Below are positions 1-64,000 of a stretch of 64,000 nt of DNA, in pieces. The notes under the pieces are model-generated. The model was not told the DNA's origin. It searched no databases and saw only the letters and a list, made by a program, of their open reading frames with translations. Made by a program: the position numbers and the translations under genes. Position 1 is the first letter of the stretch. Each line of letters begins with the position of its first letter. The stretch covers positions 16,244,001-16,308,000 of the forward strand of contig NC_047062.1 of assembly GCF_902459465.1 (NCBI RefSeq), written 5' to 3'. This stretch comes from Asterias rubens (Eukaryota).

Positions 1-398
1 TTGCTTTGCTGATAAATATATTTTTTATTCTGCCAATTTATGTATCAGTTTTGCTGAATAACTGTTGAATATTACAAATTTATGTAACTATTCTCTCTAG
101 CCATTGTTCATTTGTGTTTGCAAATTTTTTGTAAAGTTTTGCCCATAGTTGTTTTTGTATAGTTTTCGCAGATAATTACAGTTGTTATGCCGATAAACAC
201 ATTTGTATGTGCCAATTAATGTTGTAGTTTTCCCGATAAGTTTATTTAATTCACCAAACTATACATAGGACAGCCTCTGTAATAAGTGTAGTTTTAGTTG
301 AGATATAAATATCATTGATGCCAAGTAACGCATATTGTACATAAACAGAGACAAACCTCACCTCATAACCTAACAATAAATATCTGTTTTTCTTACAG

Positions 399-3300
399 GC
401 CGGAAGAAGATCCAGTGAGTTTTACCGAGATACTGTATCCGATGAGGAATCCGATAATGAGTCAATTGAGTCACCTTCAAGAAAACCATCACTTGTGGTA
501 AGTGGCTTTTTCCCTGTCTCATCCAACGTTTACGTATAGAGTAGTGTTTTTGAAAATAGTCAACATCAACATTTCTCCCAATTACGCTCGGAGCATACTG
601 AGTTATCAACCACCGTTTTCTTTTTCGAATCAACACTACTCAAAAGAGATTTTTACAAATGGTGCTACAACAAAACCTCACACACAATCACTTTGCAATA
701 GGGTTCTTCAGGCCTGGAATTATCTAGAGGCATGTTATCTGGTGCCCTGGTCTTGGCCTTGGTGCCCCTTCAAAAGTTTCCCATAAAAGGTTTCCCATAA
801 AATTTTGATCTTTCAAGGGAAAGGACTTGTGCCAAATGAAAATGGCCTAGCCCTCCCAATGATGAAATTCTATGCCTGGTTCTTATAACTCGTTTTAGGA
901 CACACAATCTATTTTGATGACTCCCTTTATTTGTGTACCGGTATTAATCAAAACAATGTTGTTGTTTTTGTGTGGCAATACACAGGATGAGAGTAACCCA
1001 GCAAGAAGAGGTAGCTTATCAGCTTGCTCTGACTCGACCAGAACACCAGACTCAAGGAGCCCGGATAAACAAGATCAACCACTTGGTAAGATCTTAAGAC
1101 ATGTTTCCGTGTTTTCGTTGGATGTTTTTTATTGTTTTTAACTTTTCGTAAGTATGTTAAAGTAAAACTCAATTCAGCCTCCTTAAGGCCGTGAAGCTTT
1201 TATTTCTGAAATAAACCAATCAATAATAATAATGATATAATTCAGAGGTGTAGGAATTTGAACCTTCAAGCATAAACAAACAAACAGAAAACTAAAGTAG
1301 TTTCTGACGATTTCCTTTCCTTTTCTTGTACCCCAACAGCCAACAACCTTAGCCAAAGACTAAGCCGTAACAGCATCGAGTTTGATGGCAATGTGTCCAG
1401 CACACACAGTGATGAAGAAAGAGACAGAGCCATGATGGAGAGAAGCAACTTAACCCGGAAGAGAGAGTCAAACAGAGACTCTGGAATCGGCAGCATGACG
1501 CTGTCCGAACATGCTGCAGTTGAGGGTGATAAGGACGGTAGTGGCTCTAGTAGACGTCCTGATCGGGGCAATAAGACCTCTGAGGACTTATCTAAGAAGA
1601 TTGATCCCGTTCGGAAGCGTCTTGGATTGGATGATAGTGAGGAGGATGATGACAATGCCATCGTGGAAGTTGTCGAAGGCCCAGACAGCCCAGATGAGTT
1701 GGAAGCCTTAGAGACATTGCCAGAAACAGTTAACAATGCTGCTGTTGGACATGAAGATGCCGTAGACTTAGAGACATTGCCTTCATACATTAAAAAGTTT
1801 TCACCATCGGAACCTTTCAAGCTTCGTCATTCAAACATCAAAGGCTACCGACCTCTGGGTGCTCGTAAGAACGGGGATGTGTGGATTCCTATGTCTCTTG
1901 GCCCTCACATGAGGAGCAGGAGTGTATCGTATGGCAATCGGCCTTTTAGTGCTGACGCCGCAATGCATACGCCACATCAGAGAATGCCCCTCTCCCGCTG
2001 CAACAGTGAGGACAGACAGATGTTGGCAGCAGTCAGTGAGATGTATAGTAGATCTCGCTCAGATCCTAATATGCTAGAGACCAGCGCATGTGAGGACAGA
2101 AGCAGGTCTGCCTGTTGTATCCCAACTTACACTGAACATCCTCATACACCGGAATCACCTCAAGCAGTGTCGGAGGAATCCTCTACTTTCTCTTCAAATG
2201 AGAACCTTTTGGAGTCTGTCAACAATGCCTTCAAATTGTTGGGAGAAAAGTATTCTCAACTTGATCTCTCTGAAAATAAAGATGAGGACGAAAGCGAATC
2301 GTCAAAGGATGGAACAGAAAGTACAGCAAATACTATTTCAGCTGGAACTGAGTCAACGGAGGAGAGAACCATCATAGAGCCTCCTCCAATGGAAGAACCA
2401 AAACAAAAGATAGTTGTTCAACCTAAAGTTAAACCACGTACTAAAACAGTCAACAAGCTTGCTCGTGAGTTTAGCCGAAAGGCCAAGGAAAGTCCAAAAT
2501 TGATTGTGACAAGACAGTCAAGTAGTGACTCATGCTTGGAGCAGACTGATTCTGCTTTTGGAGATGTTTCCTCTGCAAAGGACGATAAGGGTGTGGATGT
2601 TGTAGTGAGAAGCAAAAGGGTAACAAAAGTCACCAGTAGATTTGAAACTTTCCAGAGAGCGATGACGGAGAATGAAAAATGGCAGGCACCATCTAGAAGG
2701 GCGAGGTATATCTCAGATTCCGTCTTTCATGCCGTCCCAGTGACAGCAACAGGATCATCATCAGAGGAGGAAAAGACCCAAGACACACCGACCTCAACAT
2801 TCAGTCGTAGTGCTCGCAACAGACGTTCAGTACGTGATGTTGTGAGGAGATTTGAGAAGCCCAAATCCCTCAAAAAGGAATCCAAAGCGGTGACTCCAAC
2901 AGTGATGGGGATACAGGAGCGGCTACAATCCATCAGGCAGAATGCAGAGTTCCACAAACAGTCTAATCAACAGGTCGGTAGCTCAATAAAGTCACTCCGG
3001 GAGAGGAGACAGGAACTACAGGAATGGGTATCAAGACCAATCCAGAGGAGATACCATAAGAGCGAAGGAAACTACCTGGAGCTCTACCATTCTGATACGG
3101 CATCTTACTGTAGCGCATCAGAAGAGCCTGATGGTATGAGTAGCTATGCTAGCAGTGCACAGAGCAGCACAAATACCTCGCCTGTCCATGTTCCCAGGGT
3201 AAACCTCCACCTTGATTCAACTGAAACATCCTCCACGAACTCCTCCTCTAACAATGAAACAGCAGAGAGTAAGGAGCCCATCCTCTTTCGATCACTCAAA

Positions 3301-3825
3301 GAACGCTTTCAAGAGCTTGAAAAGGCCGTCTCTAAGCCTGTACGCAGAACCTGCGCCGACCCTAAGAAAGAGATTGATGCAGAAAAGCACAGCAAAGCAG
3401 AGGAGAACAAGTCACTGTCGGAGGAAACTTACCTCCCGTCGGAGGAAACTCCACTCTCGTCAGAGGAAACTCTCTTCCTGTCTGAGGAAACTCTAGTCTC
3501 ATTGGACGAAACTCTGGTCTCTTTTGAGGAAACTCTAGTCCCGTCGGAGGAAACTCCAGTTTCGTCGGAGGAAACTCCAGTTTCGTCGGAGGAAACTCTA
3601 ATCCCAACCATCGAGGAGAGTCAAGAGGTTGATGGCGAGAGTTCTCATCCCAAATCCAGGTCCAACAGCAGTCCCTTGATGTTAGAGGCTGTGACAAGCT
3701 CGGACCAGCTAAAGAGAGCTACCTCATGTGAGAGCAACTACACCGATGCTAGATCGGAGCTATCGGCTCAAGATTCATCAGAAGACAGCTTTCATTCAGG
3801 CTATGCAACTCCTACAGAATCTTAA
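399..3825 (+). CDS. 3' part of a multi-exon gene (5' end outside window) with a long Ser/Glu-rich disordered tail; tentatively a PLEKHG1/2/3-like RhoGEF C-terminus
   Basis: Exons 399-497 (AGRRSSEFYRDTVSDEES..), 986-1085 and 1340-3825 have canonical AG/GT sites and matching phases 0,0,1. The terminal exon is open for about 828 codons. Motifs TVNKLAREFSRKAK and LFRSLKERFQEL resemble, from memory, the VYQLARQYS and VQSLREKFQ motifs of PLEKHG1/3; human PLEKHG3 neighbours PPP1R36. The CDS is well supported, the family call is weak. Confidence 0.75.
707..880. mobile_element. hAT-like MITE family with CAGGCCTG termini (related copies at about 14240-14400 and 28870-29020)
   Basis: Inverted ends caggcctggaatt...aattc-atgcctg and a shared internal ggtgccc/cttgaa/ccata block across copies; TSDs are degenerate. 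Confidence 0.55.
3415..3603 (+). repeat. Coding minisatellite: 9 copies of a 21-bp unit encoding xSEET(P/L)x heptads
   Basis: LSEETYL-PSEETPL-SSEETLF-LSEETLV-SLDETLV-SFEETLV-PSEETPV-SSEETPV-SSEETLI; the DNA core tcggaggaaact recurs every 21 bp. Confidence 0.95.
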
Positions 3826-4270
3826 CATTTAATCACTGACACGGAGTGTCAAGAATCAAATTATCAACCTCGATAATTTTAAACCTTATAGTTTTATACA
3901 GAGATGTAGTCAACATAAAACAGAATTGTCAAATTGTTTGATACACATTTATGAAAAGTCTTTTTTCATTTTGATCATTACTCAGGATTTTTTTCCTGAA
4001 GCATTTCTAAGCCAAAGAAGTTCAACGTGAAGCTCAAGTATGACCCTACCTTTAAGAAGCAAAACATCATTAAAAGGGAATTTTCCGGTACAACAATGAG
4101 AGGGGAAAAAATTATGGTTAGCAGAACTAGGTATACAAGCAAAAAAAATACCACATCAAATATACAATCTATGACTGGTATTCTGCTTGTTTTTGCTTAG
4201 CATAAAATTGCTAAACAAATTGCTTCAGCAGCTGTATGAAATTGGACCCTTGGGTTCCGAGAAGGACCAG

Positions 4271-4396
4271 GGGGGGATTTCACAAAGAGTAAAGACTAGT
4301 CTTATCTCGAGTTAGGACTAGCCCTTAAGTTTTTAATAACTCCTAAAGAGTCCTAGGATTAATCCTACGTTAGAAGTATCTTTGTGTTATCAACCC
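4271..4396. mobile_element. Harbinger-like MITE, GGGTGGATTTCACAAA TIR family (other copies 18427-18937, 33149-33249, 34727-34893)
   Basis: Shared TIR and TTAGGA/TCCTAA-rich interior. The copy at 33149-33249 has a perfect CAG target-site duplication; a 3-bp CWG TSD is typical of some PIF/Harbinger elements. Confidence 0.7.
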
Positions 4397-6241
4397 TTGG
4401 GGTTATATTTGTGGGTTCCTGCATCTGATAGGTGCCACGACTCACACAGTCCTTCAAATTCGAAATCCCCAAATAGTCTTCACATCACTTGCGGGAACCT
4501 AAAAGACATTTTTGATAGTGCCAATGTATTTTACAGATCCACTGCTCCAGTTTTACTATCATATTTTTGTATGATTATTAATTCAGTGTAGATATACATG
4601 TACGTAATGAAGTAAACGCTAACTTGAAACCAATGATTGTTTTTTTAATTTAATCTATACGACTTTGAATTTTATCATTCAGATACCCAAAGATAAAGAA
4701 TATTTCTGTACATAAATATATATTATTTACTTTCTGTGTAAATACAACTTTTGACTAGGCCTCATTTGAGGCATTTATTGTAAGTTAAACAATTACCAAC
4801 GTATAAAAGCAGTGTACATGTATATCTACCGTAAATCTTACTTTATTTTAATTGGTGGGTATTTTCTTCGCTTTTTAATGGTGCCAACGTTCACTGTGCT
4901 TTGTTCTACAGTGAGTTATTTTTGTGAGTGTACATTTGTAAAGTAATATTGTACATTGTTATCTACATTTTATTTTTTGTCTTGTCGATAGTCCTTGTGT
5001 ACTGCTTAAAGCATATCGTGTTTCTGTATAGTTTCTATTGTGTATCAAGCCTTGTACTGTAGAGTGCCAAGGACTGATCCCTGCGGACTCTGACGATGCC
5101 AACAAAAACTTCACTCTAAGTTGTTGTGTACTTAAAAGTCGTTAGATGTGTGGTATAGATGCAATGTAATCATCTTTAGAACAAAGACAAACAACATGGG
5201 CCCAATTTCATAGAGCTGCTCAAGCAGGCAATTTTGCTGAACAATTTATCTGCTGAGCCTAAATTTAGCAGTGATACCAGTCAAAAATGGTGCATATGAA
5301 ATGGTACGTTGGTTGGTATACGTTTATCTGATCAGCATAATTTTGTTGTGCTTAGCTGGTTTTTGTTCTTAAGCAGCTTTCTGAAATTGGGCCAACAGTT
5401 TTCAGTTGGCACAAAAAAGGGACTTCATTGCCTCTGTTCTTGACCCTGGTGATTCTTTAAATATTCCCACAGACAAAATAAAATACCCTGTGTAAAATGA
5501 AAATGTCTCATCCCTTCCCTTATGTAACACTAGGGCCCAGTTTCATAGAGCTGCTTAAGCACCAAAAGTAGCTTAGTAGCACAACAAAACTTTGCTTACC
5601 AGAATAAGGTTACCAGCCAAACTTTCATGTCACATGTACGATTTGCAGTTGGTATCCTGCTAATTCCTGTTTAGCAGACAGTTGTCAAGCAATATTTTCT
5701 GCTTAATTAAGCCCTGGCCTGAAAAGAATTCTTCTATTTGGAGATCAAATATTTCTGTCTGGAGGGAATGAAAGTAGAATACTAAAAGTCGGTAATGTTG
5801 TATGATCAGATTGTTAATAACAGTGTTCAGTCCAATATTCTCTCTTTCTGTCGGCCTCCCGCAGATTTGTTTTCAAAATTTCATTCAACAATGATTTAGT
5901 GTGTGGCATCTCTCAAAAGGTTTAGCTCATTAATCGCTCTGATCGGACATTACAATCCATCCCTTCAAATGACATGGGGCCAATTTCATGTAGCCTGTAA
6001 GCACAACAACCTGCAAAGCACAGAATAGTATTGCTTAGCAGAAACAGGTAACCAGCCCACATAACATGATATTATCATTGTTGTGGCTGGTGCCTGACTG
6101 TTTTTTTGCTTAGCAAAGAAATTTGTTAATCAGCAACAGCTTACAGAAATTTGGCCCTGTGGTATAAATGCAAACATTGTTAACGGCCCCAGCAGATTCT
6201 TTGTCAAAGGCTAAGGGGAAGACTCTGCTATAGGGTCACAG

Positions 6242-6529
6242 CATAGAGTTATGTATAAGAACTAGAGGGCGCACTGGCCTATATACACGCTCCGGCATGC
6301 ACACAGGCGGCCATTTTCTAAGTTGACAAAACAGCCATCCACAGCGTGTGTTTGTGCGGCCATTTTGTAAGTTGAACAGTATCGCGTGAGCGTTCAATAA
6401 AAAAACTTAAAACGCGTATTTCATATCCAACGCGCGTACAGAATGGCGCACTTGTCATCTTGCGGTCCTGTCGCGTTTGTGCAAGCAGCATCACCAGTGC
6501 GCCCTCTAGTTCTTATATATAACTCTATG
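6242..6529. mobile_element. 288-bp hAT-like MITE
   Basis: About 36-bp TIR CATAGAGTTAT(G/A)TATAAGAACTAGAGGGCGCACTGG and an 8-bp TSD ggtcacag/ggtcacaa. Confidence 0.85.
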
Positions 6530-7042
6530 GGTCACAAACATCAGCCATTAACAACGTGTAGTTGTCTGGAAAATTTTACTGGAGTTGATTCAGGCCGACT
6601 TTGTGAAGAATCCTTGAAATAATTTTGTCTTTATATTCCTTTCACATTTACACTATTTTTTTTTGTCCCAAAAGATCTTGATATTTTTTTACTGATGGAT
6701 AATTTTTAATGGATACCAATCACTATTTGTTATGTGTTATCATAAAATTTGTATTGATACTCCTTGAACAAAAGTGCTTAAAACAATTATACCTCTGATT
6801 GAAGTCACTTCAGTGATTTGTTCGATTTCTAACTAGATGTTTAAAACAAATCACTTTTATATTCACGTTTGACCATACATTCTGACATTTCCCAAGAATC
6901 TACACAAATCAAAACAAAACTGATACAGTAATTAATCAGATTATGTTTCAAGGGTATGAAATAGGACTCTGGCTTCACAAATGAATATTTACTTTTTTGG
7001 ACCCAGGTGGGGTAAAAGCGTGGGTCAGGTCTGGGCAAGTAA

Positions 7043-7206
7043 ATTGCTAAAGCCCAATTCGTACTTCCTGTGAATGCAAATTTGACTTCACAATTCTGCT
7101 TTTTTGTCGTAACTGTTTGGCAAGAACAGCTCAACTCTTGCAAATTGTTCACTGCTTTTTTGTGGCGTCAATTTGCTTTGCATTTACAGGAAATATGAAC
7201 CGGGAT
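7043..7206. mobile_element. MITE with AAGCCCGGTTCATACTT-type TIR (second copy about 15738-15908)
   Basis: Inverted ends aagcccaattcgtacttcctgtg...tttacaggaaatatgaaccggg; the shared gtcaa(a)atttgctttgcatt block is present in both copies. Confidence 0.65.
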
Positions 7207-7580
7207 GGATTTTGGGCTATAAGGGTCAGGGTAAACCAGCGTAGTGAGTATTGACCTCTCTTAACAAGGTATATCTACTTAACTATTCTGTAGTATTTAC
7301 TACATGGCAAGTCTCTTGTATAGTTAATGTATTATATTTATTTATCCAAGAAAATAATTTGTATTTTGGGTGCTCTTTGAAAGAAGCCATGTTGTACAAA
7401 AAACACAAAATGTATATAAAATTCAATATTCTGGATTTCTACTTCTTGAAATGTACTTTCTATACTAAAACTAAGTTATGTTCATGTTGCATAATAAGCT
7501 GGAATGGAGGCTTTTGCACTTGTTTTAAGACAAAGATAACAAGGTCCCCTATCAAAGCTTTCCTCTAAGTTAAACTTGAC

Positions 7581-8246
7581 TTAAGCAAGTACTTTCAAGA
7601 TTTCCTGTGGAAAATGAAGAAGTAATTGGTGAATGTTATGTGGAAAAACAAAACACTCTTGCAGAATAAAATTGTTTGAAGAAACAGTTTTCATTTTTGA
7701 ATATTGTGTATATTCATTAATCAATATCATTTCATTGTGGCTGTGCAAAAAACTCACATCTTCAAAAAATAGCCCTTGCAACACACACCTGTGAAAAAGT
7801 GGTTCATTACTATTCGGATGTACACACAAAACCTAAGTGGTGCTGAGGTCTTTTGTACAGAGCCTCCTTTGTGCAAAAACCCCTGATGATATACAAACTT
7901 TAAGATAAGTTTTTGCCTGCAACAGCAATCGCAATACACCTTGCTTTAAACCACTGACGTAGATGTCTACCTTGCCTCTTGCTCCATAGTATGAAACTAA
8001 AATGAACAATGTGGAAATTGAAGCAAAATGTAAGACTTTAAAGTTGACTCTGCAGACCATGGAGTAAGTATTGCTCCATGCTGCAGACATTCTGGTGAGA
8101 GGATTGTGCAGCTTTTGGATCCAAATCAGTAAAGTCTGGAAAGCTTTCTTTGTCAATTGTTAAATGATTTTACCTTGAGTTGTACCCAACCACTGGTCTC
8201 GTTATAACAGATAACCAACTCATTGTCTAGAATTCTTTCCACTATA
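7581..8246 (-). other. Candidate spliced micro-exon transcript (exons 8246-8174, 7996-7971, 7788-7758, 7604-3' end); small protein or lncRNA
   Basis: Four strong polypyrimidine-AG acceptors and donors AAG|GTAAAA, AAG|GTAGAC and GAT|GTGAGT. One frame is open across all junctions: IVERILDNELVICYNETSGWVQLK-FHTMEQEAR-CVLQGLFFED-EILKVLA*. Not recognised. Confidence 0.5.
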
Positions 8247-8329
8247 CTGAAGGAAAAAAACATCCTGGCACCAACCATATACCACAGCATATGTTTTCCA
8301 CAGTGCTCTCTGCATTAACTAACCCTAAT

Positions 8330-8451
8330 AAGCCATTTTGAGGTAGTGGACACAATATACTGTGACACTATTTGGTTTGGGTAAATTTGTCTGTAGACAC
8401 CCAAACCAGACGGTGCACTCATATAGTGTCCACAATACCTCAAAAAGGCTA
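8330..8451. mobile_element. Short MITE with AGCCATTTTGAGGTA(G/TT)GTGGACAC-type TIR
   Basis: Inverted ends taagccattttgaggtagtggacac / gtgtccacaatacctcaaaaaggctaa; possible TAA TSD. Confidence 0.55.
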
Positions 8452-8694
8452 ATGCAAATGGCTCCCAAGTGGTTTGTCAGGTGCACTGTGAGGTCTAATT
8501 CTGTCTACAAATCAATTTTGGCATGAGGTATCAGAAATGACGCTTAAGTTGCACATTTAAAGCACAATAGTTTTCAACACAGAATCTCTTTATGAAAAGC
8601 AGTTTGACAAATATCTTTATCATCGATATTTAACACCAATTGAATATTTATGAAGTTAAATATTCATAAAGTTTTTCAGAGATTGAACCATCAG

Positions 8695-8864
8695 GGCCCA
8701 ATTTCATAAAGCTGTTTAGCAGAAAATACTGCTTGAATAATTTCTTTGCTAAGCAAAAACTGAGTGGGCACCAGTCACAACAATGTAAACCTGATGTAAT
8801 TTAGGCTGGTAACTTGTCTTTGCTTAGCAAGTTATTGTGCTAACAGGCTTTATGAAGTTGGGCC
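8695..8864. mobile_element. Harbinger-like MITE, GGCCCAATTTCATA(G/A)AGCTG TIR family (further copies at about 5199-5393, 5534, 5977-6156, 15514, 21028-21264, 29308, 57076-57172)
   Basis: This copy has a perfect CAG TSD (8692-8694 and 8865-8867); the TIR recurs at least eight times in the window. Confidence 0.8.
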
Positions 8865-10107
8865 CAGATGTGTGACTGTACCATCCACATTATGCTGCAC
8901 TTTTGTTGTGAAGTTTTAAACTATTTTTGTGTAGGAACTGTACTTTCTAATGATGTTCTTTTCTGGTTTATTTAACAACCTTATTTAAAAGTTCTCAGTG
9001 CAGGTTAAAAACTTGCATGACCTGATGATATGGATGCCTTGTACAATAAAGATATCCGTCATGAATTTATAAAATGTTGTGTTAGGTGGAGGTTTATTCT
9101 TTGTGTCAGACCAGTGATTTCACTGGAATTTTTTATGATTTCAGAATTTTAAACAACAAATCATTTGCCTTGAAACTGTGTCTAGAAAGACCTAAATTGT
9201 CCAAAGGAATGTTTTCATTGGCCCTTATGGACATGATAGGGTTTTCACTAACTTTGGACTACGCCCCAATTTTATAAATTTATATAGGAAGCACAAAAAG
9301 ATGATGCTGCTATGGTTGAATTATTCAACCAGATATATTGGCACTCAATATTCACTTTTCTCAGTCCTATCCTTTATGCTTTGCAGAATTTCATAGACCC
9401 TAAAAATTGGTCCTAGGTATAGGACTGGCTCGGACGGTTGGAAAAACTACACATGTAGGGGTGTTTTGACCATTGACCTAGAGAGGGAATTACTTGTCGA
9501 GCACTGGACTCACCATATTTAATTGAGCAGAGGATTAAAGTTCAAGAGTCAATGAATAATTACTGTAAAAAGCTGTGAGACTTCTGGGTATTTTTTGTGT
9601 AGTTTTTTAAAATATTAATCATGTTGTACTGATGCTATGGGAGTTTGTTTACCCCTGCCCTACAAGTGCCATTGATTACTGTTCAAGTTGTATACGCTTT
9701 GATAATTTCGATGTTGACAAAACTGGTTTTCCATGAATTTTACACCCTCATCATAATTTACACTCCGGCCAGACAATTTTTTATTTTTGGATTTAAAATA
9801 GGCGTCGAATAAGGGCAGGCCGTATAACCAGTTGAAGTTCTTGTATGTGGGCGAACATGATAGAAAATGTACAACAATACCCTTGTCCGCGTGATGGGAC
9901 GCGGGGCGTGTCTCTGGGGATAGTGTGCCCCGCCCTCAGAAAAAATTGCAGCTTTATATATTGTTTCTGCATATTGTCCATCGTCTGCCTCCGTCCTCTA
10001 TATATATAGGCCTACATCTTATGCCTATATATGTCTAATAAAACGATAACAAATGTGGGGGAATGTTGTGGGATGGACGACGGAGTCGGAGTAAAGGCCT
10101 ACGACAC

Positions 10108-10377
10108 TAGTTGCGATAACGTAACCCTCCTGCCGACGCGTCGGCAGCAGGGTTACGTTCAGGGACTTTTCGTTTTCGACGACGGATGGTTCTGCGACGG
10201 TTGTTCAGCTAAACGTTGTCGTTTTTCAGCACAACGAAGATTCATCCCAAAAGTACTGTCGTAGAAATTGAGGGACGACCGTCCTCAAAGCCGACGCATG
10301 CGCAGATGACGCCAAATGTCATCTTTACTGTCGCAGAACCATCCGTCGTCAAAAACGAAAAGTCCCTATCGCAACTA
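10108..10377. mobile_element. 270-bp non-autonomous element with TAGTTGCGAT termini and a 9-bp TSD (MULE-like)
   Basis: Perfect TSD ctacgacac (10099-10107 and 10378-10386); internal palindrome of about 41 bp and inverted arms of about 38 bp. Confidence 0.8.
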
Positions 10378-10675
10378 CTACGACACAAACTTTTTAAGTT
10401 ATTTGTTTGTTTACGTTGGGATCTGGAAAGACTTTTTTGTGTTTTTTTTGCGGATGCTTCTTGAGGACTTTTTTGTTTTGTTTATTTGTTTAGGCCTACT
10501 CTACTTATTTTTTTGTACTTTTATGGGAACCACCCCCCCCCCCCTCCAAAAAATAAATAAAAAATTGTTCACCCCCTTGCTTGTGCCCCCCCCCCCCCTT
10601 AAATTTTACTAAGGTTGTCACTTTTCAGAGCTATCGAAGTGTCATCTCTTCATCATCGCGCATCATGTGGATTGC

Positions 10676-10692
10676 GTTGTTCCTAGGAGATT
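10676..10692. promoter_or_regulatory. Possible RFX X-box upstream of PPP1R36
   Basis: gttcctaggagat resembles an X-box palindrome about 230 bp upstream of the predicted ATG; the match is weak. Confidence 0.2.
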
Positions 10693-10916
10693 TCATTGGT
10701 ACTCTTCACAAAACGCTTGAATAACGGGTGGTTATTGATGGGCACCAGCGTGGACGATTTCACACAGCGGCGGTTGCAGTCATAAACACGATCCATGCAC
10801 TGAGCCAAGTTCCAAATAATCATATTAATTGTACGTACAATTTGATTGCAATTGTCGTGTTATCCAAGTATGTCTGTCTTATCAACATACACTGTGCATT
10901 CCTCATAAAAGAAGCT

Positions 10917-24066: not shown

Positions 24067-25704
24067 AAAGAGAAAGCAAGCTTTATGTAGCAGTTTAGAA
24101 AAAGTCAAGACGTTTAAGAGTAATTTGTCAGCTCAGGATTATGATGGCGTTTGTGCAGTTAATATAAAAAGTGGTTTTGCATATTTTGGGAACTCCTCTT
24201 ACTAAATTGACCTGATTGATCAAGAGGTGTCTTAAAAGTAATTGTTAAGCAAAAAGAATCGTCTATTTTCTAACTGTAACACTTATGTGGTTTGGGTTTT
24301 TTATTTTTTTATTTTTTTATTCTCTTTTTCATTTAATGAACTTTTGTTCATTTGGATATGACAATGCAATTAACCACCATGTATGATTTAGTACTAAGTC
24401 AACAAAATAAGAATATTTTTTGTAAAGCACTTGCATGTGTGATGTACCCTCACATAACTGAATATGAATTAAAGTGTGCATACAACATTAATACACGTGA
24501 CAATTGCCCAAGGTATAACTTCTAGCCAAGTGTCTTTTTGTCTTTATCTTAAACAAGCCCCATTTCAGTGCCTTTCTGATGTAATTTACTGTTTCTTATC
24601 AAGATAATTTATCTGGCATTGGTGTGAAAACAAACATTGTATGCCTGTAAAGTGGAAAAATAAATCATAATTCAAGTGTATATATTCTCGATTAAATTGA
24701 ATTGTTAAAACATTGGATGTGTGAAGTCAGTCTTTTTTCTCATGTGTTGATTCCATGATTTGTGAATATGTATACAGACCTGTAGTGACCAGACAGCCTT
24801 TGCTTGGTAAATTGCCTTCCTGTGGTCTCTCCTACAAATAATTGGTGAAACATTTTCTGCCGAGTTTGAATTACACTGACTTCTTAATTAAAAATTCGGC
24901 ATTTTTATGTATTCCGACAGTACATTTCTGGGGCACGCTTACATGTGTCACTGTACGTTAGTCAACTTTTGTTTCCGTTTTATGATTTGCTGACGGTCCA
25001 TGTACATGTATAATGCATATTCGGATAGGATGGGGAACTTGGTTAAATAATTTTTCCTCCGTGGTTAAATAGTAGCAATTAAATAGAAGCAATGAACCCA
25101 TCCTAAATGCTGAAAATAATAAATAAAACACCCCGAAATTGTAAAAAAAATATATTTTATTATAATAAAACGTATGTTTATCGACAACTTAACTCGACGG
25201 TTTTTCCAGTTTGAATTCCATTGGGGTGCACGTGTCTTCGATCTACGCTCAAATCACACCACAAACGGATCTAACTATCATGCGTAGGCTAGTCCTAGCC
25301 TAAGACCATACCTACCTACCCGCAAATACTCAAAATCTAGTGCCAATAAACTCCAAGGAACTATTTTCCAAAGAGTAATTTTAACAATCACGAAAAATAA
25401 TGATCCAACAAGAAAGAATCAAAAGCCATGACCCTTTGGTTGCATCAGAGATCGATATGTGCGATATGTGTACATCTTTGAATTCTCACATTTGTGAAGG
25501 AAACATAATCAACACTTTAACTTATTCCAAATGTTATTTTTAAAAAACACTGGATCTCAACATTCGAATGGTGTCGCGGTGGCACCCTCGCACCATCTCG
25601 CACGTTGTAAAAAGTTTTAACAATGTTGCATTATAGTTAATAAAAACACAATTGGCGCGTTATACCTCTTCTCCAGCTGTGCGCAACACATGGTACAAAC
25701 TAAA

Positions 25705-28700
25705 ATGGCTGACGACGGTAAAATGGGATTCGAGGACAACTTCAATCCCTCACCAATCGTTAAAACACAAGCTGTCGTGACCTTAAAACCACCCATGCTG
25801 AACGAGAACACTGGCGAACAGTCTCAGAAGTACCTTGTTTCTTTGGGTAGGTAGTGAATTATAATTTATATATAATTCGTACTGCAGTTTAACTGCACGT
25901 CCACCACTACACTGTGACTGTGTAGTATATATGGCATGGTAGTTCACAACACATTTATAGCAGGCAGGCAGCCCGGCAGCTAGCAGCACAGCTAGCTCAA
26001 ATTAATGTTATGATAGAAATCGTTATGATGTAGCTGATTCGGATTACTCGTTTTGTGCCATAGAAACCTGAATCACTCTGACGGGGGTCTGTGTGTTGTG
26101 TACACAATTTTTACATGGCAAGGAATTTTCCACTTTATTTTTGTTGTCTAAAACTAAAACTTCAAAGTAAAATGCAGTGCAGTGAATGTACTAAGATGTG
26201 CAGTCTGATTACTTCTCTAGAAACTAGTAGAAGGCTCCCCGGTTCCTTACAAAGTTCCTTAAGTTATAGTTTCTAGAAGTACGGTCTGATTATGTGCACT
26301 GCAGTATAGAATGTAGTTGCGATAACGTAACCCTCCTCCCGACGGCCTTAGGCGTCGCCGTCGGATCGCAACTATATAGAATGTGGCAACCTTTACTTTT
26401 AAGAATTTATTTAATTGTTTTTGAACAACAATTAAATGATATCCAGGAAAAGGGGACCCGGGTGGAAGTAGAGTAGTGTTATGGCTGAAGTAAATTTTAT
26501 TGTGTATGGTTTCTAATCCTAGTCTAGTGTAATTCTATATCATTTTATTGGTATTCTTCAATAATTGCTCAGGCAGTGGTACTGTAGTATTCTATGACAT
26601 TGGTCCCTGTTCATTACCTACAGGCTACACTACATGCTTAAATGTAATTGTAATATTGGAGCAGTGTACATTTGTACACATTAAACTGTGTTGGCAGGAG
26701 AGCCGAAGCCACAGGACCAGTTTTTAAACAAAAATTTTGAGATTGCACACTTTTTCTTCCATACGCTGATCGCAGCTCTATGCAAACCACAGTCCCACGC
26801 CACTGTACTAATATGAAGGAGAAAAAAAATGAAAAATAGGTCAAGTTTCCCCTATTTGTATATGTACCTTGGGCCCTGATGTTGAAAACGGAAACTTTGA
26901 AAATATGCTCATCCAATGTGCTTTACACTACGCACTCCTTCAGTTTAGTTAACTGAAGATATCAGTATTTTTTTGTAAACAGAGACTGACACTCTAGAGT
27001 CTCTAGTCTACCATGTACCTGCATGGAGGTAGCATGGTACCAGCATGCTGCAGTCAGGGCTATACTTTGACCTCTGTGTTTTGTTTGTACGACCAAGGTT
27101 TGATACATGGTTTTACAACATGAGTAATAATTTGAAAGTACTTTTCTCTATGCTACACTTTTTGAAATACCATTGATTTGCCCAATCAATCATAATGATC
27201 AAGCAGCAGCGGCGCAAGACCTGTTAATCTGGGGGGGGGGGGGCAAACTTAAATTTAGAGGGGGCTGGCCAATAAAATCCTGGGGTGTTTGTCTTTGGGT
27301 TCAGGATCCTCATCGCTTGATTCAGAATCAGATCTGTGCCTATCATGGCATGGAGGTCGTTTGGATTTCTTGCAAAACTTTCTAATATCAATTTTAACTA
27401 ACTTTTGTATTCACTCAAGAAATAAGACTTTGCACTGTGTGCATGTGACGTGTTGTGCGAACTGCGTGTACAAGACTTCTTGCGGTTTTGGGCAGACAAT
27501 GCATTTCAATTTATAGCAAGTTCACAAGCTTGTACAGATAAATAAATCCACATTTTTATTAAAATTGCCGGAGATGGAAAGTGTATTGTTTTTTTTTTAT
27601 GGTGCCAGCTAATTATAATGGATGAAATTGAGTTTATTATTTCCAGCGCAAACAACATTGTAACAAATTGGGTGCAACTGCAGATTTATGAGAGAGAGTT
27701 ATTATTTCATTGTAATTTTTATATAGATTTTCAATTTGTTTTGATGCCCTACAGCAGCAGATTTCGGACAGTGGATTGTTTGATGTACTCAAACTTAAAA
27801 CCATAGAACCACCATGAAGGGAAATTATGAAGACTCGACTTTCCAAAGTCGATCCATTACGGATCTGTTTAAGCAGAAGGAACCAGTGAAGATGTGTGCC
27901 CCGATGGTGAGGTACTCCAAACTGGCTTTTAGAACACTGGTTAGGAGATATGATTGTGATTTGACTTTCACTCCGATGATCATGGCAGATAGCTTTGTCA
28001 AATCTACCAAGGCAAGAGACAATGAGTTTACAACAAACAGAGAGGACAGACCGCTGATTGTTCAGTTTGCAGCCAAACATGCGAGGGACTTGGCTGATGC
28101 AGCAGAGGTTGTCAGGCCTTATGCGGACGGAGTCGATCTGAATTGTGGTTGTCCGCAACGCTGGGCAACGTGTGATGGTTACGGTGCTCATCTCATTAAA
28201 CAGCCAGAGCTAGTCAGGGACATGGTGAGGCAGACCTGGGCAAGGACGGGCAGCGAAGACTTCACCACATCGATCAAGATAAGAATCCATCGAAATCTAC
28301 GCGACACCGTGGACTTATGTCAGAAGGCAGAGAGTGCAGGGGTCTCTTGGATTGCAGTTCATTGCCGAACCGTTCATGATCGAACCGAACCCGCAAACCA
28401 TGACGCCGTGAAACTCATCAAAGAGAGTGTTGGAATACCTGTGATTGCCAATGGAGATATAAAGAGCTTGACCGATGTTCATAGAGTTTGCGAGCAAACG
28501 GGTGTCGATGGTGTCATGGCTGCTAGGGGAATCCTAGAGAATCCAGCAATGTACGCTGGTCACACTGTAACACCAATCGATTGTGTGCAGCAATGGGTTG
28601 ATATATCGGTATCTCTGGGTACACAGTTCCAGTATTTCCATCATCATCTAATAAACATGATGGAGAAGGTGTTGACCAGAGCAGAACGGCGAGTCTTTAA

Positions 28701-30759
28701 TGTTATTACTAGCACTGCTGGTGTCATGGATTACCTTGAAGAGAACTATGGTATAAGATGCTCTTCGGAAACCCCAGGAACTGATAGTCTTTTGATAAAT
28801 GGAAAACTTACTGAATCATAATATATTAATAATGTTTCTGTTTGCATCATTTCCAAGATGTACCAATGCAGGCCTGGAATTTCATCTTTCATTTAACAAA
28901 GGGCTCTTCCGTTGGAAATATTTAAAATATCTATGGAAACCTTTGAAGGGGCACCAAGGCCACTACCAGGGGCAACATAGGACATTGCCTCTTCGGCCTC
29001 CATGTAACTCCATGCCTGCTTCAATGAACATCCAAATTTAATATGTCAATTTTACCAATACCAAAGAGAACCAATGGCCAAAAGAGGATGCAATTACATT
29101 TTTTGTTCTAACAGAAAACACAATTAATTTTAACCTCAGAATTTAACCCTAATACTAAAACTAAACCAAGAAAGAAACTGAGACTCCTCCTAATTGTAGT
29201 AATTAAAAATTTTAGTAATGTAATTTGATAAAATTTCACATGACATTTTTTGGAATTGGATAAGACAAGTCATCCTGATGACCTTTAAACAGTGCTCTGT
29301 GAACAGGGCCCAATTTCATAGAGCTGCTTTTAAGTACAAAAAGTTGCAAAGAACAACAAAATTATGCTTACCAGAATAAGGTTTACGATCTCTCATGTAC
29401 CGCCTATTATTGATATTCTGCTAGTTTTTGCTTAGCAGAAATGTTTTAAGTAATATTTTCTGCGTTAAAGCAAGGTATATTCTTTGTAATCAGAAAAGAC
29501 CAGTATCATCATTTTGGTGTATCCAAATATCATGTGTAAAAATACAGACCTGTGAGCATTTTGGCTCAATTGGTCTTTGGGGTTGCAAGAAGGTATTGAA
29601 AGGAAAAACACCATTGTTTGCATAGAAAGTTGTGTTTTCATACTTGAGAAAGGCTTTCAGATTATTGGGTGAAAAGTTACCACTTTCTCTAAAACTACAC
29701 TACTTCAAAGGGGTCGTTTCTAACAATGTTTTCAACAGCTATCCATTGCTCTTAACCAAAGTTAGTTGTGGTTATCAACTTGAGGAGCAATGACCAGAAG
29801 TATACCCCGCCTTTAAGCAGCTCTGTGATGTATGCTGCCACCTAGCGATCCGAAGTCGTAACATAAACAATATCAGCCGTATTTTGCATAGACAATAGTA
29901 TGGGCCAAAAACTAAGGAAATTAACCATAAAACAGGTACACTTTTTAGAGTTTTTAATGATTTATTTTGATTAATGTTTTTTTAACTGAGTAGGTATCAT
30001 GTTTGAGAAAAAACATTCGTCTGGATTGAAAAAAAAAGTGTTTTTCTTATATTAAAAAACTTGCAGCATTCTGGAATTGCTAACAAATTTAGTGGTATTT
30101 TAACTTGATATGTTTTATTGTCAAGAAATACAATCGTCTGAATTGAATAATAAAGAATAAAATAAAACTCAATGCTTTCGGAGTCCTTTTATCAATGTGT
30201 GTCGAAAGAACTCGATGGATAACTATGATTATTAAGTCAATAGTTTTAGCCAATTTTAATTATGTGAAACGTAATGTGTTGACTCGTAAATGGTTTACAA
30301 AATGTAAGAAAAGCAAATTTCTTAAAGCCGTTTTTGTATGTAGCGTCTTATTGAGAATCTCAGATACTGTCGGCCTCATTAAGATGAGTTTACAATTAAC
30401 TTTTTTTGAAGTAAAATTAATTTACTTTTTCATTTCTCATTGATGAAGAGGCGAAGCTTGACCGTCTGAAGCAAAAACCGGGAAAGCTGAACTCCAAAGA
30501 AATCCTCAAGTCTCTCCATCAAACCAAGGAAGATGCGATGAAGCGTTTCATCACCCAAGACGCTTCAGGGGTCGACGATGCGGACATTTCGGATACTTCA
30601 GATGTGACGACGATCAGTGACTTAAAGAGGAGGATGTTTCCAGAGCAACCTTTGACCTCTGAGGAGATTCAGTGTCTATTGGAGAGAGACTACTTAAGAC
30701 AAGAGGAAGAAACGGAAGACAAGATCTCAATGATCGGTACTGGTGGATCATTGACTTAA
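25705..30759 (+). CDS. CCDC32: Coiled-coil domain-containing protein 32 homologue, 2 exons (25705-25846, 30449-30759), about 150 aa
   Basis: The phase-1 junction gives SQKYLVSL-EAKLDRLKQKPGKLNSKEILKSLHQTKEDAMKRFI and later ISDLKRRMFPEQPLTSEEIQCLL, matching from memory human SEVYLASLEKKLRRIK..TSKDMLRTL..DRFL and LEHFKRWLQP..STEEVQYL. Start context aaaATGGC; an in-frame upstream ATG lies at 25690. Confidence 0.85.
26314..26374. mobile_element. 61-bp TAGTTGCGAT-family element with a perfect 9-bp TSD
   Basis: TSD tatagaatg at 26305-26313 and 26375-26383; shares acgtaaccctcct..ccgacg with the copy at 10108. Confidence 0.8.
27814..28821 (+). CDS. DUS4L: tRNA-dihydrouridine(20a/20b) synthase DUS4L, intronless CDS, 335 aa, nested in the CCDC32 intron
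   Basis: CAPMVRYSKLAFRTLVR, PLIVQFAA, catalytic NCGCPQRW, PVIANGDI and GVMAARG match human DUS4L; strong Kozak accaccATG; tandem CAG CAG CAG acceptor at 27752-27760. Confidence 0.97.
   Translation: MKGNYEDSTFQSRSITDLFKQKEPVKMCAPMVRYSKLAFRTLVRRYDCDLTFTPMIMADSFVKSTKARDNEFTTNREDRPLIVQFAAKHARDLADAAEVVRPYADGVDLNCGCPQRWATCDGYGAHLIKQPELVRDMVRQTWARTGSEDFTTSIKIRIHRNLRDTVDLCQKAESAGVSWIAVHCRTVHDRTEPANHDAVKLIKESVGIPVIANGDIKSLTDVHRVCEQTGVDGVMAARGILENPAMYAGHTVTPIDCVQQWVDISVSLGTQFQYFHHHLINMMEKVLTRAERRVFNVITSTAGVMDYLEENYGIRCSSETPGTDSLLINGKLTES
29835..29847 (-). promoter_or_regulatory. CTCF-like motif (CGCTAGGTGGCAG on the minus strand)
   Basis: Close match by eye to the CTCF core consensus; lies between the DUS4L 3' end and CCDC32 exon 2. 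Confidence 0.3.
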
Positions 30760-31913
30760 GAGTGAGCTCCAGCCCATTTTCATTCATAAGATCCCAATTC
30801 GGATAAATGTGCATCTTATGTTTATGCCCCGAACGGAGCATCATTTCCCCATGAGGATGTCATCATTCACCAATGCTGGTTTGTTTGGAAACGTTTTGCG
30901 TTGAGTGTAGGTATAGCAACGTCACAGAAAACTGTTATTATCGGGATTCTGCTGAGTGGAAGGAGGCAGAGATGCACTGTGTATCTATTAAAAGAAACTT
31001 CCTGTGAATTTTACCACGTATTTGGTGGCAGAGAGTCTCTGAGACGGGGGCAGATCACTGAAATTCACCGTAATTCTAATTAATTTGAAGTTGAATGTGT
31101 GTACTGAGAGCAAATTTTTGACTATAATATAACTACATGTACTTAATCTCTTCGTCCCCGGTGGGACATAGCCGTTGTGGTTACGTTATAATGTGTGTGT
31201 TTTGTGCGGGATGGAGTTGTAAGTATCAGATCCAACCAGAGAAATTGGTAAAGAACTTTAGTATGGCTGCTATCTAGAACCTGTCCGTCGACATGGTTGA
31301 ACCATACTGTCCTTTCATCTCTATAGTTGAACTTACCAGGAGCATAAGCCCCATCGGTATAAATTTTAGGAACATAAACACCATAATAGCTATTGTGAAA
31401 CTTGTCCAAGCAGATATCATAAACCCAGCACCCATAACATTCAAACTCTTCGCGGAAATCGTGATAATTGCACACAAGACTTGTTCGGCTATGTAGTTAT
31501 TGGTCCATCAGAACGGCTTTAGTTGGATCTTGATATTTTATGTTTAAATAATGGTTTTTAGTTTGTTGAACAATCCTTTTTAAATATTTAAATGTAACAC
31601 CTTTGTACTCGAACAAATTGCAACCGGAATTGTTTAGCCGTATCTTTTATTTATTTATTTATTACAACAGTTTATATACAAACAATAATTTATTTACAAA
31701 AGTATAATTTTTCACAAAACCATCAACATTTTAAAATCACACACTCAAAAAGCCTCATTCAACAAATTGCTATTGTAAACACAATGTTAGCTGTCAGTAA
31801 TAGCCGCCAAAATATACAATAAAATTGCCATGTTTTAAGCTGCAAAAAAAACATCATATGTTGCACATTTCACATCAAGTTTTACCATACATAAAAAACA
31901 TGTACCATTTGCA

Positions 31914-32068
31914 ATAGACCTTTTCGCAAATACTGGGGCGTGCGCGTAAAGCTTGGAGTTAGGTGCATTGTGGTCTAGCTGGTATCCAAATTTGATCCAT
32001 ATCTATCCCACAATGCACCTCATTCAACAGTCTGCGCTTGCGCATTGGTATTTGCGATAAGGTCTATG
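31914..32068. mobile_element. About 155-bp MITE
   Basis: TIR atagaccttttcgcaaatac / gtatttgcgataaggtctat plus an inner inverted repeat aggtgcattgtgg / ccacaatgcacct. Confidence 0.65.
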
Positions 32069-32755
32069 CAACAGCTGCATTTCTACAAAAAGAAATGCAC
32101 TTTATAATTGAAGCTTGTGTTGCTTTTGAATAAACACCAAAACCAATTAAGTTTCAGATTACATGAACATGTATTGTTAGGATATAACTGACCTTATATA
32201 GATGATCTTACTGTCTGTATACAAAAGAATCAACAACCCTATTGACATTTTTTGTTTGTTAAAATACAATGTTTATGAACTGAAGTTTGGTTAATAGAAG
32301 TCTACATGTATATAATAGTTGACATCGGTCGTTTACGTGGGTCATTCCATAAACTAAGAGGCAAGTGGTTATAGCCCCTGCCTAATTTATGAAATAACCC
32401 ATTTAGTGTACAGGTGTTTTACTTAATACTATTTGGTGTTTGAACTGTTGGTTTAACTTCTTCCAATAGATTGCCTGTATGTTTCATGTTGTTGAAAGAC
32501 CGTAAACATACTTTAACGGTTAAATGCTTATGCACATAAAAGAAAAGGCAATGTTAAAGGAAACACTGAAGCATTAAGGATCGTAAACATTGAAGAACTA
32601 GAATGATAATACTGAACAGTGTGTGTAAGGCTGTTTGGGTTTATGACCATGATGTAGAAATAATAGTTTTCGAATGGGGTTTGTGAACAAAATAATGTGG
32701 TTTGGGTTTCAGAGGGAGGGGAATTGTATCAAAACTAGAAGGAAACTTTTGCTTT

Positions 32756-35700
32756 TCATAAATTAAATGCACTGGTAAAGAATAAACCGTGGTTCCTCCC
32801 CATCTTGGATATAGTGGCTGGCATTGGAGACTGGAAGGTTTTGTCGTACGATCCAGGCCCAGGTACTTTCTGTAATAGAATAAGAAAATAAAGTGTACAC
32901 CATTAGCAGTATGTTAAAGTTGGAGATAGTTGGTTTCTTTTGAAGAATGTTTATACACCAAGTGTATTTGGACTAAATGACCTTTGGATTCCATTGTGAT
33001 GAAGAGGATTCTTTCTTTTTTTTTACTTTTCGAAATGCAAACATTAAATCGTCGGTTGAACCAAGTTATTATCACTTCCGAAAAAAAAATCAACTTCTCT
33101 GAATCGGTTCTCTGAATCGATTATCGATTGCATTTAATGTGAAACCAGGGGTGGATTTCACAAAAATAGTCCTAACTTAGAACTAGTCCTAGGCAATGCT
33201 AAGAGATAGGACTGGTCCTAAGTTAGGACTATCTTTGTGAAATCCACCCCAGGGTTGGTTTGGATGTATGGCGAAGTGGAGACTTACCGTATGTGATGTT
33301 GAAAACCTTGGTGTCCGTGATTTAAAGCTGGATGATATAACATGCATGGTTTCTGGGATGTAGGCTTGGTAACGGTCTGGTGGTGGGTTCTTTGTCTGTT
33401 GAAAAATGGGGTGAAATTGTTAAAAAGTGAAATTTATTCGTTTGATACAATTTTACAACCGTCGGAAGCATTTAGTCATTATGATATCTACCGTATCCTG
33501 TATCTTAAAAAGAAAGGGAATTGATATTTCCTCGAACTCGGATTATTATTTTGACCAAGTGGTGTGCTTTCAAAAGAATGTTTTCTATACTTACCCCTTG
33601 AAAATATATTGTTGGGAATCTCTGCGATGTAGATTTAAACATTGGGTGCCTACAAACAAATAAAAATCACAAGGACAATTATGAGAGAGGTATTTTTTCA
33701 GATTTCACATATTTATGGGCGTTTACAATTTGAAATCACCCGCGTATTTCTGGATAGACTTTCAGTGTGTCAGGATGCGTATGGATACAGGAAGTAACGA
33801 AACATAAGTTTATATAATGAGAAATAAAATTCATATTTACTTCGATGGTTGCTTTTCACACGCCAATGATAGATAATTTTCCATTGGATATTGCGTCGGA
33901 CAAACGTTGCACCCCTGCGTATAAAAGAACACACAAATGAAATGATCATCACTTTAACAAAAAACTGCACGTGGTAGAAATCCTGGAGGAGATTCAAAAT
34001 GGCGACGGAAGGAGGGCATTTTGGAGTCTCGTCGACCAGAAATAATGTTTGAGCTTTGGTCATTGGTTTTACGTTATCGGTTCTACAGCGGTGATGTGAA
34101 TCATCCAACAATTGTAGTAACATTGCAAATACAGTGTACTAATTTATAATTCTTGGATTTTTTTAGAACACTTTTGCAAGAGAATATGATTTATGTGGGC
34201 TTGTTACCGACCCGTTTTTGCATAACTCAGAAATTGTTTAGGTCAACGAATTTTACGTCAAATAAACTTGCTTCGCGCCATGGGTCGCCAAAACACGTCA
34301 AAGTGTGAGGGAAATCAATGAACACTCCAACTTTACCCAACTTTTGTCAACCTGAAATAATGGCACCAATGTCAGACGCTCGAATGGTTTTGGGAGTCAA
34401 GTTGCACGTGCAAATTATGGTTAGCGTTCAAACGCCGCTTCGCCAAAAATCGTCACTGCATGCTGCCACGAATTTACATATTTTACAAACAACTTTAGTT
34501 GTCAGTCTTTTGTGGGCAAACACTGCATAACACACAGGGACATTGACTCCCGACAATTGATGTCCAATAACATTGATGGGTGCTAACCCTCGTTGTACAA
34601 AACGGAACGAGACTATTCCTTCAGGCTTGGTTTCGTTACAATAAATTGCATTGGAGAAAATCAACATGGCCGCACATGGAATATGTCAGTTGCCGTGCTT
34701 CAGCAGACGCTTTTGTATAAGCCCAGCCGTCGATTTCACAAAACTCTTCCTAACTTAAGACTAATCTTAGGACTTAGGACGAGTCCCAACCCTGCACTGT
34801 AGCATGCAGACCTTAAGATTAATCCTAAGTTAGGACGAGTTACTTGTCGTAACTCGAGATAAGACGAGTCCCAACTCTTGGTGAAATCGACCCCTGAACT
34901 TGAACCAAACTGTCTGGTATTTATACCAACCTTGTCTTTAACTCCAGGTAGCTCGTTCTCGTCTCTAGAAGTGTTCTTCATGGAATATGTATATCTTGTC
35001 TGCTCTAAGTCATATACCATGTCATGTGCCTCATAGGCACCAGGTAACAGCACGGTGCCTTTGCGTTGCGTATCGGCGTCTTTCTTGCGTCCTTCCCCCT
35101 TGAAGGCATACGTCGCTGGCCGCTCATCGAGGTCTGCTAGAAAGTTGCGAGTCGCATAGGAACCTGGAATTGGCGTTTCCTGTCAGGTTTTTTTTTAAAA
35201 GGGGGAAATTTTACGTCAAATATACTTTAAATCCTGCTGTTACGTATATCGCAGTTAGTTTTAGTAAGTTTGCATTGGGGGATGTTTGTTTTTGTAAATC
35301 CCTTCTGAAATTGTCAGACAGAATTAGGCATAGCCGGCCCTCTATACATGTATAGACTCAAAGAAACACTTCCATTTCAAATAATATTAACTTGTCATAA
35401 TCACTGTATAGGGAGAGGCCTCTGACCGAATTAGAAAGCAGCCTACTTTAAATACTTATTGGAACATGCGATGTGCCGAAAACATTCGTGCTTTGTAAAG
35501 CGAAACGTCGGACTTGATCGGGAACACTTTTGTTTGACTTCGCGGGAACTTCATGAAGCGTCGATATCTTACCCTGATGTGTGCTCTCCACCATTGGTCT
35601 CGGCCCGATACCGGCTTCTCGTAGTTATCCTTCAAACTCTTCCGTCCCTGAGAGAACAAACATATAAGTGTTGTTTTAAAAGATCAATCACATGATGTAC

Positions 35701-36446
35701 CGCCCACATTACGTGGGTGGGGTATTTTATTTGAAGTTCTTGGTATAGAGGGAATGATGCACGACCACGTGAACAAAGTTATCCCACGATTGTCTGGCAA
35801 TTGTACAGAGCAGCGAAGGACATTGGTTACAACAAATAAACAGACAAATAAACATCTATTCTTCTTATACTTTAGCCTGATTTCTGACATATTATTACCC
35901 AAGGGAAAAATCAGAAAAATTGTCCAAAAAATCTGAAAGTAATTAGACTATGTAGAGGTCAGCCCTTACTCGATCAAAATGTTCCTACTCGTTTTTCCAA
36001 GGGTCAAATAATGTCTGGTTTTATAATCTGCATAGAGTTAGAGAGAGACTTAAATCACCACCAGTGGTGACGTGACACTATTGTTTTTTAAACTGATTAA
36101 TAACAACCTCGTTAAAATATACGTGATGACGATGTCTCTTTTAAACCACATGATTTATTTCCACAAGTGACAATAACAGTTGCATTTGGTGGAACCAAGT
36201 GAAGTAGAAACCTGACAACTGTAAATACAATCAGTGGGTTATCATTGTACCCATGCGATACTTATCCCTCTCCATGGTCCCATCGAACAAGGCGGATTAG
36301 TAGACTGTAACTTGTGGGTTTACCTTAAATTTTGTCTCTCTTTCCATCACACCTGTCCTGTCTTTCGTTGTCTTCAGACGAGTCTTGACTGGCCTAACCG
36401 TAGCAGGTTTGGCAGCCGTCTTTCCCGTCGTTGAATCGGGAACCAT
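32756..36446 (-). CDS. STPG4: Sperm-tail PG-rich repeat protein 4 homologue, 7 coding exons, about 265 aa
   Basis: Exons 36446-36324, 35647-35573, 35179-34931, 33914-33841, 33649-33595, 33395-33288, 32869-32756 join in frame. Motifs RDQWWR, TPIPGSY, ATYAFKGEGRKK, FKSTSQRFPTIYF and PGPGSY..TISKMGRNHGLFF match human STPG4 (C2orf61) from memory. Confidence 0.9.
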
Positions 36447-37237
36447 TTTGTCTGAAAGAAGTAGGTCTCTCTACAGGTTTGTTTTGCTCTTACAAAGTAA
36501 TCCACTTCAGCCGGCACGATCGGTGTTACGGGGGCATAGGGCAGACCCCATAGGAAGTGTTGAATATGATAGTTCATTCAACACTGTGTGAGCTTCACTA
36601 TGGTTACGACGAGCTATGGACTGTGTCGCACAGGGGGTTGTACCAATAAAAGTGCTTCTTATGCAAATAGATTATATTGATCATTGATACAATGGGCCAG
36701 CAATAGGATCCCCTGCGGCATGTTGAAGAGATAACTTCACTGAAGGACTTGTCATTGCGGCGGGTTAGAAGTGGAAAAATTACCCCATTCAAGTAGGATT
36801 GGGTTTGCTTTGTTTCTTGTATGTTATTGATGAGAGCCCAGACTCAGGTCACCACCAATGATCTCGATGTCTGGTTGGTAAAAAAAAAAAGGCTCCATCT
36901 TGACTTGTATAAAAACCTTGCCTTATGATAAAACTATGCACATCATGTAGGAAAAAATAATTGCTCCTTGATTAAACGACAGAAAAATTCACCAATCTCT
37001 AAATTATTCACGACACGTCTGAAGTAACTCGCCCCCTTTTTAGGCGAACTAATTGTTTTTACAAAGTCGACATTTCCATAAAACAATAAACTTCACTTTG
37101 TTGGGCGAGCTCTCGTCGGTATGTGAGTTTGTGTGTGCACTCATATATGGTATCACCATGGAGGTATGGTAACACCGAACAGAGAGAGCATAATTATTTC
37201 ATAACCTAGATATGGGCAACTTTTATAATTGTTTCCA

Positions 37238-37607
37238 TTAAAGGGAAGGTACACGTTTGGTAATTACAAATATTAACTTAGAAACTGACTTGGTAACGAG
37301 CAATGGAGAGCTGTTGATAGTGCAAAACATTGTGGGAAACGACTCCCTCTGAAGTAATGTAGTTTTTGAGAAAGAGGTAATTTCTTACTAAAATAATAAA
37401 AGACTTCTAGCTAGAAGTCTATTATTCCTATCTGAACGCACACAAATTCGTCCAAGAAGGGTGTTTTTTCTTTCTTCATTTTCTCGCAACTTAGATGACC
37501 GATTGAGCACAAATTTTCACAGGCTTGTTATTTTATGCATAATGATGGGATACACCAAGTGAGATGACTGGTCTTTGACAATTACCAAACGTGTACCTTC
37601 CCTTTAA
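37238..37607 (+). mobile_element. Complete TTAA-flanked Kolobok/T2-like MITE (further copies 46345-46724, 51024-51389, 51963-52319, degenerate at about 29590-29815; variant 62307-62816)
   Basis: Long TIR AGGGAAGGTACACGTTTGGTAATT (or AGGCAGTGGACACTATTGGTAATT) flanked by TTAA, with a conserved interior. Confidence 0.85.
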
Positions 37608-37639
37608 TCTTCATCATAAGCTCAGTCAAGATGATTTTT

Positions 37640-38065
37640 GCATATGCAATCATGTCCGCCCGGACGCTGCTGCATAATGCAATTGTGTCCGCCCGGACAC
37701 ATTTTCTATGTGCAGTTGTGTCCGCCCCGTGCAAAACCGTCCTTGCAGTAAATAAAACGCCCTTGGTCGACGGAACACGTTCGCCATTGTTTTTTTTACA
37801 AGCTAAGTGCATGTCATGTATGACATGGGAAATGTTCGGCCGTTGGGTATTCGCTGCAATCATAACATACGTGAACATTCATGCTGCATACGTAGGTTCA
37901 GTGCATGCACGCTCGCTTACGCGCGCACATACATGTACAGTCATGTACGTGGAATCGATGTACATGTCCACCGGACGGTTTTTGCATAGCCCCGGACACG
38001 ATTGCATATTCATAGTATCTGGAGCGGACACTATTGCATGGCGGACACAATTGCATCTGATACCG
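37640..38065. mobile_element. Foldback-type element with subterminal (GTGTCCGC) repeats in inverted arrays
   Basis: Repeated tgtccgcccgg on the left and gcggacac/ccggacac on the right; the left terminus was not resolved. Confidence 0.55.
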
Positions 38066-39027
38066 GGTATTTGGGCTGGCGGTAAATATTTTCTCCTCAT
38101 TTGGGCACATGCAATGCAATTCTCAGTTCGGGTTCGCTTGTATTTGTGAGTTGTTGTCTTGGTTTTCGGGGTAGGCCTGGGAGGGGGCTACATACTGTCG
38201 TATTCTTATATGGAAATCTATGGCATCTCGCTGAGTTTGAAGTGATGCAGTTTAACCATAGAGCAGCCCACTCCAACTTTCCCCACCATACTGACCCCAA
38301 CAGGAGGGAGACCAGATGCGCTCTTAAGTAGTCACTATTGTAAAATTATTTGCTAACCTGCAAGATGTAGGACCTTATCTATGGTTAGGACCAACTGTGA
38401 AGAGGAGGACATTGGATGGGCAACCAGGAGGAGTCCCATATGGCCCTCGTCTGCCAAGCCTAATGGGATAGGTCCATCGTGTGGCCTTATCTATCTTTCA
38501 TTTCACTTTGAAGAATATGCCGAGCGATTTATCATCTGATGCGGGGTCAGAGGCGTCTATAATGGGAGTAGCTAAATTAATGGCCACACCCAAGTTTGAC
38601 GTAATCCACTGTAAGCCACGCCAATTTCACAGAGCACGGGCAAATAAATAGATTATGCTCAACAATTAGCTGCGGATCATTATTTCATTATTTCTAAAAT
38701 AGTGAGACCTTTTTATTTCATTTTAGAACATTGTTCATTTTTATTGTTGTTTTGGAATTGTTGTTTTTCTTTCTTTTTCGAACCTTGATTTTCCAAATGT
38801 TTCATGATTTATAAATATTGCACCGATCGACAATACTGGTAAATGGGGCATTTTTGCGCAGTATGCGTTCAATGAAACGCCACGAGTTGGGCGATACCTA
38901 GACGACACATACTTCTCTCTTGTGACATTATGCTTGGGGAACCATTCTGTGGTCCTTGTCAACATGTTTTAACATGATTTTTGAAGTCATTTGAATTGAA
39001 GTGACTGATACAGCACTTCCCAACGAA

Positions 39028-42000
39028 ATGAGGGCTCTTTGGCGACCTCGGACTTTCGTTTTTGCGTATTTTTTCTGCTCAACTGCTGGGATACTTTGGT
39101 TGGTTCTTAATTATAGTAAGTATACCTTTGACTGACATGTCTACCGAAGACAATCACACAGTGACAGTTCATTTATTTTGTATTAGGATTCGCCGCATGA
39201 TATGTTGCTGATGATTCTAGAAATTGAACGATCAGACTCAGCTGATTTATACACTAAACACTATTGAGAGTGGTTGAGTGATCTATCTTAATGATCCGCT
39301 GCTGATGTATATTGATTTGTGCATGCATGTTTATCTACTCCAATTACTTTGATTGATTGAATTATCGATAGTTATTTATTCTGTCGCTGTGTGTTTTTTA
39401 AGTTGTTTGTTGTTTTGGTTTTTTTGGTGGTGGGGGTGGGGGGGGGGGTGGTCCTGGGTTACTGATAGTGATAACATACTGATACTCCTAGTCCCTACAG
39501 TACTTAGAGCTATGATGAGGCTCGTTCATCTATCGTCATTACTTCGTGGAGACGAATTGGATCCACCACTTTTTCACTAATTTTTACAAAAAGGGATATC
39601 TCATTTAGGTAAATTAGATACTGTGTTATGTTGTTTCATATCGAATGAAAAAGTGGTGGCCTCATACAGAAACTTTTCTGAGAAGATGGCAGAACAAATC
39701 TCATTTTAGTTAGGAGTAGTCCTGGAGTGAGTGTTACTTTCAGACTGAGGAGAGTGAGACTCTGGAGTTTGTGGTTTTTTTTTTTTTACAATTTGGTAAG
39801 ATTTTAAGAATTAATTGTTCCACTGTCATGAGCAGGTACTTCCTTCCTTCATGTTCTGCCCAATGCATGCTAACTCAGTCAGAAGTCATGTTGTTCCCAA
39901 GGGCCAAGCCAACTTATGTCTTGGTTCCCAAGACCCAAGTCAACTTGGTCAGAGCCTCTATGGTCCTAGTTGCGATAATCCTCCCGATGGTCCGCCAGTC
40001 TACGGTGGTCAGGAGGATGGAGGATTAAGTTTATTGCAACTATGATCCGAGTCATCTCTGTCTCAAGCCAACTAGGACGATGGACTGACTGTACTGGAAA
40101 ATGGTCAAATGGGTATTTTTGCTACTCCTAGAAGAACTATGAGGTTCGTTCCGCTGTCATCTACACGAGGAGACATGACTATAGCAGAACTAACCTCTTT
40201 AGTTCTAGGGGTAGGTTTTTGACTGTGTCCACCACACTCATGCAGAGGATGACAACAAGTTGTTATTGACGTGTCATATCTTGTGTTTAACTAGCCCTCT
40301 TCCCTTTTACCTACTTGTTGTACCCCTTTTCATTTATTGAACACTTGTTTCATTCTGCCTCCTTTTTTGCTCCTTTCTTACTACTTGACTACTTCTGAGT
40401 GTACGGTTACTAGGTAATACAAAATAAGAGTACCAAGTAATAATTTGTCTGTGAAAGACTCTGCTTAGGTTCCTGAGGCCATTAAAGATGTATGTATTTA
40501 AAGAAACTAATAGGTAAGCTATTATAGAGTAGGTCTATGATTAAGAAAGAACACAAAAATATTTGAAACTTTACAGTAAAACATTACTTGCCATTTCTTA
40601 ACATAGTATTGTAAGGGTATGTTGTTTTCACTACTGACATTCAAAAATCATATTGTTTGTTTCTTTTTATCCGCAATGTTTTAACTAGATTCGTTATGTT
40701 CTCAAATGGGGAGCAGTGGTGGAAACCACAAGCATCCATACCTCATGCATGCCATTAATCAGGACTACAAAGAAAAACAGACATTCCTTCATGATACCGA
40801 GCAACAACTCAAAGAAGACAGGAAAAATCTACAAGGTCTTGCCGTCCGTCTCCGTCAACAGTATCCCGATGCCGTGGGAGAAATCACAGACAGTATCAAC
40901 CCCAGAAATAAGAGCCTACCTACGATCTATGCCGTTACACCCACCCATACAAGACCTGTACAGAAAGCGGAGTTGACCAGGATAGCACAGTCGTTCCTCC
41001 ATGTGAGAAATTTCCACTGGATCGTTGTGGAAGATGCAAACAGAAAATCCAGTCTCGTTATCAACTTTTTGAAAAACAGCGGCATGAAGTACACACATTT
41101 GAATTTCAAGACGCCGGAACAGTACAAGTTGGGTAAGAATGACCCCAACTGGCTGAAGCCTAGAGGTGTCGAACAAAGGAATACTGCCATCGAGTGGTTA
41201 TTAAAGAATGTGGACGCTACTAAGAATCCTGGGGTTGTTTATTTTGCTGACGACGATAACACCTATGGTCTTCAAATATTTGATGAGGTATGTTTGACAT
41301 TTTTAACCCAAAACTATTGCACCATATTAATTGATTATGTTTGCCTTACCCTAGCTTAGGAATAACAGTGGTGTAAGTCCATCGTTGTCATAAGAGTTGC
41401 ATCTTCTTCAACCCCCCCCCCCCCCCCCATATTAACAGGCCTGGTGGCATAACTGGTTGTAATGTCTTAAAATCTTAAAGAAATGCCTTACTGAGACAGT
41501 CATTGATCTGCCAAATACTTTAAAATTTGCAACATTTCAATGTTTGATGTGCATTGAAGTATAGGATGCACTCAGTTTGACTCATTAGAAATATAAAAAC
41601 ATAAAGTGTTTGAAACAAAAACAACTTTACTACAAAAACAGCCAGGACAAGATACAAGCCTCCAATATAATTATTTTATATACTTATTTTATTGTTCTGA
41701 TTTGTTAATTTCAGATGAGAGACACTCAAAAAGTCTCCATGTGGCCAGTGGGTCTTGTAGGAGGACAGATGTATGAAAGCCCGAGAGTAGATAAGAAAAC
41801 AGGGCAAATAATTGGCTTTAATGTGGGCTGGGAACCTGCACGACCCTATCCTATGGACATGGCAGGATTCGCCATAAATCTCAAGTTATTGCAGGAGAAA
41901 CCATTTGCAAAGTTTGACTTGAAAGCAAAACGAGGATACTTGGAGTCTTCTCTGCTGGTGAATTTGATCAAAATTGAGGATTTGGAACCAAAAGCTGATA

Positions 42001-42596
42001 TGTGTACAAAAGTAAGTTGCCTCTGTTTTTCATATTCATCATTCAAAAATCTGTTGAGGTTTTTTTTAATTCTACCATAAAGTCAGCAAAGCATTGTGTT
42101 AGCAATTTTCAAATGTCTTTCTTTTTTCCTTTGTAAAAAATTTCACTTATTACTTGCTAACTTATCATTGAAGATCTGTTCACTCCTAGTTCAATACCAT
42201 CAATTTAGTAAACTTACTAAATTTAAATGATGATATTGAACTAGTCCTAAACAGATCTTCAATGATAAGTTACGCATTAATGTTTCTTCCTAAGTGTTTC
42301 AACACTTTTCAGACCAACATTGTTCTGTATAAATTCAATTTTAAAGAAAGCCACTTACCAGAGCACTGGTCTTTAAATTAACTGTTTTCAGTTCACAGCT
42401 ATATTTTAAATTTTAAAATTAAGAGCTTTTTCCCATTCCGCCTCCACATATCTCTCTTATTTGCATTTCCATCAAGGTTTAAATAACCGTTATAAATATA
42501 TTTTGTATTTTGCAGATTTATGTTTGGCACACCAGGACAGAGAAACCTAAACTGAAGTACGATGTAAAGGAGACAGATATACGTATAGAAGTATAA
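39028..42596 (+). CDS. B3GAT3: Beta-1,3-glucuronosyltransferase (GT43, GlcAT-I type), 4 exons, about 354 aa
   Basis: Exons 39028-39115 (TM anchor MRALWRPRTFVFAYFFCSTAGILWLVLNY), 40689-41287, 41715-42011, 42516-42596. Motifs LPTIYAVTPTH, WIVVED, RGVEQRN, YFADDDN, WPVGLVGG, DMAGFA and VWHTRTE. Orthology to B3GAT3 rather than B3GAT1/2 is inferred. Confidence 0.92.
39967..40042. mobile_element. 76-bp TAGTTGCGAT-family element in B3GAT intron 1 (degenerate copy also at about 53634-53692)
   Basis: Termini tagttgcgat / attgcaacta; degenerate TSD (ctatggtcc versus cta-tgatcc). Confidence 0.6.
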
Positions 42597-45500
42597 ACAT
42601 TCCACTTTGAAGAATGGAAACAATGGACTTGTTTATCATAATGTACCAAGTTGTAATGATTTGCTATCAAGGTTGACATGTACGAATTTACTTTTTGGAT
42701 TACATCATGCATTGATCTCATTGAGTTTTCATGACTCACTCTGCAGTCATGATATTTGATAATGCAGTCGAGTATATACTCCCGAGTGATGCAGTCAAAG
42801 ACCTTTTCATTGGGCACTGTTTAGTACTATGGTGACTGACCAAGTATACTGAAGTTAAAGTTCTTGGGCCATTGAGTACAAGTGACTGAGTACCGAGCAT
42901 CTCTTGTACCTGAGCACCGAGTCCAACAGGCAGGGGTACTTGTTTAGAGAAATACTGCAAAATAATGTATTAACATGTTTCTTATTTTTATAACCATTTT
43001 GTGACTATGTATACTTGTTCAACAAACTTGCCAATAAATACATTAAAGATTAATTTATTTTTGAAGTTTTTCAGTGCCTTTTTTCTCTACTACAATAAAA
43101 ACCCATAACTGGAATACAGCACATACTGATTTTCTGTGTCACTTAAGTTCTAGGGAAGTATGAACCCGCCTCAAAAAAAGAACGCTTAAATTTCACAACA
43201 CTATTACAGTAATATAAGGGTCAGTTAGACAAATTTGAATTGTTGTAAACTAACTGTTTTATTGCTCTGTTCTCATCAAATTAACAAACACTGAAGTGTC
43301 TGTGCCAAAAAAAAGTGGTTTATTTTTGTTTACAAACTTTTTGCGTTAGTGTTTTCAAATTTTATTTATCACACCCAAAATCTCTACCAACATTGGCTTC
43401 TTGTTTTCTGTTAAAAGTAGCAAACCCTAGCATCTGTAGCTAACTATTGTTATTTAGCATTTGAGAAAGACTCTGCTAGGATCGAAAGGTCGCGCCATTA
43501 ACTATTTTTTGCATTTATATTTCCTTTTGGTTGGTAAGCAGTTTGCAACAGCTAATTGTATTTACTCAATATAAAATATGGCATGGGCGCCATTTCGATT
43601 ATAAGCAAGTTTTTTGTTACAGTATTGATGGTTGTTGTCTGCACTTATCTATTGTTGCATCCAAAGAGTTGCATACTAAAATGGCATCCAGTGCATACCT
43701 CACTTTTCAGCCCGAGTTGCCCATCTGCAAATGCTAGCAATCTTGAGATTTCTAGAGGTGCTAATGTCTTTAACTTGCTCAGGCATGTTTAACTGGTGCT
43801 AACCACGAGCCTCTCAGGTCCACATATGCAACGTTTTAAACTATACTAGTCTCAGAAGTTGTAAAAGTTTGCAATACAGAGGAAAATCATTTTATACATA
43901 CATGTGAACAGCTTGTTAATCTACATTATTTTATTTATTTTTTGGAGTACATTGTCAACGGACACTAAAACTATTGCAAAAGTAGACTTACTAATGTTTG
44001 GCAAGCAGTACAAAAAATGATCCGGACAAATGTATCAGAGTTTCCAATATGGATTATATTTTATATTTCAACAACTTTTTCTGTGAGTAACATTTCAATA
44101 AAAACGTATATTTTCAACAAATCATTTATATACCTGCCTTCCAGAATAGTACTTGCCTATCATCTTAAAACTTTTTTTTTTATTTTATTTTTTTCAGGAT
44201 GATTTTAAGAAAGAACAGGGATGACAATTCTGCTTAGAATATTTCAGAAAATTTACAATGATTGAAACAATGTGACATAAAAGAGCATGAATCAACTGCT
44301 TTCAAGGCGTTGTTTTCCTTGGTTGAAGGCAAGGTGCAAAATTGGAAAATGCCCTTTACCTTTTGCTACAGACCCTCCTAAACTCTCTTCACCTGTAACT
44401 TGTCACCAAAATATTGTAACTTTGATAAGGGTGGTATTTCTGCCAAGTGATAAGCAAAATACCGTATGCACGTGACTATAGATTTGAGTAGGGCGCCCTC
44501 GCTTGCAGGTAAAACAAGGAGGTTGTGCAATAGCAGGCATAATTATGTTTGGTCAGAGGGAAAATGTTGGAACATTTCTTTTCAAGTACAAGGGCTGACC
44601 TACAAGTACACATGTAGGCTGCTATTGTGTTGTCAAGCCTTATTACTGAAAATGTGTCTGATTTTTCAAAAGGGCAAAACAAAACAAACTATTAAAAGTA
44701 GGAAGAATATCAGGCCTTTATTTGGCCAATCCTCTACCTGTATGGAATACTAACAAATCTGTGCATTTCCATTGTTTCATCGTGATTTTAACTCTCCAAT
44801 GGTGGTGTGATGATATCAATGCAATAAGTCTGATTGTTATTTAGGCCTACAGTCACAAATCCCACTAATAAAAAAAAAACTTCTTGGAATAGGAATTGTG
44901 AACGAAAGTTTTTAATGTCTACCGAGTCCGACATTCAAGAGCCACAGTACTTTATTTTGTACAATAAAACATAACATTCTGTAACCAAAATGCACCTTTG
45001 TCTTTCTATGATTTTACCCAAAAAATCAAATTTTTGTGGTAGTGCTCCACAAACCGGAGGATTTAAATGACTGCACATTCCCCTAACACTCCACATTTAC
45101 TGGAGGCACTTTTTGTAAAACTCTGTTGAGCCATTATCAGTTGATCTCGATTCAACCGAAAATATTTAAACTAAATACTGCTTCGCATAAACAATTTCCA
45201 TACCCTTGATCCATAGTAATTAGAAATCGGCAATGTTTAAGACATACTTGGCGTCTATGTTTGGCATCATTAAGTGGCAAAAGAAAATTACTAAAAGAAT
45301 TGACATGAAGTAAGGCACTTTTTAAGATTTTGAAACCTGGGCCAAACTTTCATCATAGGGCCTTTCGACGCTTTAAATGTTTGGACCTAATTATTTCAAC
45401 TTTCTAGCCTCGTCCAGGGAGATAAAAAAGACCAGTAGATCCATCTCATAAAACACAATTTATTAGTAGTCAAGAAATGTGCATGTACATTAAATGTACA

Positions 45501-46878
45501 GCAAGTTGAACATGATAGCTCTTTTGGAATTAAGTTTGCTAAGCAAGAATTTTAGAAAAGAGTGGAGTACAAAGTCCCATCAGTTTAAAGGTATATTAGC
45601 TGGTAGTCTTAAATCTGCTAAGCAAAATGTTTCTGTGCTCGGCATGTTTTTCTTACAGAATTTGGCCCAGATTAAAACACTGTAGCAGAGTACACTTTTT
45701 ATAAAAGCTTTTATAAAAGTGTAATAACTATGCAGAAAACATAATCCAGAAATCCATTTTTGTTTTTATGTGAACTTTTGTGCTTCAGTGCAGTAGAACA
45801 AAATTAGTTACTAAATATATGTTTTCATTAGCAGGTATGAAAATTTGTAAGGATGTGTGCTTGTTCATTAAGGATTTATGTTGGTTATGAATCACGGCTT
45901 GCAAAACCTTGTCCTTTCAGACAAGATAAACACTAGCATTAATAATAATGTGCTAATGATAAACGACACAGTCAATTTTAATCTGTAACTGGACTCGTAA
46001 TAATATTTGACGGTGCGGTCTTGATGCTTGTGCCCTTAAGCAAGTCACTTAACTGTTATACTTTTGTTCTTTGGATGGATTGTAAAGCTGTTGGTGTGTA
46101 ATGCTCGTACAAGAACACGGTAAACTTATCAACCCTGCGTTTTTTTCTTGTAAAAGTTGTTTGCAGATTGCGCCTTAGCACCTCGTAAGTGTTAGCATGG
46201 TGCTATGACATAAATAAGTCTTATATTTCAAACATAGTTCTGCATATCTTTTAGAAAAATAATGATCACTTTGAGACACCCTCGGGTGTGATAAATCACT
46301 ATAACAAAAACTGCGCATTGCTACTATTATTACAAAGTGCATCTTTAAAGGCAGTGGACACTATTGGTAATTACTCAAAATAATTATTATAAAACCTTTC
46401 TTGGTTACGAGTAATGGGGAGAGGTTGATAGTATTGTGATAAACGGCTCCCTCTGAAGTGTGACGTAGTTTTTCGGGAAAGAATTAATTTTCCACGAATT
46501 TGATTTCGAGACCTCAAGTTTAGAATTTGAGGTCACGAAATCAAGCATCTGAAAGCACACAACTTCATGTGACAAGGGTGTTTTTTTCTTTCATAGTTAT
46601 CTCTCAACTCCGACGACAAATCAAGCTCAAATTTTCAGAGCTTTGTTATTTTATGCATATGTTGAGATACACCAAATGGAAAGACTGGTCTTTGACAATT
46701 ACCAACAGTGTCCACTGTCTTTAACTGATGTTGTTTAACTGAAAGCAAACAGCTTATTTATTGGCCAACTCTGAAAACTGAAAAGATTAGGTTTTTTAAA
46801 CTACATGTAGTTGCTGTTCACTAAGCCAAACAGTTTGCATTATATTGCAGATGTAAATAGTATACAAACAGTCATGAC

Positions 46879-49800
46879 TCATGATCCATTCCCGTGCTGT
46901 GGTTGTAGTTCTGTTCCAGAGACAGAACTTAGTTTCTGCGTTCCGCCCAATGACATCTGGATAGCTATCTCTAGCATCGCCTCCTCAGTCATTTGATCAT
47001 CATTTGCAAAGAGTTTTGTTTCGAGAGAATGTCCGATTGCACCTGGTTCTTGAGGATTTGTTTCCTCTGGAGTGGGTTCTGATAGCACTGGCTGGCCGGC
47101 TTGGACTTGGCTGTGTGGGTGTGTGGCAGCGGGGGGATTGTTCCCTTCACTTGGAAGAGAGTCAACTTGGCCTTGTGATGGTTGAGTCTCTTGATTCTGC
47201 TGTCTGTGGTTAAAGAAAACAGTCTTGATTTATTAGATCTTCTAGCATTTCTAAAGGCCTTGTCACACGGGGCGATTTTTACAGGCAACTTGAAGGCAAT
47301 GAACTGCACCGCATGCAAAAGGAACACTTTGGCAGCACAAGATAAATTTGTCTACTAGTATCTTACTATCCCCAAGAAAATTATGTGGTAATTCACGCGT
47401 TCATGTTTTGTCTTCGCATGGAGATTTCCTGGAAGTGGCTGCCTGTACATTAACTCGTGTTTAAACATGGCTCTATGAAACACAATTGTGGAAATTTGTC
47501 TGAAACGAAACTTAAAAAAAAGGTGCTGTGTGAATACCTATTTACATTTCATCTCATACAACAAAAAAGTACTACAAAACAATAAAATACAAAAAAACTG
47601 TATCGAGTGTTTCACAAAATCCAGTTTTTCCACATGAGATTGACAAACAAAAGCAAACAATATGCTCATCAATTAATAAATTACCTGTCAAAGAATGCTT
47701 GTCTTTTTCTCCGAAGGTCTTCAGGATCTACTTTGTCATCTACGCTAGGGTCTCCCATTCCTTCATGGAAAAAGAATCCACAAACAACAACCATGAGTCA
47801 AAGCAGTTACAATAACAAGTCTAGTCAGGTCTGATGGGGTTAGATTCGCTGCTTACAAAAAAAGTCTGAAACTTGGATCCAGATCTTAGGAGGTACATTG
47901 AAATGATGGCATATCTACCTTTTGAGATGCCCTGCAGTTTAGTTCCAAGGAGCTTAATGATAAAATGACAGCATTTTTTATTTATCATGCAGACTTTACA
48001 AAGTCTAAATTCATACAAAGGTCTGAAATTTCTCATCACTGTCTGATGGTTTATGGTTTCACAATATTTTTCTTTGGTTCTTGATTTTGCTTGTTCTTGC
48101 AATGGCAGGGCACACATATGAGTATTTATACCAGGCATTTGCAGCGAGTACAGTAAAACTACAAATTACATTACGGTTTCTGTCTTGAAGCATGGCTCAA
48201 TTTTATTAACCCCTGGAATTGGTTCATTAAAATCCGTCAGAATTTTACTAAAGCCTTTGGCCAATCCAGTGTACGTGCCCACTCAAGTATGGTAGCCTCA
48301 GGCTACTAGCCTGCAAAAGAGCAACTGGTCCCCTCTCATTATGATTCATCTATGGATCTTGTGATATGTCTAACTCTATGCTGTTTAAGGTGACTGTGTA
48401 TAAGCATGAATCATTATAAAGGAATCTCGTGACATATTTGCAACATTACACGTGGGTACTCTGCATCCTACAAGCACCATGCAAGTGCTCAAAAGTTTTT
48501 AACAACCATACGGGCAAAGCAATCACTTTTGGGAGCCAATCAGCATTGTTTTTTAGCACATCCCTACCAGGGGTTAGTGACGAGAGGTATCGATACGGCG
48601 CTGCCCACTGTAGCGAGGCGGAGTCAGTTAATACCTTGCATGCTTAGTTTCATAGCATCAGCTAAACCTCGACTGTTGTCACTCTTAAGGGTACCGCACA
48701 GTCTCTCCCCTCTTGCTGTATCCCTGGCTTCCGAACTCTGGCTTGCCTGCAGTGCATTATGGAGATCCTCCAGACTGACCAACCTCTTCCCCGAGGAAGA
48801 TTCCCCCGTTGACGTTGAGGTTGACGCTGTTGTTTGTTGCTGGGCGAGGTCGGACAGTAAGCGGGGTTTTATCGTCTGAATGACTGGGATGAGATTGAGG
48901 AGCTGGTCTGCTTCATTATCTGGTAGCGAGCCTCTGACTACAAACAATGAGTACCCTGTCACAAAAAATTACACAAATTTTCAAAAAGCTCCATTTCAAC
49001 CAACTACACTTGTAAGCACAAAATTATGCTACTTCGTTTCTTTCATAGTTGTTAAGTTGTTTAATCCTAATTATTGTGTCTGTTGAATGTGAGTAATGTT
49101 GTTGACTGGATGAATAGGACACAAGAAGAAATAGACAGCTTTAGATGTGGGAGGGAACCTCAAAGAACGGGGAAAACCCACGCAATAATCAAGGTTTATT
49201 GTAAGGACTGAAAACCCAATCCAAATACAATGCTCCCTCCATTCAGAGGCGGGATTCTAACCAGGGTCCACAGAGGTGCAAGGCAGGGAAAGAAACCACT
49301 GAGCCTACCTTCACCCCTTAATAATGTCACAGAAAAAAAAATATTGATACTGATGGAGAAGAAACCTCCTTACCCATTAGCTACCAACCTCAGAATTCTC
49401 AAAAAAACCCTCCCTAGTTTGGCAGCCAAACCAACCCCATAGACATGACAACATGGAGGGTTTAGTGGTAAAGCATCTGCTATAAGGCTTCTGAATGGCA
49501 AATGTTGTGGGTTTGAATCCAAACTAAGTAATAAATGTATGTGGATTTTTTTTTACAGTAATTGAGTATACAGTGCTTAACACACATCGGTGTATGGGGA
49601 AAAATTATAATGACAACATGTATCAACCTAATCTGTTTGTGGAAACTTAGGAAAGTTCAGCGCCAACTTTCCTCAAGAAGTTGGGGGTCAAACCAACCTT
49701 CTTTTTGTAGTTGAATAAGAAACATAGCAAGGTATGTATCTGAAATGAGCTCTGGGCCTGTGAGTAATGAGTTGAGGTTAAACCACTGTCGGCCAATCTT

Positions 49801-52676
49801 CCTGATGGTCAACCAGTGATCCTTGAAGTTGCATATAAAAGCTTTCTCGCGTCTGAGGAAAAAATTGTGATATGTCAACGAAAAATGGAACACTTTCAGC
49901 CTCTTGAAATGACTAGACAATGGCTTGAATCAGCATATCCACTGAATGCCATTTTTTCTTGCATTGTTGGGAAAGTTTCACTTTAAAAGGACAAACCAAG
50001 ATATTAATGCTCACGCTGCTGATGTACAATATTATCATTCAATTGATTGTTTGACATTTTTGAATTACTTGGCAGCTTTTCAAGACAACAAATACTAAAG
50101 AATCTCATCCTCTATGAGTTTGACAAACTTTTGTTGTTTTGTTTCGTCGAACTTGTAGACAGATGACTGTCTTGGGTTTCCTCAAATACTTTAAACCTTT
50201 GCATGGCCGACACTTACTCTGGATGGATATTTGCCTCCACTGCTTCTGTACTACCAAACGGGAGGAGGTCTAGGCTCCAGACTTTCATGGCTCGACCGAT
50301 GACCTGTATTGAGAAATATCCACTGTCATCCATGTTGCTCGACGGTTGCTACGGAAAGAATGAAACACAAAATCCAAGTACTTCTAGAGATAATTTTTCC
50401 GCATGTTACTTCTTAGTGAGCTAGACTATTGTTTCAAGGGTAATGAACATCTTATATGAAAAAGGTCAACATCTATGGACCAAATATCATAACCTTGCTC
50501 AGCAGAAAATGGTGCTTAGCAATATTTTCAGCTAAGCAAAAAGTAGTGGGGAACCAGTCTCAAACAAAACAATACATGATAATTTGGCTGGAAGGTCTGT
50601 TTCTGCTAAGCAAAGTTTTTCTTTGCTAAGCACTCTCTGTAGGATTAACAACTTGAGAAATAATTAATGAAATTGAGACCTGATGTTCAGCTCCATTGAA
50701 AAAAAAAAAGAATTGAAAAATAAAACTTTCAGTGAGCATACAATTTTACCTGGATAAACCTGAGATATTCAGGAGAATTGATGTCTCCTTCGGCCATGGT
50801 TGCTCTCTCAGCTTCATCAAGATCCCTTCCGATGTCTGCCAAGTCCACAGCACTAAAATAAGGACCTATGGTCAATAAAGTTGCCAATACACATAACTGT
50901 CAGTTAAACAAATTGTTCTTTAAATCATTAGTATTGCATTCATTAATCTCTGGCAAGCTTTGAAAACTTAATCTCAATGCAGTAGTGACATGTGCAGTTT
51001 ATGTTACAATAAATTAAATGACATTAAAGGGAAGGTACACATTTGGTAATTGTCACAGACTCACTTGGTGTGTCCCAACATAAACATAAAGTAACAAGCA
51101 TGAAACATTGAGCTAAATTGGTCATCGAAGTTGCGAGAAAATTATGAGAGAAAAAATACCCTTGTTGGACGAATTTGTGTGCTTTCAGATAGGAATAAAA
51201 GACTTCTGGCTAGAAGTCTTTTATTATTTTAGTGAGAAATTACATTTTTCTCAAAATCTACGCTACTTCAGAGGGAGCCGTTTCTCACAATGTTTTATGC
51301 TATCAACAGCTCTCCAATGCTCGTTACCAAGTCAGTTCTTAAGTTAATATTTGTTTTTAGTAATTACCAAACGTGTACCTTCCCTTTAACTAAATAACAA
51401 GAACAATACTTGTCTAAAAAAAAACCTTGACAGTGACCGATTTCAGTTCTTGACATAAACTTGGTTTAAATCCCTGCCTGGCCAGTTATGGCAATCACTA
51501 ATATATAAATGTTGCTTTGTCTTTTGAAATTAATGTTAAGCTAATTAATGGTGATGTGTTTTTACAGGCAATGTCATCCATTTGTGTTTTGATAATAGTA
51601 ATTTATTCACGTAAATTTTTGTTTTATGTGATGATGAGGCCATGTGTGAATTAGCTGCTACAGCTACTGCTACATTTGTGCGTCATCATGCGCTGAAGTA
51701 TAGAACGACGTCCTTCGGATGTGACCTGATATCAACAATACTGACCTTGAAGAAGTGAGTTCAGGCAGTGCTGGGCACAGAGTGAGCCCTCTTGCTGTGG
51801 AAAACAAACAATGACACAATAACAATAGATTCAGGACAGTTATACCATGGACTCAGGAGGTAGTTTTTAGTTTTAAGCTTTAAATAAAAAAAAAACTTTT
51901 TATTTGTTGGTACACAAGATCGAGTCAGGTCAGGAATAGGTGGCTTGAAACAGGAGGACTTTTTAAAGGCAGTGGACACTATTTGTAGTTACTCAAAATA
52001 ATTATTAGCATAAAACCTTTCTTGGTGACAAGTAATGGGGGAGAGGTTGGTGGTATAAAACATTGTGAGAAACAGCTCCCTCTGAAGTGCCACAGTTTTG
52101 GAGAAAGAAGTAATTTTCCACGAATTTGATTTTGAGACCTCAAGTTAAACGCACACAACTTTGTGTGCAAGGGTGTTTTCTTCTTTCATTATTATCTCGC
52201 AACTTTGATGACCGATTGAGCTCAAATTTTCACAGGTTTGTTATTTTATGCATATGTTGAGATGCACCAACTGTTAAGGCTAGTCTTTGACAATTACCAA
52301 TAGTGTCCACCGCCTTTAACATGTTGTCAACGACATGTGATTCAGATCATTTAACATTTCTAAAATAACACCACAGGGGCTCACCGGCCAGGGGCTCGCA
52401 TCTGTGGTGTTATTTTTGTTTTCATCAATCCCCACACTGCACCACCACACACAAACAAACAAAAACAAACGAAACCTTTTCCCACTGAATCGACTCAGTT
52501 CAGTCGTTCAGTTTAGAGTAGAACGTTGTATGGAAATCAAATAAGGTAAATTAATCTTTCAGTCACTGCTTATACTTTCTTAAGTAATTTAGTGATATGT
52601 CTCAAACATACACGGAAATAGAAAGTAAAAATTATATTGCATTTTTACTCACTCGTTCATGAAAAATTGCATCCAT
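46879..52676 (-). CDS. ATXN3: Ataxin-3 (Josephin deubiquitinase), 8 exons, about 398 aa
   Basis: Exons 52676-52653, 51794-51746, 50865-50750, 50348-50218, 49852-49698, 48955-48635, 47760-47685, 47203-46879. Motifs MDAIFHERQEGSLCAQHCLN, NMDDSGYFSIQV, HWLTIRK..WFNLNS (Cys/His/Asn triad intact), two degenerate UIMs, VCP-binding LRRKR and a third UIM MTEEAMLEIAIQMSL. Confidence 0.96.
49140..49318 (-). mobile_element. tRNA-derived SINE with a V-SINE-like core
   Basis: The minus strand reads ggctcagtgg...ggttagaatccc...gcgtgggttttcccc...ttccctcccac. Confidence 0.55.
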
Positions 52677-53261
52677 GTTGATCTGGAAGACGCCCTCATG
52701 TGATTTATTTAGATTTATCCTGGTGGACTTGATGATTAAGTGACAGGTAAGTTGCAAGTATTTGAGTACATATAAGATAAATAAAGATCAATTAATAAGT
52801 AACTGTAATGTTTTGAATTTATAAAAAATTGCTCAAAATATAACAAAAATAAACAAATGAGTTATTTTTTAAATAAATGATAAAACAAACAATGCATTGC
52901 CAAATGCTTGGATATTTTCTCCCTTCAAATTAAATGGAATAGTCTAGCCCCTGGCGTGGGCTTTTTGCGACCCCGATTGTTATGCAAATAGTATGTGTGA
53001 AAAGGACTCCAGACAAGCAAGTGTCATTTAATTTCTAACCCCTGACCGTAATCCTAAACCAATGAGATTACGCTTTTGATAATAGCGGACCAATGAAAAG
53101 CTCTGTTGTTGGGGGTATATTCGAACTAAACATAGGCTATGCTCCTTCGTGTGTGCATGCCACGCATAGTTTGGCTTGTTCTTCGTCGTATTCTTTCAGT
53201 GGTAATTTGTGACAAGTAAGAATAAAGTCTGTTTGCTGTAGACCGTGGAAGCTCCTTCAAA
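52677..53261. promoter_or_regulatory. Shared bidirectional promoter region of ATXN3 and NEK2
   Basis: ATGs are 586 bp apart, head-to-head. CCAAT boxes at 53059 and 53090, CHR-variant TTCGAA at 53120-53125, octamer-like ATGCAAAT at about 52982. Confidence 0.6.
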
Positions 53262-56200
53262 ATGCCGACTAAAATCAGTGATTACGAAGTAATCTGCACC
53301 ATAGGATCGGGTTCGTATGGGAAATGCAAGAAGATTAGAAGAAAAAATGATGGAAAGGTTTGTGTTTTCTTTTTTGCATTTCTAATTATATTTTCCGTTT
53401 TCATTTCTCGAGTCGTCGAAGGACGAGAGGTGAGGATAACTTTCCGTATGGCGGCACCACTTTTTCACTCATTTTTACGAAAAGGGATATATCAATCAGG
53501 TAAATTAGATACTATATTATTTTATTTCGAATGAAAAAGTGGTGGCGCCATACGGAAACTTTTCCGCAATTCCATTAAAAATTGAAAGGAGAAAAGGGTT
53601 CGGACTACACTATGTAATGTTTGAACTTTGGTTAAGTTGCGACCGTCGGGAGGATGGAGGGTTCTGTTAGTGTTACGATCATCGCAAAACTAGGACTAAA
53701 TTGTTTAAGTAGAGGATAAGTGCTGATCTATCCTGATATAGGCCCATTCTGAAATAGTTGTGATATTCTTTTAATTTAAAGGAGCACGTTGCCTTGGATC
53801 GGTCGAGTTGGTCTTTGAAAAGTGTTCTGTAACCGTTTGTTATAAAATGCATATGGGTAGAAAGATGTTGTAAAAGTAAAATACAATAATCTACACAAAT
53901 ATGCCTGGAAATTGCGTGGTTTTCTTTTTACCTTGCAGACTAACACAGTCAGCCATTTATGGGAGTCTAACATTGTTGACTCCCATAAATGGCTGACCGT
54001 GTTAGTTTGCGACGTAAAAGGAAAACCGTGCAATTTTCAGTGATAATTGTGTGGATCATTATATTCTACTTTTAAAACATCTTTCCAACCATATGCATTT
54101 TATAACAAACGGTTACAAACGCTTTTTATAGACCAACTGGTCCGATCCAAGGCAACGTATTCCTTTAACCATTCAGGAGGATTGTAGATGTATGGTTATG
54201 ATTAAAAGTTGCAATTCTAAACTAGCTAATAATTTTAGTAAACCCTAGAGATAGGCCTATTTAATAATAAATTATGTTATTGTTTATATTTAAAGTTTAA
54301 TTTGGTAGTAACATGACAGGTAAACCGGCATTCTAAAGTAAAGCAAAGACAACTGACTGACTTGCCAAAAATGTGATGGTTTTGCCATTTGTATACATGT
54401 TGGGATTCACCAAAGTACCAAAAGTATACAATTTGTTTGAAGCAAGCAATAATTTAAAGCACTTTTTTGTTTGCATTAGCAAGGAAGCAGGCCTGTTTTG
54501 ATTAACATCCACTTGTTTCTATACATGTACACGTAATGTACCACACAGATCCTAGCCTGGAAGGAGATCGACTATGGCAGCATGTCGGAAACGGAGAAAC
54601 AGATGCTGGTTTCTGAGGTGAATCTACTCCGAGAGCTTCGCCATGAGTTCATTGTCCGCTACTACGACCGCATCGTTGATCGGAACTCTACCACTATCTA
54701 TATCATTATGGAATACTGTGAAGGTGGGGACCTGGGAAGTCTCATCTCACGATGCAGAAGAGACAGGTACTTTATTAAAACAACTTCCTTGCTGAAATTC
54801 TTCCTCCACGTTTCTCCCAAGTCTTAGGGTACATAATGTTGCGCATCTAATCCAACTCTGTACATTACACGTGTCCAGCTTGGCACCAGTTTACTTAAAC
54901 TGACCGGTGGTGGCACGTGGCAGAGTTTTAAGTATTTACAGCTTGATTTTTTCAGAGTAATAGCAATCAAATGCCCTCATATTGGTTCGCTCAGTATCCA
55001 TTACATTATATTTTTTCATCTCATTTTCACTAATTATTTTCTTGACCTGTTCTTGACTTAAATAATTGTACTTTGTTAATTATTCTCCCTTTTTCACCAA
55101 TATGGAAATAGATGTTGATTTGATTGAATTGAATAGTTATCATTGATTCAACAGGCATCCTGGCCCACTGAGCATGTATAATGCCACATATTGACATACC
55201 AGCCTTTTGAACATACTGGTCAGTGGCGGCATGTATTGGATACGCCTTTGACCCACTGAATGTGTGAATGACATAAATGCTGTGTGTACACACCTGCTCA
55301 AATGCGTTCTAGTAGTCAGTCTGGTAGTTATGGCACCGTGTGCAATGCTAGGTATCTTTACTGAAACCATCCTGCTTGTAAGAGTGGTTTCTGCCTTTAT
55401 CCCTGTCAAGGTACCATCTTCAGTAAAAAGTGTTGCCAACATAGTGCTCAGAGTTCTTGATGTTCACTTCCAACTCAATACAAGTTTTACCAAACTACAA
55501 GTTAAAGTAAAAGCTCATTATTGATTGTCATTTCCACAGGAAATACCTGGAAGAAGACTTCGCCTGGAAGATCCTTCGCCAGATCACATTGGCTCTGCAC
55601 GAATGTCAACAGCGGGTTAAAGGGAGTGCTGTCCTTCATCGTGATCTTAAACCTGCCAACGTCTTCCTGGACACAACTCACAATGTCAAACTCGGCGATT
55701 TTGGCCTGGCCAGGGTACTTCAACATGACACAAGCTTTGCCAAGACATTTGTTGGGACACCATACTACATGTCACCTGTAAGTCTCCTCTTTGGTTTGGA
55801 ATAACAATTCTTAACACTCTGAAAATGGGAGGCTCCCAACAGTTGTAACTCAAGTCTTCAGTTTTGAAGGTCTTGCATTAGTCCTATTTTGATGCAGCGA
55901 TTGAAAACAGTTCAATATTGAGACAAGACTTTTTTAATTAGCCTAATCCACTAAGCTCCCCCCCCCCCCCCTCAACAATCACAACTACTAATGCGCACCT
56001 AAAAATCTGGCTCATTGAATTCCCATGACAACATATGGACGATGCCACCATTTAGATGTGAATTGCTAAATCTTGCCTTTAGTTTGTGGCATGATGCAGA
56101 AAGATCCTTGTCGGTGCATTTGATAGACCAGTTGAGTTTCTACTAAGGTGAAGTGATTGATTGGTCTGCAATGTAATTAATTAATGCTATGACCTAGCTT

Positions 56201-59200
56201 GCCTTATTTATTCATTATGAATAGGTCTTGGATTTCACAAAGTGCTAAGGTTGATTTTAAACCATCAATCCATCAATCACATCACTATGGCCACATTGAC
56301 AAATCACACAAGATGATATTGTTTCTTTTAAATAATCAAGACCTTTTGATATAGTTTGTGTACAAACAAGATTTCAATAATCAGCTTTCAATTCAAATAC
56401 TACTACGAAATGTTATTTGAGACATCCCAAGTCGTGTTGCAGTTTACTTTCATGCCATAATTTTACTTCCTCAATTTTCTAAATTGTTTTTTTTTTTCAG
56501 GAGCAAATGAACCATTGTTCCTACAATGAAAAGTCTGACATGTGGTCACTTGGTTGCCTTATATATGAGCTTTGTTCATTGAGGTGAGTTCAAATAGAAG
56601 TTTAAGTGTTTTTTGTGCGATATTTGTTTGTAGTGATTGCCGTAAAACAATGTCAGATTAACCAAAGTAATGTCAAAAGTGCTTGTCTTTTTGTTGTTTA
56701 GAAATGTTGGTACTTGCTCATACAAATTCATTGAAACCTACAATTTGTTTTTGTGTCGCACCTTTTGCATCTAGCAAGTGAGTTTCAAACTAATAGATTT
56801 TGTCCATCATATTTTCAGCCCGCCATTTACAGCCATCAACCAGCAGAACTTGGCACTCAAGATCAAGGAAGGCAAATTCCGTCCATTGCCATCTCAATAC
56901 TCATCAGAACTCAACGAGCTCATCTCAAAAATGCTGAAAACTAATGTGAGTATTAAATTGCATAATCATCCTCTTGCCGTCGCATTACTCTGTATCAAGT
57001 TTCAACGGATTGGGTATGCAAAAAGTTATTTAATGAGAAAGGTAGCGATGTAAACAATATGAAGCCTGCACTAGGACCCAATTTCATAATGCTGCTTCTG
57101 CACAAAGAGCATATAAGCCCAACAAATTTATGCTTACCAGAATAAGATTATCAGCCTCTATAAAATTGGGCCAAAATGTTCACATTTTAATTGCATAAAA
57201 TTAGGTTCCAGGGAATAGCATGTTTTTAATGAAGGAAATTCTCTCATAAACTTGTAAAAATATAATGGCATTTATGAATTTGTTTGTTTACAATATTGCT
57301 AGGCCGTTCTGAGACCATCTATTGATGACATCCTGAAACATCCAAGAATTGTAGTGCAATGTGTTCCAAAGAAAGAGCCTCAGCCGAGCCAGTCCGGTGA
57401 TAATTCTTCAAAGAAAACACAGGAGCTACTCGAGGCTGTTGAAAAACGAGAAGAAGCGATGAAGAAACGCGAGGAAGCCTTGAAGAAGAGAGAAGAGTAC
57501 TTGAGACGGAGAGAGGACCACCTCGAGGAGAGATCCAGGATGCTGGACAACAGGGATAAGAGGATGGCTACCAGGGAGAAACTGGCTGACGAAAAACTGA
57601 CAAGGTTGGCACTTTACTTTTCAACTTGGGTGCGATACAGAAAGCGCTTGCATTGTCTTGCTACATTGCAGGAGATGACAATGAATTCTCGGTGCTGAAA
57701 TCCACCAAAATGAAGATCTGTTTGTTTTTCTACCTCAGGGCGGAGACGATGCTCAGCCAGTACCAGTTGACAAGACTGAATCTTAACGATAGAGTGAAGG
57801 AGCTGCGCACAGAGAAAGGTAAATGTTCGGGTGTCCGTCAGTTGACTGTCCCCGATTATTCATCCATGGCTCATGAGGAGTTGCGGAAATGGAGAAAACC
57901 CATCCCTCCGGTGTGTCACAAACCTCCGGTAGCTCCATAACGTTTTTTGATCAAGGGTTGTCTGTTAGTTTTGCATATTTGTGTATGTAGACTCCATACA
58001 GTTACAACCCTATATTCCGACAACCCTAGTGTTCGGAACATAGATAGGGTTATCAAAACATAGGGATGTCAGAATATAGTGATCAACATTCCATATTATT
58101 GAATCATGATGGAGACAAATATAATTTAAAAAAAATTGGAGTACATGTGCTAGATAGTAAACAAAAAGTACTGTAGGGGTAATACAAAAATTGTTTGTAT
58201 TTTTCTTTTAACTAATTTGCTCAAATCGATATCAAATAATTGATTTGAAAAAATAAGTAAAAATCACTCCTTTTAAAGGTTGTAAGATACTTTATATTTT
58301 GTTTAATACTTGTTCAAACAGACCAAAAATATGGCCTTTGTTAGTAAAAGTAACTCTAGTCAAGTAACTGGTTGGTACATTTGTGTGATGTTGTCTGTAA
58401 AAATCATGTACGTGTATTGCAATACCGACTATGCAAAACCATCATTTTTGATAAAAGTGCAGCCATTTGTTTATTATTTATTTATTTGGTAAATTTAACC
58501 CAAAATCTTTATGAAATATTAGTTATAGTAAATCTTAATATATATATTAGAAGAGTATTTAACACTATTTTTGTACCAGGAAAATAAGTATGTTCATTTA
58601 AATGTGCCAAATTATTGCTGATCCATTCAAAATTCCCATGGAACCAATTTGTTTATATTGTAATGCGAGAAAAACCTTGTTAACTTTGTTGTACACATGT
58701 TTGATAAAATCCACTTATAACAAAAAATAAATGTCATTCCTCCAACTGTGATCAGATTTAATTATATTTAACACGGTTCAGCAATTGAAAGAATCCGTTG
58801 GTAAATTGTTTTTGACAATTTTAAATGTATTGTCAGAAAAATTATTTCTGTACAAATAAATGCATTTCAGGAAAAGTTTAAAGTGCTCTTTCGTCATCTT
58901 TTTTTTAAAGATAGGCTTGTTGCATGTTGGAACAGAAAGATACAGCAAAGATTTCTTCTTTAAAAGTTACCCTAATACCAATATCATAATCATAATAGAC
59001 ACATGAGAAGACATTTATTTTCCCCCGCCTGAATTTTTTTTGAAACTTTAATTAGGTAGTTAACAAATGTTTATTTCTGGATACCTTCCTTAGAGAACCA
59101 CTTGCTTCATTGATTACAGTCGGGTTATCTTTGCGGCTATGAAAGATTTCATGATACAAGATACAACATGTACATATCCAAAATTTGCAGCGACTTAGTA

Positions 59201-59488
59201 AGAGATTAACCAACCTTTTTACATTTTCATCTCTTAGACTTCCATGACGAAATCCACCCTGGCACCACCCCTAAGAGGGTCCACTTTGCTCCTCTTGCCC
59301 CTGGAAAAGAGAACATACCACCGAGGAAGGTCACAGACCCTAACCTTAGAACAGAGAAGCGTGAAGTAGGGAAGACAGCCCAACTGAAGGATAGATTGTA
59401 TAAGGCCAAGATGAGGAGCCTGGCATTACAGAAAGAGGAACAGACAGCAAAGTATAAGAGCAAACTTTTAATGAACATGATGCGTTGA
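53262..59488 (+). CDS. NEK2: NIMA-related kinase 2, 8 exons, about 464 aa
   Basis: Exons 53262-53357, 54549-54766, 55540-55777, 56501-56583, 56819-56945, 57303-57604, 57739-57818, 59238-59488. Kinase motifs GSGSYG, HRDLKPAN, DFG and GTPYYMSPE; coiled coil; C-terminal KRVHF (PP1 docking), KEN box and terminal MR, as in human NEK2A. Confidence 0.97.
53434..53565. mobile_element. 132-bp MITE, GGA(T/A)AA(C/G)TTTCCGTATGGCG TIR family (copies 62587-62718 and degenerate at about 39559-39678)
   Basis: Two copies are each 132 bp; the copy at 62587 has an 8-bp TSD taaatttt and is nested inside a TTAA MITE. Confidence 0.8.
53780..54164. mobile_element. 385-bp foldback (whole-element hairpin) MITE with TTAA TSD in NEK2 intron 1
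   Basis: The arms are reverse-complementary along nearly the whole length around the loop at gggagtc-taacattgtt-gactccc; TTAA at 53776-53779 and 54165-54168. Confidence 0.85.
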
Positions 59489-59602
59489 GTAATTCCGCTT
59501 CTGGACACAGCCGACCAATCTTCCTTGGGGTAGCTTTTGGGGTTGAGTTTTTCCGCTTCTCGACACAGCTCTGCTGACCAATCTTCCTTGGGGTAGCTTT
59601 TG
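59484..59602 (+). repeat. Imperfect tandem duplication of about 56-61 bp spanning the NEK2 stop codon and proximal 3' UTR
   Basis: gttgagt..ttccgcttct.gacacagc..gaccaatcttccttggggtagcttttg occurs twice. Confidence 0.85.
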
Positions 59603-61111
59603 TAAAAAACCAAGAGAGATAGAAATAGAGGAATAGCTTGATTTTTATTGAAGGCTTCTGAAAGTCCAATCATAAGCTGCACTTTTTAGTCAGATGGGGT
59701 GATGTGTTTTCAGCTTTGATTTGTGTGTTGAGTGACCATTTTTAAAGACCATTTCTATTTATTAAAAAAACAATAATGTAAATACACCAAAGTTGTACAT
59801 TTACTATTAAGGTTGTGAATACAGTGTACAAATTTGATCCTTATTAATTTCTGAGAAAATTATTGTGTACATAGAAGACATAATCTTAAAATAAATCAAT
59901 GAGTTTGTACTAAATTTTTACAACTGCACATAACTAAGGTTTTTTACCACCAATCACTGCCTTTATTGCCATTTCAAGGTCAAATTTAAGAACTTAGAAA
60001 CTCCAACTTTATTTTAACACAATACAACTGAAATGTGCTAACATGCAAATCTGCTCAGGTTTGCTTTAATAAATTGTTTTGCATCATAAAAAGAACTTCA
60101 AAATGTTACTGATAATCTACGGGGCCACTCTTGGTTGAACAGTCCAATAAATTCTTTGTAAGAAGGACAAACTTTGTCTTTTGCTCCATAACTGTTGATA
60201 GCACAGCAAATAAATTATCATTGTATCTTAACTATTTCAACAGTTTTTGTGGGAAAAAATTCATTTAAATGTCACATTGGATTCTTGGAAGTTATTGATT
60301 TCCATTTTCAATACAGACATGGTTTATTAAAGTGCAAAAAGAGTCATCAGACGAGAACTACATGTAGTGTTATTCTGTCCCTTGTTTTGATAATGGGTTC
60401 TTTCTGCTGCATCTTGTTGCATTAAATAGTGTTTAACTTTGATTTGAAAAGTTTTTGTTTTTAAACTTGTTTTAATGCACACCTACAACTCTATACATTT
60501 TACAAATAAAAGATTTGTAAATAATATCGCTCTAAACACAAACTGAGATTTTACGGTGTCCCGTGTGTTTGAATTTTGTTGTTTATGTTTTTCTAACAAT
60601 TGATAGCACTGTACATTTTGCTAGCATGTACTTCGATAGTTGGAGGACGTAGATCTTGTAGATGCAATCTGGTACACCGTTATGTTTTTAAAAACCACAG
60701 TTGTGTCTCAAATCCAATTATTTTTATGCCGTAACATCCCCTTCATTTGTAAAAAATTAACATCCCATTGAGCCCATACAGCAAATGAAATAACAAAACA
60801 GTCATGAAGTATTTGTGGCACTTCCTCCGCAGGGCACTGGAATCCATTGCTTTAGTGTCAGAGTTGATGTGGTGATCACTTCATGTCAATGTTCCATTGT
60901 GACGGAAAAAACTAGCATCAATGTTGGTTCACGTCAAACAAATCTTGAGTGGGTCCATAAAATAGATGTAAGGCTTGTGGATTCATGGCTCCATGGTCGA
61001 ATGAACCCCATGACAGTTACTGCGGACCAAAGGACTTGCACCCGGTCATATTCAGAATTTTTACTAGGATCTCAACATCGTTAACTCTTGCTCAGTCAAT
61101 AGTCTCAATAG

Positions 61112-61285
61112 TTAATATGCTTTCCATGGGTCCTCTCCTGCCTTCAGCTCCCGTTTGTACAATTGCGTTCTATTCTTCCATCCACTCAGCCTCCGTGTCT
61201 CTCTTCTGTCAATGTACATACCAACCATTAAAGCTGTTGGCATTACCGACACCCACCAGTACTTCGCAACAAGTTGAAGAACCAT
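61112..61285 (-). CDS. NDUFB1: NADH:ubiquinone oxidoreductase subunit B1 (MNLL), 57 aa, single coding exon
   Basis: MVLQLVAKYWWVSVMPTALMVGMYIDRRETRRLSGWKNRTQLYKRELKAGEDPWKAY* aligns from memory with human ..[35 protein letters not shown]. An acceptor ttttttgttaccag lies just upstream, implying a non-coding first exon. Confidence 0.9.
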   Translation of the reverse strand: MVLQLVAKYWWVSVMPTALMVGMYIDRRETRRLSGWKNRTQLYKRELKAGEDPWKAY

Positions 61286-62895
61286 TGTTCACTTGAAACT
61301 CTCCGTAACTGGTAACAAAAAATAAGAAGAAAAACAGTTTAATCAAAAACCCAACATTTTCCAAAGGGATTAAAATAAAAATATGTGTTCTCATGCGCAT
61401 CAATTAGATTTATGATCTGTTTTTCTTTATTGCCTATAAACAGCAGCTTCCAACTTTTTTTGCAAGAGATTCAATCCAATTCAATTTATTATAAACATCA
61501 CGTTAAAAATATTAAAATTGCCTTCCAGTGTGCATCAATGAGAAAAAACACAATTTTGCAGAATTGACTTATTGCACACAGGACAACTTTATTGAAAAGA
61601 ATGATTACAGAATTATATACATGTATAACTAAAGATGAGATAATGTCTTTCTTCAGACACAAGACCAACGAACTCGCCCGGTCATAAGTTTACTGGCCCA
61701 ATGCTAAAAACACTAGACTCGGGCATGTGGCCCAATTATTAATTCTGAGCCCTGCTTACTAACATAAGCCTTTTTGAGGTATGGCGGATGTGATAAGAGT
61801 TTTGTTGTTGGTTTATTGTTTCCAAAGTAACGTCGTAACCTTGGTTGGTGGCTCAGTTCGTTAACAGCACCAGCCACCAACCCGGTCATACCACGCAGTG
61901 AAGACTGGGTCCTCGCACTGTTATTCCCTAATTCAGTGACTGATTGATGGTGCAAATGTTGGGTTCCTTTAAATGTTGAAAAAGTTGACAACTTCTTTCC
62001 TATGGTTTGTTAACAAATTGATCGTTTCTTGCACTCTTGTTTTGCGAAATGGATTTTCTGGACCCACGCAGAGCTCAGCACTCAGCAAATATCATGGAAA
62101 ACAAGAACAAATACAATTTCAATAATCGAGCCTAACCCTAATTTTGGTGAGATCCAGGTTCAAATGGGAACTTGGGTTGGGAGCAAAAATATTTGAGTTG
62201 GAATTTTTTACATGTCAATTGATTGAAATTTGAATGATTTGGCAAGGTTCGTGGAGACGATAGCGTGCGTGCGAAATGAACCTCATATTCATTCATACTC
62301 ATTCATTTAAAGCCATTATACACTTTCGGTACAGAAAAAAAACAAAGTTCATAGATTTACAAATAATTTACAGGGTTTACAGAAGGTAATGGTGAAAGAC
62401 TTCTCTTAAAAGGTTGTTCCATGAAATGCTTTACTTGAGAAAACACTAAAACAATATCAATTCTCGATATCGAGAATTACGGATTTATAGTAAACACATG
62501 TCATGACACGGCGAAACGCGCAGAAACGAGGGTGGGTTTTCCCGTTATTTTCTGCCGACTCCGATGACCGATTGAGCATAAATTTTGGATAACTTTCCGT
62601 ATGGCGCCACCACTTGTTCACTCATTTTTACAAAAAGGGATATCTCATTGAGGTAAATAAGATACTATATTATTTCATATCGAATGAAAAAGTGGTGGCG
62701 CCATACGGAAACTTTTCCTAAATTTTCATATGTTTATTTTATAAAGTTGTGATATACACGAAGTGTGGGACTTGGACAATACTGTTTACCGAAAGTGTAT
62801 AAAATAATGGCTTTAAAGAAATATGTTTGTATTAATTATGGATTCTTTAATTATTAATGATTAATACAATTAATAAAAACACAGAAATTCCCATA

Positions 62896-63321
62896 TCAAT
62901 AATAATGTTTTACAAAAGGTCCAAAATCACAATTGGATGGGAACGAGGTTGAATACTTTGCGTGCCGTGTTACTCGCGTATAATCCTTGTATGTATATCG
63001 CACACACAACTACAAGTACATGTTAATAGAATGCTGCACCAAATAACGTCTAAGAAAAAAACACCTTCCAATAACTGAACAAGGGCAAGTGCCGATCAAT
63101 CAACGTCAATAATAATGTTTTACAAAAGGTCCAAAATCACAATTGGATGGGAACGAGGTTGAATACTTTGCGTGCCGTGTTACTCGCGTATAATCCTTGT
63201 ATGTATATCGCACACACAACTAGAACTACAAGTACATGTTAATAGAATGCTGCACCAAATAACGTCTAAGAAAAAAACACCTTCCAACAACTGAACAAGG
63301 GCAAGTGCCGATCAATCAACG
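62896..63321. repeat. Near-perfect tandem duplication, 210 + 216 bp
   Basis: Units start at 62896 and 63106; the second has a 6-bp insertion (tagaac). Confidence 0.95.
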
Positions 63322-63900
63322 CCACCCATTCGAAGGAGAAGGTCGTAACTTACATTTATAAAGGTAATTTATTGTAACAATCGTATACTTTTACCTGAAA
63401 TGACAGTCGTGTATCGGAAGCCAGCGGGAATTATTGACTTATTTACGGGAGGCAAAAGTTCCAATCACACACAATAGTATGGTACCCATCTAAAAATAAT
63501 GTAAAATTGGTTCAATGTTATTGTAACATAGTGTACAGTAACCAGACCAGAAATTTAACTTTTAGCACGTGTAGTTTGTGTCATTTTTTGCTTCGCTATC
63601 CAAAAAACTTTGGAACTTTTGTTTGATACAAAAACTTTATTCTTTAGTTTTTAATTTTTAATTTACAAACAAAAATTAACTACTCACGTAAAACATAAAT
63701 ATTGGCTTATTTTCTCACGTAAGCATTGTAAGTAATGCATCTTTTCTGTCTTCATAATTATTAGTTTTTTGGGGTTTTTTTTTTTACAATTAATAATAAA
63801 TTATATGCAGTTGTGATGTTTGTTGAATAGGACATTGATTGGATACAATTGCTGATATAGTACAACCCACAACCGACAGGGCACAGTGCACCTCTATGAA

Positions 63901-64000
63901 ATGAGCATGGCTGCAACTGAAGACAAGAAATGGACTGCAAGTGGTGTTGCAATGCTGTGTTTTGACTCGCCTGGAGCTTCATTTCAAGGCAGACTGGTCA
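63901..64000 (+). CDS. Possible N-terminus of an unidentified gene running off the window
   Basis: MSMAATEDKKWTASGVAMLCFDSPGASFQGRLV.. is open to the edge with raised GC; possible upstream acceptor at 63830. Not recognised. Confidence 0.3.
   Translation, partial: MSMAATEDKKWTASGVAMLCFDSPGASFQGRLV

What the first reader, a model, noticed from the sequence alone, without database searches (positions are those of the whole stretch)
25690..30759. Intronless DUS4L sits on the same strand inside the only intron of CCDC32: candidate bicistronic locus with a shared first exon
Seen in sequence: CCDC32 exon 1 ends at 25846 and resumes at 30449, with a complete 335-aa DUS4L ORF in between. DUS4L is preceded by its own acceptor (CAG CAG CAG, 27752-27760) only 53-59 nt upstream of its ATG, and no obvious separate promoter or first exon was found. 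Established knowledge: same-strand nesting is much rarer than antisense nesting, and human DUS4L is multi-exon and unlinked to CCDC32. Inference: one promoter produces either an AP2-assembly/ciliary factor or a tRNA-modifying enzyme by choosing between alternative last exons. Splicing CCDC32 exon 1 to the DUS4L acceptor yields a 56-codon uORF that is in frame with DUS4L but stops at TGA 27781-27783, 30 nt before the ATG, so DUS4L would need reinitiation or leaky scanning. The intronless CDS suggests a retrocopy that captured the host promoter.
Basis: partly seen in the sequence, partly recalled or inferred. Interest (0 to 1): 0.75.

Follow-up and report, generated by a model that had tools for sequence, protein, structure and literature searches.

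The report
Sea-star DUS4L retrogene shares CCDC32's first exon
In sea stars the only copy of the tRNA-modifying enzyme gene DUS4L is an intronless retrocopy inside the intron of the endocytosis gene CCDC32, and RNA data show that both are made from one shared first exon by a choice between two last exons, which is a clean and old example of a known way for retrogenes to get expressed.

Summary
The window is Asterias rubens. ORF 27814-28821 is a DUS4L orthologue (Pfam Dus, E 5e-67). 25705-25846 and 30449-30759 are the two coding exons of CCDC32.

RNA contigs from four runs of four studies all carry both GT..AG joints, 25846>27755 and 25846>30449. Almost nothing is transcribed from the intron upstream of DUS4L. 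So one first exon feeds two alternative terminal exons.

Comparative genomics gives the origin. In four sea stars DUS4L has a single coding exon inside CCDC32, between a PPPI_inhib gene and a 264-265-aa gene. In urchin, sea cucumber, crinoid, brittle star and acorn worm it has many exons. It lies beside an LSM gene in urchin, crinoid and brittle star. Urchin and sea cucumber CCDC32 keep the same neighbours and the same intron, without DUS4L. This is an asteroid-specific "orphan" retrogene that hitchhikes on its host's promoter, and it is under strong purifying selection (dN/dS about 0.07).

One point is unusual. The shared exon is coding, so the DUS4L mRNA starts with a 56-codon upstream ORF. 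That ORF is the CCDC32 N-terminus with its AP-2-binding FxDxF motif, and it stops 30 nt before the DUS4L AUG. How DUS4L is translated is not shown.

Verdict: new member of a known kind, moderate interest.

The parts
25700..25846 (+). Shared first exon: short 5' UTR plus CCDC32 codons 1-47 and the first base of codon 48, counted from the conserved ATG at 25705. A second, Asterias-only in-frame ATG lies at 25690. It encodes the FxDxF-type motif FEDNF and the first half of helix AH1 (YLVSL). The donor GT is at 25847. The exact 5' end is not mapped.
   Evidence: RNA contigs begin at about 25700-25713 and end at 25846 (X1 record 1, plus bin arithmetic for X8 and X9). The start MADD is conserved in Acanthaster and Patiria. 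Protein alignment.
25847..27754 (+). Intron removed in the DUS4L isoform (1908 nt, GT..AG). It is the 5' part of the CCDC32 intron.
   Evidence: Joint 25845/6>27754/5 in X1, X2, X8 and X9. Depth is 0-5 apart from a short dispersed repeat at about 26316-26346.
27755..27813 (+). Leader of the DUS4L terminal exon. It holds 9 codons that extend the CCDC32 exon-1 frame, the stop TGA at 27781-27783, and a 7-codon mini-ORF (ATG 27783 to TAG 27804-27806). The DUS4L ATG follows at 27814.
   Evidence: The acceptor, the T-rich tract and the in-frame TGA within 'TTGTTTGAT' are conserved in four sea stars.
27814..28821 (+). DUS4L coding sequence: 335 aa in a single exon, a tRNA-dihydrouridine(20a/20b) synthase orthologue.
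   Evidence: Pfam Dus E 5e-67. It is 60-76% identical to animal proteins named tRNA-dihydrouridine(20a/20b) synthase-like. dN/dS is 0.06-0.08.
28822..30063 (+). DUS4L 3' UTR, about 1.1-1.3 kb, containing a dispersed repeat at about 29300-29470. The 3' end falls somewhere between about 29950 and 30100. ATTAAA at 30051 is the last hexamer inside the covered stretch. The poly(A) site is not mapped.
   Evidence: One contig runs 27754-29328. Further contigs at similar depth reach 29912-30063. Depth is about 0-5 in 30128-30324. Hexamers; repeat copies.
25847..30448 (+). The single, phase-1 CCDC32 intron (4602 nt, GT..AG) that hosts the DUS4L terminal exon.
   Evidence: Joint 25845/6>30448/9 in all four runs. 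An intron at the homologous position, without DUS4L, is present in S. purpuratus and Holothuria CCDC32.
30449..30759 (+). CCDC32 exon 2 coding part: the rest of AH1, AH2, the 'RRMFPEQPL' block and the ExxxLL dileucine motif. The stop is at 30757-30759.
   Evidence: Pfam CCDC32 E 6.7e-12. Alignment with orthologues.
30760..31300 (+). CCDC32 3' UTR. It continues beyond 31300, by roughly 540 nt more judging from contig length.
   Evidence: X1 record 8 (1419 nt) and X8 record 23 (1522 nt) run from 30448 past 31300.

Best explanation
In the stem lineage of sea stars, after the split from brittle stars and before the split of forcipulatids from valvatids, a processed DUS4L mRNA was reverse-transcribed into the single phase-1 intron of CCDC32 in the sense orientation. 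The multi-exon parent beside an LSM gene appears to have been lost, because no second DUS4L was found.

The retrocopy has no detectable promoter of its own. A polypyrimidine tract and CAG acceptor 59 nt upstream of its ATG capture CCDC32 exon 1, and the copy brings its own 3' end. The locus is therefore one transcription unit with one promoter, one first exon and two alternative terminal exons.

- E1>27755 gives the DUS4L mRNA.
- E1>30449 skips the whole retrogene and gives the CCDC32 mRNA.

Both forms are present at comparable depth. The DUS4L share of the two junctions is about 21-54% across the four runs.

Because E1 is coding, the DUS4L mRNA opens with the CCDC32 AUG in a strong AAAaugG context. 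The resulting 56-codon uORF stops 30 nt before the DUS4L AUG. DUS4L must then be made by reinitiation after this uORF (my preferred guess), by leaky scanning, or from a minority of transcripts that start downstream of the CCDC32 AUG.

Shown: the anatomy, both junctions, the lack of intronic transcription upstream of the acceptor, the phylogenetic distribution and purifying selection. Inferred: retroposition as the mechanism, loss of the parent, the absence of any minor own promoter, and the mode of translation.
For: RNA evidence:
- In X1, X2, X8 and X9 (four studies) contigs join the last 23-50 nt of exon 1 to 27755 and to 30449, both GT..AG.
- The DUS4L contig (X8 record 19, 1598 nt, depth 191) runs without a break from 29 nt of exon 1 through the CDS to 29328. 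That is the k=31 graph signature of one exon shared by two downstream partners.
- Bin arithmetic shows no contig over 27595-27753 in X1, X2 or X8.

Identity.

Retroposition:
- The CDS has one exon in A. rubens, A. amurensis, Acanthaster and Patiria. It lies between PPPI_inhib(+) and a 264/265-aa gene(-), with CCDC32 exons 1 and 2 on either side.
- It is split into at least 4-7 separate coding pieces in S. purpuratus, Holothuria, Antedon, Ptychodera and Amphiura.
- It lies next to LSM(-) in urchin, crinoid and brittle star.
- CCDC32 of urchin and Holothuria has the same neighbours and an intron at the same place, with no DUS4L in it.
- Only one DUS4L-like protein per sea-star species appears among the best 120 hits.

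Function and conservation:
- dN/dS is 0.06-0.08.
- The acceptor and the in-frame stop are conserved in four species.

Precedent: retrocopies in host introns expressed as chimeras with upstream host exons, for example Taf9 in Ak6, and orphan retrogenes (PMC4772013; PMC5408686).
Against: - The RNA evidence is de Bruijn contigs, not reads. Only 23-50 nt of exon 1 are phased with each junction, so it is not shown that DUS4L mRNAs carry the whole of exon 1 including the CCDC32 AUG, nor where they start.
- X9 has low intronic coverage near 27647 (about 5-11 against 17.7 in the exon), so a weak intronic start cannot be excluded.
- No poly(A) remnant or target-site duplication was found. That is expected after more than 200 My, but it means retroposition rests on intron loss plus relocation.
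- The ancestral LSM-side locus of sea stars was not inspected, so loss of the parent is not directly shown.
- Reinitiation after a 56-codon uORF with a 30-nt spacer, with a further uAUG in between, is expected to be inefficient (PMC5972666).
- In Acanthaster no canonical poly(A) hexamer lies between the DUS4L stop and CCDC32 exon 2, so the 'own 3' end' part may not hold in every species.
- Splicing was tested only in Asterias rubens.
Confidence: 0.8

Rival explanations
1. DUS4L protein comes mainly from a minor, independent promoter inside the CCDC32 intron or from a start site late in exon 1. The abundant exon-1/DUS4L chimeras would then be poorly translated by-products of the host's transcription.
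For: The chimeric leader carries 4-7 upstream AUGs in every sea star, the first in a strong context. Reinitiation after long uORFs with short spacers is inefficient (PMC5972666). X9 shows some intronic coverage near 27647. Contigs cannot phase the 5' end.
Against: No contig covers the 160 nt upstream of the acceptor in three of four runs. In all four runs the DUS4L contig continues into exon 1. Upstream of the acceptor there is no sequence conservation among sea stars beyond the T-rich tract, whereas the acceptor itself is conserved.
Confidence: 0.1
2. DUS4L reached the CCDC32 intron by a DNA-level rearrangement and lost its introns afterwards, rather than by retroposition.
For: No poly(A) remnant or target-site duplication flanks the insert.
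Against: All of the several introns seen in five outgroups are absent at once in all four sea stars, and none of the ancestral neighbours (LSM) moved with the gene. The insert is CDS plus short UTRs only.
Confidence: 0.06
3. The exon-1/DUS4L junction is an assembly artefact of short contigs, or comes from a processed DNA copy, and is not a real mRNA.
For: Only 23-29 nt of exon 1 are attached to the DUS4L contigs. Many spurious repeat-driven joints occur in the same table. The tool did not report whether the joined form also stands in DNA runs (table 5b).
Against: The joint is identical in four runs of four studies. It falls exactly at a canonical GT..AG pair and a conserved acceptor, has no inserted letters, and lies in unique sequence. 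The 29-nt limit is what k=31 graphs impose at a shared exon. The sister joint to 30449 behaves the same way, with 50 nt in X2.
Confidence: 0.02

Closest known systems
Retrocopies that 'hitchhike' on a host gene's promoter and 5' exons, e.g. mouse Taf9 in Ak6 (Carelli et al. 2016, PMC4772013; review PMC5408686)
   Same: An intronless retrocopy sits in sense orientation in an intron near the 5' end of a host gene. It is expressed as a chimeric transcript with the host's upstream exon(s), and the host gene stays functional.
   Different: Here the shared exon is coding. It holds the host's start codon and 47 codons, including a functional motif, so the retrogene sits behind a long uORF. The case is in echinoderms, is conserved across a whole class, and concerns the only copy of the gene.
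Orphan retrogenes (Ciomborowska et al. 2013, cited in PMC4772013 and PMC5408686)
   Same: The retrocopy replaced its multi-exon parent and carries the ancestral housekeeping function under purifying selection.
   Different: Nine of ten orphan retrogenes in Carelli et al. gained CpG-island promoters. This one apparently relies on the host's promoter and on splicing. Loss of the parent was not directly inspected here.
Alternative last exons / intronic polyadenylation at nested retrogenes (H13/Mcts2, Herc3/Nap1l5; PMC3467052, PMC13309782 seen; described in PMC5408686)
   Same: A retrogene in an intron determines whether host transcripts end early or read through to the distal exons.
   Different: In those loci the retrogene has its own (imprinted) promoter and the truncated host transcript is a side effect. 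Here the 'truncated host transcript' is itself the retrogene's mRNA.
Cellular bicistronic or long-uORF mRNAs translated by reinitiation or leaky scanning (review PMC5972666)
   Same: The downstream ORF is preceded by a translated-looking upstream ORF that ends shortly before it. In A. amurensis the stop overlaps an in-frame AUG as UGAUG.
   Different: No translation data exist for this locus. The uORF is a fragment of another gene's protein, not a dedicated regulatory uORF. The UGAUG overlap is not conserved in frame among sea stars.
DUS4L (tRNA-dihydrouridine(20a/20b) synthase) and CCDC32 (AP-2 assembly/endocytic factor; bioRxiv 10.1101/2025.08.05.668722, PMC12768407)
   Same: Both products are ordinary orthologues by sequence. 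The CCDC32 motif order FxDxF - AH1 - AH2 - dileucine is kept.
   Different: In the outgroups examined, DUS4L lies on a different contig from CCDC32 (urchin, sea cucumber, acorn worm) or beside an LSM gene. Their physical and transcriptional coupling is confined to the sea stars among the species examined. Sea-star CCDC32 lacks the upstream Trp of the mammalian 'extended' FxDxF.

Membership tests
DUS4L (tRNA-dihydrouridine synthase 4-like) | Dus (FMN-dependent TIM-barrel) domain over most of the protein | tested here: met
   PF01207 E 5.1e-67, residues 28-286. Nearest solved relatives are DUS2/Dus catalytic domains, E 6e-26.
DUS4L (tRNA-dihydrouridine synthase 4-like) | Orthology to DUS4L rather than to DUS1L, DUS2 or DUS3L | tested here: met
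   The best 120 hits that carry a name are nearly all 'tRNA-dihydrouridine(20a/20b) synthase-like' or DUS4L, at 58-76% identity over about 90% of the query. No tree was built.
DUS4L (tRNA-dihydrouridine synthase 4-like) | Catalytic Cys motif (NCGCP) and FMN-site Lys (S/xIKIR) retained; enzyme activity on U20a/U20b | tested here: inconclusive
   The motifs DLNCGCP and SIKIRIH are present on direct reading of the ORF. Asterias has HCRT where others have HGRT. Activity cannot be tested here.
CCDC32 | Pfam CCDC32 domain | tested here: met
   PF14989 E 6.7e-12 on exon 2, profile positions 68-149 of 150. Exon 1 alone gives no hit.
CCDC32 | Motif order described for mouse CCDC32: FxDxF, AH1 (YLxSLExKL), AH2, dileucine ExxxL[LI] | tested here: met
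   FEDNF, YLVSL|EAKLDRLK, SKEILKSLHQTKED and EIQCLL align with orthologues from acorn worm, crinoid, urchin, sea cucumber and amphioxus. Motif definitions are from bioRxiv 10.1101/2025.08.05.668722.
Retrogene (processed gene copy) | Lacks all introns of the orthologous or parental gene | tested here: met
   One HSP covers the whole CDS in four sea stars. Five outgroups give 4-7 separate coding pieces each, and some short exons were missed by tblastn.
Retrogene (processed gene copy) | New genomic location, away from the ancestral neighbours | tested here: met
   The ancestral DUS4L-LSM adjacency is seen in urchin, crinoid and brittle star. The sea-star copy lies inside CCDC32 between PPPI_inhib and a 264/265-aa gene. 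Those are the neighbours CCDC32 also has in urchin, and the upstream one in Holothuria.
Retrogene (processed gene copy) | Poly(A) tract remnant and target-site duplications | tested here: not met
   No direct repeats of 25 nt or more in 25847-30448 and no A-tract at a consistent place. This is expected to be eroded at this age, so it weakens the inference without contradicting it.
Orphan retrogene | Parental copy absent from the same genome | tested here: inconclusive
   Only one DUS4L-like protein per sea-star species appears among the best 120 hits.
Host-promoter hitchhiking / chimeric transcript | Spliced junction between a host 5' exon and the retrocopy in RNA | tested here: met
   Joint 25846>27755, GT..AG, in 4 of 4 runs.
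Host-promoter hitchhiking / chimeric transcript | No promoter of its own | tested here: inconclusive
   No contig covers 27595-27753 in X1, X2 or X8, and intron depth is 0-5. Contigs drop rare forms and no 5'-end data were available.
Alternative last exons | Two terminal exons, each with its own cleavage/poly(A) site | tested here: inconclusive
   Depth falls to about 0-5 in 30128-30324, between the DUS4L 3' UTR and the acceptor at 30449. ATTAAA lies at 30051. No poly(A)-tailed reads were seen. Acanthaster has no hexamer in the interval.
Bicistronic mRNA | Two ORFs on one mRNA, both translated | not testable with these tools
   A uORF of 56 codons and DUS4L are on the predicted chimeric mRNA. 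No ribosome-profiling or proteomic data were available.

The most novel reading that the evidence does not exclude
The DUS4L mRNA is truly bifunctional. Its 56-codon uORF would be translated into a stable mini-CCDC32 that keeps the AP-2 alpha-appendage-binding FxDxF motif but lacks AH1/AH2 and the dileucine motif. It could therefore compete with full-length CCDC32 or other FxDxF proteins. DUS4L would be made by regulated reinitiation 30 nt downstream. The splice choice at this locus would then couple AP-2/endocytic tuning with tRNA dihydrouridylation in sea stars. The evidence does not exclude this. The in-frame stop just after the junction is conserved in four species, and the FxDxF motif is conserved in Asterias and Acanthaster. 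The Patiria assembly, however, shows a frameshift between the start codon and the motif, and the rest of exon 1 evolves fast.
Probability: 0.08. Interest if true: 0.8.

Novelty: new member of a known kind. Interest (0 to 1): 0.5.

Why it matters
This is a well-resolved natural example of how a retrocopy without a promoter can take over an essential housekeeping role. It does so by capturing its host's first exon, and the arrangement has apparently been stable since the origin of crown sea stars.

It has three practical uses:
- It explains why sea-star DUS4L is intronless.
- It explains why no full-length sea-star CCDC32 protein turned up in the large protein collections searched, so gene models for CCDC32 and the 5' end of DUS4L in asteroid genomes probably need correcting.
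- It offers a tractable system for two open mechanistic questions, because sea-star oocytes and embryos can be injected. The first is how splice-site and poly(A)-site competition partitions one promoter's output between two unrelated proteins. The second is how a main ORF is translated behind a long uORF in strong context with a 30-nt spacer.

It does not reveal a new kind of genetic system.

Tried and rejected
- The word-indexed protein search with CCDC32 exon 2 found only the window's own 73-aa ORF pieces. The exhaustive HMMER search was needed to reach orthologues.
- The look-up of Amphiura DUS4L isoform X2 failed because only the longest product is on record. It was solved through the cluster member X1.
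- No direct or inverted repeats that could be target-site duplications were found in the intron.
- The many odd joints around 26336-26346, 28887-28972 and 29303-29426 are repeat-driven. The 29300-29470 element has several other copies in the window. I rejected them as splicing.
- No Rfam family or tRNA lies in 25000-31500, so the high-depth spots are not small-RNA genes.
- I considered an in-frame CCDC32-DUS4L fusion protein. It is excluded by in-frame stops in all four sea stars, whichever of the three tandem CAG acceptors is used.
- I considered the N-terminal extensions of outgroup DUS4L models (Diadema 381 aa, Branchiostoma 377 aa) as possible CCDC32 exon-1 fusions. They show no similarity to CCDC32 N-termini.
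- Our-findings look-ups gave nothing relevant.
- No paper links DUS4L and CCDC32 apart from one unrelated gene list.


Full report
**What is in the sequence**

The region reads as the first-stage reader described.
- On the + strand an ORF opens at ATG 25690, with a second in-frame ATG at 25705, and runs to a GTAGGT donor after 25846.
- A complete 335-codon ORF occupies 27814-28821.
- After an AG at 30447-30448 the first frame resumes at 30449 and ends with the stop at 30757-30759.
- The middle ORF is a dihydrouridine synthase (Pfam Dus, E 5.1e-67). The last piece is CCDC32 (Pfam PF14989, E 6.7e-12).
- The best database relatives of the middle ORF are animal proteins named tRNA-dihydrouridine(20a/20b) synthase-like (DUS4L). 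Identity is 76% and 75% to Acanthaster and Patiria, and 58-69% to other echinoderms, hemichordates, amphioxus, molluscs, cnidarians and vertebrates.
- The exact protein is encoded on a chromosome of assembly GCA_902459465.3. I recognise this from memory as the Asterias rubens assembly. The cluster mate from Asterias amurensis is consistent with that.

**RNA evidence**

I laid the contigs of four public runs of the same species, from four different studies, on 25400-31300.
- All four runs carry two canonical GT..AG joints from the same donor: 25846>27755 and 25846>30449.
- The contig that holds the DUS4L coding sequence (in X8: 1598 nt, depth 191, covering 27754-29328) continues for 29 nt into exon 1.
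- The CCDC32 exon-2 contig does the same, with 29 nt of exon 1, and 50 nt in X2.
- Twenty-nine to thirty letters is what a k=31 assembly graph allows before two paths that share an exon merge. This is the expected signature of one first exon with two downstream partners.
- The acceptor used is the first of the three tandem CAGs (intron ends at AG 27753-27754).
- Working back from the bin depths, no contig covers 27595-27753 in X1, X2 or X8.
- The rest of the intron is at depth 0-5, apart from a short dispersed repeat at about 26316-26346. X9 has a low background of about 5 throughout the intron, rising to about 11 near 27647.
- There is thus no sign of a separate DUS4L first exon or a start site just upstream of the acceptor.
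- Downstream of the DUS4L stop, coverage continues at similar depth to about 29.9-30.06 kb and then drops to about 0-5 in 30128-30324, before the acceptor at 30449.
- The DUS4L exon therefore behaves as a terminal exon with a 3' UTR of about 1.1-1.3 kb. The poly(A) site itself is not mapped. ATTAAA at 30051 is a candidate.
- Junction depths give DUS4L a share of 21%, 32%, 54% and 42% of the two isoforms in X1, X2, X8 and X9. Contig depth is a crude measure.

**Origin**

Evidence from sea stars:
- In A. rubens, A. amurensis, Acanthaster planci and Patiria miniata the DUS4L coding sequence is one uninterrupted exon.
- In all four it lies between a PPPI_inhib-domain gene on the + strand and a 264/265-aa gene on the - strand.
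- tblastn finds CCDC32 exon 1 upstream and exon 2 downstream of it in all four.

Evidence from outgroups:
- In the urchin S. purpuratus, the sea cucumber Holothuria leucospilota, the crinoid Antedon, the brittle star Amphiura and the acorn worm Ptychodera the gene is split into many exons over 2.3-16 kb.
- In urchin, crinoid and brittle star its downstream neighbour is an LSM gene on the opposite strand. That is therefore the ancestral echinoderm position.
- CCDC32 of the urchin and the sea cucumber follows the same PPPI_inhib neighbour as in sea stars. In the urchin it is also followed by the 269-aa minus-strand gene.
- In both it has an intron at the same place (after '...YLxSL', phase 1), and there is no DUS4L in the locus.

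The simplest history is retroposition of a DUS4L mRNA into the pre-existing CCDC32 intron. This happened after asteroids split from ophiuroids and before forcipulatids split from valvatids. From general knowledge that is on the order of 200 million years ago or more.

Only one DUS4L-like protein per sea-star species appears among the best hits. The copy evolves under strong purifying selection, with dN/dS 0.07 between the two Asterias species and 0.06-0.08 among genera. It is therefore most likely an orphan retrogene that replaced its parent.

No poly(A) remnant or target-site duplication survives. I could not inspect the LSM-side locus of sea stars, so loss of the parent is inferred.

**How the retrogene is expressed**

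The sequence just upstream of the DUS4L start is the only conserved non-coding block in that part of the intron. It consists of a T-rich tract, a CAG acceptor, and a short leader containing 'TGG(A/C)TTGTTTGAT'. Further upstream nothing aligns between Asterias and the valvatids.

Exon 1, its start codon context (AAAATGG), its last codons and its donor are also conserved.

This fits the 'hitchhike' route described for mammalian retrocopies. A copy that lands in an intron near the 5' end of a host gene is expressed as a chimeric transcript with the host's upstream exons. An example is Taf9 in Ak6 (Carelli et al. 2016, PMC4772013; review PMC5408686).

**What is unusual**

The captured exon is coding.
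- From the conserved ATG 25705 it encodes 47 residues of CCDC32.
- Aligned with orthologues, these include the FxDxF-type motif (FEDNF in Asterias, FQDDF in Acanthaster) and the first half of helix AH1 (YLVSL).
- Exon 2 encodes the rest of AH1, AH2 and the dileucine motif.
- In mouse CCDC32 the FxDxF motif binds the AP-2 alpha appendage. AH1, AH2 and the dileucine motif bind the alpha/sigma2 core (bioRxiv 10.1101/2025.08.05.668722).

When spliced to 27755 the exon-1 frame runs on for nine codons and stops at TGA 27781-27783, 30 nt before the DUS4L AUG. This gives a 56-codon uORF, or 61 codons from ATG 25690.
- The homologous TGA is in frame in all four sea stars. Patiria has an additional earlier stop. 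No species can make a fusion protein.
- The leader holds 4-7 upstream AUGs in every species, the first in a strong context.
- In A. rubens a further AUG overlaps the uORF stop (UGAUG) and opens a 7-codon ORF.
- In A. amurensis a 1-nt deletion puts that AUG in frame with DUS4L, which is why its database model is 345 aa.

Reinitiation is known to fall with uORF length and with short spacers (PMC5972666). DUS4L is therefore probably translated inefficiently, by reinitiation, by leaky scanning, or from a subset of transcripts that start downstream of the CCDC32 AUG.

The exon-1 contigs begin at about 25700-25713. This suggests a very short 5' UTR, but contigs cannot place the cap site. This step is inference and is the main open question.

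**Comparison with what is known, and novelty**

Every element has precedent: nested sense retrocopies, host-exon capture, orphan retrogenes, and retrogene-dependent alternative termination of host transcripts (H13/Mcts2, Herc3/Nap1l5).

I found no paper that connects DUS4L with CCDC32. No full-length sea-star CCDC32 protein is in the protein collections searched, which suggests that current annotations miss it.

I therefore class the finding as a new member of a known kind. It has three distinguishing features:
- a coding shared exon that creates a long uORF;
- sole-copy status of a housekeeping enzyme;
- conservation across a whole echinoderm class.

**Limits**

- Splicing was tested only in A. 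rubens and only with assembled contigs.
- Start sites, poly(A) sites and translation were not measurable.
- In Acanthaster no poly(A) hexamer lies between DUS4L and CCDC32 exon 2, so the 3'-end arrangement may differ there.
- In the Patiria assembly exon 1 has a 1-nt frame shift between the start codon and the FxDxF motif. This may be an assembly error or a real change.

Noticed in passing
L005:9011-9174 (Patiria miniata CCDC32 exon 1): In the Patiria assembly the conserved start MADD... is out of frame by one base with the downstream FHDDFNP...YLASL part. The ATG-initiated ORF stops after 18 codons. This is either an assembly indel or a real change, in which case CCDC32 would start at an internal Met without the FxDxF motif.
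   Followed up: partly
L011:9990-10035 (Asterias amurensis), homologous to window 27781-27816: A 1-nt deletion relative to A. rubens puts the AUG that overlaps the uORF stop (TGATG) in frame with DUS4L. The database model is therefore 345 aa, not 335. In A. rubens the same AUG opens only a 7-codon ORF ending at TAG 27804-27806.
   Followed up: yes
window 25705-25846 and 30449-30756 versus L011: All 8 coding differences in CCDC32 between A. rubens and A. amurensis are non-synonymous and none is synonymous. DUS4L next to it has 19 nucleotide differences, of which 4 change the amino acid. Flanking non-coding DNA is about 88-95% identical. The numbers are small, but this is an odd pattern for a conserved gene.
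   Followed up: partly
window 25690-30759; L004, L005, L011: No full-length sea-star CCDC32 protein is present in either large protein collection; only 73-aa ORF fragments and one read-through model turned up. The gene tables of four sea-star assemblies list only DUS4L between PPPI_inhib and the 264/265-aa gene. CCDC32 seems unannotated or merged in asteroid genomes. One caveat: the table keeps only the longest product per gene.
   Followed up: partly
window 29300-29470 and 26316-26346: Dispersed repeats reach contig depth in the thousands and produce many spurious joints. The 29300-29470 element, inside the DUS4L 3' UTR, has other copies at about 4.2, 5.2-5.7, 8.7, 15.5, 21.0-21.3 and 57.1 kb of the window. 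The 26316-26346 element has a copy at 10108-10138.
   Followed up: partly
window 29457-29488: A 32-nt stretch of the DUS4L 3' UTR is missing in contigs of X1, X8 and X9. It is an indel polymorphism, not splicing (ends TT..TA). Several SNPs and small indels are shared among runs, for example 27972 T>G in all four.
   Followed up: no
L004:11024-11691 (Acanthaster): There is no AATAAA or ATTAAA, nor any of ten common variant hexamers, in the 668 nt between the DUS4L stop and CCDC32 exon 2. A 60-nt perfect-looking inverted repeat lies around 11385-11510. DUS4L transcripts may end differently there, or run through exon 2.
   Followed up: no
one search hit list (P0051, P0053, P0064, P0069, P0072, P0085, P0088-P0090, P0101): Many fish and shark 'DUS4L' models of 534-577 aa combine Bap31 domains (PF05529, PF18035) with Dus. 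These are DUS4L-BCAP29-type conjoined models. In vertebrates DUS4L is thus often modelled as fused with a neighbour too.
   Followed up: no
window 28363-28374: Both Asterias DUS4L proteins read HCRT where all other animal orthologues inspected read HGRT.
   Followed up: no
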